64,000 bases of DNA from Planctomycetota bacterium (lineage in GTDB: Bacteria; Planctomycetota; UBA1135; UBA2386), in the NCBI GenBank assembly GCA_965228735.1, contig OZ245838.1, positions 704,001 to 768,000 on the forward strand, written 5' to 3'. Each line of letters starts with the position of its first letter. Within the stretch, counting starts at the first letter, position 1. The translations under genes were made by a program, and so were the position numbers. Below, one piece after another: positions 1-64,000 of the stretch. Below the pieces are notes generated by a model, which did not search any database, was not told the origin of the DNA, and saw nothing but the letters and a program-made list of their open reading frames with translations.

Positions 1-34
1 CTGGTGCACCGTCTATCGGCAGCACCGTCTTGCA

Positions 35-616
35 ATGCGTTGCCCTTACTGCAAAGCAGACAACGATCGGGTCATCGATTCGCGCGCGAGCGCCGATGGC
101 TTCGCGATCCGGCGCCGCCGCGTGTGCGCCGACTGCGCGCGTCGCTACACCACCTACGAGCGTGTCGAGACGGCGCCGCTCCGCGTGGTGAAGAAGAGCG
201 GCGACCGCGTGGCGTTCGATCGCGCCAAGTTGCTGTCGGGCATGGTGCGCGCATGCGAGAAGCGACCGGTGTCGCACGACGAACTCGAGACGGTCGCGGA
301 CCGGATCGAGCGGCAGTGCATGGAGGCATTCGACAAGGAGGTGCCGAGCAAGGTGATCGGCAACCTCATCATGCAGGAGCTGCGGCAACTCGATCAGGTT
401 GCCTACGTCCGGTTCGCGTCGGTCTATCGCGAGTTCAAGGACGTGACGGAGTTCCTCGAAGAGCTGAAGCCGATGCTCGATCCGTCGAAGATCGACGGCA
501 AGCTCGGCGCGACGCTCGGCGGGACGGAAGTCGACGGTCAGCAGCGACTGCCGGAACAGCAGGGTCAGCAGGAATGGGAGGGCGGTCATGAGAAGGCGGA
601 AGGAACATCTGGTTGA
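35..616 (+). CDS. nrdR: Transcriptional repressor NrdR
   Basis: MRCPYC...VIDSR...IRRRRVCADCARRYTTYER zinc ribbon, ATP cone (VVKKSGDRVAFDRAKL) and LDQVAYVRFASVYREF signature; ~40 aa C-terminal extension. Confidence 0.97.
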   Translation: MRCPYCKADNDRVIDSRASADGFAIRRRRVCADCARRYTTYERVETAPLRVVKKSGDRVAFDRAKLLSGMVRACEKRPVSHDELETVADRIERQCMEAFDKEVPSKVIGNLIMQELRQLDQVAYVRFASVYREFKDVTEFLEELKPMLDPSKIDGKLGATLGGTEVDGQQRLPEQQGQQEWEGGHEKAEGTSG

Positions 617-1142
617 GAAGCGCGACGGCCGTCGCGAGTTCATGCGCTCGACCAAGCTCGCGCGCTCGATCCATCTCGCGCTGCACAGTGTCGGCGTCGA
701 CGAGGATTGGCGGGCCCTCGAGCTCGCGAGCGTCGTGCTCGCGGCGCTCCGCGAACGCGGTGCGGCGACGACCGTCGCGGCGACGGACCTCGTCAAGTCG
801 GCCGGAACGCGGAAGCCGGGCGGCGGCAAGACCGGATCGCGCAAGAACGGTGCGCAGACGGCCGGCGCCGGCGGTGAGCCCGCCGTGATCCGCACGATCG
901 ACATCGCGGACGCCGTGCAGCACGTTCTCGTCGCGACGGGGCAGCCGTCGGCGGCCGTGGCCTACGGTGCGGTGGGCGCGGAACGGGCGCGTCGCCATCG
1001 CACGCTCGCGACGCTCGGGCGCGCCGGTGACGGCGTCGGCTTCGACGCGGCGGCGAGTGGCTCGCGCCCCGGACAGGCGCTGCGCGGCGATCGCGACGTC
1101 GATCGCAGCTCGGACCGCAATTCCGATTTGGGGCGGAACTAG
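588..1142 (+). CDS. Stand-alone ATP-cone-like protein
   Basis: N-terminal LVEKRDGRREFMRSTKLARSI and later IRTIDIADAVQHVLVATGQPSAAVAY match the two halves of an ATP cone; overlaps nrdR and ends 3 nt before smc. Confidence 0.7.
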   Translation: MRRRKEHLVEKRDGRREFMRSTKLARSIHLALHSVGVDEDWRALELASVVLAALRERGAATTVAATDLVKSAGTRKPGGGKTGSRKNGAQTAGAGGEPAVIRTIDIADAVQHVLVATGQPSAAVAYGAVGAERARRHRTLATLGRAGDGVGFDAAASGSRPGQALRGDRDVDRSSDRNSDLGRN

Positions 1143-1145
1143 TCG

Positions 1146-4100
1146 ATGCGCCTCAAGCGACTCGTTGCCCGCGGCTTCAAATCGTTCGCGGACCGAACGG
1201 AGTTCGAGTTCGACTCCCGGCTCACCGGCATCATCGGGCCGAACGGCTGCGGCAAGTCCAACGTCGTCGACGCGATCAAGTGGGTGCTCGGTGATCAGCG
1301 CGCCAAGAGCCTGCGCGGCACGGCGATGACCGACGTGATCTTCAAGGGCGCCGAGGGGCGCCCGGCGCTCGGCATGGCCGAGGTGACGATCACGTTCGAG
1401 TCGCCCGAAGAACGCAATGGTCGCACCGAGATCGACATCTCGCGGCGCCTGACCGTGGACAAGGAGTCGACCTACCTGCTCAACGGCGAGCAGGTCCGGC
1501 TCAAGGACGTGCGCGACGAGCTGCTCGATACCGGGCTCGGCACCGGCGGCTACTCCGTGATGGAGCAGGGCCGCATCGATGCCGTGCTGTCGGCCAACCC
1601 GGAGGCGCGGCGCGCGATCTTCGAGGAAGCCGCCGGCATCTCGCGCTTCAAGCTGCAGAAGAAGGAGGCGCTGCGCAAACTCGAGCGCACGGACCAGAAC
1701 CTCGCGCGTGCGACCGATCTGCTCGAAGAGCGCGCCCGGCGGATTCGGAGCCTGCGCATCCAGGCCGGCAAGGCCCGGCGGTGGCGTGAGCTGCAGGCCG
1801 AGTTGCGCGATCTGCGCGCGGCGCTCGCGGTGCTCGACGGCCGCCAGCTGCGTGCGGAGACCGAGACCATTCGTGAGCGGCTCGGCGAGTTGCAACAGGA
1901 GCACGGGGCGGCCGAAGAGGGTGGGCGCGCCAGCGCCGCCGAGCTCGCGATCGCGGATGAGGCGATCGTCGCTGCCGCGAACGCGCTCGAGGCCGTGCAG
2001 GCGGAGCTGTCAACCGCTCGCAACGAGCTCACGTCGCACACGGAGCGCGCGGAGGCGCAGGGGCAGCGGGCGTCCGATCTCGACGCGGAGATCGAGCGTG
2101 GCCGCCAGCGCGTGCGGGCGATCCACGACCAGCAGCAGGAGCGCCGCGGGGAGCTCACCGAGGCGCAGCAGGACCTGGCGTCGCGCGAGAGTGACCTCAT
2201 CGCGATCCACCGCGACCTCGAGGAGCAGCGCAAGAGCGTGCAGTCGGCCCTCGATGCGATGCGCGCGCTGCAGAGCGAGCGCGAGCAGCTGCGGGAGCGG
2301 CAGCTCGACCTGCTGCACCGGCGCACGCGGTCGCGCAACCTGGCCTCGGACGCGAGCGCCAAGATCGCGGCGGTGCGCGGGCGCGAGCAGCGGCTCGACG
2401 AACGCCGCGAGGTGCTCGGCGACGAGACGGGCAGCATCGATCGCGATGTCGCGACGTGGCGCGAGCAGCTCACCGAGCTGTCGACGCGTGAGCGCATTCT
2501 CGGCGAACGCGAGCAGCGGGCGTTGTCCGACCTCGAGGTCGCGGACGCCGCAGCCGCCGAACTCGCGCAGCGCGAGAGCGACCTGCGACGCGACCTCTCG
2601 CAGGTCGAGGGTCGGCAGCAGGCGCTGCAGGCGATGGAGGCCCACATGGAGGGCCTCGACGAGGCGCCGCGCTACGTGCTCGAGAAGCAGCCGCCCGGGC
2701 TGCGCGGGCGATTGCTCGATCTGATCGAGATCGACCTCGAGCACGGGGTCGCGCTCGAGGCCGCGCTCGGCCCGTTCGTGCAGGCGCTCGTCGTCGACAC
2801 GCGCGAGCACGCGGCGGCGATCGTCCGCGATCTCGCCGAACAGCGACTCGGTCGGGTGCTGCTGCTCGTCGAGGAGGCATTCGGCGAACAGCCGCGCGGT
2901 GGCTCGACGTTGCTCACGCCGCCGACCGGGGCGAACTACCTCACGGACCTCGTCCGGCACGTCCTCGAGGGCGAGGCGGACGACGACGGCGTGATCGCGC
3001 CGAACACGGGCAGCGAACGCCTCATGGCCTGGCTGCTGCGCGGCGTCGTGCTCGCCGACTTCGACATCGCGGACAGCGCGCGCGCCGACCTGTGCTTCGT
3101 GACGCCGGACGGGACGCTCGTCTGCGGGCCGCGCATGGAAGGCGGCGCCGTCGCCGAAGGGCATGCCGGGCTCGTCGTGCGCAAGTCGCAGATCCAGCGG
3201 CTCGGCGAGGAGGCCGCGGAGCTCGAGGAGCGCCTCGATGCGCAGCGGGTCGACAAGGACACCGCGGCGACGCGCGTGGCGCGCCTGAAGCGCGAGCTCA
3301 AGGAACTCGGCCACGGTCTGCAGGCCGTGCGGCGGTTGCGGCAGGAAGCCGAGGGCGAGGTCACGCGTCTCGCGGCGCGGCGGCGCGACGTCGACAACGA
3401 GCTCGGCGAGCTCGCGCTCGAAGCCGCGGAGCTGCGGCGCACCGAGAGCGGCGCGCTCGGGCGGCTCGGGGTCGCGTTGTTCGATCAGTTCCTGCTGTCG
3501 CGCATGGAGCAAGCGGTCGAGGCCGACGATTCGGCGCTCGACGAGCGCGTCAGGGCGGCGGAGCAGGCCAGCAAGGCCGAGCAGGACAAGGAGCAGGAGC
3601 TGCGCCTCAAGCAGGTGCAGACCGGTGAGGCGCGCGAAGGTCTCGTGCGTTCGATCCGGGTCCACGAAGCCGCGCTCGAGGATCTCGAGCGGGCCGGCCA
3701 GGAGGTCGAGGACCGCCAGCTCGATGCCGAATCCGATCGCGACCGGGCGCAACAGGAGCAGCAGCGGCTGCAGGACCTCGCGACCGAGGTCAGCGAACAT
3801 GTCGAGGGGCTCGAGCTGCAGAAGGGCGAGCGCCAGACGACGCTCGACGACGCGCGCACGGCGCGTGGACGCGTGCAGCAGCAGGTGCACGAGTGGGAGC
3901 AGCGCCGGTCGCTCGCGTCCGAGCAGCTGACGCAGGCGCGCCTGCAGCTCGCCGACGTCGAGCATCGCTTCTCGCGGCTCGAGGATCGGCTGCGCGAGGA
4001 CACCAGGATCGAGCTGCTGCGCTGTCTCGGCGAGGTGCGCGGCATCGGGCTCATCGACCAGCGCGGGTTCGTCGGGCCGCCGGCGCGGAGCGGCGTCGTG

Positions 4101-4964
4101 GAGGTGCTGCAGGGCCCGCCGTTGCCGCCCGACGAGGTGCAGCTCTATGCCGACCTCGCGTGCCAGTGGGACGACCCCGAGTTCGACGCCAGCGAGGCGA
4201 AGAAGGAGGTCAAGGTCCTGCAGTCGCAGAAGGACCGCCTCGGTTCGGTCAACCTCGATGCCGTGCGCGAGCTCGAGGACGAGGAGGGCGAGTTCGGCAA
4301 CACGGAGCAGGAGGTCGCGGACCTCAAGGAGGCGCGGCGCGCGCTGCTCGAGACGCTCAAGACGCTCGAGACCGAGTCGCGCACGCTGTTCGAGGCGACG
4401 TTCCACGCGGCGCGGAAGAACTTCCAGGAGCTGTTCCGCAAGCTGTTCCAGGGCGGCCGCGCCGACATGTTCCTCGGCGAGGCCGAGGACATGCTCGAGG
4501 CCGGCATCGAGATCGTGGCGCAGCCGCCGGGCAAGCAGCTGCAGTCGATCAACCTGCTGAGCGGTGGTGAACGTTCGCTCACGGCGGTTGCGATCCTGTT
4601 CGCGCTGTTCAAGGTGCGGCCGAGCCCGTTCTGCATCCTCGACGAGGTGGACGCCGCGCTCGACGACACGAACGTCGAACGCTTCCTGCGCGTGCTGCGC
4701 GAGTTCATCGAGGACACGCAGTTCTGCATCGTGACCCACCACAAGCGCACGATGGCCGAGTGCCAGGTGCTCTACGGCATCACGATGCAGCGCCGCGGCA
4801 TCAGCTCCCGCATCGCGGTCGCGCTCGCTCAGGTCGACAGCTTCCAGGAAACGGGCGAGCTCGACGGCGACGAAGGCGCCGGCGCCAACCCGGCCGTGCA
4901 GCGCGGCGGCGTCGACCCGGCGCTGAAGCAGCGCATCGCCGGCGAAGAGCACATCGGGTTCTGA
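1146..4964 (+). CDS. smc: Chromosome segregation protein SMC
   Basis: GFKSFAD, Walker A GPNGCGKSN, long coiled coils around a hinge, signature LSGGERS, Walker B/D-loop ILDEVDAALD, IVTH. Confidence 0.98.
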   Translation: MRLKRLVARGFKSFADRTEFEFDSRLTGIIGPNGCGKSNVVDAIKWVLGDQRAKSLRGTAMTDVIFKGAEGRPALGMAEVTITFESPEERNGRTEIDISRRLTVDKESTYLLNGEQVRLKDVRDELLDTGLGTGGYSVMEQGRIDAVLSANPEARRAIFEEAAGISRFKLQKKEALRKLERTDQNLARATDLLEERARRIRSLRIQAGKARRWRELQAELRDLRAALAVLDGRQLRAETETIRERLGELQQEHGAAEEGGRASAAELAIADEAIVAAANALEAVQAELSTARNELTSHTERAEAQGQRASDLDAEIERGRQRVRAIHDQQQERRGELTEAQQDLASRESDLIAIHRDLEEQRKSVQSALDAMRALQSEREQLRERQLDLLHRRTRSRNLASDASAKIAAVRGREQRLDERREVLGDETGSIDRDVATWREQLTELSTRERILGEREQRALSDLEVADAAAAELAQRESDLRRDLSQVEGRQQALQAMEAHMEGLDEAPRYVLEKQPPGLRGRLLDLIEIDLEHGVALEAALGPFVQALVVDTREHAAAIVRDLAEQRLGRVLLLVEEAFGEQPRGGSTLLTPPTGANYLTDLVRHVLEGEADDDGVIAPNTGSERLMAWLLRGVVLADFDIADSARADLCFVTPDGTLVCGPRMEGGAVAEGHAGLVVRKSQIQRLGEEAAELEERLDAQRVDKDTAATRVARLKRELKELGHGLQAVRRLRQEAEGEVTRLAARRRDVDNELGELALEAAELRRTESGALGRLGVALFDQFLLSRMEQAVEADDSALDERVRAAEQASKAEQDKEQELRLKQVQTGEAREGLVRSIRVHEAALEDLERAGQEVEDRQLDAESDRDRAQQEQQRLQDLATEVSEHVEGLELQKGERQTTLDDARTARGRVQQQVHEWEQRRSLASEQLTQARLQLADVEHRFSRLEDRLREDTRIELLRCLGEVRGIGLIDQRGFVGPPARSGVVEVLQGPPLPPDEVQLYADLACQWDDPEFDASEAKKEVKVLQSQKDRLGSVNLDAVRELEDEEGEFGNTEQEVADLKEARRALLETLKTLETESRTLFEATFHAARKNFQELFRKLFQGGRADMFLGEAEDMLEAGIEIVAQPPGKQLQSINLLSGGERSLTAVAILFALFKVRPSPFCILDEVDAALDDTNVERFLRVLREFIEDTQFCIVTHHKRTMAECQVLYGITMQRRGISSRIAVALAQVDSFQETGELDGDEGAGANPAVQRGGVDPALKQRIAGEEHIGF

Positions 4965-4999
4965 GCACGGTTGCTCGCGGAGCGAGCAAACGTGCTCAG
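4961..4999. repeat. Inverted repeat/hairpin at the smc stop (REP-like or terminator)
   Basis: ctgagcacg-g-ttgctcgc-gga-gcgagcaa-a-cgtgctcag; followed by a second small hairpin gcgctccttcggagcgc. Confidence 0.6.
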
Positions 5000-5119
5000 G
5001 GCCTCGCCGCGCTCCTTCGGAGCGCCGCTTCGGTTCTGAAGGCCGGGTGCGAACCCGGCAGATCGTACCGGGTACCGTACGGGGTCGCGCGGTACCGCCA
5101 TCGGCGTAGGCTGTTCGGC

Positions 5120-7486
5120 ATGTTGCGCCGTCACCTGTCGCTGGTCCTCACGCTCGCGTTGGCTGCTTGCTCGGCGTCGCCGCCGCGCGTGTCGCACGAG
5201 GACCCGGCGCTAGCGCGGGTGACGGCGGATCTGCGGCCGTACATCCTGCGGCAGATCAGTGAGATGGGGATTCCGGGGGCGTGCATCGCGGTGCTCGACG
5301 TCGATCCCGTGACCGGCGAAGAACGGTATTGGGTCGAGGGTTTCGGCTACTGCGACGCGGCAGCGGCGGAGCGCGGGATGCGCAACACGATGCCGACCGG
5401 CGACCCGGCCTTGCCGGCCAACGCCGTGCATCGCGTCGCGTCGATCAGCAAGTTGTTCACTGCCACAGCCGCGATGGTGCTCGTCGAACGCGGTCAGCTC
5501 GACCTCGACGTGCCGGTGTCGCGCTACTTGCCGGAGTTCCAGCCGCACAACCCGTTCGACGGGGACATCACGCTGCGCCACCTCATGGGGCATCGCGCGG
5601 GCATCGTGCGCGAGTCGCCCGTCGGGCACTACTTCGATCCGGACGAGCCGACCCTCACTGCGACGGTTGCGTCGCTGAACGGCACGTCGCTCGTCCACGC
5701 GCCGGGCAGCAAGATGAAATACAGCAACCCCGGCGTGGGCGTGGTCGGCGAAGTGGTCGCGCGGGTGACCGGCAAGTCGTTCGAGGACGCCGTCCGCGAG
5801 CTCGTGCTCACGCCGCTCGGCATGCACGACAGCGACTTCGCCGAACGGCCGGATCTCGTCGCGCGCCAACCCCACGGCGTCATGTGGACCTACGACGGCC
5901 GCGACGTGCCGACGCCCGACTTCCAGTTCGGCTACTCGTCGGCGGCCAACCTGCGGAGCACGGTCTTCGACCTGGCGCGCTTCGCGCGCAGCTGGTTGCC
6001 CGACGCGAAGCAGCGCGTGCTTCGCCGCGAGACGCAGCTGCGGATGTGGGCGTTGCCGCCCGGGGAGACGCGCGGCTGCGGACTCGGCTTCTTCATGAAC
6101 GAGATCGACGGGCGCCGCACGGTCAGTCACGGCGGCGCGGTCTACGGCTTTGCCTCGAACCTCACGGCGATGCCCGACGACGGGCTCGCCGTCGCGGTCG
6201 TCGTCACCAAGGACTTCTGCAACGACGTCGCGGATGCGATCGCTCGGCGCGCCCTCGAGGCGGCGATCAAGAACCGCGAGGGCGAGTCGCTGGATCCGCC
6301 CGTGTACCCGCAGCCGGTCGGGCGCGACCGGGCCCGGAAGCTGGCCGGCACGTGGCTGTGCGGCGAGGACTGGGTCCGGCTCTACGAACGCGATGGCGAA
6401 CTGATCTACGACCCGAACATCGGCGTTCGGACGCGGCTGCGCGTCATGCCGGACGGTCGGATGATCGGCGACGATCCGCTCGCGATCGGCGGGCGCGTGC
6501 TGCGCGAACTCGAGAACGGCAACCTGCACGATGGCATGGTCGAGTATGTGCGCGACACCAGCGTGCCCGCGCCGTGCCCGGCGGAGTTGCTGCCGTACCT
6601 CGGCGAGTACGGCTGGGAGCACAACGTGCTCATCGTGTACGAGGACCGCGGCCGGCTCGGCGTGCTCATCGAGTGGGTCATCCGCGACATCGTCGACCCG
6701 GCTGGCGACGACCGCTTCGTGTTCCCGGGCGGCATGTACCGCAACGACCAGCTGCGCTTCGAGCGCGACGAACGCGGCGAGGTCGTAGCCGCGGTCGTCG
6801 GCGGCGCGCGGTTCCCGCGGCTGCCCGGACCGACCGCGGGTACGTTCCGCATCGATCCGGTGCGGCCGATCCCCGAACTCATCGAGGAAGCGCGCGCGAG
6901 CGTCGGTCCGCCCGCGCCCGGTCCCGCACGGCTGCGCGACTTCGATCTTCTCGACCTGCGCGCGATCGGCGACACGCTGAAGCTCGACATCCGCTACGCG
7001 TCGGACAACAACTTCCTCGGGCACGCGATCTACCCCGAGGCGATCGCCAAGATGCAGCGGCCCGCGGCGGGGGCGCTGAAGCAGGTGCACGAGCGCCTCG
7101 CGGAGCAGGGTCTCGGCCTCGTGATCTTCGACGCCTACCGGCCGTGGTGGGTCACCAAGGTATTCTTCGACGCGACGCCGGAGTCGATGAAGCACTTCGT
7201 CGCCGACCCGGCGCACGGCTCACGCCACAACCGTGGCTGCGCCGTGGATCTCTCGCTGTATCACCTCGACTCCGGCGAGGTGATCACGATGCCGAGCGGC
7301 TACGACGAGTTCACGGCCCGGGCCTACCCTGACTACGTGGGTGGCACGTCACGCCAGCGCCACTACCGCGAGGTGCTGCGCCGCGCGATGGAGGACGCCG
7401 GCTTCACCGTGTACGAGTACGAGTGGTGGCACTTCGACTTCCACGAGTGGCGGCGGTATCCGCTCGGGAACGAGGTGCTGAAGTAG
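5120..7486 (+). CDS. Lipoprotein: serine hydrolase (beta-lactamase family) fused to a D-Ala-D-Ala dipeptidase (VanX/DdpX-like, M15D)
   Basis: Lipobox LAAC; SISK (SxxK), YSN and HGG motifs; C-terminal DIRYASDNNF, FDAYRPW, SRHNRGCAVDL, EWWHFD; start refined to ATG 5120. Confidence 0.88.
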   Translation: MLRRHLSLVLTLALAACSASPPRVSHEDPALARVTADLRPYILRQISEMGIPGACIAVLDVDPVTGEERYWVEGFGYCDAAAAERGMRNTMPTGDPALPANAVHRVASISKLFTATAAMVLVERGQLDLDVPVSRYLPEFQPHNPFDGDITLRHLMGHRAGIVRESPVGHYFDPDEPTLTATVASLNGTSLVHAPGSKMKYSNPGVGVVGEVVARVTGKSFEDAVRELVLTPLGMHDSDFAERPDLVARQPHGVMWTYDGRDVPTPDFQFGYSSAANLRSTVFDLARFARSWLPDAKQRVLRRETQLRMWALPPGETRGCGLGFFMNEIDGRRTVSHGGAVYGFASNLTAMPDDGLAVAVVVTKDFCNDVADAIARRALEAAIKNREGESLDPPVYPQPVGRDRARKLAGTWLCGEDWVRLYERDGELIYDPNIGVRTRLRVMPDGRMIGDDPLAIGGRVLRELENGNLHDGMVEYVRDTSVPAPCPAELLPYLGEYGWEHNVLIVYEDRGRLGVLIEWVIRDIVDPAGDDRFVFPGGMYRNDQLRFERDERGEVVAAVVGGARFPRLPGPTAGTFRIDPVRPIPELIEEARASVGPPAPGPARLRDFDLLDLRAIGDTLKLDIRYASDNNFLGHAIYPEAIAKMQRPAAGALKQVHERLAEQGLGLVIFDAYRPWWVTKVFFDATPESMKHFVADPAHGSRHNRGCAVDLSLYHLDSGEVITMPSGYDEFTARAYPDYVGGTSRQRHYREVLRRAMEDAGFTVYEYEWWHFDFHEWRRYPLGNEVLK

Positions 7487-7536
7487 GCGCCGTCCGCCGC
7501 GACGCGATCCGGCGGCGAACGCGCAGTGCGACGGAG

Positions 7537-7935
7537 CTACAGCGTCCGGGAGAGGGCCAGGAGCTCGTACGCGGTCTCGTACGACTCGCCGTCGGATGAC
7601 TCGCTGGATTCGCCGCGGCAGGTCACGCTGCGCTTCTGCGGTGCCGTCGCCAGGACCGCGTCGAGCGCGAGGTCTTCGAAGCGCGTCGTGCTCGTGCGGT
7701 TCGGCGGCGTCTTGAACCACAAGGAGAACGGCTTGCCATCGTGCTCACCCCTGAGGCGGAAGCCGACGGTGCCGTCGGCACGCACCGTCCATTCGGCGAT
7801 CGTTCCCTGTCGTTCCATCGCGCGCCGCAGGGTCGCGTTCTCGACGGGGGTGCTCGTCGGGGTCGCGGTCGCCGCGATGAAGGCGAAGGGGAGAATGAGG
7901 GGCGAGCAGAGAAGGAGCGTGCGGGGGAGTTTCAT
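7537..7935 (-). CDS. Secreted hypothetical protein
   Basis: Signal-peptide-like N-terminus; AAAGGA upstream; co-oriented with dps. Confidence 0.65.
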   Translation of the reverse strand: MKLPRTLLLCSPLILPFAFIAATATPTSTPVENATLRRAMERQGTIAEWTVRADGTVGFRLRGEHDGKPFSLWFKTPPNRTSTTRFEDLALDAVLATAPQKRSVTCRGESSESSDGESYETAYELLALSRTL

Positions 7936-8011
7936 GGTGATGTCCTTTGCGGTTGTGGAGCGGGTCCGAACGGCGTGCCCGAGGCGGGAGAGGGCGAGGG
8001 TGGCGGTGGGC

Positions 8012-8509
8012 TCAGTCGGACGGGCCGCCGAGCTGCGACGTCAGCATCCAGTGGTGCTTCTCGATCGCGGAGACGATGCCGATCGCGAGGTCCTCACTGA
8101 TCGGGTCGACCTCGGCGAGCTTGGCCATGGCCGATCGGCCGCGGCGGGACATCGCGGCGAGGTCGTCGCAGACGAGGCCGATCGCCTGTTCGACCGTCAG
8201 CAGGCCGGACGGGAAGTCGCCGAGTTCGGCCTTGGTCGACACGGTCGCCGGCAAGCCATCCGCGGCGCCGCCGACGGTCACGATCCGTTCGGCCACGTCG
8301 TCGACGGCCTCGCGGACATCGACGAGGATCTCGTCGAGCTGCTCGTGGATCGACTTGAAGCGGCGGCCACGCAGGTTCCAGTGCGCCTGCTTGAGGCGGA
8401 GGGCGGTGGCGACGAGGCCCGGGAGCCAGGTCTGCAGCGCCTCGACGGTCTGGGCGCGGTTGTGGTCGGGGAGGTCGAAGGGGGTGGAACGATGAAGCGT
8501 TTCAGTCAT
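8012..8509 (-). CDS. dps: Dps DNA-binding ferritin-like protein
   Basis: KQAHWNLRGRRFKSIHEQLDE, DDVAERI, IEKHHWML; start refined to ATG 8509. Confidence 0.93.
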   Translation of the reverse strand: MTETLHRSTPFDLPDHNRAQTVEALQTWLPGLVATALRLKQAHWNLRGRRFKSIHEQLDEILVDVREAVDDVAERIVTVGGAADGLPATVSTKAELGDFPSGLLTVEQAIGLVCDDLAAMSRRGRSAMAKLAEVDPISEDLAIGIVSAIEKHHWMLTSQLGGPSD

Positions 8510-8572
8510 TGGTGGGGAAGCGGCGAGCCGCTCGCGAAGGGCGCGAGGCCGGCGGCTCGTCGCGGCACCTAC

Positions 8573-8588
8573 ATCAACTGCCGTGCCA
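8573..8588 (-). promoter_or_regulatory. Possible sigma-54-type -24/-12 promoter for dps (non-canonical -12)
   Basis: Minus strand TGGCAC-GGCAG-TTGAT about 65 nt upstream of dps; GA instead of GC at -12. Confidence 0.25.
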
Positions 8589-8715
8589 GGCACTGCAAGG
8601 CAACGGGATTCGGGTCCGATCCCGAATCGCACCCTGCGGTCGGTCGTTCAGCTGCCGATCCGACTGCAGTTCGACTTCCGATCGCGATTGCTCGATCCTG
8701 CGAGTTCCGCAGGTT

Positions 8716-9594
8716 CTACCCCGGGGCGCGGTCGGTCGGCGTCGGGATGCGTCGGTCCAGCCACCTCGTGACGCAGTCGATCACGGCGTCCCGGCGTTCC
8801 GGCAGATCGTTGAACAGCTCGTGATACGTGTCGTCGAACGCCACGACGTCACCGACCGCGTGCGCGGCAGCGAAGCGGCGGGTCGCGTCGGCATCGACCA
8901 CCTTGTCCACGCTCGCGAACATCAACAGCACCGGCAGCCCTTGCGGCAGCGTCGCCGCGTGCACGCGCGCCATCGCGCGGGTCGCTTCGCGGAACCAGCG
9001 CGGCGTCGTCGTGCGAAACACCAGTTCGTCCGCGCCGTAGCGCGCCTGCAGCTCGGGATCGCGGCAGACCGCGCTCGGGTCGAGCCCGGACGGCAGCGGA
9101 CAGCTCGGCCAGATCACGTCGAGGACGCGGGCGGCGAGGCGCTCCGCGATCGTGATGCGGCGCCCGAGACCGAGCAGTGGCGAAGACAGCACGACGCCGG
9201 CGAGTTCGGGCCGTGCGCGATCTGCCGCGGTCAGCAGATCGAGGATGACGAGGCCGCCCATGGAATGGCCGAGCAGGAACACGGGCAGCGGTTGGCCCGC
9301 GGGCCCGTGCGCCGCGGCGAACTCGCCGGCCCGGTCGAGCAGCTGCACGACGTCCGCGCCGTAATCGGCGAACCGCCGGACGTGGCCGCGCCGGCCTGGC
9401 GAACGGCCGTGACCACGCAGATCGAGCGCGATCGCCGCCATGCCGTGATCGCGCAGCGCGGCCGCGACATGGGCGTATCGGGCGCCGTGCTCGGCGTAGC
9501 CGTGGACGATCGCGACGACCGCGCGGGCGCCCGGGAACGTCCAGTCGTGGAAGTTCGGGGCGGCGGACTCGGGGTGGTCTCTGCTGGCGGCCAT
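8716..9594 (-). CDS. Alpha/beta hydrolase (lysophospholipase/monoacylglycerol lipase family)
   Basis: VHGYAEH, DLRGHGRSPG, GHSMGG nucleophile elbow, DKVVD, YHELFN. Confidence 0.92.
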   Translation of the reverse strand: MAASRDHPESAAPNFHDWTFPGARAVVAIVHGYAEHGARYAHVAAALRDHGMAAIALDLRGHGRSPGRRGHVRRFADYGADVVQLLDRAGEFAAAHGPAGQPLPVFLLGHSMGGLVILDLLTAADRARPELAGVVLSSPLLGLGRRITIAERLAARVLDVIWPSCPLPSGLDPSAVCRDPELQARYGADELVFRTTTPRWFREATRAMARVHAATLPQGLPVLLMFASVDKVVDADATRRFAAAHAVGDVVAFDDTYHELFNDLPERRDAVIDCVTRWLDRRIPTPTDRAPG

Positions 9595-9636
9595 GGGGCG
9601 GGTCGCGGCGGGCCGTTGTGCTACACTCACCGCCCC

Positions 9637-11505
9637 GTGAGGATCAAGGCCAGACATCACGCCATTGCGACGACCGCAGTCCTCCTGCTGTTCTCGTTCG
9701 GGTTGTTCTCGATCGGGCAGCTCACCGCCCAGGCGCCCGGCTCGGATCGCGCGCGCCCGACGGCCGCGAGCATCCGGGCGGCAGAACGGGCGATGAGCCG
9801 GGTGATCGCACGCAGCCCGCACGTGCACGGCAACGTCCTCGACGTCAAGCTCCGCGAGGGCACCGGCGCCGAGCTGCGTGGTGGCCGACTGCACTCACGG
9901 ACGGGCGCCGATCTGGGGGCGGTCCAGGCCGCGTTCGATGCCGCGATGACGGTGCGGCCGCTGTTCACCGCCGCGCCGTGGGACGAGCTCGATCGCCTGC
10001 ATCGCACCGCGTGCGAGAACCTCGCCCGGCAGGGCTGGCCCGCGCATCAGCGCCCGGGTCATCTCGGGCTCTGGTTCGAGCTCGAGTTCGCGACCGCCGA
10101 GGCTGCCGCGCTGTGGCACGAACGCCTCTGGGAGCTCTTGCTCGTCGATCACGTCGTCCACGCGGCGCGCCCCGTGCCGGCATCGGCGCACGCGCTGCCG
10201 CCGACCGCCGCGCCGCTGCCGAACGACATCCCGCCGCCGACTCCGCTGTTCACGGCGTTGCAGCAGACGCACGAAGCGACGCCGCACGGCCACGGCACGT
10301 GGCTGGCGCAAGGCGTGCTCGGCGCGCGTGGTCAGGGCGTCGGCATCGTCATGGTCGAATCGGAGTGGCACTACGACCACGAGGACGTCGCCGGGCTCGT
10401 GACGGCGAACGTGATCGGTCCGGTGCCGGGCTCGAGCACCCCGGACGCGCTGCACGGCACGGCCGGGGCGTCGATGTTGATCGCCGATCGCAACGCGTAC
10501 GGGATCACCGGCGTCGTCGACGAGAGCTCCGCGCGCTTCGTGTCGCAGCTGACGAACGGCGGGGTCCCGAACTCGCTGCTGCTCGCGGGCATCAACTCGC
10601 AGCCGGGTGATGTCGTGATGCTCGTCATGATGTTCCTGCTCGGCCAGAACGGGGCCCAGGACTGGGTCCCGTTCGAGCTGTTGCAGCCCGTGTTCGACGC
10701 GACGCTGACCCTGACGGGCAACGGGGTGCTGACCGCGGTATCGGCGGGCAACGGCGACAACAACCTCGACGACCCGCGGTTCTTCCGGCTGTTCGATCGC
10801 ACGTTCCGTGACTCGGGGGCGTTCGTCGTGACGTCCACCGTCGCCGCGCAGCTGAACAAGGCACCGTTCTCGAACTATGGCTCCCGCATCGATGCCAACA
10901 GCTGGGGCGACGATGTCATGGCGGCGGGGATCGGGACGCTGTTCTTCCCCAACCAGGACCGGCGTCAGGCCTACACGTCGGACTACACCGGGACGAGTTC
11001 GGCGGTCCCGTCGATCACCGGGATGATCGCCGCGATCCAGGGCGCCGCGGAGCTGCAGCTCGGGTCGCGCCTGACGCTGACGCAACTTCGGCAGCTCCTC
11101 TGGACCCACGGACCGCAGTCGCCGGACGAGATCAAGCGGCGGCCGGACCTCGTCGCGATCCTGCAGGCCATCGGGGCCAGCGATGGCCTCGCGGTCAGCC
11201 ATCCGGACCTGGCGTACGGAACCGCGGAGACGGTGACGGTGACCGGGCCGGCCGGCGGCGGGGCGTTCCTGTTCGCGGCGTTCGGGCGCGGTCACACGGA
11301 TCTCGGCTTCAACCGGCCGATCCACCTCGATCTGCCGTCGCTGCTCACGGTTGGATTCGCCCCGATGCCGACCGGATCGGCGGCGTTCTCGATCGCGATC
11401 CCGAGTGATCCGACGCTCGCCGGGTTGAGCCTCTACCTGCAGGCGGGTGTGCTGCAGGGCGGCGGGATCCACGTCACGAACAGCGGCCAGCTGACCGTCT
11501 GGTAG
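9637..11505 (+). CDS. Secreted S8 (subtilisin-like) peptidase with C-terminal lineage-specific domain
   Basis: Signal peptide; HGTA, SAGNG oxyanion and GTSSAVP motifs; GTG start at 9637 is more plausible than 8509. Confidence 0.85.
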   Translation: MRIKARHHAIATTAVLLLFSFGLFSIGQLTAQAPGSDRARPTAASIRAAERAMSRVIARSPHVHGNVLDVKLREGTGAELRGGRLHSRTGADLGAVQAAFDAAMTVRPLFTAAPWDELDRLHRTACENLARQGWPAHQRPGHLGLWFELEFATAEAAALWHERLWELLLVDHVVHAARPVPASAHALPPTAAPLPNDIPPPTPLFTALQQTHEATPHGHGTWLAQGVLGARGQGVGIVMVESEWHYDHEDVAGLVTANVIGPVPGSSTPDALHGTAGASMLIADRNAYGITGVVDESSARFVSQLTNGGVPNSLLLAGINSQPGDVVMLVMMFLLGQNGAQDWVPFELLQPVFDATLTLTGNGVLTAVSAGNGDNNLDDPRFFRLFDRTFRDSGAFVVTSTVAAQLNKAPFSNYGSRIDANSWGDDVMAAGIGTLFFPNQDRRQAYTSDYTGTSSAVPSITGMIAAIQGAAELQLGSRLTLTQLRQLLWTHGPQSPDEIKRRPDLVAILQAIGASDGLAVSHPDLAYGTAETVTVTGPAGGGAFLFAAFGRGHTDLGFNRPIHLDLPSLLTVGFAPMPTGSAAFSIAIPSDPTLAGLSLYLQAGVLQGGGIHVTNSGQLTVW

Positions 11506-11743
11506 CGTTCGAAGAACGGCGAGATCGGCGGTCTTTGACCGCGGTCGTCGACCGGGGCCGATGGTCGGGGTGGACACGGGGAGTTCTCGGCCAGGAATGG
11601 CAGGAGCCACGCGGGGTCGTGAGCCGATGAAGGTTGATCCACGACGTATTTTTCCCGCTGCGGCCACGATGTCTCGCTCTACTCTCATCCCCGAAGAACC
11701 CCCTCTGACCAGGCCCCCCGAACCGATTGCCGCTGACGCCGCG

Positions 11744-13042
<1,299 letters not shown>

Positions 13043-13099
13043 GCGGCTCGCGGCCGGGGCGGTAGCTCCCGTTCCTGCCGGCCCAATGAACCGCACTCC

Positions 13100-13309
13100 A
13101 TGAGCGATGAACGGCAGATGACCGGGCGGCTCGTCCGCCCCGGCGGCGATACCGAGTCCTTCGATCGCGAGTTCTGGCGGTCCATGACCGGGGAAGAACG
13201 CGTCGCTGCGTTGTGGGGGATGGTCCTCGATGCGATTGCCGTTCGAGGAGGTGATCCCGATGACGAACCGCGACTTCAAAGATCTGTTGGCCGCGTTATC
13301 CGGCCGTGA
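13100..13309 (+). CDS. Small protein typically paired with a nucleotidyltransferase (antitoxin-like)
   Basis: DREFWRSMTGEERVAALW...PRLQRSV pattern; overlaps the downstream NTase gene. Confidence 0.6.
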   Translation: MSDERQMTGRLVRPGGDTESFDREFWRSMTGEERVAALWGMVLDAIAVRGGDPDDEPRLQRSVGRVIRP

Positions 13310-13608
13310 GGCCCGCTTCTTGATCGTCGGGGGCTACGCGGTGACCTATCACGCACGCCCTCGCTTCACGAAGGATCTCGACGTCTGGGTCGAGCCGTCA
13401 GCTGCCAACGCTGCGCGAGTGATCGAAGCGTTGACCGAGTTCGGGGCGCCCTTGGCAGTTCGCGGAGTGCTGGCTACGCCGCGTCGAGGCGAAGTTCGCG
13501 GGTGTCGCGGTCGCCTACTTGTCCGTCGCTGATTTGATCATCAACAAGCGTGCTGTCGGGCGGCCTCAGGATCTGCTCGACGTGGCGGAACTCGAGAAGC
13601 TGGCCTGA
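13260..13608 (+). pseudogene. Nucleotidyltransferase-family gene broken by an internal deletion/frameshift
   Basis: First frame: DFKDLL...FLIVGGYAVTYHARPRFTKDLDVWV...EFGAPL; from ~13456 the +1 frame reads QFAECWLRRVEAKFAGVAVAYLSVADLIINKRAVGRPQDLLDVAELEKLA*. Confidence 0.75.
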
Positions 13609-13642
13609 GTGGGAGCGGCTCTGAGGCCGCGTGCCGGAGCGG

Positions 13643-14431
13643 CTATTTCGACGGCGCGGCCTTCGGTCGCCAGTTGGCTTCCTCGGCCTGGATCTGCGGG
13701 ATCAGCTTGCGCAGGGTCTCCGCGCGCTCGAGTGGGTCGGGATGCGTGCTGAGCCACGCTGGCGTGCCGCCGCCGAGTTTGGCCATGCGTTCCCACAGCT
13801 CCGGGGCCGCGTTCGGGTCGTAGCCCGCGCGCACCGCGTAGCGCAGACCGAGGACGTCGGCTTCGGTCTCGTGGGTACGGCTGTACGGCAGCAGCACGCC
13901 GTACTGCGCCGTGGCCCCGACCGCGGTCATCAGCAGCCCCTTGGACTCCTCGCTGATCTCGGTCGTCGACACCCCGGCGTCGATCACGGCCTGGGCGATG
14001 TTGGTCACGAGGCCCTGCGTCATGCGCTTGCCACCGTGGCGCAGGATCGCGTGGGCGACCTCGTGGCCCATGATCGCGGCGAGCATGTCGGGCGTGTCCG
14101 CGAGCCCGGGCTGCATGATTCCGGAGTAGATCGCGATGCGACCGTTCGGCAGGCAGAACGCGTTGGGGATGTCGGGCGCATCGAGCAGCCGCGCTTCCCA
14201 GGCGAAGTTCGGTTCGTCGGCGGCGGCCGTGATCTTCTGCGCGACGCTCTGGACCCGCGAGTACATCGCGCCACTCGTGATGGGCCGATGGTCGTTGCTG
14301 GCCTCCTCGTAGGCCTGGGCGCTGAGCGGCTCGAGCTCTTCGTCGGAGTACAGATTGAGGTTGCCGAAGGCCTCGCAGCCGGCGAGGGCGAGGATCACGG
14401 GCACGGCGAACAGGAATCGCAGGGAGCGCAT
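13643..14431 (-). CDS. M48 family metallopeptidase lipoprotein
   Basis: Lipobox LAGC; PNAFCLPNG, GHEVAH (HExxH), YSRTHETEAD, LSTHP. Confidence 0.93.
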   Translation of the reverse strand: MRSLRFLFAVPVILALAGCEAFGNLNLYSDEELEPLSAQAYEEASNDHRPITSGAMYSRVQSVAQKITAAADEPNFAWEARLLDAPDIPNAFCLPNGRIAIYSGIMQPGLADTPDMLAAIMGHEVAHAILRHGGKRMTQGLVTNIAQAVIDAGVSTTEISEESKGLLMTAVGATAQYGVLLPYSRTHETEADVLGLRYAVRAGYDPNAAPELWERMAKLGGGTPAWLSTHPDPLERAETLRKLIPQIQAEEANWRPKAAPSK

Positions 14432-14522
14432 GGCGGGGATGTTACGCCCTGACGCGGGCCGGGGCGACCGCCGGGTGGACTCCGGGACACGCCGAATCTT
14501 GCCTCGCCAGCACCCATGAACG

Positions 14523-15734
14523 ATGCTCAATGGAATGCAATCTGATCTGGTGATCGTCGGCGGTGCGCGCACCGCGATGGCGGAATATTCGGGAACCCCC
14601 GGGTTCGGCAAGTTCAAGGACGTCTCCGCGATCGACCTCGCGGCGCACGCGGCGAAGGCGACGCTCGAGCGGGCCGGGGCGAAGCCCGAGATGGTCGACG
14701 AGACGTTCGTCGGCAACGCGGCGCAGAGCAGCTCGGACGCGATCTACGGCGCGCGCCACGTCGCGCTCAAGGCCGGGGTGCCGATCGACAAGCCGGCGCT
14801 GACGATCAACCGACTGTGCGGATCGGGCATCCAGTCCGTCGTCTCCGCGGCGCACTCGCTGCTGCTGGGTGAGAACAAGCTCTGCCTCGCGGGCGGCATG
14901 GAGAACATGAGCCAGGTGCCGCACGTGATCCGCGGCGCGCGTGAGGGTTTTCGCTTCGGTCAGGAGCCCAAGATCGAGGACCTGCTGTTCGCCGCGCTCT
15001 ACGATCCGTTCTGCAAGTTCTTCATGGCGCAGACCGCGGAGAACGTCGCGAAGAAGCTCGAGATCCCGCGCGAGGAGCAGGACGAATACGCGCTGCGCAG
15101 CCACCAGCTCGGCGCCGCCGCGGTGAAGGCCGGCAAGTTCGCGGCCGAGATCGCGCCGCTGACCGTCACGAAGGGGCGCAAGGAGTTCGTCGTCGACAGC
15201 GATGACCACATCAAGCCCGAGACGTCGCTCGAGGCGCTCGCCGGACTGCGCGCCGCGTTCGGCAAGGACGGCACGGTCACGGCCGGCAACGCGTCGGGCA
15301 TCGTCGACGGTGCGGCGATGCTCGTGGTCACGACCGCGGACGCTGCCAAGGAGTACGGCCTGAGCCCGAAGGTGAGGATCAAGTCGTGGGGCATCGCCGG
15401 CGTGCCGCCCGAGGTCATGGGGCTCGGCCCCGTGCCCGCGATCAAGCAGGCCTGCGAGAAGGCCGGCATCGGCGTGCAGGATCTCGATCTCGTCGAGATC
15501 AACGAGGCGTTCTCGGCCCAGTACCTGGGCTGCGAGAAGGAGCTCGGCCTCGACCGTGACAAGTGCAACGTCAACGGCGGCGCGATCGCGCTCGGGCACC
15601 CGCTCGGCGCGACCGGCACCCGGCTGCTGCTGACGCTGATCCGCGAGATGGAGGAGACCGGCAAGGCGCTCGGCTGCGCGTCGGCCTGCATCGGCGGCGG
15701 TCAGGGCATCGCGATGATCCTCGAGAGGGCGTGA
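14523..15734 (+). CDS. Acetyl-CoA C-acyltransferase (thiolase)
   Basis: NRLCGSG, NEAF, GGAIALGHPLGATG, CIGGGQG; start could be 14535. Confidence 0.96.
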   Translation: MLNGMQSDLVIVGGARTAMAEYSGTPGFGKFKDVSAIDLAAHAAKATLERAGAKPEMVDETFVGNAAQSSSDAIYGARHVALKAGVPIDKPALTINRLCGSGIQSVVSAAHSLLLGENKLCLAGGMENMSQVPHVIRGAREGFRFGQEPKIEDLLFAALYDPFCKFFMAQTAENVAKKLEIPREEQDEYALRSHQLGAAAVKAGKFAAEIAPLTVTKGRKEFVVDSDDHIKPETSLEALAGLRAAFGKDGTVTAGNASGIVDGAAMLVVTTADAAKEYGLSPKVRIKSWGIAGVPPEVMGLGPVPAIKQACEKAGIGVQDLDLVEINEAFSAQYLGCEKELGLDRDKCNVNGGAIALGHPLGATGTRLLLTLIREMEETGKALGCASACIGGGQGIAMILERA

Positions 15735-15738
15735 ACCG

Positions 15739-17709
15739 ATGCGGCCCGACACCATCAAGTTCGAGGGGCGCGTCCTCTACCTCACGGAGGACGACGCGAA
15801 GCTCAAGGCGCAGCTGTACGACGGCGTGCCCTTCTCGTACGACCCGAACGAGAAGCTCATCGACAACATCTCGACCGACGAGCTGACGCCCGGCTGGGTC
15901 TGCTACTACTACGACGAGACGCTGGCGCGCTACTGCCTCGTGGGACTGCGGGGCGGCAACGTCGAGCGCGACGCGATCAAGAACGGCGGCTTCGGCGTGA
16001 TCGTCAGCGGCGTGAGCAAGGGCTGCGGCAGCTCGCGCGAGACGGCGCCGTTCTCGGAGCTCAAGGCCGGCGTGCAGCTCGTCATCGCGAAGAACATCGA
16101 GAAGATCTACGGCCAGAACTGCCAGAACATCGGGCTCTTGACCTCGACCGACTTCTCGCTCATCGAGCGGATCGAGCGGGGCGAAGCGATCCCGATCGCG
16201 GAGTTCACCAAGGGGCTCGATCCGATCGCGACCGAGATCGTCCGCCACGGCGGGCTGTTCGCCTACAACAAGGCGCGCCTCGCGGGCGAGACCGCGCCGC
16301 CGGCGGTGACGACGAAGAAGCGCCCGATGACGCTCTGCGAGAAGATCATCAAGGGCCGCGCGATCGCGGACGCCAAGACCGGTCAGCTCGGCATCGACGC
16401 GGTGCAGCCCGGCGACGCGCTGTTCGTGCGCACCGACGTGCGGTTCTCCCACGAGTACGTGACGCCGATGGCCGAGGCGCTGTTCAAGATGGGCCTCGGC
16501 GAGGATGCGCAGATCAACGATCCCGGTTCGGTGTTCGCGTTCCGCGACCACCTGACGTTCCTCGATCGGGTGATGCCGCAGAAGCACATCGACATGGGCT
16601 TGAAGGAGCAGGCCGCGTCACTCGCGACCGTGCAGGAGAAGTTCGCGGCGAGTCAGGGCGTGCGGCTCTACGGCGAGGTCGAGCGCGGCGGCCAGACGGT
16701 CGGCAGCGAGGGTATCTGCCACAACATCGTGATCGAGGACCTCGCGGAGCCGGGGCAGCTCGTGATCGGGACGGACAGCCACACGTGCATGGCGGGCGCG
16801 ATCGGGTGCTTCGCGTTCGGCGTGGGCTCGACGGACATGGCCAACTCGTGGTTCACCAAGGACGTCCGCGTCAAGGTGCCCGAGTCGGTGCGCGTCAACC
16901 TGACCGGCACGCTGCAAGACGGCGTCGCGGCCAAGGACGTGATGCTCTACCTGCTGAGCGACGAGTTCTTCAAGTCGGGCGACGGCATCGGCAAGGTGCT
17001 CGAGTTCGCCGGCCCGGGTACGATGGGGCTGCCGCTCGACGAGCGCGCCACGCTGACGAACATGGCCGTCGAGGCCGGCAGTTTCACGGGCATCATCGAG
17101 GCCGACGAGGTCGTCGTCGACTACATCGGTGACCAGCGCGGCGTCGACAAGGACCAGCTGCGGGCGCAGATCGTGCGCGCCGACGAAGGCGCGACGTACT
17201 GCAAGACGTTCGACATCGACCTGTCCGCGCTGCGGCCGATGGTCGCCACTCCCGGCGACCCGCGGAACGGCATCGAGCTCAGCGAGCTGCGTAGCAAGCA
17301 GGGCGAGGTCAAGGTGAACATCGCCTACGGCGGTTCGTGCACGGGCGGCAAGAAGGCCGACATGGACATGTATGCGGGCGTCGTCAAACGGGCGCTCGAC
17401 CAGGGGCGCACGCTGTCCGACGTGAAGCTCTACATCCAGTTCGGCAGCCAGCGCATTCGCGACTACGCGGAGACGATGGGCTACATCCAGCTGTTCGAAT
17501 CGGCGGGCGTCGAGCTCATCGATCCGAGCTGCGGTGCCTGCATCAAGGCCGGACCGGGCGTGTCGTTCACGCCCGAAGAGGTGACCGTGTCGGCGATCAA
17601 CCGCAACTTCCCGGGTCGTTCCGGACCGGGGCAGGTCTACCTCGCGAGCCCGCTCGTCGTCGCGGCCAGCGCGTTCCTCGGCTACATCGGCGGTCCGGAG
17701 GAGCTGTAG
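15739..17709 (+). CDS. Single-chain aconitase-superfamily dehydratase (LeuD-like swivel domain fused N-terminally to a LeuC-like [4Fe-4S] domain)
   Basis: N-half DNISTDE, GCGSSRE, NCQNIG; C-half MTLCEKII, EGICHN, GTDSHTC, GSCTGG, SCGAC, NRNFPGR, YLASP. Confidence 0.88.
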   Translation: MRPDTIKFEGRVLYLTEDDAKLKAQLYDGVPFSYDPNEKLIDNISTDELTPGWVCYYYDETLARYCLVGLRGGNVERDAIKNGGFGVIVSGVSKGCGSSRETAPFSELKAGVQLVIAKNIEKIYGQNCQNIGLLTSTDFSLIERIERGEAIPIAEFTKGLDPIATEIVRHGGLFAYNKARLAGETAPPAVTTKKRPMTLCEKIIKGRAIADAKTGQLGIDAVQPGDALFVRTDVRFSHEYVTPMAEALFKMGLGEDAQINDPGSVFAFRDHLTFLDRVMPQKHIDMGLKEQAASLATVQEKFAASQGVRLYGEVERGGQTVGSEGICHNIVIEDLAEPGQLVIGTDSHTCMAGAIGCFAFGVGSTDMANSWFTKDVRVKVPESVRVNLTGTLQDGVAAKDVMLYLLSDEFFKSGDGIGKVLEFAGPGTMGLPLDERATLTNMAVEAGSFTGIIEADEVVVDYIGDQRGVDKDQLRAQIVRADEGATYCKTFDIDLSALRPMVATPGDPRNGIELSELRSKQGEVKVNIAYGGSCTGGKKADMDMYAGVVKRALDQGRTLSDVKLYIQFGSQRIRDYAETMGYIQLFESAGVELIDPSCGACIKAGPGVSFTPEEVTVSAINRNFPGRSGPGQVYLASPLVVAASAFLGYIGGPEEL

Positions 17710-17729
17710 CCGAATCACCCCTCATACCT

Positions 17730-18764
17730 ATGCGCCGGCCGCTCCATCTCCATATCGGTCACGGCAAGGCCGGCACCTCGACGGTGCAGGTCGCGCTGGG
17801 GCGGGAGATCGAGCGGTTGCGCGGTGCCGGGTTCCTCGTCGCCGATGCCGCGATGGAGTTTCGGGAGGAGGGGGCGATCGAGGCCGGTTCCGCGTTCTAC
17901 GTTGCCGACCGCTGCGCCGAGCGTGAAGCCGGGCTGCGGACCGTGACGGAGCGCTTCCACGCGGTCGGCCAGCAGCTGGCGGGACGCGAAGCGCAGCTCG
18001 TGGTGTCGGCCGAGAGCTTCACCGCGCACGGCGCGGAGCTGCTGGCGCGCGCTTTGCGCCACGCGTTCGAGATCCACGTCGTCTACTACCTGCGGCGGCA
18101 GGACGACTGGATCCCGTCCGCCTGGAACCAGTGGGGCGTGCGCCGAGGGCTGAGCCTCGACGCCTACCTCGAGTGGGCACTTGCCGAATCACGCCCGGAC
18201 TACGAGGGAGTGATCGCGCGCTGGGAAGCGGTCGCCGACACGGTTTCAGTGCGGCCGCTGCACGATTCGGCGCTCGCCGGCGGCCGGGTGGAGGCCGACT
18301 TCTTCGCCGCGATCGGGGCCGGTTTCGAGCCGGCGGCCGTGCCGCGTCAGAACGCGGCGCTGGATCTCGCTCTGCTCGAGACGTTCGCGAGCAGCCGGTT
18401 CCTGTTCGACCGACCGAATGGCGAGGCTGGCGCGAGCCCGCCGAGCGACTTCGCGCGGTGGTTGGTAGCGCGGCTGCCCGACGGGTTCGGGCGCGAACGG
18501 GCGGGGCTCGACGGCAAGCAGCGCGAGCGCGTGCGAGAGCACTTTCTCGCCGTGAACCGACGGCTGCATCGACGCTGGTTCGCGGATCTCGACTTCGACG
18601 CCGTGTTCGGCCCGACTGCGGACGAGGCCGCCTTGGCCGAGCGCGCGACGGCCCAGCGTCAAGGTGCAGCGCAGGTCGATAGGCTGCATCGGGTGCTCGG
18701 GCTGCAGCTGCAGCTCATCCACGAGCTCTGGCAACGACTCGAAGAGCGCAACGACCAGCGTTGA
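17730..18764 (+). CDS. Sulfotransferase-like P-loop protein
   Basis: HLHIGHGKAGTSTVQ, VVSAESF, YYLRRQDDWIPSAWNQ. Confidence 0.7.
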   Translation: MRRPLHLHIGHGKAGTSTVQVALGREIERLRGAGFLVADAAMEFREEGAIEAGSAFYVADRCAEREAGLRTVTERFHAVGQQLAGREAQLVVSAESFTAHGAELLARALRHAFEIHVVYYLRRQDDWIPSAWNQWGVRRGLSLDAYLEWALAESRPDYEGVIARWEAVADTVSVRPLHDSALAGGRVEADFFAAIGAGFEPAAVPRQNAALDLALLETFASSRFLFDRPNGEAGASPPSDFARWLVARLPDGFGRERAGLDGKQRERVREHFLAVNRRLHRRWFADLDFDAVFGPTADEAALAERATAQRQGAAQVDRLHRVLGLQLQLIHELWQRLEERNDQR

Positions 18765-18777
18765 CTCGAGATCGGCC

Positions 18778-18882
18778 GTACCGAACCCGTTTCGAATCCG
18801 CCACGCCCCGCCGGCGACAGGGTCCGACACCGCAAGACCTTGCGCACGCGGGCGGTTGGCGGATTCGAAGCGGGTTCGGTAC
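18778..18882. repeat. 26-bp imperfect inverted repeat between convergent genes
   Basis: gtaccgaacccgtttcgaatccgcca (18778-18803) vs tggcggattcgaagcgggttcggtac (18857-18882), one mismatch. Confidence 0.85.
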
Positions 18883-18899
18883 CGCCACTTTGGGGGCGT

Positions 18900-19364
18900 T
18901 CAGGTGAGCGGGTTACGGCTCGTCCGGCGCAGCGCCCGGAAGCGCACGATGCACGTGGCGAGCAGGACGGGCAGCGCGCCGCAGGCGAGCCAGAACCACG
19001 GCGTGAAGCGCGCGGACACGCTGCGCAGCATGCCGGGGCCCTGGATGACCTCGAACGCGAGGAGGGCGGTCGCGATGACGGCGAGCATCAGGCTGCCCGG
19101 ACGGACGGCCTGGCGCGACGCCGGCGTGCGGGTTTCCGCAAGCGCCATGATCGCGATCAGCGCTGCGCTCCCGAGGCAGGTGCCGCCGGCCGGGGTGTGC
19201 CAGCCGGGCGGGCCGGACGCGGCTTCGAAGAGCCGCGGGAACGCGACCTCGATCCATGGCCAGCGGGACGCGAACGCGATCGTGGCCGCGCTGAGCAGCA
19301 GCGGGATCAGTGAGCCGTTCCGGTCGCGCCGCGGGGGCTGTCGCGGCGGTTCGCGGGAGGCCAT
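18900..19364 (-). CDS. Hypothetical membrane protein (~4 TM)
   Basis: Several hydrophobic segments; co-oriented with the upstream lipoprotein; start uncertain. Confidence 0.55.
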   Translation of the reverse strand: MASREPPRQPPRRDRNGSLIPLLLSAATIAFASRWPWIEVAFPRLFEAASGPPGWHTPAGGTCLGSAALIAIMALAETRTPASRQAVRPGSLMLAVIATALLAFEVIQGPGMLRSVSARFTPWFWLACGALPVLLATCIVRFRALRRTSRNPLT

Positions 19365-19463
19365 GAATCGCATGCCGGTGTTTTGGGCCACCGCGGGGCG
19401 TTCGTCCAGCCCCCGGGTCGGCCGTTATCCGCTGCGGCGGACCCGCGGCCCGTCGACTCGCGA

Positions 19464-19937
19464 TCAGCGGTTCGGGCCGGGCGGATCGGTCGGGACGATG
19501 TGATCGTTGTTACTGCCGCGGCGGGCGGCAGCGCGTTCGGCCAACAACTTGTCGGCCTCGGCGACCTCGGCCTGCTCCTCGATGGACGGGCGATACTCGA
19601 CGCTGACCTCGGTGATCACGGGCGTGAGCACCCAGGTGAAGGGCGGGAAGCCATACCAGTAGTTCTCGCTCGCGGTCTGGAACACCCGCACGTGGTCGCC
19701 CTTCTTGTCGGCGATCTCGCGGGTGACCTCGTCGATCATCGTGTCGATCGTCGTGTTCCCGAGCAGCGGCAGGATGACGCCGACGTTGACGCCGACGTTG
19801 GTGACGCTGCGGATGTAGACCTCTTCGCCGTCGGGGCCGACGCGGCGGTTCCAGTGGGTGGCCGTGCTGTGGAACGAGCAGGCCGAGGTGGCGGCGAGCG
19901 CACTGAGGCAGAGGGTGCTTGCGAGGCGAGATTTCAT
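19464..19937 (-). CDS. Hypothetical lipoprotein
   Basis: Signal peptide ending TSAC; typical codon usage; aromatic ENYWYGFPPFTW segment. Confidence 0.75.
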   Translation of the reverse strand: MKSRLASTLCLSALAATSACSFHSTATHWNRRVGPDGEEVYIRSVTNVGVNVGVILPLLGNTTIDTMIDEVTREIADKKGDHVRVFQTASENYWYGFPPFTWVLTPVITEVSVEYRPSIEEQAEVAEADKLLAERAAARRGSNNDHIVPTDPPGPNR

Positions 19938-20094
19938 GGCAGGAAGTGAAGCCGCCGGGCGCGCGGAGGCAAGGGGGCGCTGCGGGTCTCGGGTATGCGG
20001 CGGTAGGGGTGTCCCGAATCGAGAACGAGCGGTCGGCGGCCGGTGATCGCGGGCGCCGAGGATCCGATCAAGACGGCATGAGTGGGGGCGTTCG

Positions 20095-21003
20095 ATGACC
20101 GACGAGGATTGGGAGCCGTTGCCGCCGGAGCAGCTCGTGCTGCACCCGGGTGAGGATGCCGCGCTCGATCGGGCGGCTGCCGCTCCCGCTTCGCCGGCCC
20201 CGGCCGAGTCGGAGTCGCGCGTGAGCTCGACGGCCGAGCTGCAGCAACAGGCGGCGGCCGTGGCGGCGATCCAAGAGCGCCTCGCGGCGGCCGGCCCGTC
20301 GAAGTCGTTCGTCAGCGCCGTCGAACGGAGCAGCGGCCGGCAGCGGCGACGCCGTCACGCCGCGCAGCGTGCGGACCTGCAGGCCGTGGACGGGCGGGAC
20401 GTGGCGCCGCGGCGCGAAGGCGACCTGCCGCTGCCCGTCGCGTTCGCCGAGGGGCGCGAGGGTCGCGATCCGCGCGAGGAGGAAGCGTGGTTTTGCGCGC
20501 TGCCGGTCGAAGAGCGTGGCCGATTGCACGACGTCTGGGCCAACCAACGCGAACGCAAGCGCCGCATCGCGCGCTGGCGGCCGAAACACGCGTGGCGCGC
20601 GTTCGCGCATACGTCGCTCCTCGCCGCGGTGATCGGCGTTCTGTGCACGCCGCTCGGGCTGTCGCTCGCGCGGGTCGGCGCGATCGCGATGATCGGCGGG
20701 GTCGCGGGCCTCGTGGCGCACATCTGCCGGAGCGGTCGGTTCGGCTACGCGATCGCCGGCGTCGTCACGTTCCTCCTGGGCATGGGCGACGCCCTGCTGA
20801 GTTCGCCGTTCGTGATGATCGCGGGACTGATGTTCTCGTTCGGCTTCGGCGCGCTCGGGATGGAACAGGAGATGCGCTGGTCGGGCGGCTTCGACGCGGA
20901 GCACGATCCGGAGCGCGATCCGGAGCGCGATCCGGAGCACTGTCCGGAGGGCGGTCCGGAGAACGGTCCGGCGGGCGAAGAGCGCCCCGCGAGCGAACCG
21001 TGA
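20095..21003 (+). CDS. Hypothetical membrane protein (soluble N-half, ~4 TM C-half)
   Basis: Hydrophobic helices in the C-terminal part; G-rich RBS-like sequence upstream. Confidence 0.65.
   Translation: MTDEDWEPLPPEQLVLHPGEDAALDRAAAAPASPAPAESESRVSSTAELQQQAAAVAAIQERLAAAGPSKSFVSAVERSSGRQRRRRHAAQRADLQAVDGRDVAPRREGDLPLPVAFAEGREGRDPREEEAWFCALPVEERGRLHDVWANQRERKRRIARWRPKHAWRAFAHTSLLAAVIGVLCTPLGLSLARVGAIAMIGGVAGLVAHICRSGRFGYAIAGVVTFLLGMGDALLSSPFVMIAGLMFSFGFGALGMEQEMRWSGGFDAEHDPERDPERDPEHCPEGGPENGPAGEERPASEP
20899..20970 (+). repeat. 12-bp tandem repeat (DPER units)
   Basis: gatccggagcgc-type unit repeated about 6 times, degenerating, at the 3' end of the CDS. Confidence 0.7.
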
Positions 21004-21015
21004 GCCCGTAGGGGC

Positions 21016-22170
21016 TCATGGCAACACGAGTCGCTCGGTCTGGCGTTCGCCGGCTCGGAGGGCGAGTTGGAAGTCGGCGCGCCGGGTGCCGTCGACCGTG
21101 ACCACGAGGCGGTAGAGGCCGGGCGCGACCGGTTCTTCGAGCCAGCACCGGCCCGCGACCGGTGGGGCGTCGTCCGCCGCGAGGCGGCCGCGCTCGGAGC
21201 GGTGGATCCAGCGGTGGCGTTGCTGCGGGCCGCCGGCCAGTCGGAGATGCCACTCGACGGCCCGTTGCCCCGGGTCGAGCGCGCGGTAGCTCGAGTCGAC
21301 GACCTCGACGCCGAGCGCGCACCCCGGTTCGAGGGTGACGCGTTCGTCGTAGCCGTTGCTGCCCGTGAGCGTGAACTCGCGGACGAACGGCTGCAGCGGT
21401 CGGACTCGACCCTCCGCATCGAGCGCGAGCAGGCGCACGCCGTAGGTGCCGGGCTCGAGCTGTGGGAGTTCGTAGCGGCCGTCCGGGTCGGACGCCTGAC
21501 GCGACCACAGCGGGCGCTCGCGGCGCCAGTCGATCGGCGCTCTACGCTCGGCGGCCGGTGGCAGGCGCCAGGTCTCGGCGCGGACGTGCTCGACGGTCGT
21601 GCCGTTCTGATCCTGCAGCTGCACGACGATGCCGGTCGCGGTCGCGGCGCGGGTGAGGAACACCTCGAGTGTGCGCGCGGGAGCGCCGGGCGGCGGCGAC
21701 TGCACGACGTCGCGGAACGGCACGTGGTCGGGGGCTTCGACCACGACGTCGATGCGGGTGTTCGGCGGCACGGTGAGTTCTGCCTCGCCGGCTTCGCCCT
21801 CACCCGTTCGGCGCTCGCGCGGCAACACGAGCGCGTAGGTGAACTGCGCGACCGCGGCGTTGCCGTTCTGCTCGCGGACGACGAGTCGGAGGTTGGGACG
21901 CGCCGCTGGTTCCGGCGTCGGTTCGGGATCGCCGGGAGCCGCGGTCGCCGGGCCTGGCTCGGACGGCTGCTCGGCGGCCTCTGGCATCTCGACCGCGGCG
22001 CGCCGCGCGTCGCTGTTCGATCGCGGGGTCGGTCCGCTGCCGGTCGATGAGGCAGGCTGCGGATCCGCCGGCGTTGGCGCCACGCCATCACCGCCCGCGA
22101 GCAGCCAGATCAGCAGTCCGGCGAGACCGATCACCGCGATTCCGACAACGGCACCGAGTCCCTGACGCAT
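21016..22170 (-). CDS. Membrane-anchored protein with carboxypeptidase-regulatory-like beta domains
   Basis: N-terminal TM, P/A-rich linker, SDPDGRYELPQLEPGTYGVRL repeat-type motif. Confidence 0.7.
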   Translation of the reverse strand: MRQGLGAVVGIAVIGLAGLLIWLLAGGDGVAPTPADPQPASSTGSGPTPRSNSDARRAAVEMPEAAEQPSEPGPATAAPGDPEPTPEPAARPNLRLVVREQNGNAAVAQFTYALVLPRERRTGEGEAGEAELTVPPNTRIDVVVEAPDHVPFRDVVQSPPPGAPARTLEVFLTRAATATGIVVQLQDQNGTTVEHVRAETWRLPPAAERRAPIDWRRERPLWSRQASDPDGRYELPQLEPGTYGVRLLALDAEGRVRPLQPFVREFTLTGSNGYDERVTLEPGCALGVEVVDSSYRALDPGQRAVEWHLRLAGGPQQRHRWIHRSERGRLAADDAPPVAGRCWLEEPVAPGLYRLVVTVDGTRRADFQLALRAGERQTERLVLP

Positions 22171-22259
22171 CGCAGCATCGTGCCGAGTGCGGCGAGGACC
22201 GTCCAGGTCGGGCGCGCGATCGGCTTGCGCCAGGAGCGGGCCGGGCCCAAGCTCTCGGC

Positions 22260-23609
22260 ATGGCCGCCGAACCCGCACGCCCGCCGCGGCGCCTCCGCAA
22301 CTGGCTCATCGGGTTCGTCGTGCTGCTCGTGGCAGCGGTCTTCGGGCTCGAGTTCGCGCTGCGCACGCTGCTCGCGACGCCCGGGTTGCCGACTCCCGAG
22401 CGCGTCGCGGAGCTGGCGACCGCGGCCCGCGCCGAAGCCGGCGATTGGCGCGTCGATCCCGACCTCGGTCGGGTGCCCGTGTTGGCGCCGCGGAGTCTCT
22501 ACGGCGAGTTCGGGCTGCGCCAGGGTTGGCGAACGCGCGGCAACGTCACGACGAAGCGCGATGGCGTCGTCCGGCTGCTGCACCTCGGCGACGGTGTGAC
22601 GGCCCGCGCAGCCGTGCTGCAGCCGCTGCGCGAACTCTGGCGCGGCGGCGACGTCGAGTTCCTCAACGCCGGGGTGCCCGGGTTCGATCCCGCGGCGTCC
22701 GTCGCGTTCTATCGGCAGCATCAGCGCGATCTCGCGCCCGATCGCGTCGTCGTGTGGCTGCGCGCTGCGGCACTAACGACGCCGCTCGCCGGTTGCGTCG
22801 AGGGCGACGAGTTCGTGCTGTGCGCGCCCGGGTTTCGCGCCCCGGTCGATCCGGATTGGTATGCGAGCAGTGCGCTCTATCGCCGGTGGGCGCTGCGCGG
22901 CTGGGAGCCGGACGCGGGCGTGACGGCGGCCGCCCTGCAGCGCGCGGGGGCCGCGCTCGCGCGCTTGCGCGATGATCTCGCGGAGCGGGCCGTGCCGCTG
23001 GCCGTCGTGCTGCTGCCGGACCGTGGGGCGGGCGCAGGACGATCCGGGCTCGTCGGCGTCCTCGGTCAGCTCGGCATCGACTACCTCGATCTGCAGCCGG
23101 TCGCGGACGAGTTGAACGCGCGCAGCCCGGTGTTCACGGCGCCGGCGCCCGAGCGCCCGGGCGATCCTCCGCCGACGCTCGCGGCGATGCTCGCGCGCGC
23201 CGCCGCCGAACGGCTGCTGCCGGAAACGCCCGTGCGCGTGCTCGCGATGCCCCGCGTCGTCGGACCCGGGGATGCCCAGCAGGTCGTGGTCGAGGCGCCG
23301 CCCGAGTTCGCCGGCCGCCGCGTCATCCTCCTCGGTTCCGCGGCCGGCATCACGCCCGCGGCGGATCTCGGTCGTGGCCGCGTGCCGCTGCGCAGCGACG
23401 AGTATCTGACGCGCACCGCGGCGCGGGCGAACCCGCCGTTCGCGCAGGCGCTGGATGGTGATGGCAAGGCGACGTTCACCGTGCCCGTGCCGGGCGACGT
23501 GGCGGGGCCCGCGGTCGTCTGGCACTGCCCGGTCGTCTGCGACCGGCGTTCCGTGCACTTCGAACTCATCGGCTGGCCCGCGCCGATGATCGTGCGGGCG
23601 CCCGAGTAG
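22260..23609 (+). CDS. Membrane-anchored SGNH/GDSL-like protein (degenerate) with C-terminal lineage-specific domain
   Basis: TM helix; LLHLGDGVT (block I), EFLNAGVPGF (block II); C-terminal LDGDGKATFTVPVP domain. Confidence 0.65.
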   Translation: MAAEPARPPRRLRNWLIGFVVLLVAAVFGLEFALRTLLATPGLPTPERVAELATAARAEAGDWRVDPDLGRVPVLAPRSLYGEFGLRQGWRTRGNVTTKRDGVVRLLHLGDGVTARAAVLQPLRELWRGGDVEFLNAGVPGFDPAASVAFYRQHQRDLAPDRVVVWLRAAALTTPLAGCVEGDEFVLCAPGFRAPVDPDWYASSALYRRWALRGWEPDAGVTAAALQRAGAALARLRDDLAERAVPLAVVLLPDRGAGAGRSGLVGVLGQLGIDYLDLQPVADELNARSPVFTAPAPERPGDPPPTLAAMLARAAAERLLPETPVRVLAMPRVVGPGDAQQVVVEAPPEFAGRRVILLGSAAGITPAADLGRGRVPLRSDEYLTRTAARANPPFAQALDGDGKATFTVPVPGDVAGPAVVWHCPVVCDRRSVHFELIGWPAPMIVRAPE

Positions 23610-23618
23610 CGCGGCGCG

Positions 23619-25010
23619 CTACTTCGGCTCGGGCACGTCGATCTCGAGCTCCGGCGTCAGGAGCTTGCCCATCCACAGTTCCTTGTCGCCGCCGACCCAC
23701 ACGGAGGGCTTGAAGTGGAACAGGATCCGGACCGGGCGCGCGCCCGGGAACATGCCGAGCTGGCGGCCGTCCGACCGCCAGTATTCCGGTCGCATCACGA
23801 TGGATCGGATCGTGCCCGCGGGGTGCGGGGCGAACAGCTCGCTCGCCGGGATCATCAGCGGAATGCGCTCGCGCTGCTGCCACTCGGCGCCATCGACCAA
23901 CAGCGTGCAGTGCAGCGGCTGCGGGATCTCGGCGATGGTCGTTCCCGCGACGTTGTACTTCCGGGCGCGGTCGCTGACGTTCTGCAGCTGCACCGCGAAC
24001 GGGGTCGTGTCCGCGTCCGCACAGCCATCGGACCACACGAGCCGCGCGCGCATGCCGTCGTGCTCCTCGCCCCAGTCCGTCATGCGGCCCGCCATGACGA
24101 TCGCCGACGTCGCGATGGGATGCTCCTCCCATGTCGGCCACGGCATGTAGTCGGGCGCGGGCAGACTCTCGATGCGCAGCTCGATGCGGTACTCGCCGGG
24201 CACTTCGGGGAACCACCGGCCCGCGCTGCCCTCGCCGAGGTGCTGGAAGCGCCACCGCGAGTCGTCGCCCCAGTGGTCGCGCTCCGGGTTGCCGACGAGG
24301 TACGGCCGCAAGCCCGACAACGGCACCTCGAACTCCAGCAGCTTGACGATCTGCTTCTGCGCCTTCGTCGAGATGTCGAGGTGGCGGCCGTGCTCGGGGG
24401 CCCAGCGCGCCTCGAACGGTTCGCCCTCGGGCGGCGTGATGCGGGCGACGAGCACGACCGGCAGCACGGCCATACGGCGGCTGCCGATGTGCGTGAAGCG
24501 GTCGACCTCGTCGGCGATGGCCGCCTTGGTCTTGCTGAACGGGAACGGCAGGATGCGCAGCGGCCGCCGCGGGTCGGCCGCGCTCTTGTTCTGCCAGAAC
24601 AGCGCGAGCTCGGCGTCGGTGAACAGCGGCGCCTCGGCGCCGTGCGCCGGCGCGATCCGCAGCTCGAAGTGCTCGTTGCCCGCGGGTTTCGCCTCGGCTT
24701 CGGGTTCGGGGTCCTGCAGCACGATCACTGCGACAACAGTGACCACGGCTGCGAGCGCGAGCAGCGGTTGGACGAGCCCGCGCGACAGCATGCTCGTGCC
24801 CTGCGGGCGCGGCGCGGCGTCGCGCTCGAGCGCGGTGCCGAGCAGCTCGTCCGTCGCCTGCAGCGCGGCATAGCGCGCGCGGGCCGCGGGGTCGCTCCGC
24901 AGTTGCGCGAGGACGGCGCGGCGCTCGTCACCGTGCAGCTCACCGTGGAGCAGCGCGACGAGTTGCGCGTCGATCGGCCGTCGGCCGGCGTCGGAATCGG
25001 ATGCGGTCAT
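23619..25010 (-). CDS. Putative membrane-bound anti-sigma factor with large periplasmic domain
   Basis: N-terminal LVALLHGELHGDERRAVLAQL (Cys-less zf-HC2-like), single TM; 4-nt overlap with the ECF sigma gene. Confidence 0.75.
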   Translation of the reverse strand: MTASDSDAGRRPIDAQLVALLHGELHGDERRAVLAQLRSDPAARARYAALQATDELLGTALERDAAPRPQGTSMLSRGLVQPLLALAAVVTVVAVIVLQDPEPEAEAKPAGNEHFELRIAPAHGAEAPLFTDAELALFWQNKSAADPRRPLRILPFPFSKTKAAIADEVDRFTHIGSRRMAVLPVVLVARITPPEGEPFEARWAPEHGRHLDISTKAQKQIVKLLEFEVPLSGLRPYLVGNPERDHWGDDSRWRFQHLGEGSAGRWFPEVPGEYRIELRIESLPAPDYMPWPTWEEHPIATSAIVMAGRMTDWGEEHDGMRARLVWSDGCADADTTPFAVQLQNVSDRARKYNVAGTTIAEIPQPLHCTLLVDGAEWQQRERIPLMIPASELFAPHPAGTIRSIVMRPEYWRSDGRQLGMFPGARPVRILFHFKPSVWVGGDKELWMGKLLTPELEIDVPEPK

Positions 25011-25570
25011 CGTTCGTTCTCCTCGTCTCGGTGCAGGCGTTCGGCGAGCTGGATCGTGGCGGTGGCCATGCGCGACTTGACCGTGCCGAGCGGGATGTCG
25101 AGCGTCGTCGCGATCTCGTCGTAGCTCAGGCCCTCGCCGCGCAGCAGCAGGGCCTCGCGCAGCGGTGGGCTCAACGTGGCGATGGTGCGGAGCACGCGGT
25201 CGCGCTGTTCTCGTTCGCTGAGGCGCGTCAGCGGGTCGTCGCGATGACGCTGCACCGCGGCGTCGCTGAGCCGCAGCTCCAGCTCGGCGGTCCCTTCGTG
25301 CTGCTCGCGATCGCGGTCGCGGTTCCGGCGCCGGCGGTACGCGCAGAGCACGCGCAGGGCGACGCGGTGGAACCACGTCGTCAGCCGGGCCTCGCCGCGG
25401 AACGACGGCAGCGAACGCAGCGTCGCGGCGAACACCTCCTGCATGCCGTCGTCGGCGTCCTGGCCGAGCAGCCGCCCGGCGAGGCGGCGGATCCGTTCAC
25501 CGCGCGTCTGCAGCAGCTGCTCGCACCGGGCGGTCCGCGGATCGGGTTCGGTGGTCACGGGGCTCATCAC
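25007..25570 (-). CDS. ECF RNA polymerase sigma factor
   Basis: DADDGMQEVF, SFRGEARLTTWFHRVA, GLSYDEIATTLDIPLGTVKSRM. Confidence 0.92.
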   Translation of the reverse strand: MMSPVTTEPDPRTARCEQLLQTRGERIRRLAGRLLGQDADDGMQEVFAATLRSLPSFRGEARLTTWFHRVALRVLCAYRRRRNRDRDREQHEGTAELELRLSDAAVQRHRDDPLTRLSEREQRDRVLRTIATLSPPLREALLLRGEGLSYDEIATTLDIPLGTVKSRMATATIQLAERLHRDEENER

Positions 25571-25621
25571 CCTCTTGGTGAACGGCGGCGGCCGCCAGGT
25601 TCGGTCGCCGCCGGGTTTTTC

Positions 25622-26191
25622 TCAACTGCCGCCGAGCAGCTCCGCGCGCTGCCCCGGGTAGACGTTCCGCGCCCAGTCGGGGAACGCCATCCCGGCCGTG
25701 GCGTGGGGGGCGTAGAGCTCGAGCACGGTGTCCATGGCCGCGGTCGGGCCGATCGACACGTGGCCGTAGGGGATCAGGTCGAGCTGGTCGAAGGCGGCCG
25801 CGAGGTCGCCGGTGTCGTGCAGTGTCACGATGGCGCTCGCCAGGCCGGTGCGGTCGACGCCGGCGCGGCAGTGCAGCAGGAGCGGCCGTTCGGCGGTCGC
25901 GGCGATCTGCCAGAGGGCGAGCAGCTTGCCGGGCTCCGGCAGGCGCGACGCCGACAGCGGGACGCTCACGAACGTCGTCTCCATGCCGATCGCGACGCGC
26001 GCCGTCGACCGACAGCTGCGGCCGCCGCGGAGGCAGACGAGGGTCTTGATGTCGTGCTCTCCGACCTTGCGCGCGAGCAGGTCCTCGTGCATCTGCGGCG
26101 CGCGGAACACGCCGGGTCGCAGCTCGCGAAAGCCGGTGCAGCCAGCGGTGAGCGCGAGGCTGGCGGCGAGGAGGATTCGGAGACGCGGCAT
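25622..26191 (-). CDS. Tyrosine/dual-specificity phosphatase family lipoprotein
   Basis: Lipobox TAGC; HCRAGVDRTG CX5R motif. Confidence 0.87.
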   Translation of the reverse strand: MPRLRILLAASLALTAGCTGFRELRPGVFRAPQMHEDLLARKVGEHDIKTLVCLRGGRSCRSTARVAIGMETTFVSVPLSASRLPEPGKLLALWQIAATAERPLLLHCRAGVDRTGLASAIVTLHDTGDLAAAFDQLDLIPYGHVSIGPTAAMDTVLELYAPHATAGMAFPDWARNVYPGQRAELLGGS

Positions 26192-26271
26192 GGGGGTGAA
26201 TCTACCGAACGGTGCGCTCGGCGAGGCTCCCGGGGCGTGCATTTGTCGAGAGCGCGCACTAGCGTCCGGGC

Positions 26272-27393
26272 ATGTCTTGGACGTTTCCGGGTTGGGACCC
26301 GGTGTTGTTCGACCTGCCGGATTGGGATTGGCTGCCGTTCGACCTGCGGTGGTACGGACTGACCTACATCATCGGCTTCGTCGCGGCGCAGTGGATCCTC
26401 GTGCGGCTCGCGCGCCGCGAACTGCTGCCGGTCAAGCCGGACGTCGCGCCCGACATCATCTTCTACTGCGTCATCGGCGTGATGCTCGGCGGGCGGATCG
26501 GCTACGCGCTGTTCTACGAGCAGGACCTGCTGAACCCGATGGAGTTCGTCCAGGTCTGGAAGGGCGGGCTCGCGTTCCATGGCGGCCTCGGCGGCGTCGT
26601 CATCGCGACGTGGCTGTTCGCCCGGCGGCACAAGATCCCGTGGCGGCGAGTGGCCGACGCGTGCTCGCTCGCGGTCTGCCCGGGCATCCTCGCGGTGCGC
26701 TGCGCGAACTTCATCAACGGCGAGCTCTACGGGCGCAAGTCCACGGCCGACACGTTCGGCGCGATGCAGTTCCCGACCGATCCGATGGCCGAGCGCCTGC
26801 TCGGGATCCCGGTGATGGACGGGATGCGAAACAAGGAGCTCTGCCAGCAGGTGGCCTACGGCAACCTCGAGTTCGACGCGATCCGGGATCGTTTGCCGGA
26901 GAAGGACATCTACGGCCAGACCATCGATTGGGACGCCGTTGCGGCCGGTCTCGACTGGGACAAGGTCCGCCAGATGACCGACGCCCAGGGCGAGCTGCTC
27001 GTCCCGTATCGGCACCCGTCCCAGCTCTACGAAGGGCTCGGCGAGGGCCTGCTGCTCGGCATCGTCCTGTTCGTCATCTACCAGCTCACGAAGAGCAAGC
27101 CGTTCCGGGCCGGGGTCTACACCGCGATCTTCCTCGTGGGGTATGCGGTGGTCCGGTTCCTGCTCGAGAACATCCGCAAGCCGGACGCCCAGTTCTTCGA
27201 CGACGGGGGTGACGGCACCGTGCTGTTCGGGATGACGATGGGGCAGACCCTGAGCACGTTCATGGTCGTCGGGGCCGGCCTGATCCTGGTCTGGCCACAG
27301 CCGCGGGCAGCGGCCCCGGGGGACGGCGCCGAAGCGTCCGATGCCGCGGCGGCCGGATCGCCGGAAGGTCAGCCGGGACAGGCGCCTCCGTAG
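26272..27393 (+). CDS. lgt: Prolipoprotein diacylglyceryl transferase
   Basis: RWYGL, GGRIGY, GGLAFHGG, NFINGELYGR, HPSQLYE, RFLLE motifs; large periplasmic insertion. Confidence 0.95.
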   Translation: MSWTFPGWDPVLFDLPDWDWLPFDLRWYGLTYIIGFVAAQWILVRLARRELLPVKPDVAPDIIFYCVIGVMLGGRIGYALFYEQDLLNPMEFVQVWKGGLAFHGGLGGVVIATWLFARRHKIPWRRVADACSLAVCPGILAVRCANFINGELYGRKSTADTFGAMQFPTDPMAERLLGIPVMDGMRNKELCQQVAYGNLEFDAIRDRLPEKDIYGQTIDWDAVAAGLDWDKVRQMTDAQGELLVPYRHPSQLYEGLGEGLLLGIVLFVIYQLTKSKPFRAGVYTAIFLVGYAVVRFLLENIRKPDAQFFDDGGDGTVLFGMTMGQTLSTFMVVGAGLILVWPQPRAAAPGDGAEASDAAAAGSPEGQPGQAPP

Positions 27394-27483
27394 GTGGAAT
27401 AATGGTCGGCCGAGGCCGTCCGAACTCCCACGGTAGGCCCGTATCGAGGTCCCCGGACCGAGCTCATGCCACGACGATTCGCG

Positions 27484-30378
27484 ATGCCCCGTATCCTGCC
27501 GCTGCTGGCAGTGACCGCCGCTTTCCTGCTGCTGCCGGCCTGTGACAACGTCGGCCGCGCGTTCGATCCCAGCGTCGATCCCCGCACCAACAACCCGACG
27601 ACGGGCGAATCCGTCGTCCAGGTCGTGCCGGCCGGCGGCGATGCACGCGAAGGCCGGCCGCGGATCCGCACGGTCGCACCCGAGGATGGCGGCTGGCCGG
27701 CCACGGTGCCGATCGTCATCGAGTTCAGCGAGAGCGTGAACGAGTCGTCCATCCTGCCGACGTCGACCACCGGCACCGACGGGCGGATCATCCTGCGCGT
27801 GGTCGGCACGACGACGCCGTTGCCGTGCCTCTACGACTTCCTCGCGGGCGGCCGGCTGCTCGTGATGCGGCCGGTGACCGAATTGTCCAACGAGCAGAGC
27901 CCGTTCTACGAGGTGGTGCTGCTGCCCGACGCCCGCGACGCGGACGGCGTGCGGTTCGATCTCGAGGACGAGGAGAACGGCGACGTGCTCACGACGTTCC
28001 AGGTCAACCAGGCGACGTCGATCACCGATGGTCGCATCCTCGCGACCTACCCGCGCGACAACCAGCGCGACGCGGCGCGCGAGACCAGCTACTTCGTCGT
28101 GTTCGACCGGCCGGCGAACGACGCGAGCATCTCCGAGGCGAACATGTTCGTGCGGCCGGCCGGCGGCACGGTGGTGACGGCCGATCCGGCGACCGCAGCC
28201 GAGATCGTCGGCCAGCCCGACACCCGGGTCTACGAGCTCGCGCCCGGGACGCCGTTCCTTGGCGATACGTCGTACGAGCTCGTGGTCGACGACACGATCA
28301 CGTTCGGCACGGACGGTGAACTCGACTTCCGCGGCCGCACGCCCTACGCGGTGTTCGACACGGTCGGTCCCGACGCGCCGACCGCGGTCACGATCGGCAA
28401 CCCGACGATGGGTTTCCCCGACCGGGTCAATCGCTTGAACCTCGGTGGCATCAACCTCGCCGTGACGACGTCGGCCGATGCGCGCGAAGGGGACACGATC
28501 GTGGCCCGGATCTACGGCTTCGACCCGGAGACCGCGACGATGGGCGACGTCGGTTTCGTCGAGAACACCGGTAGGGTGCCGGCACCGGGCGGCGTCCAGA
28601 CCGTGACGATCGACTTCACGGGGGAGCTCGGCACCGTGAGCAACCCGACGTTCGAGGACGGAGGGCTCGATTTCGCGGTGCAGATGCGGCGCGGCAGTGA
28701 GCAGTCCGGGTTCTTCCTGAACGAGGAAGGGGCGGCGCGGTTCGACCTCACGCCGCCGACGCTGACCTCGGCGGGGCCGCCCGGCGCCGGCAATGACATC
28801 TTCACCGACCTCGAGCACTTGAGCTTCCACGGCGTGGCGAACGAAGAGATCGCGGAGGCGATGCTCACGGACGGCGTCAACCCGGCGGCGGAGCTGTTCG
28901 GCAGCGCCGAGTCGGGTTACTTCACCGTGCGGCCGGTCAACCTCGGGCGGCTCGCGGGCACGCGCGGCTACACGCTGACGTTCACCGATACCGCGGGCAA
29001 CATGGTCGAGACCGCGGTCACGGGCACGATCGTGCAGCGCGGCACGGTCACGGGCGCAGTGCAGCCGAGCGGCACGCTCACGGTCGAGGCGTTCGACGAG
29101 GTGACGCTCGCGCCGATCGTCGGCGCGACGGTCGTCGTCGACCCCGGAGTGCCGACCTTGCCGGCGACCGGTCAGCTCACGATGGTCACGGACGGCGACG
29201 GGCTCGCGGTGTTCACCGGGCTCGCGGGGGCGACGCACACGGTCACGATCGCGGCTGCGGATTACGATCTCGTCACCCTCTACGAGACCGCGGCCGGGCG
29301 CGTCTCGCTGCCGGTTCGGCCCGCCGAGAACACGGCGACGTTCCGCGGCGCGGTGGCGTTCGAGGTCTCGCCCGGGATCACGGCCGCCGTCGGCCACAAC
29401 GGCTACGCCGATCCGTCGATCCTGGCGCTGCAGACGACCACCACGGACCCGCTGACGATCCCGTCGACTTCGATCTTCGCCGGCCGCCCACAGGTCGTGA
29501 CGGCGCTCGGCGGCGCGATCGAACCGACGATGGCTCCCGCGTTCTCGTTGCAGGGCTACGCGATGCTTGGACCGACGCTGCTCACGCCGGTCGCGGCGAT
29601 CGAGCCCGCCGACCCGGGCGGCACGACGACCGCCGCGGTCGTGATGCTGTCGAGCGCGGGTTCGACGGCCGAGATCGCGCCGGCCTACACCGAGGACTTC
29701 GCGCTCGCCAACGGGCTCGATACCGCCAATCTCGTCGGGGCGCCGGTCGTGCGCGTCATGGCGGGGCTCACCGGCTTTCACGGTCAGGTGCTGGCCGGAC
29801 TCGGCTATGCCACCGTGACGACCGGGTCCGCGTACACCGTCAACGCGACGTATGCGCAGGCTGTGCTGACGGGGTTCGGGGTGTTCGCGCCGTCGTTCTG
29901 GGTCGCGACCGAAGCGCGTGACACGGGCGGGCGGATCAGCCGCCACCGGTCGCTGATCAACACGACCAACTCGGTGCCGGTCAACCCGACCAACCCGCCG
30001 GGCATCCCGGTGATCACCGTCCCGGGTGGTCCGGCCACGACGGCGCCGCTCGTGACCTACAACGACGAGATCGCGCCCGGGCTCGTGCCGGGCGGTGTCG
30101 CGATCGCGGATCTCACGGCGACCGATAGCGCCGGGCGGCGCTGGCTCGTGCTGAAGTTCGACGGCGACGGCGCGGGTGGGACGGACAGCGTGCAGTTCCC
30201 GGACCTGGTCACCGCCGGTGTCACGGGGCTGCAGACCGGCACCTGGAGCGTGCGCGCGGAGACCCGGATCCTGTTGTCGATCACGGGCGCGACCGCGACC
30301 GACATCGTGCTGACCGAGCGGCAGCGCGCCGAGGCAGCTTACGCGCGGTCGGCCGCGCAGGACTTCACGGTCCAATAG
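27484..30378 (+). CDS. Large Thr-rich surface lipoprotein with Ig-like (Big_5-type) domains
   Basis: Lipobox LPAC; IVIEFSESVNESS, VVFDRP beta-rich repeats; alternative start 27466. Confidence 0.8.
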   Translation: MPRILPLLAVTAAFLLLPACDNVGRAFDPSVDPRTNNPTTGESVVQVVPAGGDAREGRPRIRTVAPEDGGWPATVPIVIEFSESVNESSILPTSTTGTDGRIILRVVGTTTPLPCLYDFLAGGRLLVMRPVTELSNEQSPFYEVVLLPDARDADGVRFDLEDEENGDVLTTFQVNQATSITDGRILATYPRDNQRDAARETSYFVVFDRPANDASISEANMFVRPAGGTVVTADPATAAEIVGQPDTRVYELAPGTPFLGDTSYELVVDDTITFGTDGELDFRGRTPYAVFDTVGPDAPTAVTIGNPTMGFPDRVNRLNLGGINLAVTTSADAREGDTIVARIYGFDPETATMGDVGFVENTGRVPAPGGVQTVTIDFTGELGTVSNPTFEDGGLDFAVQMRRGSEQSGFFLNEEGAARFDLTPPTLTSAGPPGAGNDIFTDLEHLSFHGVANEEIAEAMLTDGVNPAAELFGSAESGYFTVRPVNLGRLAGTRGYTLTFTDTAGNMVETAVTGTIVQRGTVTGAVQPSGTLTVEAFDEVTLAPIVGATVVVDPGVPTLPATGQLTMVTDGDGLAVFTGLAGATHTVTIAAADYDLVTLYETAAGRVSLPVRPAENTATFRGAVAFEVSPGITAAVGHNGYADPSILALQTTTTDPLTIPSTSIFAGRPQVVTALGGAIEPTMAPAFSLQGYAMLGPTLLTPVAAIEPADPGGTTTAAVVMLSSAGSTAEIAPAYTEDFALANGLDTANLVGAPVVRVMAGLTGFHGQVLAGLGYATVTTGSAYTVNATYAQAVLTGFGVFAPSFWVATEARDTGGRISRHRSLINTTNSVPVNPTNPPGIPVITVPGGPATTAPLVTYNDEIAPGLVPGGVAIADLTATDSAGRRWLVLKFDGDGAGGTDSVQFPDLVTAGVTGLQTGTWSVRAETRILLSITGATATDIVLTERQRAEAAYARSAAQDFTVQ

Positions 30379-30397
30379 GGCCGGGAGGGTTGGCGCG

Positions 30398-31039
30398 GTG
30401 ACGACCGGCATCGTTCTGCTGTCGGGCGGGCTCGACTCGGGCGTGGCGGCTGCGCTGTTCGCGGAGGCGGATGGCCAGGACCTCGCGGAGGCCGTCTTCT
30501 TCGACTACGGCCAGCGCGCGGTGCAGCCGGAGCTCGCTGCCGCGAGCCGGCTCGCGGAGCGGTTCGGGATCGCGCTGCGTCGGATCGAGTTACCGTGGCT
30601 CACCGAGCTCGCGCGTGCCGCGGGCTCGGCGCTCGTGGATCGCGACCACGCGGTGCCTGCCGGCACCGCGGAACGACCGGGGGATGCGGCCTCGGCCGCC
30701 GCCGTCTGGGTGCCCGCGCGCAACGCGGTCTTCGTCGCGACGGCGGCGGCAGTCGCGGAGGCGGCAGGCCACGACACCGTCGTCGCCGGGTTCAACCGCG
30801 AGGAGGCGACCACGTTCCCCGACAACTCGCCGGCTTTCGTCGAAGCCTCGAACGCGTTCCTCGGGTTCGGCACCCGAAACGCGGTGCGGGTCGTGAGCCC
30901 GACGCTCGATCTCGACAAGCCGGGCATCGTGCGGCAGGCCCGACGGCTCGGGTTCGGGCCCGACGACTTCTGGTCGTGCTACGAGGGTGGGGCGCGGCCG
31001 TGCGGCCGCTGCGAATCCTGTCGGCGATCGCGCTGGTGA
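30398..31039 (+). CDS. queC: 7-cyano-7-deazaguanine synthase
   Basis: LLSGGLDS PP-loop, FDYGQR, VPARN, FPDN, WSCY...PCGRCESC. Confidence 0.9.
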   Translation: MTTGIVLLSGGLDSGVAAALFAEADGQDLAEAVFFDYGQRAVQPELAAASRLAERFGIALRRIELPWLTELARAAGSALVDRDHAVPAGTAERPGDAASAAAVWVPARNAVFVATAAAVAEAAGHDTVVAGFNREEATTFPDNSPAFVEASNAFLGFGTRNAVRVVSPTLDLDKPGIVRQARRLGFGPDDFWSCYEGGARPCGRCESCRRSRW

Positions 31040-31053
31040 GCGCGACCGGCCGC

Positions 31054-31725
31054 TCACTGCATCACGAGCCAGGTGTTGCCGTCCGCGCCGACCGAGTTGA
31101 TCGCGAGGCGGCCGCCCGTGATCTGGCTCGGCGGCACAGAGGACAGCGCGGCACCGGCCGGCGGCGCCTGCGTCACGCCCGAGTAGTCCGCCGTGCGGCA
31201 CGTCAGGACATCGCCCTGCTGGTTCACGAAGAACGCGGCTTTGCCGCTCGAGCCGATCGAGACCGGCCATGCGAGGCACGTCCAGCTGGTCTCGGCGAGG
31301 TCGGGGTCGACGTTCGCGAAGTTCGCCGGCGCGCCGAGGATGCCCGTGCCGGCCGCGTCGGGCAGATAGAGCGCGATGAGGTAGCCCTTGTTGGTGACGT
31401 AGCCGTTGGCCTGCGTCTCGCCCAGCGCCCGCGTCAGCGCGGTCGGTTCGAGCCGAACGCCGGCGCCGCGCAGCGTGGAGCGGCCGGCGAGTTCGACGAG
31501 GCTCAGCGCTTCGCCGATCCCGTCATGATCCTCGTCGACTGGCGCGCTGCCCATGACCTGCGCCTGCGCGGTCGCGATCGTCCGCAACGTCGCGACGATC
31601 GCGCGTTCATTGGCGGCCGTCTGGCTCGAGAGCACGTTGGGCACGGCGATGCCCGCAAGAATGCTGATGAACGCGGTCACGATAAGCAGTTCGATCAGCG
31701 TGAAGCCATGGTCGGTCTGTTGCAT
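31054..31725 (-). CDS. Prepilin-type N-terminal methylation domain protein
   Basis: G|FTLIELLIV cleavage site with E+5; AANERAIVATLRTIATAQ; AGGAG RBS upstream. Confidence 0.88.
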   Translation of the reverse strand: MQQTDHGFTLIELLIVTAFISILAGIAVPNVLSSQTAANERAIVATLRTIATAQAQVMGSAPVDEDHDGIGEALSLVELAGRSTLRGAGVRLEPTALTRALGETQANGYVTNKGYLIALYLPDAAGTGILGAPANFANVDPDLAETSWTCLAWPVSIGSSGKAAFFVNQQGDVLTCRTADYSGVTQAPPAGAALSSVPPSQITGGRLAINSVGADGNTWLVMQ

Positions 31726-31912
31726 CGGTAGTCTCCTTCGGGCCCTGTCTCACTGGCAGCTATTGGCTTCGGCGGCGGTCGGGGCCGCGCATCAGCGGTC
31801 CTCGCTGGCAGTCCCGGATCGACACCCGGAGCGCGAATGGGCCGTCCAGGAGCGAGACCGCGACGGTGCGAGCGCTCGTTCCGTGTCGAGGATTCCACTA
31901 AAGTCGGCGGCG

Positions 31913-32710
31913 ATGGTCGCGACGTTCGGCATCGTGAATCTGACCCATGACTCGTTCTCGGACGGCGGTCGCTACGTCGAGGGCGGCGCCGGGCTCGCGC
32001 ACGCGGCAGCTTTGCTCGCGGCTGGCGCCGACGTGATCGACCTCGGCGCCGAATCGACCCATCCGGCGGCGGCCGACGTCCCCGACGAAGTGCAGATCGG
32101 CCGGCTCGAGCCGGTGGTCACGGCGCTCGTCGAACGCGGCGCGAGGGTCAGCATCGACACCTGGCGACCCGGTGTCATGGCGGCGTTCGTCGAGCGCGGC
32201 ATCGCGTGGCTCAACTGCGTGCACGGCTTCCGCACGGCGGGGGCGCTCGACGTCGCTGCCGCGGCGCCCGCGAGCGTGCGGTTCGTCGTCATGTTCCAGC
32301 GCGGTGACGGCGCGCGGGCGAGCGGCGAGGGGGTTGGCGACGACGGTGACATCATCGCGGAGCTGCGCAGCTACTTCCGGGAGCGCATCGCGGCGTTCGC
32401 CGATCGCGGCATCGGGGTCGAACGCCTCGTGCTCGATCCCGGCATGGGCTTCTTCCTCGGGGCGACGGCCGCGCCGAGTCTGGCGGTGCTGCGCCGGCTG
32501 GACGAGCTCGCGGATCTCGGGGCCGAACGGATGATCTCCGTGTCACGCAAATCGGTGATCGGCGAGGTCACGGGACGGGCGGTCGCGGAGCGCGGGCCCG
32601 GCTCGCTCGCGACCGAACTCTGGGCGGCGCGGCGCGGCGTCGAATGGATCCGGACGCATGACGTCGGCGCGCTGCGTGACGGCCTGCTCATGGAGCAGGC
32701 ACTCGGGTGA
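31913..32710 (+). CDS. folP: Dihydropteroate synthase, Sul-like
   Basis: FGIVNLTHDSFSDGG, DLGAEST, SIDT, LDPGMGFFLG, SRKS, RTHDV. Confidence 0.92.
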   Translation: MVATFGIVNLTHDSFSDGGRYVEGGAGLAHAAALLAAGADVIDLGAESTHPAAADVPDEVQIGRLEPVVTALVERGARVSIDTWRPGVMAAFVERGIAWLNCVHGFRTAGALDVAAAAPASVRFVVMFQRGDGARASGEGVGDDGDIIAELRSYFRERIAAFADRGIGVERLVLDPGMGFFLGATAAPSLAVLRRLDELADLGAERMISVSRKSVIGEVTGRAVAERGPGSLATELWAARRGVEWIRTHDVGALRDGLLMEQALG

Positions 32711-33474
32711 TCCCGCTCCGTGACAACGTGCCGGCGAGCCGGCGGCCGGTGGTCACCCAGGCGATCGTGATCGCCTGCTCGGTCGTGTGGCTCGTGCAGC
32801 TCGCGCGACCCGAACTCGTCTACGAGCTCGGCATGGTGCCAGCACGGGTGTTCGATCCGACCGCGCCGCTGCGGGTGCCGGTGAGCGCGACCCGCTACGC
32901 GCTGGTCGACGCGCCGGCGGCCGTGCCGGACTGGTTCACCCTGCTGACGTGCACGTTCCTGCATGGCGGCTGGTTCCACTTCCTCGGCAACATGCTGTTC
33001 CTGTGGATCTTCGGCGACAACGTCGAAGATCGCCTGGGGCGTCCCGGTTTCGTGGGCTTCTATCTCGGCTGCGGCATCGCGGCCTCGGCGGCGCACCTGC
33101 TGATCTCACCGGATTCCGCGGTGCCGACAATCGGCGCGTCGGGGGCGATCGCCGGGGTGATGGGCGGCTACATGCTGCTCTATCCCCGCGCCCGGGTGGA
33201 GGTGCTGATCTTCCTGTTCTTCATCATCGACATCGTGTCGCTGCCCGCGGTGTTCTTCCTCGGCTTCTGGTTCGTGCTGCAGTTCATCCAGGGCACGCAA
33301 TCGCTCCGGGTCAGTCATGGCGGCGGGGTCGCGTTCTGGGCCCACATCGGCGGCTTCGTGGCCGGGGTCCTGGTGGTGCTGCTGCTCAAGCAGAACGGCT
33401 GGCTGCGACCGGAGCGGATCGCGACCCCGTTCCAACGGCGGCGGGTCCTGCGGCCCACGCGGCGCTTCTACTGA
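32707..33474 (+). CDS. Rhomboid family intramembrane serine protease
   Basis: MIPLRD, FLHGGWFHFLGNMLFLWIFGDNVED, GASGA, AHIGG. Confidence 0.95.
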   Translation: MIPLRDNVPASRRPVVTQAIVIACSVVWLVQLARPELVYELGMVPARVFDPTAPLRVPVSATRYALVDAPAAVPDWFTLLTCTFLHGGWFHFLGNMLFLWIFGDNVEDRLGRPGFVGFYLGCGIAASAAHLLISPDSAVPTIGASGAIAGVMGGYMLLYPRARVEVLIFLFFIIDIVSLPAVFFLGFWFVLQFIQGTQSLRVSHGGGVAFWAHIGGFVAGVLVVLLLKQNGWLRPERIATPFQRRRVLRPTRRFY

Positions 33475-33679
33475 CCGGCGCGGCAGTTCGGCGGCCGTTT
33501 CGCGATCGGTTGTCCAGAATTGCTCCTGGCTTCGGGTGATCCCGCACCGGGCCGTGCGATGGGCGGTGTGCCGGCCGTGGTTTCACCCGGTGCGGCGAGG
33601 CGAGAGCGGGCCTCTCAAGTCGCGCGGCGCGTTCGTCGAAAGTGCTCCCATAGCGCCGCTTTGCCGCGCGATTGGAGCC

Positions 33680-34645
33680 ATGGAAACGGTCAACGAGATC
33701 AAGGAACGGCTTTCTGCCAAGTCGCGCACTGCGACGCTCGAGGAGCTGCGGAGCGAAGGGCGGAAGCAGGTCCGTCTGATCCGGGCCGAGCACATCGCGG
33801 CGATGGTGTCGCAGGCCGTTCATGCGGCAATCGAGAACTCCGGCCTGATCGACCCTGCCGAGCACGAGCAGCTGGTCGAGAAGAGCCGCGAGGAGTTCAA
33901 GGAGATCCTCTCGGAGCGTCAGGCGGAGGCCAAGCGTGCCGAAGAGGTCGAACGTCGCCTCGCGGAGCGCACCGAGGAGCTCGAGGCGTTCCGCAGCCAG
34001 GTGACCTCGCTGGACGAGGCGCTCAACCAGGCCAAGGCCGAGCTCGCGGAGAAGGGCGACGGCGGTCCGGAGATCAAGAACGAGCTCGAGCTCGCGCAGC
34101 GCAGCGTGATGTCGCTCGAAGCCGAGGTCGAACGGTGCAAGGGCGAAGCGGAGTCGGCGCGCACTGAGGCCGAGGCTGCCAAGGCGAGCGCGCAGCAGCT
34201 GCAGATGCAGATGCAGCAGCTCCAGCAGATGCAGGCGCAGATGCCGCAGCAGGTGCCGGCGATGCCGATGCCCATGCAGCAACCGCAGGCTGCCGGCAAC
34301 ACCGACATGATGATGTCGCTGTTCCAGGAGATGGCCAACCTCAAGGCCAGCATGCAGGCCGGTCAGCAGCAGGTCGCTGCGGCCCCGGCCGACTCGAGCG
34401 GCGCCGATGTCGGCGCGATGCTCGAGAAGCTCACGAGCTCGCTCAACGACCGCCTCGAGACCTTCGGCAAGAAGATGGGGATCAGCGCGGCGGTCGAGAG
34501 CGACGTTCCGACGGACTTCAGCGGCCTGTTCAAGGGCGCGGAGGCAAACCTCGAATCCAACATGGACAACGTCGAGGTGAAGAAGAAGACCGGCGGCGGC
34601 ATCGCGGCCAACCTCGCCAAGCTGAAGAAGCTCAAGGGCGGCTAA
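33680..34645 (+). CDS. Coiled-coil protein with Q/M/P-rich linker and basic amphipathic C-terminus
   Basis: GGAG RBS before ATG 33680; E/A/K/Q-rich heptads; ends GGGIAANLAKLKKLKGG. Confidence 0.85.
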   Translation: METVNEIKERLSAKSRTATLEELRSEGRKQVRLIRAEHIAAMVSQAVHAAIENSGLIDPAEHEQLVEKSREEFKEILSERQAEAKRAEEVERRLAERTEELEAFRSQVTSLDEALNQAKAELAEKGDGGPEIKNELELAQRSVMSLEAEVERCKGEAESARTEAEAAKASAQQLQMQMQQLQQMQAQMPQQVPAMPMPMQQPQAAGNTDMMMSLFQEMANLKASMQAGQQQVAAAPADSSGADVGAMLEKLTSSLNDRLETFGKKMGISAAVESDVPTDFSGLFKGAEANLESNMDNVEVKKKTGGGIAANLAKLKKLKGG

Positions 34646-34736
34646 CCGCGCCGGCCGTGGCCCGGGTCGGGCCGCGACGGGGACGGGACGAAGAACACTT
34701 CAGGGGACCAACGAACTTCACGGGTAGGACTGACAG

Positions 34737-35780
34737 ATGACGGAAGAAAACGACAACATCGATCCGAGCACGAACAACGCAACCGAGACCGAGATCGGTC
34801 TTGGCAAGGGCCTCGACGTCGGCACGGCCAACCTCGCGGCAGCCGTCCAGAACGAAGAGGGCGGCATCACGGTCAACGTCGAGCGCAACGCGTTCCTGGA
34901 CATCCCGAGCGACGTCTACAGCAAGAACATGCTGAGCAAGCTCAAGGTGCCGTACGTCGTGCACAACACGAAGCTCGTCGTGATCGGCGAGGCCGCGTTC
35001 GAGCTCGCCAACGTCTTCGGGCGCGAGACGCGCCGCCCGATGATGGACGGCCTGATCAGCCCGCAGGAGCAGGACGCCTTGCCGATGATGAAGATGATCA
35101 TCAGCAAGATCCTCGGTGAGCCGCAGGTGCAGGGTGAGAACTGCTACTTCTGCGTGCCGGCCGAGTCGCTCGACGTGGACAACAACATCGTCTACCACCA
35201 GGGCCTGTTCGAGACGATGATCAACAGCATGGGCTACCAGGCCCACGCCATCAACGAGGCGCACGCCGTGGTCTTCTCGGAACTCGCCGAGAACGACTTC
35301 ACCGGCATCGGCCTCTCGTTCGGCGGCGGCATGGCCAACGCCTGCATCGCCTACAAGTCGATCCCGTGCCTGTCGTTCTCGGTGGCGCGCGGCGGCGACT
35401 GGATCGACAAGAACGTGTCGGGCGTCCTCGGTGTGCCGCGCAGCAAGGCGACGCACATCAAGGAGCGCGGCATCGACATCCGCGATCCGAAGAGCCGCGA
35501 GGAAGAGGCCGTGGCGATTTACTACCGCAGCCTCATCAACTACGTGCTCAGCAACATCAAGACCCGCTTCGAGTCGGGCCAGAACATGCCGAGCTTCAAC
35601 GATCCGGTCGACATCGCCTGCGCGGGCGGCACGTCGATGATCGGCGGCTTCATCGAGGTCTTCCGCGACGAGTTCGCGAAGATCGACTTCCCGATCCCGG
35701 TCGGTCGCATCTTCCGCAGCGAAGAAGCCCTGACGGCGGTCGCGAAGGGCTGCCTGGTCGCGGCTGCGATCGGCGAGTAG
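34737..35780 (+). CDS. Actin-fold ATPase, volactin-like
   Basis: Phosphate-1 GLDVGTANL, connect-1 INEAHAVV, phosphate-2 SFGGGMAN, GGDWID, adenosine AGGTS, connect-2 AVAKG. Confidence 0.88.
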   Translation: MTEENDNIDPSTNNATETEIGLGKGLDVGTANLAAAVQNEEGGITVNVERNAFLDIPSDVYSKNMLSKLKVPYVVHNTKLVVIGEAAFELANVFGRETRRPMMDGLISPQEQDALPMMKMIISKILGEPQVQGENCYFCVPAESLDVDNNIVYHQGLFETMINSMGYQAHAINEAHAVVFSELAENDFTGIGLSFGGGMANACIAYKSIPCLSFSVARGGDWIDKNVSGVLGVPRSKATHIKERGIDIRDPKSREEEAVAIYYRSLINYVLSNIKTRFESGQNMPSFNDPVDIACAGGTSMIGGFIEVFRDEFAKIDFPIPVGRIFRSEEALTAVAKGCLVAAAIGE

Positions 35781-35829
35781 CCCCAGTTTCGGGACCCAGT
35801 TCCGGGGCCCCGCTCCGGGAGTTCGTTCG

Positions 35830-35859
35830 AGCCCGCTTGCCGGTGACGGCGGGCGGGCT
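35830..35859. terminator. GC-rich hairpin between convergent genes (terminator-like)
   Basis: agcccgcttgccg-gtga-cggcgggcgggct, 13-bp stem with two G-U pairs. Confidence 0.5.
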
Positions 35860-35891
35860 TCACTCGTGTACGGTCCGAATCGGCAGCGGGC

Positions 35892-37244
35892 CTACCGCGG
35901 GCTCTTGGCGAGCTTCTCGCGCAGCAGCTCGAGCCCGCGCTCGAGGATCGGATCGCGGGTCTTCAGGTCGTCGGCCGTCGCCTCGACCACGACGTCGGGC
36001 GCGATGCCCTCGCCCTCGAAGCAGGTCCCGTCGGGCCGCAGGGCCTGCCAGCTCGGCAGCACGATCGTCACGCCGTTGCTCAGCTCGTGGGGCTTGGGGT
36101 TGCCGCTGCTGCCGTACGTCGGCTGGCCGACCTGCACGCAATCCGGGGCCTGGCGCATCATGAGCACGAAGGCCTCGTTGCTGCTCATCGCGTAGCGGCT
36201 CGTCAGGAGCGCGACCGGACCCGTGTAGCGCTCCTCGGGATTCGTGTGCCCGGTGATCGTGCGGTCGAGAATGCGGCCGAAGCCGTTCTTGCCGGCCCGC
36301 TCGCGGTAGCGGTTCCTGGCGTAGACCTTCTTGCCCTCGACGAACCACTCGGCGATGCGGATGGCCAGCAACTCGTTGCCGCCGGAGTTGACGCGGGCAT
36401 CGACGATCATGGCGCGGCAGTCGCGCATCGAGTCGAGGGCGTCCTCGATCGCGTCCATGTCGAGCGCGTCGGTCCACGAGGTCGTCATCAGATACCCGAT
36501 GCCGTCCTCCGTGCGGCCGTGGAGCGCGCGGTCGTTGCCGGCCGGTTTCACCGTCAGGTACTGGCCGAGGATGTTCGTCCGGATGAGCGGATCGACCGCG
36601 CGCCGCGCGGTCGCATAGTGCCGGTTCCCGAGCCGCAGGTAGACGTGGAGGTCGCCCGCCGACTCGAGCGTCCGGGCCACGGCGCCGGCCCAGCTCGCAT
36701 CCGTGGGGGAGGCGAGGATGGCCTTGCTCTTCGCCTTGAACTCCTTGCGCCAGTCGTCGACGCGCAGATCGTAGTACGAGTAGCGCCGGGCCATGACCTT
36801 CTGCAGCTCGTCGAGCGCCGCCTTGTTGCGCTTCTTCTGTTCGCGCGGATCGCGCAGCTCCGTCGGCAGGGTCGTGAACGTCCAGGCCACCGGCTCGAGG
36901 GCGACGCCGCGGGCGCTGCGGAAGTTCGTGAAGGTGTGGCTGTTCAGCCCGAAGCGGTACTCCTGATCGGCGTCGAGCTCGACGTCGATGACGAACGTCT
37001 TGCTGTTCTTCCATTTCACGCCCGTGATCTTGGGGAAGTTCGGGCCGCCGCCGACGACCGAGCGACCCTGGCCCATGGCCTGATCGAAGGTCACGACGAG
37101 CTGGGTGACCTCCTTGCTGTCGACGTCGAGTTGGCCGTTCGCCGGTGCCATCGACACGACGGTCGGTGGCTCCTGCGCTGGTGCGGCAGCGGGGGCGAGG
37201 GTGAGAACGGCCGGCAACAGCCAGCGGGCGCGCGATTCCGACAT
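35892..37244 (-). CDS. Secreted S41 family peptidase with N-terminal Ig-like domain
   Basis: Signal peptide; IVDARVNSGG, AMSSNEAF, VGQPTYGSSG, EGEGIAPD. Confidence 0.9.
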   Translation of the reverse strand: MSESRARWLLPAVLTLAPAAAPAQEPPTVVSMAPANGQLDVDSKEVTQLVVTFDQAMGQGRSVVGGGPNFPKITGVKWKNSKTFVIDVELDADQEYRFGLNSHTFTNFRSARGVALEPVAWTFTTLPTELRDPREQKKRNKAALDELQKVMARRYSYYDLRVDDWRKEFKAKSKAILASPTDASWAGAVARTLESAGDLHVYLRLGNRHYATARRAVDPLIRTNILGQYLTVKPAGNDRALHGRTEDGIGYLMTTSWTDALDMDAIEDALDSMRDCRAMIVDARVNSGGNELLAIRIAEWFVEGKKVYARNRYRERAGKNGFGRILDRTITGHTNPEERYTGPVALLTSRYAMSSNEAFVLMMRQAPDCVQVGQPTYGSSGNPKPHELSNGVTIVLPSWQALRPDGTCFEGEGIAPDVVVEATADDLKTRDPILERGLELLREKLAKSPR

Positions 37245-37401
37245 GACACCTCCGGGTTCGGTCAGTGTAGTCCGATGCCCGGCGGCCGGCCACGAGCCGC
37301 GCCCGATCGTGGGCGGCTACGGCTGCGGCGGCGGAACGAGGGACTCGAGCGCGGGCAGGTCATGGGGTGGCAGCGCCTTCGCGACGCCCTCACCCGTTCC
37401 G

Positions 37402-40400
37402 CTACGGCCCGAGCACCACCCGCACCCAGTTCGTGACCTCGCGGTCGACGAGGCTCACCGGATCGGCCGTGAACGCGGCGAACCAGACCTCGAGACCCGT
37501 GAGGAACGCGAGATTCGGGACGTCGACGAACGCGCTGGCCTGACCGTTCGAATCGAGGGTGCCGAGGAAGTTGCCGAACACCGGGCTCGCCGGGTTGAGG
37601 CTCGCGCCGATCAGGAAGCCGGGGCGCAGCGGCAGCAGGTTGCCGCCTATGAGCGGGATTCCGACGTCGTTGCCCTCGCTCGCGAGCAGCAGGTACAGCT
37701 GGCCGTTCTCGCCCGGAATAGTGAGATCGAGGTCGAGCCGTTGGCCGAGCGGCGCGTTCTCGCCGCTGCTCGTGAGCTCGCGCGGCTCGAGCAGGAAGGC
37801 GAGGCTCTGCTGCACGAGCCGGTCGCGCGCGCCGGCGTTCTGCATCGTGTCGAGCGGGAAGCCGAAGTGCACGACGCGGGCGCCGGTCACGGGATCGACG
37901 CGCTGAATGCCGGCGGCCTGGCCGTTGAAGTAGCGCAGGCAGACGTTGCCGCCCGTGCCGGCGGTCGGGCCGATCACGTCGGGGTAGTCGACGTCGTAGG
38001 TGCCGCCGGTGCCGTTGTCGAACGCGCTCGGCGGGATCCCCGCGGAGACGGTGCCCGCGATGCCGCCCATGAGTCCGTAGGTGTTGGCGTCATCGGCGAT
38101 GTAGGTCGCACCGATCTGGTTGCGATAGAACGCGCGGTCGCTCGCGGAGCCTTGCGAGTCGAGGTCCCAGCCGACCTCGGCGCCGGTCACGAGCAGCCCG
38201 CCGCCCTGCGCGAGGTAGGACTGCACGATGCTCTGCTCCGCCGCCGAGAACGTCTCGTCGGCCGTGCTCTCCTCACCGAGCGACCAGACGACGGCGCCGT
38301 AGGCCAGCGGCACGCGGCCGAGTGCGACGGCCTCGTTGGAGGCCGCATCGAAGCCGAGCGACGTGAACGCGCCGGCCCGGATCGAGCCGCCGATCAGTCG
38401 CAGGTAGTCGCGCGTGTTCTCCGGGCCCTTCACGTAGCGCCCGACGCGGTCGAAGCCCTGCACGAGCAGCGCCTGGGCCGTGCCGGTGTGATCCGTGCCG
38501 GCGGTGAGCACCTCGGTCGGGATCGATTGGCCCGAACCGTTCGTAGCCCGCACGCGGAACGAGCGCACGGTGTCGTAGGGCAGCGGGCCCGTCGACCAGC
38601 TCGTCGAGACGGTCGTGCCGGCCTCGACGAAGCTCTTGCCGTCCGGTGACCATTCGACGATGTAGCCGGTCGCGCTCGCGGCCTGGTCCCAGGCCACGAG
38701 CAGGCCGCGGCTGCCGTCCTGGGTCACGCGCAACGCGCGCGGCGGCTCGGGCACGAACGGCGCAGTCGGCGCGAAGTAGCGCATGATGCCGCGGGCGATC
38801 GCGCGGGCGCCGAGGTAGCGGAAGTCGGGGTCGTGCAGCGAGCGGTGATCGAACGAGCCGGCCGTGTCGTGGAACGCGAGCTCGAGCAGCACGCCCGGCA
38901 TCGTGCTCAGCAGGCGCACCTCGCCGAAGTTGGCCGATTGCTGGCCACGGTCGGTCCACGTCGCACTCCACTCGCTGCGCAGGTCGCTGATGATCTGGGT
39001 GTGGATGCGACTCTGCAACGTCGACGAGCCCGGCGTGGCGCCGCCCGAGTAGATGAACGAGCTCGTGCCCGCACCGCCGCCGGCGTTGGTGTGCAGCGAC
39101 ACGAAAGCGTCGGCGCCGCGCCACTCGGCGAACCGCGGGCGCGTCGTCACGTCATCGGCGTTGTCCTGGCCGGCCGTGTTGTAGACCGAGCTCGGCGCGC
39201 CGGCGAACTGCGTCCAGTAGCGGGCGCACTCCTGCCACCGCGGGCGACCGCTCGTGCTGCCGCCGCGGGCGATCGTGCCCACGCCGCCGCCGAGGCGCAT
39301 TGCGTCGGCGATCACGACGCCGCTGAGGAATGACTGGTTGCTGAGGGTGACCACCGCGTCGGACCCGGCGTCGAACCACCAGTTGCCGAGGTGGACCCAC
39401 GTGAGGTTGTCGACGGTCTGGTCGACCACGACCTCATCCGTTCCGGCCGCGTGCGTCACCCGGTAGAGCGCGGTCGGCGTGCGGTTGCCGCTCGCCCGGA
39501 ACCACGCGTAGATCGGATAGACGCCGCTCGTCGTCACCGGGATCGTCCAAGTTGCCGTGGCGGTCTCGGTCGGCGACGTGCCCGCGAAGCGGTACGTGCC
39601 GCCCAGGTAGCCCGAAGAACCGGACAGCGACCACGCGCCGTTCTCGGTGTAGCCGGGCGCGCCGCCGTCGTTGTCGGCGACGGCGTCGACGGTCAGCTCG
39701 CCGGTCTCGCGGCAGAGGATGACCTCGGCACCCATGTTTCGCAGCATCGGGATCAGATACCGGTTGCAGATCTCGGCGACGTGGATGTCTTCGAGCAGGC
39801 CGTCGATGAGCGGCCGTTGCGTTGTCCAGCCGAGCGTGCTGTGCCAGTAGTAACCGTGCCCGGGTGAGATCGCGATGCGGCGGCCGTTCAGAATGCCGCT
39901 CGCGACGCTCGCGGCCGCGGTCGAGCCCTGGCCGTTCTGTGGAACGTTCGGGCTCCGGTCGAGCGCGGGCCGTTGCCGCGCTGGTCGCTGCCGTGCTGGC
40001 GGGTGGCCGAGCAGCGTGCCGAGGTCGCTCTCCGTGCCGTCGGCGTTCTGGAGGCGCAGCTCGACGTGCTGGATGGCAGGGTCGGAGAGCGCGGTCTTCT
40101 GGATCTGCTCGAGGGCGTCTTCGCGCGCGGTCGCGGTGAGGAGGTCGGAAGTGAAGACCAGCGTCGCGCGGCCCGTGCCGTTCGGGTCGGTCGTGATCCG
40201 ACAGTCGACGAGCCGGGTCGCGCGGGGCACATGCGTCGTCCACCCGTGCGCGCGCTGACCCGCGTCGGGGCCGCGCAGCAGACGTTGGACTGCGGCCCGC
40301 GCGCCGGCATGCGTCGCGTCGTCCGCGACGAGCCCGCCGGCTTGGATGAACAGCGCGCGTTGCGCGGTCACCGCGCCGGTGGCGAGCGCGATGGCGCAGA

Positions 40401-40449
40401 TCGTCGCGAGGGTGCGGGGACGGGGTGAGGGTGCGGTGACGGCGAGCAT
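37402..40449 (-). CDS. Secreted N-acetylmuramoyl-L-alanine amidase (Amidase_3) with inserted golvesin-like domain, FN3 and C-terminal lineage-specific domain
   Basis: ISPGHG...LLED, FVSLHTNA, LLELAFHD; insert ending VVIADAMRLGGG; FN3 PRALRV...LVAWD...YIVEWS. Confidence 0.85.
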   Translation of the reverse strand: MLAVTAPSPRPRTLATICAIALATGAVTAQRALFIQAGGLVADDATHAGARAAVQRLLRGPDAGQRAHGWTTHVPRATRLVDCRITTDPNGTGRATLVFTSDLLTATAREDALEQIQKTALSDPAIQHVELRLQNADGTESDLGTLLGHPPARQRPARQRPALDRSPNVPQNGQGSTAAASVASGILNGRRIAISPGHGYYWHSTLGWTTQRPLIDGLLEDIHVAEICNRYLIPMLRNMGAEVILCRETGELTVDAVADNDGGAPGYTENGAWSLSGSSGYLGGTYRFAGTSPTETATATWTIPVTTSGVYPIYAWFRASGNRTPTALYRVTHAAGTDEVVVDQTVDNLTWVHLGNWWFDAGSDAVVTLSNQSFLSGVVIADAMRLGGGVGTIARGGSTSGRPRWQECARYWTQFAGAPSSVYNTAGQDNADDVTTRPRFAEWRGADAFVSLHTNAGGGAGTSSFIYSGGATPGSSTLQSRIHTQIISDLRSEWSATWTDRGQQSANFGEVRLLSTMPGVLLELAFHDTAGSFDHRSLHDPDFRYLGARAIARGIMRYFAPTAPFVPEPPRALRVTQDGSRGLLVAWDQAASATGYIVEWSPDGKSFVEAGTTVSTSWSTGPLPYDTVRSFRVRATNGSGQSIPTEVLTAGTDHTGTAQALLVQGFDRVGRYVKGPENTRDYLRLIGGSIRAGAFTSLGFDAASNEAVALGRVPLAYGAVVWSLGEESTADETFSAAEQSIVQSYLAQGGGLLVTGAEVGWDLDSQGSASDRAFYRNQIGATYIADDANTYGLMGGIAGTVSAGIPPSAFDNGTGGTYDVDYPDVIGPTAGTGGNVCLRYFNGQAAGIQRVDPVTGARVVHFGFPLDTMQNAGARDRLVQQSLAFLLEPRELTSSGENAPLGQRLDLDLTIPGENGQLYLLLASEGNDVGIPLIGGNLLPLRPGFLIGASLNPASPVFGNFLGTLDSNGQASAFVDVPNLAFLTGLEVWFAAFTADPVSLVDREVTNWVRVVLGP

Positions 40450-40503
40450 GCGCAGACGAGTCTATCCCGTCCGCGCGGCCTTAGAACCCCGGGGGCGCGG
40501 GTG

Positions 40504-41277
40504 CTACCTGGCGATCACGCGTGGGGCGGAACCGACCGTCGCATCGATGTCACCAAACCGCGTCGGTCCGCCGTACGGCTGCGTCTCGGGCTGCGCGACC
40601 GGCCGTTCTTCGAGCACGGCATCCAGCGCATTCCGGACGTGATTGCCCGCGCGCGTCGGATCGAGTCCGCGGCCGTCGTCGTCGAGCGCGCCGCGATACG
40701 CGAGCCGCCCGTTCTGGTCGAACACGAACACCTCGGGCGTCGTGCGCGCGCCGAGTGCGCGGGCTAGCCGCGCGCCGTGATCGACGAGAATCGGGTGGTT
40801 GAGCTCGCTGGTTGCGGCCTTCTGCCGCAGATTGCCGTACGGCCGATCCGCGGGCGCCGCGCGAAACGCGGCCGGCGCAGGCTCGCGGCCGACCTCGCGC
40901 GCGTTCGCCGCGAGGCCCAGCACCGCGACGTCGCGGTCGCGGTAGTCGCGCGCGATCGCGTTGAGCTTGGGCTCGGCCACGAGCTCCCACGGGCACGTGC
41001 TCGACCAGCTGTGCAGCACGACCGGCTGGCCGCGCAGGTCGCCGAACGCGCGCCGGTCACCATCGAGGTCCGGCAGCGCCAGGTCGGCCGGCACCACGTC
41101 GCCGATGCGGAGTGTCGGCAGCGCCGATGGCAACGACGTCGTATCGGCATGCCGATCGGCGTCGGGGGCGCGGTGGCCGCGCTCGCCGGTCGTCTGCTGA
41201 TCTTCAGGACCGGGCTGATGGTGGGCCGCGGCGAGGCCGCTGGCGAGAAGTGCCGCTACTGCGAGCCTGACGTTCAT
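40504..41277 (-). CDS. Secreted redoxin/thioredoxin-fold protein
   Basis: LPDLDG, WSSTCPW, GARTTPEVFVFD, YRGALDD. Confidence 0.85.
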   Translation of the reverse strand: MNVRLAVAALLASGLAAAHHQPGPEDQQTTGERGHRAPDADRHADTTSLPSALPTLRIGDVVPADLALPDLDGDRRAFGDLRGQPVVLHSWSSTCPWELVAEPKLNAIARDYRDRDVAVLGLAANAREVGREPAPAAFRAAPADRPYGNLRQKAATSELNHPILVDHGARLARALGARTTPEVFVFDQNGRLAYRGALDDDGRGLDPTRAGNHVRNALDAVLEERPVAQPETQPYGGPTRFGDIDATVGSAPRVIAR

Positions 41278-41328
41278 CGCTCTGGATATGGCGCACGACG
41301 GGTCGTACCCAGGTGGAATCGGGCGCGA

Positions 41329-41775
41329 TCACTCGGAATCGCCGTCGTCGGGCTCCGGATCGGCCTTGGCCTGACGCTCGAGCACCTCGTGGATGCGCTG
41401 CAGGAAGCTGCAGTAGGCGGCGCCGAACGCGCACGCGGCGTGCCAGAACGCGCGCATGGGCAGCGCCACCGCGGTCTTGCGGTAGTCGTCGACGAAGTAC
41501 TCGACGCCGAGACCGAGCGCGCCGACGAACACGCCGACGATCGCGGCCGCGAACAGCGCGAGCGGCGCCGGGTTGCTGTTCTTCGGCAGCCGCGGCATCG
41601 GGCGTCGGTTGCGCGACCGGTTCGAGATCACCTGCATCGCGAGGCCGAACGCGACGATCGCGGCCCACTCGATCGGCTGCATCTCGAACTCGTGGAACTG
41701 CGTCGTGCCCGCCAACCAGAGCAGGGCGACGAGCAGCGGGCAGAGCCGCAGTAGGCGACGGGTCCAGGTCGTCAC
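41329..41775 (-). CDS. Hypothetical membrane protein
   Basis: About 4 hydrophobic helices; GTG start. Confidence 0.65.
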   Translation of the reverse strand: MTTWTRRLLRLCPLLVALLWLAGTTQFHEFEMQPIEWAAIVAFGLAMQVISNRSRNRRPMPRLPKNSNPAPLALFAAAIVGVFVGALGLGVEYFVDDYRKTAVALPMRAFWHAACAFGAAYCSFLQRIHEVLERQAKADPEPDDGDSE

Positions 41776-41938
41776 CGGAAACTACGGTTGTGAGCGGGTG
41801 GCGGGGCAGTTCGACATGGCTCGCCATCGTGCGGGCTGCCGAGGTCGTGCGCCAGCACCGAGCCCGGTAGGGGGGGCGGAACAACGAGCGACATCAGCCT
41901 TTCAACGTTCCCCGCGGAGTCCTACCTTCAACGTCCTG

Positions 41939-43273
41939 ATGAAGGTGCTCGTCGTCGGTTCTGGCGGTCGTGAACACGCCCTGGTCTGGAAGATCGGCCA
42001 GTCGCCGCTGGTTTCGAAACTGTTCTGCGCGCCCGGCAACCCCGGGACCCGGGAGCTCGCCGAGAACGTCGACGTCGCCGCGGACGACATCGCCGGAATC
42101 GTGCGATTCGCCAACGCCGAGTCCATCGACCTCGTCGTCGTCGGGCCCGAGGCCCCGCTCTGCGACGGCCTCGCCGACGAGCTCGAGAAGAACGGGCGGC
42201 TGTGCTTCGGCCCTTCGCGTGCGGCGGCGGAGATCGAGGGCAGCAAGGTGTTCGCGCGCGAGCTCTGCCGCACGCATCGCATCCCGGGGCCGAGCTTCTG
42301 GTCGTTCGACGATGTCCATCGGGCGAAGTCGTTCCTGCAGAACCGCGAGGACGGCCCGATCGTCGTCAAGGCGTCGGGGCTCGCCGCGGGTAAGGGCGTC
42401 GCGGTGTGCAAGAACAACGCGGAGGCGCTCGCGGCCGTCGCGGATTGTCTCGAGCAGGGGCGCTTCGGCGATGCCGGCGCGACGGTCGTGCTCGAGGAGT
42501 GTCTCGCAGGGCCCGAGGTCTCGCTCATCACGATCACGGATGGTCGCACGATCGTGCCGCTCGAGCCGGCGCGCGATCACAAGCCGGTGTTCGACGGCAA
42601 CGAGGGCCCCAACACCGGCGGCATGGGCGTCGTGAGCCCGGTGGATCTCATGCCGCGGCTGCGTTCGCAGATCGAGAACCAGGTCGTGTTCCCGGCCGTG
42701 CACGCGATGAATCGCGTCGGTCGCACCTACCGCGGGTTCCTCTACGCGGGGCTCATGCTGACTCCGCAGGGGCCGCGCGTTCTCGAGTTCAACTGTCGCC
42801 TCGGGGATCCCGAGACGCAGCCGCTGTTGATGCGCTTTTCGAGCGATCTGCTGCCGTATCTGCTGGCGGTCGCCGAGGGCAAGCTCGAAGCGCTCGAGGC
42901 GCCGAAGTGGGATTCGCGCGCGGCCGTTTGCGTCGTCGCGTGCAGCGAGGGTTATCCCGGCAGCTACCCCAAGGGCCGCCCGATCCTCGGTATCGACAAG
43001 GTCGCGACCGGTCCCGACCTGCAGGTGTTTCACGCCGGCACCGCGCAGCAACTCGGCGGCGATCTCGTCACGGCGGGCGGTCGCGTGCTCGCGGTCACGG
43101 GGCTCGGCGACGACGTCGAGTCGGCGCGGCAGCGCGTCTACGGCGCGCTCGAGCAGATCGAGTTCCAGGGCATGCACTTTCGCAAGGACATCGGTCTCCC
43201 GCTTGACCGGCAGGGGCTCGAGCGGCAGGGGCTCGAGCGGCATGGGCACGATCGGCATGGGGCGGATCGGTAG
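41939..43273 (+). CDS. purD: Phosphoribosylamine-glycine ligase
   Basis: MKVLVVGSGGREHAL, APGNPG, GLAAGKGV, GPNTGGMG, EFNCRLGDPETQ. Confidence 0.97.
   Translation: MKVLVVGSGGREHALVWKIGQSPLVSKLFCAPGNPGTRELAENVDVAADDIAGIVRFANAESIDLVVVGPEAPLCDGLADELEKNGRLCFGPSRAAAEIEGSKVFARELCRTHRIPGPSFWSFDDVHRAKSFLQNREDGPIVVKASGLAAGKGVAVCKNNAEALAAVADCLEQGRFGDAGATVVLEECLAGPEVSLITITDGRTIVPLEPARDHKPVFDGNEGPNTGGMGVVSPVDLMPRLRSQIENQVVFPAVHAMNRVGRTYRGFLYAGLMLTPQGPRVLEFNCRLGDPETQPLLMRFSSDLLPYLLAVAEGKLEALEAPKWDSRAAVCVVACSEGYPGSYPKGRPILGIDKVATGPDLQVFHAGTAQQLGGDLVTAGGRVLAVTGLGDDVESARQRVYGALEQIEFQGMHFRKDIGLPLDRQGLERQGLERHGHDRHGADR
43203..43270 (+). repeat. 15-bp tandem repeat at the purD 3' end
   Basis: Encodes LDRQG-LERQG-LERHG-HDRHG-ADR. 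Confidence 0.7.
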
Positions 43274-43279
43274 GACGGC

Positions 43280-43756
43280 GTGAAGACCGAGCAGGAACAG
43301 CGCATCGTCGAGGAGCACCTCAGGAAGAACGGCTTCCGCTGGACGAGCCAGCGCGAGCTGATCGTGCAGAAGGCGCTCGAGACGCATGAGCACTTCACCG
43401 CGGAAGAGCTGCTCGATCGCTGCCGCATGGTCGACTCCAAGGTCTCGCGCGCGACGGTCTATCGCACGCTCGCCGTGCTCGAGAAGGCCAACTTCGTCGA
43501 GGGGCTCGATACGGGCGACGGCGGCCGCAAGTTCGAGCACGTGATCGGGCACGAGCACCACGACCACATGGTCTGCAGCAAGTGTGGCTCCATCTTCGAG
43601 TTCCACGACGAGGAACTCGAGCGTCGCCAGGTCGCGGCGGCGCGCCGGCTCGGCTTCCGGATCGAACACCACAGTCTGCGGATCTACGGCACGTGCAAGA
43701 AATGCGTGGCCCGCGATCGCAAGAAGAAGCGCAAGCCGGGGAGCGCGCGGCGGTGA
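43280..43756 (+). CDS. Fur family transcriptional regulator
   Basis: TSQRELI, HFTAEEL, SRATVYRTL, HHDHMVCSKCG, C-terminal CKKC. Confidence 0.93.
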   Translation: MKTEQEQRIVEEHLRKNGFRWTSQRELIVQKALETHEHFTAEELLDRCRMVDSKVSRATVYRTLAVLEKANFVEGLDTGDGGRKFEHVIGHEHHDHMVCSKCGSIFEFHDEELERRQVAAARRLGFRIEHHSLRIYGTCKKCVARDRKKKRKPGSARR

Positions 43757-45159
43757 GTGGCAGCGCGGCGCGGGTGCTCGTCGTCGACGACGAGCGGGAC
43801 CTCGCGGAGTCGTGCGCGTTCTTCCTCGAGCGCGCCGGGCACGAGGCCAGGTGCGTGACCAGCGGCGAGGCCGCGCTCGAGCTACTCACCGAATCGGCGT
43901 TCGAGCTCGTGATCACCGACGTGCGCATGCCGCGCATGACCGGCATGGAACTGCTGTCGGCGATCAAGCAACGTGATCCCGACATCGAGGTGCTGATCAT
44001 CACCGGGTTCCCGGACCTGCAGATGGCCGTGCAGGCGATCAAGCAGGGCGCGTTCGACTACCTCGCGAAGCCGTACGGTGAGCAGGACCTCATGGCGAGC
44101 GTGAACAAGGCGATCGCGCACCGCCGGATGAAGGAGGGCAACGAGGGGCTCAAGGAGCGCCTGCGCGGCGGCGTGGAGAGTCGACGGCTGATCCACCGGT
44201 CCAAGGCGTTGGGCGAAGTCGTGCAGATGCTCGAGCGCGCGGCGCGGACGGACGCGTCCGTGCTGCTGCTCGGCGAGAGCGGCACCGGCAAGGAAGTGCT
44301 CGCGCATCACCTGCACGACAGCAGCGCGCGCGTGGACAAGCCGTTCGTGCCCGTCGACTGCGCGTCGATCCCGGCCGAACTCTTCGAGAGCGAGCTCTTC
44401 GGTCACAAGAAGGGCGCGTTCACGGGCGCGGAGTCGGACAAGCTCGGCCTGTTCCAGGTCGCCGATGGCGGCACGCTGTTCCTCGACGAGCTCGGCGAAC
44501 TGCCGCTGCCGTTCCAGCCCAAGATGCTGCGGGCGATCCAGGAGATGTCCGTTCGGCCGGTTGGCGCGAACGAGCAGGTGGACATCGATGTGCGGATCGT
44601 CGCCGCGACGAACCGCGACCTGCAGAAGGAGGTCGACGACGGCAACTTTCGGGCGGATCTGTTCTACCGGCTCGACGTCGTGCGCGTGCCGATCCCGCCG
44701 CTGCGAGAACGCAGCGAGGATGTAGCCGTGCTCGCGGAGCACTTTCTGCAGCGCTTCGGCCAGCACGTCGGCATCGACCGGATCACGAGCGAGGCCATGC
44801 GGCTGCTGCGCGAGTGCCGCTGGCCCGGCAACGTTCGGCAGCTGCGCAACGCGATCGAGCGCGCCTGCGCCCTCGGTCAGCCGCCGGAGCTACGCGCCGC
44901 GGACCTGCCGCCCGAGGTCCTGAGCGGCGGCGGCGAGGCCGCACCGACCGTGAGCCCGATCGACGTCGAGGGCGCGGGCACGTTCCAGGAGATGAAGGCG
45001 CGCAAGATCGCCGCGATGGAGAGCGCCTACATCGAGACGTTGTTGAAGAAGCACGGCGGCAATGTCACGCACTGCAGCGAAGAGGCCGGCATGGCCCGCA
45101 GCGCGTTCCAGAAGCTCATGCAGAAGCACGGCATCAAGAGCTCCGACTACCGCGGGTGA
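43753..45159 (+). CDS. Sigma-54-dependent (NtrC family) response regulator
   Basis: Receiver VVDDE...DVRMP, GESGTGKE, GAFTGA, LFLDE, WPGNVRQL, C-terminal HTH; GTG start overlaps the Fur stop. Confidence 0.95.
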   Translation: MSGSAARVLVVDDERDLAESCAFFLERAGHEARCVTSGEAALELLTESAFELVITDVRMPRMTGMELLSAIKQRDPDIEVLIITGFPDLQMAVQAIKQGAFDYLAKPYGEQDLMASVNKAIAHRRMKEGNEGLKERLRGGVESRRLIHRSKALGEVVQMLERAARTDASVLLLGESGTGKEVLAHHLHDSSARVDKPFVPVDCASIPAELFESELFGHKKGAFTGAESDKLGLFQVADGGTLFLDELGELPLPFQPKMLRAIQEMSVRPVGANEQVDIDVRIVAATNRDLQKEVDDGNFRADLFYRLDVVRVPIPPLRERSEDVAVLAEHFLQRFGQHVGIDRITSEAMRLLRECRWPGNVRQLRNAIERACALGQPPELRAADLPPEVLSGGGEAAPTVSPIDVEGAGTFQEMKARKIAAMESAYIETLLKKHGGNVTHCSEEAGMARSAFQKLMQKHGIKSSDYRG

Positions 45160-45252
45160 ACATACCGAACCCGCCAACGGGGGCTCTCGGTTGTTTCACG
45201 CCGCGGCGTGAGCCAACCGACCGCCCCCGTTGGCGGGTTCGGTATGTTCACC
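45155..45252. repeat. 98-bp near-perfect palindromic element (REP/MITE-like)
   Basis: Perfect 29-bp arms ggtgaacataccgaacccgccaacggggg; inner tcggttg/caaccga and central palindrome tcacgccgcggcgtga. Confidence 0.92.
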
Positions 45253-46048
45253 GTTCGCCGAGCAGGACGTTCGGCTTGCGGCGGTCGCGCGTCTGCAGGT
45301 GCTTGCTCGCGCCCTTCAGGATGTGAGCGGTCGCCGCAGCGACGTCGTCCGTCACGAGGATGCGGTCGACGTCGGCCTGGGCGATCGTGCCCTCCTGCAC
45401 CATCGTGTCGCGGACGAAGTCGAGCATCGGCTCCCAGTAGTCCTTGCCCATGAGCACGATCGGAAAATCCTCGATCTTGCCCGTCTGGATCAGGGTCGCG
45501 GATTCGAACAGCTCGTCGAGCGTGCCGAAGCCGCCGGGCATCACGATGAAGGCGTAGCTGTATTTCACCAGCATGACCTTCCGCACGAAGAAGTAGCGGA
45601 ACTCGACGAAGCGATCGAGGTAGGGGTTGCAGCTCTGCTCGTGTGGCAGCGTGATGTTGCAGCCGACCGACAGGCCGCCCGCGTCGCGCGCGCCGCGGTT
45701 GGCGGCCTCCATGATGCCCGGGCCGCCGCCCGTCATGATCGTGAAGCCGCTGCGGCTGACCTCCGCGGACACGGCCCGCGCCATCCGGTACCAGCGGTTG
45801 TTCTCGTCGAAGCGCGCGGAGCCGAACACCGTGACGCACGGCGGCACGAAGTGCAGCGCGCGGAAGCCGCGGATGAACTCGAGCGTGATGCGCAGCACGC
45901 GCCCGAGCTCGCGCAATCGGCTGCGCGGCCCGGCGAGGAACTGCTGGTCCGCGGAATCTCGCGAGCGTTTGCCCCAGTCGGGCACACCAGGCCGGTCCGG
46001 CGGCGAGCCGCCGCCCGGTGGTGGGCTCGGATCGTCGGTCGTCGTCAC
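45248..46048 (-). CDS. LOG family (TIGR00730-type) protein
   Basis: VTVFGSAR, TGGGPGIMEAANRGA, FFVRKVMLV, PGGFGTLDE; GTG start overlaps the purQ stop. Confidence 0.93.
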   Translation of the reverse strand: MTTTDDPSPPPGGGSPPDRPGVPDWGKRSRDSADQQFLAGPRSRLRELGRVLRITLEFIRGFRALHFVPPCVTVFGSARFDENNRWYRMARAVSAEVSRSGFTIMTGGGPGIMEAANRGARDAGGLSVGCNITLPHEQSCNPYLDRFVEFRYFFVRKVMLVKYSYAFIVMPGGFGTLDELFESATLIQTGKIEDFPIVLMGKDYWEPMLDFVRDTMVQEGTIAQADVDRILVTDDVAAATAHILKGASKHLQTRDRRKPNVLLGER

Positions 46049-46842
46049 GCCTGCCCCGCGGCCTTCACGAGCTCGCGGAACACCACCATGCCGTCGCCAT
46101 CCTCGGGCAGGCTGCCGCCGGCGCGCTGGCGCTCGCGCCAGTCCGGCATGTGCGTCGGCAGGTAGGCGCGGTCGGGGTGCGGCATCATGCCGAGCACGCG
46201 GCCCGTCGAATCCGTGAGTCCCGCGATCCCGAGCGGCGCGCCGTTCGGGTTCTGCGGGTAGCTCTCGGTCGGCTCCCCGTGCTCGTCGACGTAGCGCAGC
46301 GCCGTGAAGCCTTCGTCGACGAGCATCTGCTCGAACGCGCGGTCCTTGCCGATGAGCCGCCCTTCGCCGTGCGCGGCGGGCCAACGCAGGGTCAGACCCG
46401 CGGGCAGGAACTGGCAGCGCGATTGCGCGGTGCGCAACGTGACCCAGCGGCACTCGTAGTGGTTGCTGATGTTGTGCGTGAGCGACACCTCCTCGCGCAG
46501 CTCGCCCGTCGACCGCGGCAGCAGGCCGAGGCGCACGAGCACCTGGAAGCCGTTGCAGATGCCGAGCACGAAGCCGCCGTCGTCGACGAAGCGCAGCAGG
46601 CGGTCGCCGAGCCGATACTTCATCTCCTGGGCGAGCACGCGGCCCGAGCTGATGTCGTCGCCGTAGGCGAAGCCGCCGGGCACGCACAGCGCCTGGAACC
46701 GATCGAGCGCCGCGGGGTCCTGCAGCAGCTGCTGGATGTGCAGGTACTCGGGGTCGCCACCGGCGCGGGCGATCGCGTGATGGGTCTCGCGCTCGCAGTT
46801 GATGCCGGGCGCGCGCAGAACGAGGATTCGTGGGGCGCTCAT
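46045..46842 (-). CDS. purQ: FGAM synthase glutaminase subunit PurQ
   Basis: PGINCERET, PGGFAYGD, GICNGFQVL, AHGEG, MMPHPDR. Confidence 0.95.
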   Translation of the reverse strand: MSAPRILVLRAPGINCERETHHAIARAGGDPEYLHIQQLLQDPAALDRFQALCVPGGFAYGDDISSGRVLAQEMKYRLGDRLLRFVDDGGFVLGICNGFQVLVRLGLLPRSTGELREEVSLTHNISNHYECRWVTLRTAQSRCQFLPAGLTLRWPAAHGEGRLIGKDRAFEQMLVDEGFTALRYVDEHGEPTESYPQNPNGAPLGIAGLTDSTGRVLGMMPHPDRAYLPTHMPDWRERQRAGGSLPEDGDGMVVFRELVKAAGQA

Positions 46843-49742
46843 CGGGCACCTCCGGCGGGCGTGCCGGTCAACGTGCCGTCGAAGTCGAGCGGCGCGCGCC
46901 ACCGCTGTTTGGCGTCGTCGATGGGCACCTTCGCGAGCTCGGTCGCGCCCTTCACGAACACGATTTCCGGCGCGGCGGTGACCTCGCCGATCACGGCGAA
47001 CGGCACCTTGTGCAGGTTGGCCGTGAGGTCGTCCATGCGATCGGCCGGCACCTCGAGCAGGATGCGGCTCTGCGACTCGCTGAACATGACGGTCGTGGCG
47101 TCCAGTTCACCGGCCGTCTGCGCGCGGCCGAGGTCCACGCGCGCGCCGAACCCGCCGGCGATGGCCATCTCCGCGACCGCGGCGCCGAGGCCGCCCTCGC
47201 TGAGGTCGTGCGCGGACAGCGCGCAGCGGGCCGCGATCGCGCGGTGGCAGCCGATCAGGACATCGCGGCCGAGCTCCTTGTCGACGCGCGGCACGTTCTT
47301 GCCGAGCTGACCCTTGGTCTTGTAGTAGACCGAGCCACCGAGCTCGTCCTTGGTCACGCCGACGAGCACGAGCTGCGAGCCGGGCTTGCTGAACGCGGAG
47401 TCGAGCGACAGCCGGACGTCGGGGATCACGGACAGCGCGGACACGAGGATGCAGCCGGGGATGCGGATCGTCCGATCGCCGGTCCGGAACTCGTTGTGCA
47501 GCGAGTCCTTCCCGGACACGAACGGCGTCTTGTAGTGCAGCGCGAGGTCGCAGAGCGCCTCGGTCGCCCGCACGAGCTCGCCGAGCGCCTGCGGGTCGCG
47601 CGTGTTGCCCCAGCAGTAGTTGTCGAGCACCGCGGTGTAGTCGGGATCGCCGCCGGCGACAACGAGGTTGCGCATCGCCTCGTCGAGCGCGCACTCGGCC
47701 ATCGCCGCGGGGTCGATGCGCGAGTAGCGCGGGTTGAGGCCGTTGCTGAGCACGACGCCGCGCCAGGAACCGAGCTTGGGCGCGATCACCGCGGCATTGG
47801 CGGGGCCGTCCTCGCCGGGGCCGCAGAGCGGCTTGCCCGCCGAGCCGGCCTGCACCTCGTGGTCATACTGCCGGATGATCCACTCCTTGCTGCAGACGCC
47901 GTAGTCCGAGAGCACGTCGAGCAGCGCGTTGCCGAGGTCGTCGGTCGCGGGCAGGGTGGGTTCGTGATGGTCGCCCGGCGTGTAGCTCGCCTCCTGCTCG
48001 CGGGCCGGCACGCCATCGTGCAGGAAATGGCTGTCGAGGTCGGCGTGCACCTCGCCCGCGAACTTCACGACGAGCCGGCCCGTGCCCGTGAACGTGCCGA
48101 GCACGGTCGCCTCGCACGTCTCCGCCCTGCACACCGCGAGCAGGCGGTCGAGCTTGTCGGGCGGCACGGCGAGGACCATCCGTTCCTGCGCCTCGCTGAT
48201 CCAGATCTCCCACGGCGCGAGGCCCGCGTACTTGAGCGGCGCGTCCTGCAGCTCGACCTCGGCGCCGAGCTCCTCGGCCATCTCGCCGATCGCCGAACTG
48301 AACCCGCCCGCGCCGCAGTCGGTGATCGCCGAGAACAGGTCCTCCTCGGCGCAGGCGAGCACCGCGTCCATGACGATCCGTTCGGTGATCGGGTCGCCGA
48401 TCTGCACCGCGCCCGAGCTCTGCATTTCGCTGTCGGTGTGCAGCTCGAGCGAGCTGAACGTCGCGCCGTGGATGCCGTCGCGGCCCGTGCGACCGCCGAG
48501 CGCGACGATGACGTCGCCCTTGTTCGGCGCCTTGTGCGCGCGGGCCGTCGGCAGGATGCCGACGTTGCCGACGTAGACGAGCGGGTTGCCGATGAAGTTC
48601 TCGTCGAAGTGCACGCTGCCGTTCACCGTCGGAATGCCCATCGGGTTGCCGTAGTCGCGCACGCCGGCGACGACGCCTTCCATGACGCGGCGCGGATGCA
48701 GGCAGCCCTGCGGCACGTGGTCGTTCGGCAGGTCCGGCGGCGCGAAGCAGAACACGTCCGTGTTGGCGATCGGGCGCGCGCCGAGCCCGGTGCCGAGCAC
48801 GTCGCGGATCACGCCGCCGACCCCGGTGCCGGCACCGCCGAACGGTTCGATCGCCGACGGCCGGTTGTGGGTCTCGACCTTGATGCAGACCGAGTCCTCG
48901 TCGTCGAAGCGGATGATGCCCGCATTGTCGACGAACACGCTCACGCAGAAGTCGCGCTGCAGCGTGTTCGTCACGTTCGCGATCGTGCTCTTCAGCAGGT
49001 TCTCGATGCGCCGGCCCTCGAACGTCACGTTGCCGGTCAGCGTCTTGTGCTTGCAGTGTTCGCTCCAGGTCTGCGCCAGGGTCTCGAGCTCGAGGCGCGT
49101 GGGGGCGCGACCGAGCTTTCCGAAGTGCGCCTGGATCGCGAGCATCTCGGTGCCGTCGAGCGCGAGGCCGCCGTCCTGCGAGAGCTTCTCGAGTGCTGTG
49201 CGATCGAGCCCCGCGAGGTCGATACTCTGCACCGAGAGGTCGGGTTCGCCAGCCGGGCCTGGCAGACCGGCCGGCAGGCCATCCGGGAGCACGTCCTGGA
49301 TCACGTCGTTGCTCAGCGCGCGGCGCGCCGCGGTGACGAGCGCGTCGGCGGCGACGTCGCCGGCGACGTCGAACACCTGGTAGGTGCCGGCGGGAGCCGC
49401 CGGCAGCTGCATGTCGCGCAGTGCCTTCTCTACGGAGTGCGCGACCGGGTCGGTCACGCCGGGCCGCGGAACGATGGCGATCGTGTGGCCGTTCTCGGGA
49501 GCCGGGACCTCGGCGCCGGGCGCGTGGATCGCGAAGTCGTCGGCGATCGGATCACTGAGGACCGCGCGCGTGAACTCTTCGACCTGCGCCCTTTCGAGCT
49601 CGTCGCCGAGCAGGTAGCCGCGCCGGGTGCGCACGCCGGTGATTCCGGTCACGCCGGCGGCCGCGAGCGCCCTCTGAGCCGCATCCGCGGCAGGGTCGGG
49701 CCGACCTTCTTTGACGAGAACATCGACGCGCCACGCCTGCAT
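46839..49742 (-). CDS. purL: FGAM synthase subunit PurL with N-terminal PurS-like domains
   Basis: QTWSEHCKHK, KVETHNRPSAIEPFGGA, DCGAGG, SEAQERM, SGKDS, HDLSEGG. Confidence 0.96.
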   Translation of the reverse strand: MQAWRVDVLVKEGRPDPAADAAQRALAAAGVTGITGVRTRRGYLLGDELERAQVEEFTRAVLSDPIADDFAIHAPGAEVPAPENGHTIAIVPRPGVTDPVAHSVEKALRDMQLPAAPAGTYQVFDVAGDVAADALVTAARRALSNDVIQDVLPDGLPAGLPGPAGEPDLSVQSIDLAGLDRTALEKLSQDGGLALDGTEMLAIQAHFGKLGRAPTRLELETLAQTWSEHCKHKTLTGNVTFEGRRIENLLKSTIANVTNTLQRDFCVSVFVDNAGIIRFDDEDSVCIKVETHNRPSAIEPFGGAGTGVGGVIRDVLGTGLGARPIANTDVFCFAPPDLPNDHVPQGCLHPRRVMEGVVAGVRDYGNPMGIPTVNGSVHFDENFIGNPLVYVGNVGILPTARAHKAPNKGDVIVALGGRTGRDGIHGATFSSLELHTDSEMQSSGAVQIGDPITERIVMDAVLACAEEDLFSAITDCGAGGFSSAIGEMAEELGAEVELQDAPLKYAGLAPWEIWISEAQERMVLAVPPDKLDRLLAVCRAETCEATVLGTFTGTGRLVVKFAGEVHADLDSHFLHDGVPAREQEASYTPGDHHEPTLPATDDLGNALLDVLSDYGVCSKEWIIRQYDHEVQAGSAGKPLCGPGEDGPANAAVIAPKLGSWRGVVLSNGLNPRYSRIDPAAMAECALDEAMRNLVVAGGDPDYTAVLDNYCWGNTRDPQALGELVRATEALCDLALHYKTPFVSGKDSLHNEFRTGDRTIRIPGCILVSALSVIPDVRLSLDSAFSKPGSQLVLVGVTKDELGGSVYYKTKGQLGKNVPRVDKELGRDVLIGCHRAIAARCALSAHDLSEGGLGAAVAEMAIAGGFGARVDLGRAQTAGELDATTVMFSESQSRILLEVPADRMDDLTANLHKVPFAVIGEVTAAPEIVFVKGATELAKVPIDDAKQRWRAPLDFDGTLTGTPAGGAR

Positions 49743-49814
49743 GGACCCAACATGCCGACCGCCAGGGGTGAAGGCAAGATCGCGGCCGGGCGGATGCCCC
49801 GGTCCGATCCACGT

Positions 49815-50627
49815 TCAGCTGTAACTCTCGTCGGCGCTCGGGAAGTCGTGGCGCTTGACGTCGCTCGTGTAGCCCTTGACGGCGCCCTCGATCTCTTCGG
49901 CGAGCTCGAGATAACGGCGGACGAAGCGCGGGCGGAAGCGCGTGAACAGCCCGAGCATGTCGTGCGTTACGAGGATCTGCCCGTCGGTGTCCGGGCCGGC
50001 GCCGATGCCGATGACCGGGATGTCGACGGCCTGCTGCACGGCCTGGCCGAGATCGGCCGGGACCTTCTCGAGCACCATCGCGAACGCACCGGCCTGCTGC
50101 AGCGCGGCGGCGTCCGCGAGGATGCGGTCGCGTTCTTCGGGCGTCGTCCCGCGCGCCTTGTAGGTGCCGAACTGATGGATGCTCTGCGGGGTGAGGCCGA
50201 GGTGACCCATGACCGGGATGCCGGCGTCGACCAGGGCCCGGACCGTGTCGGCGCGTTCTTGCCCGCCCTCGAGTTTGACCGCCTCGGCGAGACCCTCCTT
50301 GAGCATGCGGCCGGCGTTCTGCAGCGCCTTCGCCGTCGTGACCTCGTAGCTCATGAACGGCATGTCGCAGACGACGAGCGCGCGCTCGACGGCGCGGCCG
50401 ACGAGCTCGCAGTGGTAGACCATCTGGTCCATCGTCACGGGCACCGTCGTGTCGCGGCCCTGCATGACCGTCGCGACGGAGTCGCCGACGAGGATCACGT
50501 CGATGCCCGCCCGATCGAGCAGGCTCGCGAGCAGGTAGTCGTAGGCCGTGAGCGCGGCGATCCGTTCGCCCTCGGCCTTCATCTCGCGCAGGCTCGCGGT
50601 CGTGATCTTCGAACGGCTGGTGGCCAT
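49815..50627 (-). CDS. panB: 3-methyl-2-oxobutanoate hydroxymethyltransferase
   Basis: LTAYD, ILVGDS, DMPFMSY, VKLEGG, GHLGLTPQS, GIGAG. Confidence 0.97.
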   Translation of the reverse strand: MATSRSKITTASLREMKAEGERIAALTAYDYLLASLLDRAGIDVILVGDSVATVMQGRDTTVPVTMDQMVYHCELVGRAVERALVVCDMPFMSYEVTTAKALQNAGRMLKEGLAEAVKLEGGQERADTVRALVDAGIPVMGHLGLTPQSIHQFGTYKARGTTPEERDRILADAAALQQAGAFAMVLEKVPADLGQAVQQAVDIPVIGIGAGPDTDGQILVTHDMLGLFTRFRPRFVRRYLELAEEIEGAVKGYTSDVKRHDFPSADESYS

Positions 50628-50678
50628 GGCTGTCTCCTGTTGCGCTACCGGCTGCTGTCGCGCCGCCCGCGTGTCGCG

Positions 50679-53282
50679 CTACCAGTCGCCGAACGTGTCG
50701 GAGTCGTCCGGCTTGCCCTGGTCGGGCGGCGGCGGCGCGCTCGGGCCGGAGCCCGGTGGGGGCGGCGGCTTGTAGTCGTCGACGCCGTCCTCCCGCACGC
50801 GCGGCGCGCGGCGCTTCGGGCGACCCTTGCCCTCGACGATCGTGCCGAAGGTCGGCACGCGTTTCGGATCGAGTTCGACGTCGAACGCGGTCAGGTCCAT
50901 CGGCGCGGGCTCGATGACTTCGACCTTGCCGCGCCGGTCGCGCGACCGCGGAACGACGTCGACATCGCGACCGCCGCGGCGGCGTTCGCGCCGGTCGCGG
51001 CGCTTCTTCTTGCCGTTCTTGTCCTCGGGCTCGCGGGCCTTCTTGCGGGAACGCTTGGCCTTCTTGCCGCGCGTCCTACGCGGCCCGTCGTCGCCGTCGG
51101 GGTCGCTCGCGTCGGTTTGGTCTTCGGCCTGTGACCCGGCGTCGGTCTCGCGATCGTCGTCGCTGCCCTTGCGTCGGCCGCGCCTGCGGCGGCGCCGTCG
51201 CCGACGGGGTTCGTCACCGTCAGCATCGGCCGCGGCGCTGTCATCGTCGGCGTCGTCGTCGCCCTCGCGGCGGTCGTCCTCACCGTCGTGGTCGTCACCG
51301 GCATCCCCGGCAGCCGATTCTTCGGTGTTCGCGACGGCCTCGTCGTCGTCCTCGTGCCGGCGGCGCCGGCGGCGGCGCCGCCGGCGCTTGCGCGGGCGAT
51401 CCTCGTCGTCGCCCGCAGTCGCAGCGTCGTCGTCAGCAACCCGGTCGTCGGCGTCGCCATCGTCAGGATCGCCGTCTTCAGGATCGCCGTCGTCCGTCGC
51501 CGCGTCGCCGAGGTCGAGTTCCGCCGCGAAGTCGGTGTCGCCGTCGTGATCATCGTTGTCGATCTCGAACCCGGCGTCGCTGTCGTCCCGGTCGGTGTCG
51601 TCCCGGTCGCCGTCGTCCAGATCGGTGTCGGCCGGCTCGGCGTCGCCTGCCGCGGGGCCGCCGAAGATCACATCGACTGCGTCGTCGGGCGTCGACGTCT
51701 TGGTGGCGGCGCCCTTCTTGCTCGCCTTGGCCTTCTTCTTCCTGGTGGTCTTCTTCGCAGCCGACCGGCGCGGAGTGTCGGTCGCGGCGTCGTCATCGGT
51801 CACCTCCGCGGCGTCGTCGTCGCCCGCGCTGCCGGCGGCAATTTCGTCGTCCGATGGCTGCGCGCTCTTCTTCGACCGGCGCTTCCGGCGCGGTTTCTTG
51901 CTCGCGGTCTCGGCATCCGCGGACTCGGCCCCAGCCGCGTCGTCCTCGCCAGCGGGCGCATCCCGATCGTCACGGCGGTCCGCATCGTCATGGCGATCCG
52001 CATCGTCGCGGCGGTCATCGTCACGACGGCGCCGCGCCCGGCGCTTCTTGCCGCTGTTCCGACCCGGCTGCGGGGCGACTGCCTCCTCGAGATCGATGCC
52101 GTGTTCGTCGGCGATGTCGCGCCATCGCTCGAGTTCGTCGGCGTTCCCGGAACCCGCGGCGACGCGTAGCGCGAGCAGTTCGAGCGCCTCGGCGAAGTAG
52201 GGGCCGCGCACGAAGCCGCCGACGCGGAAGCGCCGTTTCTTCTCCGGCGCCGCGAAGCGATGCTGCACGCCACAGATGCGCTTGAGGCAGCCGGCGTCGC
52301 GGCGCGGCAGCTTGAGCGCCTGGCTCAGAGGGCCGAGCAGTTCTTCGGCGATCGACGACGGGCTACGGCCGTTCTCCTGCTCCACGCGCGCGATCACGGC
52401 GCCGAAGTGCAGCACGCCGAGCAGGACCGCGTTGTTGGGCACGTAGCCGCTCGCGACGCGATCGTCGAGCGCGCCGAGCAGGCGCCAGAAGCCGTCACGG
52501 TGCTCGTCGTCGGCATCCGCCAGGAAGTCGGCGACGACGGGCACGAGGCTCTCGAGTGCGCCGACATCCTGCAGCAGCTCGAACGAGCTGACGGCGTGGC
52601 CGCCGCGCAGCAGCCGCAGGATCTCTTCGAGCACGCGCGGGGGCGCGGCGCGGACGAGATCGCCGGCGGTCTCCTTCATCGCCTCGAACGTCTCGGTCTC
52701 GACGTCGAAACCGAGGCGACCCGCGAACTTGGCCGCCCGCAGGATGCGCACCGGGTCCTCGCGGAAGCGCACGGCCGGATCGCCGATCGTGCGGATCACG
52801 CGGGCTTCGAGGTCGGACAGCCCGTCGCACCAGTCGAGGATCTCGTCCTTGGTCGGATCGAGGAACAGCGCGTTGATCGTGAAGTCGCGCCGCAGCGCGT
52901 CTTCTTCGGCCGTGCCGAACTCGTTGTCGCGCGTGATCAGCAGGTCGTCTTCGCTGCCGTCCGCCTCGGGCGGACGGCGGAACGTGCTGACCTCGAGGAT
53001 CTTGGTGTTGCGATCGAAGTGCAGGTGGGCGAGCTTGAACCGCCGGCCGATGATCCGGCAGTTGCGCGGGAACGTGCGCTTGACCTGCTGCGGCCGCGCG
53101 GACGTCGCGATGTCGAAGTCCTTGGGCGCGCGATCGAGCAGCAGGTCACGGACGCAGCCGCCGACCAGGTACGCCTCGAAGCCGCGGCTCGCGAGGCGCT
53201 GCGTCGCCTTCACGGCGTCGCTGTCGAGCTTGCCCAGGTCGGCCCCCGTGGGCGAGAGTACTGTCGGTTCTATCTTCGCCAA
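50679..53282 (-). CDS. pcnB: Poly(A) polymerase I with very long disordered C-terminal tail
   Basis: VGGCVRDLL...KDFD, PAP-specific IIGRRFKLAHL, RRDFTINAL, EDPVRILRA; TTG start. Confidence 0.9.
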   Translation of the reverse strand: MAKIEPTVLSPTGADLGKLDSDAVKATQRLASRGFEAYLVGGCVRDLLLDRAPKDFDIATSARPQQVKRTFPRNCRIIGRRFKLAHLHFDRNTKILEVSTFRRPPEADGSEDDLLITRDNEFGTAEEDALRRDFTINALFLDPTKDEILDWCDGLSDLEARVIRTIGDPAVRFREDPVRILRAAKFAGRLGFDVETETFEAMKETAGDLVRAAPPRVLEEILRLLRGGHAVSSFELLQDVGALESLVPVVADFLADADDEHRDGFWRLLGALDDRVASGYVPNNAVLLGVLHFGAVIARVEQENGRSPSSIAEELLGPLSQALKLPRRDAGCLKRICGVQHRFAAPEKKRRFRVGGFVRGPYFAEALELLALRVAAGSGNADELERWRDIADEHGIDLEEAVAPQPGRNSGKKRRARRRRDDDRRDDADRHDDADRRDDRDAPAGEDDAAGAESADAETASKKPRRKRRSKKSAQPSDDEIAAGSAGDDDAAEVTDDDAATDTPRRSAAKKTTRKKKAKASKKGAATKTSTPDDAVDVIFGGPAAGDAEPADTDLDDGDRDDTDRDDSDAGFEIDNDDHDGDTDFAAELDLGDAATDDGDPEDGDPDDGDADDRVADDDAATAGDDEDRPRKRRRRRRRRRRHEDDDEAVANTEESAAGDAGDDHDGEDDRREGDDDADDDSAAADADGDEPRRRRRRRRRGRRKGSDDDRETDAGSQAEDQTDASDPDGDDGPRRTRGKKAKRSRKKAREPEDKNGKKKRRDRRERRRGGRDVDVVPRSRDRRGKVEVIEPAPMDLTAFDVELDPKRVPTFGTIVEGKGRPKRRAPRVREDGVDDYKPPPPPGSGPSAPPPPDQGKPDDSDTFGDW

Positions 53283-53347
53283 TCGTTCGAACGCTTAGGT
53301 CTGACAACGGTTTATCCGGGCCTTCGGCAGCCGCAAACAGTTTGTCG

Positions 53348-54016
53348 TCAGATCTGCAGACCGCCGTCGACGGTCAGCACCTGGCCGGTCACGTAATCGG
53401 CTTCGGGCGAAAGCAGATAGCGCACCAGCGGCGTGACATCCGCAGGGCTGCCGAGGCGGCCGGCCGGCACTTTCTGCAGCAGGCGGGCCTGCGACTCGGC
53501 GTGGCTCTGTGGGTGGGCGATCAGGCCGGGCGAGATCACGTTCACCGTGACCCCGCTGCTGGCCACCTCGCCCGCGAGCGACTGCGCGAGCTGGATCACG
53601 GCCGCCTTGGTCGCGAAGTAGACCGGGGCGCGCAGCATGGCGCGGTGGCGGTTGGCGCCCGCGGCGGCGAACAGGATCACGCGGCCGCGGCCGGCCTCGA
53701 CCATGCTCGGCACGATGGCCTGCAGGCAGTGGAAGACGGTGTCGACGTTGGAGGCGAACTGGGCGCGGTAGGTCGAGCTGTCCGTCTGCAGCAGCGGCGC
53801 CTCGGCGAAGTCGCCGATCGTGTGGATCAGCGCGGTTGGAGTACCATGCTGTTGCTGGAACTCGGCGAACGCCCGCGTCACCGAGTCGGGGTCGGTCGCG
53901 TCGACCCCGGAGCTGCGCGTCCAGACGACCGCGCGATCGCCGAGGTCGTCGGCGATCGCCTTGCCGATGCCCTGGCCGCCGCCGACGACGACGATGCGTT
54001 CGTTGCGGTTGGCCAA
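53348..54016 (-). CDS. SDR family oxidoreductase
   Basis: GGGQGIG, YFATK (YxxxK), NVISPG, VTGQVLTVDGG. Confidence 0.9.
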   Translation of the reverse strand: MANRNERIVVVGGGQGIGKAIADDLGDRAVVWTRSSGVDATDPDSVTRAFAEFQQQHGTPTALIHTIGDFAEAPLLQTDSSTYRAQFASNVDTVFHCLQAIVPSMVEAGRGRVILFAAAGANRHRAMLRAPVYFATKAAVIQLAQSLAGEVASSGVTVNVISPGLIAHPQSHAESQARLLQKVPAGRLGSPADVTPLVRYLLSPEADYVTGQVLTVDGGLQI

Positions 54017-54019
54017 GGG

Positions 54020-55516
54020 CTACTTCTCGCGCAGCCAGCCGATGATGTCGCGGATCTTCGGCGGGTTGCCAGTCATCAGAATGCCGATGCGGAAGATCTT
54101 GCCGGCCGCCTTGAACGCGAACCAAACGCTGAACAGGATCAAGGCCGTCGTGATCACGTACTCGATCGTCGAAGGGGGGCCACTAGCGCGGTTCATCATC
54201 GCGAACGGCGTGTAGATCGGGATGTAGGTGAAGACCTTGGCCATGAGCCCGTTGGGCTCCTGCACGATCGGCACCATCGCGAGCAGGGGCACCATGAGCA
54301 GCAGGATGACGGGCTGCTGCAGGTTTTGTGCTTCCTTGAGGCTGTTGCAGACCGAACCGAGCGCCACGAGCATCGCGGCGAACATCAGGTAACCGGTGAA
54401 GAAGTAGGCGATGAACGACGCCAGGTAGAGCGGGTCGGACGCGATCGCGAGCAGCTTGAGGTTGGCGACGAACGGCACGAACTCCGCGCCGATGTACATC
54501 CCGAGCACGCCGAATATGGCCCACGAGACCACGATCGTCAGGCCGGTGGCACCTATGCCCCAGATCTTGCCGGCCATGAGCTCGCTTGGCGAACACGACG
54601 ACAGCAGCACTTCGATGATGCGGTTACTCTTCTCTTCGACGGTGTTCGTAAGTAGGAATTGGGCGGCGGTGAACACCGCGATCCAGAGGAGGTAGACGAA
54701 AAAGACGGGGGCGAAGTTGTAGGCGCGGTCAGCCGCTTCGATGTCCTTCGTCGCGGCGCTGCCTTGTTCCGCGGGAGGGGCCTTGGCGACGAAAGACACG
54801 CTCTCACTCACGAACTTCGCGGTAGCCGGTGAGATGTCGGCTTGCGCCAGACGCTGCCCGCGGATGACGCGTGTTGCGGCGCTGCCGTACCAGTTCTTGA
54901 GATCGTTGTCGTTCGTGTTCTCGCAGATGAACTGGACGTTGCTCTTCCTGACCTGCTGTGGCTTGCCGTCCTCGCCCTCTTCCGTGATCTCGTAGGTGAG
55001 GTCTGCGACCGGGTCGTTTCGCAGTACGAAGAACCCGAACAGCTTGCCGTCGCGCACCCGGTCGTTGAGTGCGGCCATGATCTCACTCTCCGACTTGCCG
55101 GTGAGTTCCAAGTCCTCGAGGCTGCGGTAGCGGAACTTCTCTTTTCGTTCGGCGAGCTTCTTGTCGAGCATCTGCCGCTGCTCGGCCGGCATGAGTGACA
55201 TGCCGGCCTCGATCTGCTCGATCGTGATACTCTTGGCCGCGTCGCGATACTCCGCCGGGAACTGATCGATGTTTTCCGTGATCAGATCCAGGATGTCGCC
55301 GTTGCGCGCGGACTCCTCGATCGCCGTTCCGAGCTTGGACACGGTGAAGTCGGCGACCGTGTAGACCTGCGTCTCCTTGGTCTGCTCCATGAGCCAGCCG
55401 ATGAAGATCGCGACGGCGAAGATCAGCGGGAACGAGAGGATGCCGAGCCAAAACGTCTTGGTCCGGACCATCTCGACATATTCGCGTTGCGCGACGAGGA
55501 ACGTACGGCTGGCCAT
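54020..55516 (-). CDS. ABC-2 type exporter permease (NatB-like)
   Basis: REYVEMVRTKTFW, large periplasmic loop, VEEKSNRIIEVLLSS, multiple TM. Confidence 0.9.
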   Translation of the reverse strand: MASRTFLVAQREYVEMVRTKTFWLGILSFPLIFAVAIFIGWLMEQTKETQVYTVADFTVSKLGTAIEESARNGDILDLITENIDQFPAEYRDAAKSITIEQIEAGMSLMPAEQRQMLDKKLAERKEKFRYRSLEDLELTGKSESEIMAALNDRVRDGKLFGFFVLRNDPVADLTYEITEEGEDGKPQQVRKSNVQFICENTNDNDLKNWYGSAATRVIRGQRLAQADISPATAKFVSESVSFVAKAPPAEQGSAATKDIEAADRAYNFAPVFFVYLLWIAVFTAAQFLLTNTVEEKSNRIIEVLLSSCSPSELMAGKIWGIGATGLTIVVSWAIFGVLGMYIGAEFVPFVANLKLLAIASDPLYLASFIAYFFTGYLMFAAMLVALGSVCNSLKEAQNLQQPVILLLMVPLLAMVPIVQEPNGLMAKVFTYIPIYTPFAMMNRASGPPSTIEYVITTALILFSVWFAFKAAGKIFRIGILMTGNPPKIRDIIGWLREK

Positions 55517-56439
55517 CAGGCTGCTCCTCCCGCGAGCGCGGCATCGCGTTCTTCGACCGTCTGAACGAACACCTCGTGCAGTGACGGTTCGCCGTAGTCG
55601 AAGCTGCGGACCTCGACCTGGTCCATGATCCAGCGTAGAGCCTGCTGTGGGTCAGCGCCGTCCTGAAGGAAGATCTCGGCGCTGCGGCCCTGATCGTTGA
55701 TGCGAGACATGCCCGGCAGCGCCTTCAAGGCCTGGCCGTCGCCGTCGTAGCTGATGCGAATCCCGAAGTCGCGGCCCGCCTTGATCTCCGGGATCGTCCC
55801 CGCGAACGCCAGCTTGCCCTTGTGGATCATCATCGCGGCGTCACACAGCTGCTCGGCCTGCTCCATCACGTGCGTGCTGAAGATCACGGTCCGCCCCTCC
55901 TGCTTCATCTGCAGGATCGTGTCGCGCATCACGTCACGATTGACCGGGTCCAAGCCGCTGAACGGCTCGTCGAGGATCACGAGGTCCGGGTCGTGGATGA
56001 TCGTGCCGAGGATCTGGACCTTCTGGCCCATGCCCTTGCTCATCGCCTCGCACTTCTTGTCGAGCCAATCGCCGAGGCCGAAGCGCGTCAGCAGCTCCTT
56101 GGCCTTCTCGTTGGCCGTGCTGCTGTCCATGCCCTTGAGCTTGCCGAAGTAGGCGACGATCTCCGCCGTCTTCATCTTCTTGTAGAGGCCCTTCTCCTCC
56201 GGCAGGTAGCCCAGGCGGTCCTTGACCTCCTTGGCGTCGGAATGCCCGAGCACCGATATGGTGCCCGAATCCTGATGGAAGATGCTCATCACCATGCGGA
56301 TGGTGGTCGTCTTGCCGGCGCCGTTCTGGCCGAGGAAGCCATAGATGCAGCCGGTAGGGACCGAGAGCGAGAGGTCGTCGACGGCGACGAACTTCCCGAA
56401 CCGCTTGGTGACGCCTGAGAGTACGAGGGCGTCGCTCAT
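55516..56439 (-). CDS. ABC transporter ATP-binding protein (NatA-like)
   Basis: GQNGAGKTT, MSKGMGQK, ILDEPFSGLD, FSTH; C-terminal EPSLHEVF. Confidence 0.94.
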   Translation of the reverse strand: MSDALVLSGVTKRFGKFVAVDDLSLSVPTGCIYGFLGQNGAGKTTTIRMVMSIFHQDSGTISVLGHSDAKEVKDRLGYLPEEKGLYKKMKTAEIVAYFGKLKGMDSSTANEKAKELLTRFGLGDWLDKKCEAMSKGMGQKVQILGTIIHDPDLVILDEPFSGLDPVNRDVMRDTILQMKQEGRTVIFSTHVMEQAEQLCDAAMMIHKGKLAFAGTIPEIKAGRDFGIRISYDGDGQALKALPGMSRINDQGRSAEIFLQDGADPQQALRWIMDQVEVRSFDYGEPSLHEVFVQTVEERDAALAGGAA

Positions 56440-56487
56440 GATTCGTTGCGGCCGTGGAGTGGCCGCGCGCTCGGGAACTTTGTCGGG

Positions 56488-56829
56488 TCAGTCGCGCTCG
56501 AACAAGAGCGCCGCTGCGCGATCGTTCTCGAGGTCGTGCAGCGCGTTCGGGAGCGCCGGACGCGCCGGCGGCGCGGGCAGCAGCGAGGGCGCGGGGCCGA
56601 GGCGTTCGCGCAGCCGCTCGGCGACCGCGACGGCCTGGGCGATGCCGAAGCCGGCGTCCTCGGGGCCGGGCCCACGCTCGCGATCGACCGCGAGCAGGAA
56701 GTCGGGGCCGAACGACGACGCGTCGACGCCCGTTCCCGAACCGAGCTCACGCCCGAGCGACGGCAGCACCGGCGCGCTCAGGATGCGCGAGAGATCGGGC
56801 CGCGGGCTGCTGTCGACGGAGTCTGCCAC
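56488..56829 (-). CDS. Hypothetical protein
   Basis: Fills the gap on the same strand as its neighbours; no motif recognised. Confidence 0.4.
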   Translation of the reverse strand: MADSVDSSPRPDLSRILSAPVLPSLGRELGSGTGVDASSFGPDFLLAVDRERGPGPEDAGFGIAQAVAVAERLRERLGPAPSLLPAPPARPALPNALHDLENDRAAALLFERD

Positions 56830-56877
56830 GGCGGGGCCTTCGGGCCGATCTGCGAGATCCTTGAGCGCGAAGTCTCA

Positions 56878-56985
56878 GAGTGACCCGTACGGAACCTGGT
56901 TCATGCTGCCGGCCGCCGCAACGCCAACCGGCGAGGTAACGCCCTCGCGGCCGGCAGCATGAACCAGGTTCCGTACGGGTCACTC
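56878..56985. repeat. Perfect 39-bp inverted repeat with 30-bp spacer (MITE/REP-like)
   Basis: gagtgacccgtacggaacctggttcatgctgccggccgc (56878-56916) and its exact reverse complement (56947-56985). Confidence 0.92.
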
Positions 56986-58209
56986 CTGGAAGCGGCGCGG
57001 GGCGAACATCGGTAGCGCGGGGGCGTCGCAGTCGCCGTCAGTGATCAACTCCGCGAGGCAGCGGCCGGCCAGGAACGCGAAGCTCAGGCCGTAGCCGTTG
57101 AACGCTAGCAGCGCGAAGTGGCCGGACGCGCCGGGCAGCGCGCCGAGTAGCGGCAGGCCGTCGGGCGTGCCGGCCATGATGCCGGTCCACTGGTGGGGGA
57201 ACGTGGCGTCGCGCAGGACCGGGAAGTGCCGGTCGACGTAGCCGCGCAGGTTCTCGGTGATCGCGGGATTGACGACGGAATCGTCGGTCGTGCCCTGTTC
57301 TTCGCCGGGCACCGACCAGCGCATGCCGCCGATCACGAAGCGGCCGCGGTGCACGCGGAAGTACTCGTAGCAGAAGTTGCTCGACATCGCGTAGGGCGGG
57401 AACTTCGTCGCGAGCTCCAACGGCAGCGGGTCGGTTGCGATGACCTGGCCGCGGAACGGAAAGACCGTGCGCGCGAGCAGGCCGCTCGGGTCGACGTCGC
57501 GACCGAGCGCCGAGGTGCAGTGCGCGACCATCGCGGCTTCGACCTTGCGGCCGCCCGCGACCGTGAGTTCGAGCGCGCCGGCCTCGCCAGTGATCCGTTC
57601 GACGGCCGCGTTCTCGTGCAGCGTCGCGCCGGCCGCCTGCGCGCTGCCCGCGATGCCGCGCACGAGCCGGGCCGGCTGCAGCACGGCCTCCTCGGGCAGA
57701 TGCAGCGCGCCGTGGAAGCCTTCGCCGAGCGGCAGCCACTGCCCGAGGTCCCGCGCTTCGACGAGCTCGAACGGGCGGCGCTCGCGCGCCAGCAGTTCGG
57801 CCGCCTCCTCGAGCTCGGTCCATTCGTGCTCGGTCTCGGCGAGGCGCAGGCCGCCGAGCTGGGCGAAGTCACATTCGATGCCCGCGCGCTCGAGGTGCGC
57901 GCGCAGTGCTACGTGATTGTCGCGCAGGAAGTCCCAGAGCAGGGGCGCCTTCTCGGCGCCGAATTGGCTGTGGATCCGGTGGTAGTGCTCGCCGAGTCCG
58001 AGCAGCAGCTGGCCGTCGTTGCGGCCGCTCGCCCGCCCCGCGATCATCCCGGACTCGAGCAGCGCGACCCGCACGCCGCGCTCGGCGAGGTGTAGCGCCG
58101 TCGAGACACCCGCGATGCCGCCACCGATCACGGCGACGTCGACCCGGTCGGGCAGTTCGCCCGCGGGGGCCACGGGAGCGGATTCGGTCAACCAGAGGGA
58201 CGCGCTCAC
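56980..58209 (-). CDS. FAD-dependent oxidoreductase (DAO/PuuB-like)
   Basis: VAVIGGGIAG, ASGRNDG, WTGIMAGTPDGLPLLG, FNGYGL; GTG start 58209. Confidence 0.9.
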   Translation of the reverse strand: MSASLWLTESAPVAPAGELPDRVDVAVIGGGIAGVSTALHLAERGVRVALLESGMIAGRASGRNDGQLLLGLGEHYHRIHSQFGAEKAPLLWDFLRDNHVALRAHLERAGIECDFAQLGGLRLAETEHEWTELEEAAELLARERRPFELVEARDLGQWLPLGEGFHGALHLPEEAVLQPARLVRGIAGSAQAAGATLHENAAVERITGEAGALELTVAGGRKVEAAMVAHCTSALGRDVDPSGLLARTVFPFRGQVIATDPLPLELATKFPPYAMSSNFCYEYFRVHRGRFVIGGMRWSVPGEEQGTTDDSVVNPAITENLRGYVDRHFPVLRDATFPHQWTGIMAGTPDGLPLLGALPGASGHFALLAFNGYGLSFAFLAGRCLAELITDGDCDAPALPMFAPRRFQE

Positions 58210-58483
58210 CCGCGTGATCCTGCCGCCGGTCGCTGGCCGGCGAAAGGGCGGGGCCACGCGAATCGGCCCTCGAGATCGGCCCGAATGCGAGACGAACCAA
58301 TCCCGGATCTCGCCGGACTCGGAGTCCTCGGCGGCGGATCGATACGAGGTGGCTGGGGAAGAAAGGCGTCGGCGTTGCGCGGCAGCGGTGGTGATGGGAT
58401 GCCGCCGCGACCTGGTGGGGGTCGCGGCGGCTCCCGGCTGCGCGCGCACGATCCTGACGCGAACTCGGGCGGTCCGTCCGGTG

Positions 58484-58582
58484 CTACTGCACGAAGAACA
58501 GGAGCGCGAGCAGGCCGATGGCGGCCAGGGTCAGGGTAACCGACGTGCGATTCAGCGCTGTGGTGGTGGTGGCTGTACGCAT
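58484..58582 (-). CDS. Putative 32-aa single-TM small protein
   Basis: MRTATTTTALNRTSVTLTLAAIGLLALLFFVQ in an otherwise empty ~800 bp intergenic region. Confidence 0.45.
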   Translation of the reverse strand: MRTATTTTALNRTSVTLTLAAIGLLALLFFVQ

Positions 58583-59031
58583 GGGGTCGAGAACGCCTTG
58601 GGTTCTTGGGTGTGGTGTAGGGATCGCTGCTGATCTGGTTGTGGTGCTCACGGTGGTGTCAGGACGTCGCCCCAGCGGCGGCGTCACGAACAAGTAGTCG
58701 GCCCCAACCCTGAGGTTGCAACCGGGCTTGTGAGAGAACGGGCGGGGTTCCCGGTGGGCTGCGGCGGGCGATGGCGCTTGCTGTCCACCGTTTGTCGTCG
58801 CGGGCGCGGCTTGGCTGTCGCAATCGCGGCCGGAATCCGTAGTCTCCTCGCGCCGAATCGGGCCGTCGGCCGGTTCCGTTCCCGCGGCGCCGGGTCTCGT
58901 GGCGCCAAATCGCGGTGAACCAGATCGCGCTGAACCGGTGTGGTGTCGGTTCTAGCGGGTGCTGACCCGCCTGCCGGCCCTGGGGTGCAGTAGTTGCGCC
59001 CATGCGTAAGAACATAGACGAAGTACCATCC

Positions 59032-60192
59032 ATGAGCAAGGAACTGCGACTCTTCACCAGCGAATCCGTGAGCGAAGGCCACCCGGACAAGGTCTGCGAC
59101 CAGATCTCGGACGCCGTCCTCGACGCGATCCTGACCCAGGACCCCGACTCGCGCGTCGCGTGCGAGACGATGACCTCGCGTGGCTTCGTGGTGGTGGCCG
59201 GCGAGATCACGACGAAGGCCGTGATCGACATCCAGTCGGTGGTCCGCGACACGATCAAGGAGATCGGCTACGACGACCCCGACGCCGGCTTCGACCACAA
59301 CTCCTGCGCGGTCCTCGCGTCGATCCAGAAGCAGTCGGCCGACATCGCGCTGGGCGTCGACGAGGCCACGTCGCAGAGCAACGACCAGGGCGCTGGCGAC
59401 CAGGGCATGATGTTCGGCTACGCGTGCCGCGAGACGGACGCGCTGATGCCGTTCCCGATCCACTACTCGCACCGCATCCTCGAGGCCCTCGCCGCGGCGC
59501 GGAAGAGCGGCAAGCACGGCTTCCTGCGCCCCGACAGCAAGAGCCAGCTCACGGTCGAGTACGACGACGCCGGCAAGCCGGTGCGCATCAACACGGTCGT
59601 CATCTCCCACATGCACACGGCCGACGCGAGCAACGAGGAGATCCATGGCGCGCTCAAGTCGGTCGCGACCGAGGTGCTGCCGCCGGCGATGATCGACGGC
59701 GACACCAAGTGGTTCCTCAACCCGACCGGCCGCTTCGTCGACGGCGGGCCGAAGGCCGACGCCGGTCTGACGGGCCGCAAGATCATCGTCGATACCTACG
59801 GTGGCATGGGGCGCCACGGTGGCGGCGCGTTCTCGGGCAAGGACTCGAGCAAGGTCGACCGCTCGGCCGCGTACGCGTCGCGCTGGGTCGCGAAGAACGT
59901 CGTCGGTGCCGGCTTCGCCGAGCGCTGCGAGATCCAGGTCGCCTACGCGATCGGCATCGCCGAGCCCGTGAGCATCCGCTGCGACACGTTCGGCACCAAC
60001 ACGGTCGACGAGGACAAGCTCACCGCAGCGATCCGCGAGGTGTTCGATCTGCGCCCGGCAGCGATCGTGCGCGACCTCGAGCTCAAGACGCCCAACTTCA
60101 AGCGCACCGCGGCGTACGGCCACTTCGGTCGGCCGGAGTTCGCCTGGGAGCGCCTCAATCGCGTCGACGCGCTGCGCGGCCAGCTCAGCTGA
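59032..60192 (+). CDS. metK: S-adenosylmethionine synthetase
   Basis: [42 protein letters not shown]. Confidence 0.98.
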
Positions 60193-60316
60193 GCCGCCGC
60201 GGTCGCGAATGCCGGGCGATTTCGGTCGACGGCTTGGTTTCGTTCCGCGGTGGCGCGACTATTGCTCATCGAAGCCCTTACGAACGGGCCGGTTTGCGGT
60301 CCGATGAGGTAACGCG

Positions 60317-61423
60317 ATGAGCGAACACGACGACGTCGAAGTCCAGTTCTGTGATCTCTGCGGCACTTCGGTGCCCCTCTCGGATCTCGAGAGCGGGGTG
60401 GCGATCCGGCACCAGGGCAAGACCATCGGAGTCTGTTGCCTCAAGGTGCTCCGGCAGGGCGAGTCGCCGCTCGCCGCGGTCGGAGTCCCGACCGCGACGC
60501 CGACCGCAGGTGCCGGCGCCAGGCGCAACGAGAACGGCCTGCTGCTGCCGGTCGCGATCGCGCTGCTCGCCGGCCTCGCTGGCGTCGCGATCTATCTCGA
60601 CCTCGAGATCCAGAGCGTCGCGGATCGCCAGGTGCGCGATCAGCAGGCCAACTCGGGATGGATGACCGCGAGTTCGGAGCGGCTCGGCGCGATCGACGAA
60701 GCGATGGACGGCGCCGCGCGCAAGACCGACATCGCGGCGCTGCGCGAGCAGGTCGTCAAGCTCGACAACGCGCTCGAGGTGGAACGCGAGCAGAGCCGGC
60801 AGCAGACCGAGACGTTCCGCAAGGCGATCGAGGACATGCGGCGCGGGGTCAAGCGGATCGACGAGGGCCATATCGACTACCGGCCGCTGTTCGACGACCT
60901 CCGGCAGCAGCTGCTGCGGGCCAACCACGCGATCACGGATCTGCGCGACGCCGGGATCGCCGCGCCGGGCATGGCCGAGCCGACCCCGACACCGGCTTCG
61001 GCCGACGTCACGGCCGACCCGGTCGACACCGGGCTGCCGCCGGAGTTGCAGGCCAACGTGCAGAAGCTCGCCGACGTCGACGCCGCGGTGCGCTTCGAGG
61101 CCGTCGATCTGCTGCTGCTGAGCAAGAACATGGACGTGCTGCCGCACCTGTTGCCGGTCGCGCGCGACGCGGACGTGTTCGTGCGGCGTCTCGTCGTCGA
61201 GGGGCTGCGCGACTTCCGTTCGAAGGACGCGGTCGACGTGCTGATCGATGCGCTCGCGGACGAGGACCCCGACGTTGCCGAGACGGCGTGGGGGTCGTTG
61301 AAGCGGCTCACGGGTCAGAAGATCCAGTTCGACGCGCGCGCGCCGAGTCGCGAGGTCCGCGCGCGCGCGCAGGCGCGCTGGCAGGACTGGTGGGCGAAGA
61401 ACAAGGACATGTTCACGCCGTAG
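60317..61423 (+). CDS. Zn-ribbon-like/TM/coiled-coil/HEAT-repeat protein
   Basis: FCDLCG...GVCC N-terminus, one TM, coiled coil, HEAT-like repeats ending WQDWW. Confidence 0.8.
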   Translation: MSEHDDVEVQFCDLCGTSVPLSDLESGVAIRHQGKTIGVCCLKVLRQGESPLAAVGVPTATPTAGAGARRNENGLLLPVAIALLAGLAGVAIYLDLEIQSVADRQVRDQQANSGWMTASSERLGAIDEAMDGAARKTDIAALREQVVKLDNALEVEREQSRQQTETFRKAIEDMRRGVKRIDEGHIDYRPLFDDLRQQLLRANHAITDLRDAGIAAPGMAEPTPTPASADVTADPVDTGLPPELQANVQKLADVDAAVRFEAVDLLLLSKNMDVLPHLLPVARDADVFVRRLVVEGLRDFRSKDAVDVLIDALADEDPDVAETAWGSLKRLTGQKIQFDARAPSREVRARAQARWQDWWAKNKDMFTP

Positions 61424-61524
61424 ACCGCGGTCGTGGGCCGGTCCCGCCGTAGTTCGGCTCTCGTTCGTGTGCCGGTGCTCCGCGCTGCGACCCCGGTCGG
61501 GGCCCGCCGCGTGCCGGGCATGAC

Positions 61525-61554
61525 AAAAAGGCCCGGGCATCCGTTTGCCCGGGC
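61525..61554 (-). terminator. Intrinsic terminator-like hairpin oriented on the minus strand
   Basis: aaaaa-g-gcccgggca-tccgtt-tgcccgggc; the U-tract falls on the minus strand. Confidence 0.5.
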
Positions 61555-61611
61555 GTTACAAGGTCTGGTGCGGCCGCCCCTTCGACCCCGGGGATGGCCG
61601 CGACCCTCGGC

Positions 61612-63054
61612 ATGACCTGGAACAATCGGACCAAAATCGTCGCCACGCTCGGTCCGGCCTCGAACTCGGAAGCGAAAGTGACCGATCTCGTGAAGGCCGG
61701 CGTCGACGTCTTCCGCATCAACTGTGCGCACGCCGACCACGCGACGATCGCCGCCACCGTGCGGCGCGTGCGCAAGATCAGCCGCAAGCTCAACGTCGGT
61801 GTCGGCATCCTCGCGGACCTGCAGGGTCCCAAGATCCGCGTCGGCAAACTGAAGAACGCCGAGCCGGTCTATCTGCGGCGCGGCGCGACGATCACGATCG
61901 ACACGACGCCGGGCATCGTCGGTGAGGCGCGCGACGACGGCTCGGTCGTCATCGGCACGGGCTATGCCAAGCTCGCGCGCGACGTCAAGGTCGGGGAGCG
62001 CATCCTGCTCGACGACGGCAACCTCGAGGTCAAGGTCACCGAGGTCAGTCCGCCGCTCGTGCGGGCGCGGGTCGTCTACGGCGGCACGCTGCTGCAGTTC
62101 AAGGGCATCAACCTGCCGGGCAGCAACGTGTCGGCGGACCCGCTGTCGAGCAAGGACCTCGACGACCTGAAGTGCGTGCTCGGCAACGAGGTGGACTTCG
62201 TCGCGCTGTCGTTCGTGCGCACCGCGGCCGACGTCGAGATGCTGCGCAAGCGGATCGACAAGACCGGCGCGGACGTGCAGATCATCGCCAAGATCGAACG
62301 GCCCGAGGCGGTGAAGAACATCCAGTCCATCCTCGACGCCGCGGACGGGATCATGGTCGCGCGCGGCGACATGGGCGTCGAGATCGGCGCCGAGGCCGTG
62401 CCGCAGGTGCAGAAGAAGATCATCGAGCTGGCCGGCGAAGCGCGGAAGCCGGTGATCACCGCGACGCAGATGCTCGAGTCGATGGTCGTCAATCCGCGCC
62501 CGACCCGCGCGGAGGCCTCGGACGTCGCGAACGCCATCTACGACGGCACGACGGCGGTGATGCTCTCGGCCGAGACCGCGTCCGGGAAGCACCCGGTGCG
62601 GAGCGTCAAGGTGATGGAGAAGATCATCCGGCAGGCCGAGATCCACGCCTACGCCGACCTCGCGGAGCGCCGGCGGCGGACCAGCGGCCCGGCGCTGTCC
62701 GTCGCGCACGCGACCGTGCGGGCGGCGGCCTACGCGGCCTACCATGCCAAGGCGCAGGCGATCGTCGTCTACACCGAGACCGGCACGACGGCGCGGCTGC
62801 TCGCCGGCGAACGGCCGCCGACGCACATGCTCGCGTTCACCCCGTCCCTCAAGACGATGCAGCGGCTCGCGCTGATCTGGGGCATCGAGCCGCGCAAGGT
62901 GCCGCCCGGCCGGACGTCGAACGAGCTGACGCTCAACGGCGATCGCATCCTGCGCAAGGAGGAGTGGGTGAAGGACGGCGATCGGGTGGTCCAGATCGCC
63001 GGCACCGTGCGGCAGGCCGGTCTGACCAACACGATGAGCATCCGGGAGATGTAG
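61612..63054 (+). CDS. pyk: Pyruvate kinase
   Basis: RTKIVATLGPAS, DLQGPKIR, IIAKIE, MVARGDMG, ATQMLESM, PTRAE. Confidence 0.97.
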   Translation: MTWNNRTKIVATLGPASNSEAKVTDLVKAGVDVFRINCAHADHATIAATVRRVRKISRKLNVGVGILADLQGPKIRVGKLKNAEPVYLRRGATITIDTTPGIVGEARDDGSVVIGTGYAKLARDVKVGERILLDDGNLEVKVTEVSPPLVRARVVYGGTLLQFKGINLPGSNVSADPLSSKDLDDLKCVLGNEVDFVALSFVRTAADVEMLRKRIDKTGADVQIIAKIERPEAVKNIQSILDAADGIMVARGDMGVEIGAEAVPQVQKKIIELAGEARKPVITATQMLESMVVNPRPTRAEASDVANAIYDGTTAVMLSAETASGKHPVRSVKVMEKIIRQAEIHAYADLAERRRRTSGPALSVAHATVRAAAYAAYHAKAQAIVVYTETGTTARLLAGERPPTHMLAFTPSLKTMQRLALIWGIEPRKVPPGRTSNELTLNGDRILRKEEWVKDGDRVVQIAGTVRQAGLTNTMSIREM

Positions 63055-63173
63055 CGCGATCGGCGCCGGCCGGCCAATCGCCGCTCGTCGGGCTGTGGCG
63101 AGCGGTTGGGGGGTCGGCGGTCGGGGTCGCCGTCGGGGCCGCCGTTGGGGTCGCAGTAGCCGGAAATCCTGGA

Positions 63174-63201
63174 TTGACAACCCTGGAGCGCCCGCTAGCA
63201 T
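63174..63201 (+). promoter_or_regulatory. Sigma-70-type promoter of rplM-rpsI
   Basis: TTGACA (63174-63179), 16-nt spacer, TAGCAT (63196-63201). Confidence 0.65.
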
Positions 63202-63297
63202 CTTCGCCCCGTTCCGCGGCACCGCACCGTGGCTACGGCTCTCGGCCCCCGGCGTTCGGCGGCGGTTCGGGGGCCCCGAACCGGACTTCAGACAGGC

Positions 63298-63804
63298 ATG
63301 ACCAAGACCACTATCGCCAGCGTCGACGTGCACAACGCCGCCATGAACTCATGGCGCGTGGTGGACGCGACGGGTCAGACCCTCGGCCGCATGGCCACCG
63401 AGGTCGCGACGATCCTCATGGGCAAGCATCGCCCCGACTACACGCCGAACATCCTGGTCGGTGAGGGCGTCGTCCTGATCAACGTGAGCAAGATCCGGAT
63501 GAGCGGCAACAAGGCCGAGACCCGGATCTACACCAAGTACACGCATTACACGAACGGCCTGCGCAGCCGCACAATGGGCCACTACCTCGAGCACAACCCC
63601 GAGGAGCTCGTGAAGAACGCCGTGCGCCGCATGCTGCCGAAGAACAAGCTGGCCAAGCGCATGATCAGCCGCCTCAAGGTCTACGCCGGCGATCAGCACC
63701 AGCAGCAGGGTCAGCAGCCGCACGTGACGGACACGACCCAGAGCATCCACCCGGCGATCACGCCGGCCAGTCAGCCCAAGGCTCAGGCCAAGGCCGACGC
63801 GTAA
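63298..63804 (+). CDS. rplM: 50S ribosomal protein L13
   Basis: WRVVDATGQTLGRMAT, LMGKHRPDYTP, AVRRMLPKN, LKVYAG; C-terminal extension. Confidence 0.96.
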   Translation: MTKTTIASVDVHNAAMNSWRVVDATGQTLGRMATEVATILMGKHRPDYTPNILVGEGVVLINVSKIRMSGNKAETRIYTKYTHYTNGLRSRTMGHYLEHNPEELVKNAVRRMLPKNKLAKRMISRLKVYAGDQHQQQGQQPHVTDTTQSIHPAITPASQPKAQAKADA

Positions 63805-63834
63805 CCGCATCCGAGCCAGCAACTCCAAGCACCA

Positions 63835-64000
63835 ATGGCAGTCACCAACCCGTACATCTGGGGCACCGGTCGCCGCAAGACGTCGACCGCCCGGGTCCGC
63901 ATCAAGGCCGGCACCGGCAAGTTCCTGGTCAACGGCAAGGAGCTCGACGAGTTCTTCTGCACGGCCGACACGCGGTCGCGCGCGCAGCAGCCGCTCGTCG
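63835..64000 (+). CDS. rpsI: 30S ribosomal protein S9 (5' part, runs off the window)
   Basis: [34 protein letters not shown], read directly after rplM. Confidence 0.93.

Follow-up and report, generated by a model that had tools for sequence, protein, structure and literature searches.

Profile comparisons confirm that the tails of three proteins encoded close together in a Planctomycetota genome, an amidase, an S8 subtilase, and an SGNH-like protein, are versions of one domain with two subtypes (18 and ~300 members). The domain is a real, large, and uncatalogued terminal module. A genome-wide HMM count gives about 344 proteins that carry it, far more than the three in which the preliminary description noticed it. 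New here is the behavior of the slot that it fills: as judged from homologous sequences, the slot is swappable among this domain, the T9SS CTD, and a dockerin-type tail.

The window is a stretch of 64,000 nucleotides (G000:C1:704001-768000). Its source genome, G000 (7.19 Mb, 69% GC, 93% complete), yielded 5,312 genes with our own gene caller. Two further genomes recur below. G185 is a carrier genome of another family (2.4 Mb, 86% complete, 44 domain copies), of which 2.31 Mb was analyzed in 20-kb pieces, so that genes straddling the borders between pieces may have escaped notice. G015 belongs to the same order as G000 (91% complete, 49% GC, 240 contigs, 4% contamination). Signal peptides, including those with Q at +1, were called throughout by a lenient home-made heuristic.

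Three carriers and one domain family

Re-reading the ORFs bore out the three genes and their tails where the preliminary description had placed them. The amidase (37402..40449, minus strand) has a signal peptide ending AQ (heuristic) followed by GerMN, Amidase_3, Golvesin_C, and fn3 domains (Pfam) and then the tail. This terminal Ig-like domain of the 18-member subtype (about 37402..37790, minus strand) matches the subtype profile at E 2.6e-29 (the profile includes the amidase tail) and is modeled by AlphaFold2 with pLDDT 95.1 and pTM 0.88. It is present in 119/120 listed amidase homologues, and the relatives of the amidase are nearly all in records titled Planctomycetota. Directly downstream lies a gene for an S41 peptidase that begins with a Big_5 domain and does not carry the tail (35892-37244, minus strand).

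The S8 subtilase (9637..11505, plus strand; Pfam) also has a signal peptide ending AQ. Its true start is at about 9616-9637 (the GTG at 9637 was read by eye), and the database entry is 629 aa long. Its tail (about 11188..11502, plus strand) is a terminal Ig-like domain of the ~300-member subtype (profile E 8.6e-11; AlphaFold2 pLDDT 84.5, pTM 0.75).

The SGNH-like protein (22260..23609, plus strand) begins with a hydrophobic anchor and lacks an AQ cleavage site. A Pfam scan gives it no family; the name reflects a resemblance seen by eye, and its motif reads GDG at the position where GDS is expected in the SGNH family. The tail (about 23232..23606, plus strand) is an eroded copy of the 18-member subtype, as indicated by the convergence of amidase and SGNH-like profiles and by a weak G185 profile match at E 0.039. 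Among relatives, one has a full tail, two have eroded copies, and two more distant homologues have none, a pattern that would make sense if a protein already held by a membrane anchor gains little from the tail.

The window contains several other genes of note. One encodes a bacterial Volactin-family actin homologue (34737-35780, plus strand; PF25216, 273 bits, cut-off 35) and adjoins a gene of 321 aa for which Pfam has no family; a second, MreB/salactin-like actin is found in G000 at 6767480-6768559, with a similar neighbor and a ParA-like gene. Another (4760-7486, plus strand) encodes a fusion of a beta-lactamase-family serine hydrolase with an M15 D-Ala-D-Ala dipeptidase. A third (27484-30378, plus strand) encodes a large Big_5 lipoprotein-like protein, an architecture with several relatives of 870-1314 aa in G000, some of them clustered at 2689303-2703361.

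A shared motif order had been proposed for the three tails. The quoted motifs are present. In the S8 tail, LL-x-S-x-G and (L/V)PL are loose matches; in the SGNH-like tail, neither the G-L-x-hydrophobic strand nor the final N motif can be seen. Compared in pairs by BLAST, the tails are only weakly similar (amidase-SGNH E 6.6e-4, amidase-S8 E 0.27, S8-SGNH no match); profiles are significant, with the SGNH-like tail as a weak member. Started separately from the amidase and SGNH-like tails, the searches arrive at one and the same set of 18 G000 ORFs, in each of which the match finishes no more than 3 residues before the stop. A profile seeded by the S8 tail finds 313 G000 ORFs at E<1e-3, including the amidase, with the domain within 30 residues of the stop in 304. 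The large-subtype profile was built from fixed tails, a freely iterated search from the S8 tail having drifted; this ~300-member profile also matches the amidase tail (2.4e-6) and does not match the SGNH-like tail. HHalign joins the two subtype profiles with a probability of 94.5% and E 7.7e-8 over just 49 columns. A profile made solely of 35 G185 tails, with seeds chosen via G000 profiles, matches the amidase tail at 2.6e-14, the S8 tail at 3.6e-11, and 12/18 small-subtype members at E<1e-3 (reversed decoys: 0 at E<0.01, 1 at E<1).

AlphaFold2 predicts a seven-stranded Ig-like sandwich for both subtypes, about 110-130 residues long, in which a long hydrophobic insert separates strand 3 from strand 4. 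The structural comparison suggested earlier (Foldseek and VIA-align) returned generic Ig and macroglobulin (MG) domains alone, with best Z values of 9.3 and 10.6 tied with many others. Both models align over their full length to the same template residues (7op0_B 227-349; Z 9.3, rmsd 3.2, 105 aligned, and Z 10.1, rmsd 2.6, 101 aligned). The best matches are MG and Ig-like domains of complement C3/C5, alpha-2-macroglobulin, PECAM-1, and PirB, but identity is 4-19%, and dozens of unrelated Ig domains score as well as the top ones. The likeness is that of a common fold and carries no functional inference. A homodimer prediction of the domain scored 0.25 against a mark of 0.42, which speaks neither for nor against dimers.

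The tails have no significant match in Pfam, NCBIfam, or PDB sequences. A known carbohydrate-binding family, which the preliminary description had allowed for, did not appear: Pfam and PDB sequence searches were empty and the fold matches were generic Ig domains. In the ESM Atlas, one tail matches 30 unnamed Planctomycetota clusters at 0.96-0.97, and named clusters appear only below 0.9. A literature search that did not extend to subscription papers or to bioRxiv supplements, which may hold domain lists, found no description of the domain. It is likewise not described in the available portions of 10.1101/817700, 10.64898/2026.10.26.761892, PMC11285876, and PMC6461901.

Copies, cargo, and distribution

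With a threshold of E<1e-3 to a domain profile, 335 G000 ORFs are carriers, and nine more from the G185 profile bring the total to 344, about 6.5% of called genes. A 45-row domain profile gave 290 matches in G000 and none among reversed decoys. Every one of the 335 carriers has a single copy, never two. The domain ends within 25 residues of the stop in 316 and is followed by a 26-50 aa extension in 7; the remaining 12 copies lie directly after the signal peptide (11) or mid-chain (1). The label "C-terminal" given to it at first therefore holds for 316/335 and fails for those 12. Six G000 proteins consist of a signal peptide and the domain and nothing else (by eye). A subclass with a 35-45-aa beta-type extension after the domain (G000 ORFs 1672562, 4294128, 5417712, 646936, 5780, and 6752) looks like the domain inserted into the last domain of the cargo.

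The domain is strongly tied to Sec-type signal peptides, as far as the home-made heuristic shows, in agreement with the claim that the carriers are exported. A signal peptide with Q at +1 was called in 266/331 called carriers versus 631/3,256 non-carriers, and any signal peptide in 292/331 versus 1,657/3,256. Many of the 39 carriers without a called signal show one upstream of a miscalled start. No Tat motif was found in G000 carriers. By the same heuristic, glutamine comes right after the signal peptide in 986 G000 proteins, a pattern that resembles the Q-rule of Bacteroidetes for pyroglutamate.

The cargo is unrelated from carrier to carrier, as the first reading of three proteins had it: 303 cargo parts tested by BLAST fall into 118 clusters, and the largest paralogue groups have 76 and 29 members. 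A Pfam family was found in 26/42 scanned carriers, a non-random sample drawn from 49 in loci picked for carrier clusters. The families include Kelch, FG-GAP, Rax2/DUF5122, and sortilin/BNR propellers, arylsulfotransferase, GSDH, trypsin, and M14; such propellers, hydrolases, and peptidases are the kind of cargo that T9SS carries. Cargo is rich in T, S, N, and G and contains 0.6% lysine versus 2.8% in other signal-bearing proteins. The domain itself is hydrophobic (GRAVY +0.44) and low in charge: DEKR residues make up 8.2% of it, 15.5% of cargo, and 23.4% of other signal proteins. Paralogous copies are only 20-37% identical. Large-subtype proteins that have a cysteine ahead of the domain tend to have another in the insert (203 with both, 40 with neither, 74 with one; OR 6.6, from paralogues that are not independent), and the pair likely forms a disulfide.

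Among 251 genomes of the phylum, the domain is matched in 53, with multiple matches in 49 and one weak match in each of the other 4. This bimodal pattern agrees with a lineage-specific domain, as first supposed. The amidase tail is matched in 20/21 close relatives; the exception is G015, in which three profiles (the amidase tail and two broader ones) found no match. A broader profile found nothing in 25/26 chosen genomes, G185 being the positive. The large-subtype profile matches no fewer than 26,651 clusters of proteins (50% identity), yet the domain is unnamed in any library; in 150 listed clusters, the domain is C-terminal in 148 and N-terminal in 2 (by eye). Should the domain prove to be a mark of surface display, a single HMM would delimit the surface proteome in roughly one-fifth of the sampled Planctomycetota genomes. 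The group is almost uncultured, and its relatives change shape or prey on other bacteria, according to the available parts of 10.1101/817700 and 10.64898/2026.10.26.761892; G000 may belong to this clade.

Exchange of the terminal slot

The preliminary description compared the domain with the T9SS CTD, and homologues do fill the same slot with T9SS CTDs or dockerin-type tails. The S8 tail is present in 104/120 listed homologues (101/102 of the closest and 3/18 of the most distant). Three of those 18 most distant homologues end in TIGR04183 (24.5, 35.1, and 38.8 bits; cut-off 23), one has a dockerin-like tail (by eye), and the remainder have other domains or none.

The exchange with dockerin-type tails is seen in G015, which has 39 PF00404 matches versus 0-3 in 37 other genomes and 0 in G000. 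We fetched 30 of the 39 copies, and all 30 are C-terminal. When the ~485 residues beside each tail were compared with G000, 11/30 cargo parts had a match, and the best match was a tail carrier in 10/11, where tail carriers make up 27% of G000 AQ-signal proteins; the other 19/30 had no G000 match. One G015 cargo part is 49% identical to a G000 tail carrier, and the next gene is conserved too. The G015 tails (L288-L317) are an expansion of a near-uniform dockerin-type tail of ~75 aa, and no cohesin was found in this genome. Dockerin replacement comes from one genome and is a strong lead, no rule. The interchange points to protein-protein docking, and contrasting G015-type and G000-type genomes provides a direct handle on the receptor.

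Proposed export and docking in comparison with known systems

From cargo composition alone, we infer that the carriers are located on the outer surface. We lean toward reading the domain as a one-per-protein module for non-covalent surface docking on a lineage-specific receptor, likely exported through a secretin, and not as a cleaved T9SS signal. A single terminal domain is found on unrelated hydrolases and beta-propellers. These proteins are predicted to be exported by Sec, to be cleaved before glutamine, and to fold in the periplasm, the large subtype likely with a disulfide. The folded protein would then pass through a secretin, most likely that of a type II system. Finally, the retained, low-charge domain would bind one common partner, which would give each cargo one attachment point and let either terminus serve; docking would work as it does with dockerins.

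The secretin route is suggested by the outer-membrane channels common to G000 and G185, since the comparison turned up none besides BamA, an LptD-like protein (by eye), phosphate porins, TonB receptors, TolC-like proteins (by eye), and secretins, including a GspD orthologue. In this comparison 655/2,133 signal-bearing non-carriers of G000 match G185; 52/114 soluble or barrel-type best pairs were Pfam-scanned and barrels were ranked by a crude score. G000 has seven secretin matches, including type II, type IV pilus, and Tad (named by eye and gene context) and a double-secretin ExbB/ExbD cluster. As for a receptor, cohesin (PF00963) was found in 0/5 genomes, including the dockerin-rich G015, with the control detected; a diverged receptor would escape this search. 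No shared scaffold was obvious by eye among the 92/654 signal proteins with internal repeats. Large Big_5 lipoproteins were considered as candidate receptors, and six queries matched 13 G000 proteins, with one partial match in G185.

The domain could instead be an export signal for a dedicated, unrecognised outer-membrane translocon, functionally analogous to the T9SS CTD and perhaps cleaved off once export is complete. We consider this unlikely, although C-terminal placement in 94% of carriers, always as a single copy, is equally expected of an export signal. The TIGR04183 swap in S8 homologues and the T9SS-like cargo set also fit it, as does the predicted seven-stranded Ig-like sandwich, a fold that the available part of PMC11285876 gives for T9SS CTDs. 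A strict C-terminal signal of the T9SS kind does not agree with the copies after signal peptides, the internal copy, the seven extended ones, and the six stand-alone proteins; use of either terminus, insertion before an extension, and the stand-alone proteins suit a retained module over a cleaved C-terminal signal. PorV was not found in G000, with the positive control detected, and the one C25 peptidase lacks the tail and lies in an unrelated locus. Searches of G000 for SprA_N, PorP_SprF, and TIGR04183 gave no match, but their positive controls were silent too. As for co-occurring outer-membrane machinery, G000 and G185 share general channels, and their comparison revealed no large unexplained or dedicated barrel and no cognate machinery. 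One cluster (secretin-ExbD-ExbD-ExbB-TPR-TPR-secretin) is syntenic between G000:C1:6769699-6784599 and L164 in G185. The N-terminal part of its secretin matches 166/251 phylum genomes, usually twice, and the cluster is also in the domain-less G015, so we rejected it as too widespread to be dedicated.

Anchoring might also do without a receptor, the hydrophobic insert binding an outer-membrane lipid or glycan, or the domain forming an S-layer-like coat with stand-alone copies as filler. The hydrophobic, low-charge domain, its long insert, the stand-alone copies, and the empty receptor searches are consistent with this, but we give it a lower probability than the export signal. Envelope-binding modules (SLH, LysM, choline-binding) usually occur in tandem, and this domain never does; 20-37% identity among paralogues is much divergence for a lattice, and the dockerin-type interchange argues for docking between proteins. 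That the domain holds proteins back in the periplasm, with peptidoglycan or the inner side of the outer membrane as possible binding sites, is improbable: the GerMN-amidase and the N-terminally anchored SGNH-like protein could both be periplasmic, but cargo composition is unlike that of other signal-bearing proteins, homologues bear outer-surface T9SS tags, and on the anchored protein the tail is decaying. An inert role, as a folding or spacer unit multiplied through gene duplication, would fit the generic Ig-like fold and the large paralogue groups, but it is very hard to reconcile with 118 cargo clusters, a strictly single and terminal copy, and near-universal retention in the listed amidase homologues.

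We tentatively propose, as a broader possibility that we hold at less than even confidence, that a deep-branching group of Planctomycetota may run an undescribed surface display of T9SS scale. It would place an Ig-like tag on 5-7% of the proteome, use a dedicated receptor or a secretin-linked route, and have a tag replaceable wholesale by a dockerin-type tail, so that one slot could be filled interchangeably by the T9SS CTD, a dockerin, or this domain.

The domain resembles the type A CTD of T9SS (Por_Secre_tail, TIGR04183/PF18962, Bacteroidota) in its one copy per Sec-exported cargo, its place in the terminal slot of S8 proteins, and its similar cargo. A seven-stranded, Ig-like sandwich such as that of the CTD is predicted for our domain, and the two folds may be similar; no CTD was among the listed fold matches. 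It differs in being longer, in its hydrophobic insert, and in not being confined to the extreme C-terminus, with N-terminal, internal, extended, and stand-alone copies. TIGR04183, PF18962, and PF13860 match 0/45 and 0/54 tails, in searches with the same library that found TIGR04183 on three S8 homologues. We rejected membership in the T9SS CTDs based on this lack of a sequence match, the non-C-terminal copies, and the failure to find PorV.

Tails of the PEP-CTERM/exosortase and sortase types are also lineage-wide terminal tags on many exported proteins, and G000 encodes an exosortase (G000:C1:1004324-1006018, in an exopolysaccharide-type locus). Our domain is a folded domain and not a short motif, and a transmembrane helix with a basic tail was found in none of the 335 carriers by a hydropathy rule.

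The dockerin fold consists of Ca-binding helical loops. Type I dockerin (PF00404) is likewise one terminal module per exported enzyme and stands in for the domain on homologous cargo, but its sequence is unrelated to our predicted beta-sandwich, G000 has no PF00404 match, no dockerin family was among the matches of the domain tails, and no cohesin was found. A cohesin/dockerin "planctosome" of Nemodlikiaceae has been proposed as hypothetical in the available part of PMC6461901. By analogy, the domain would work like a T9SS CTD or a dockerin but fails membership of both.
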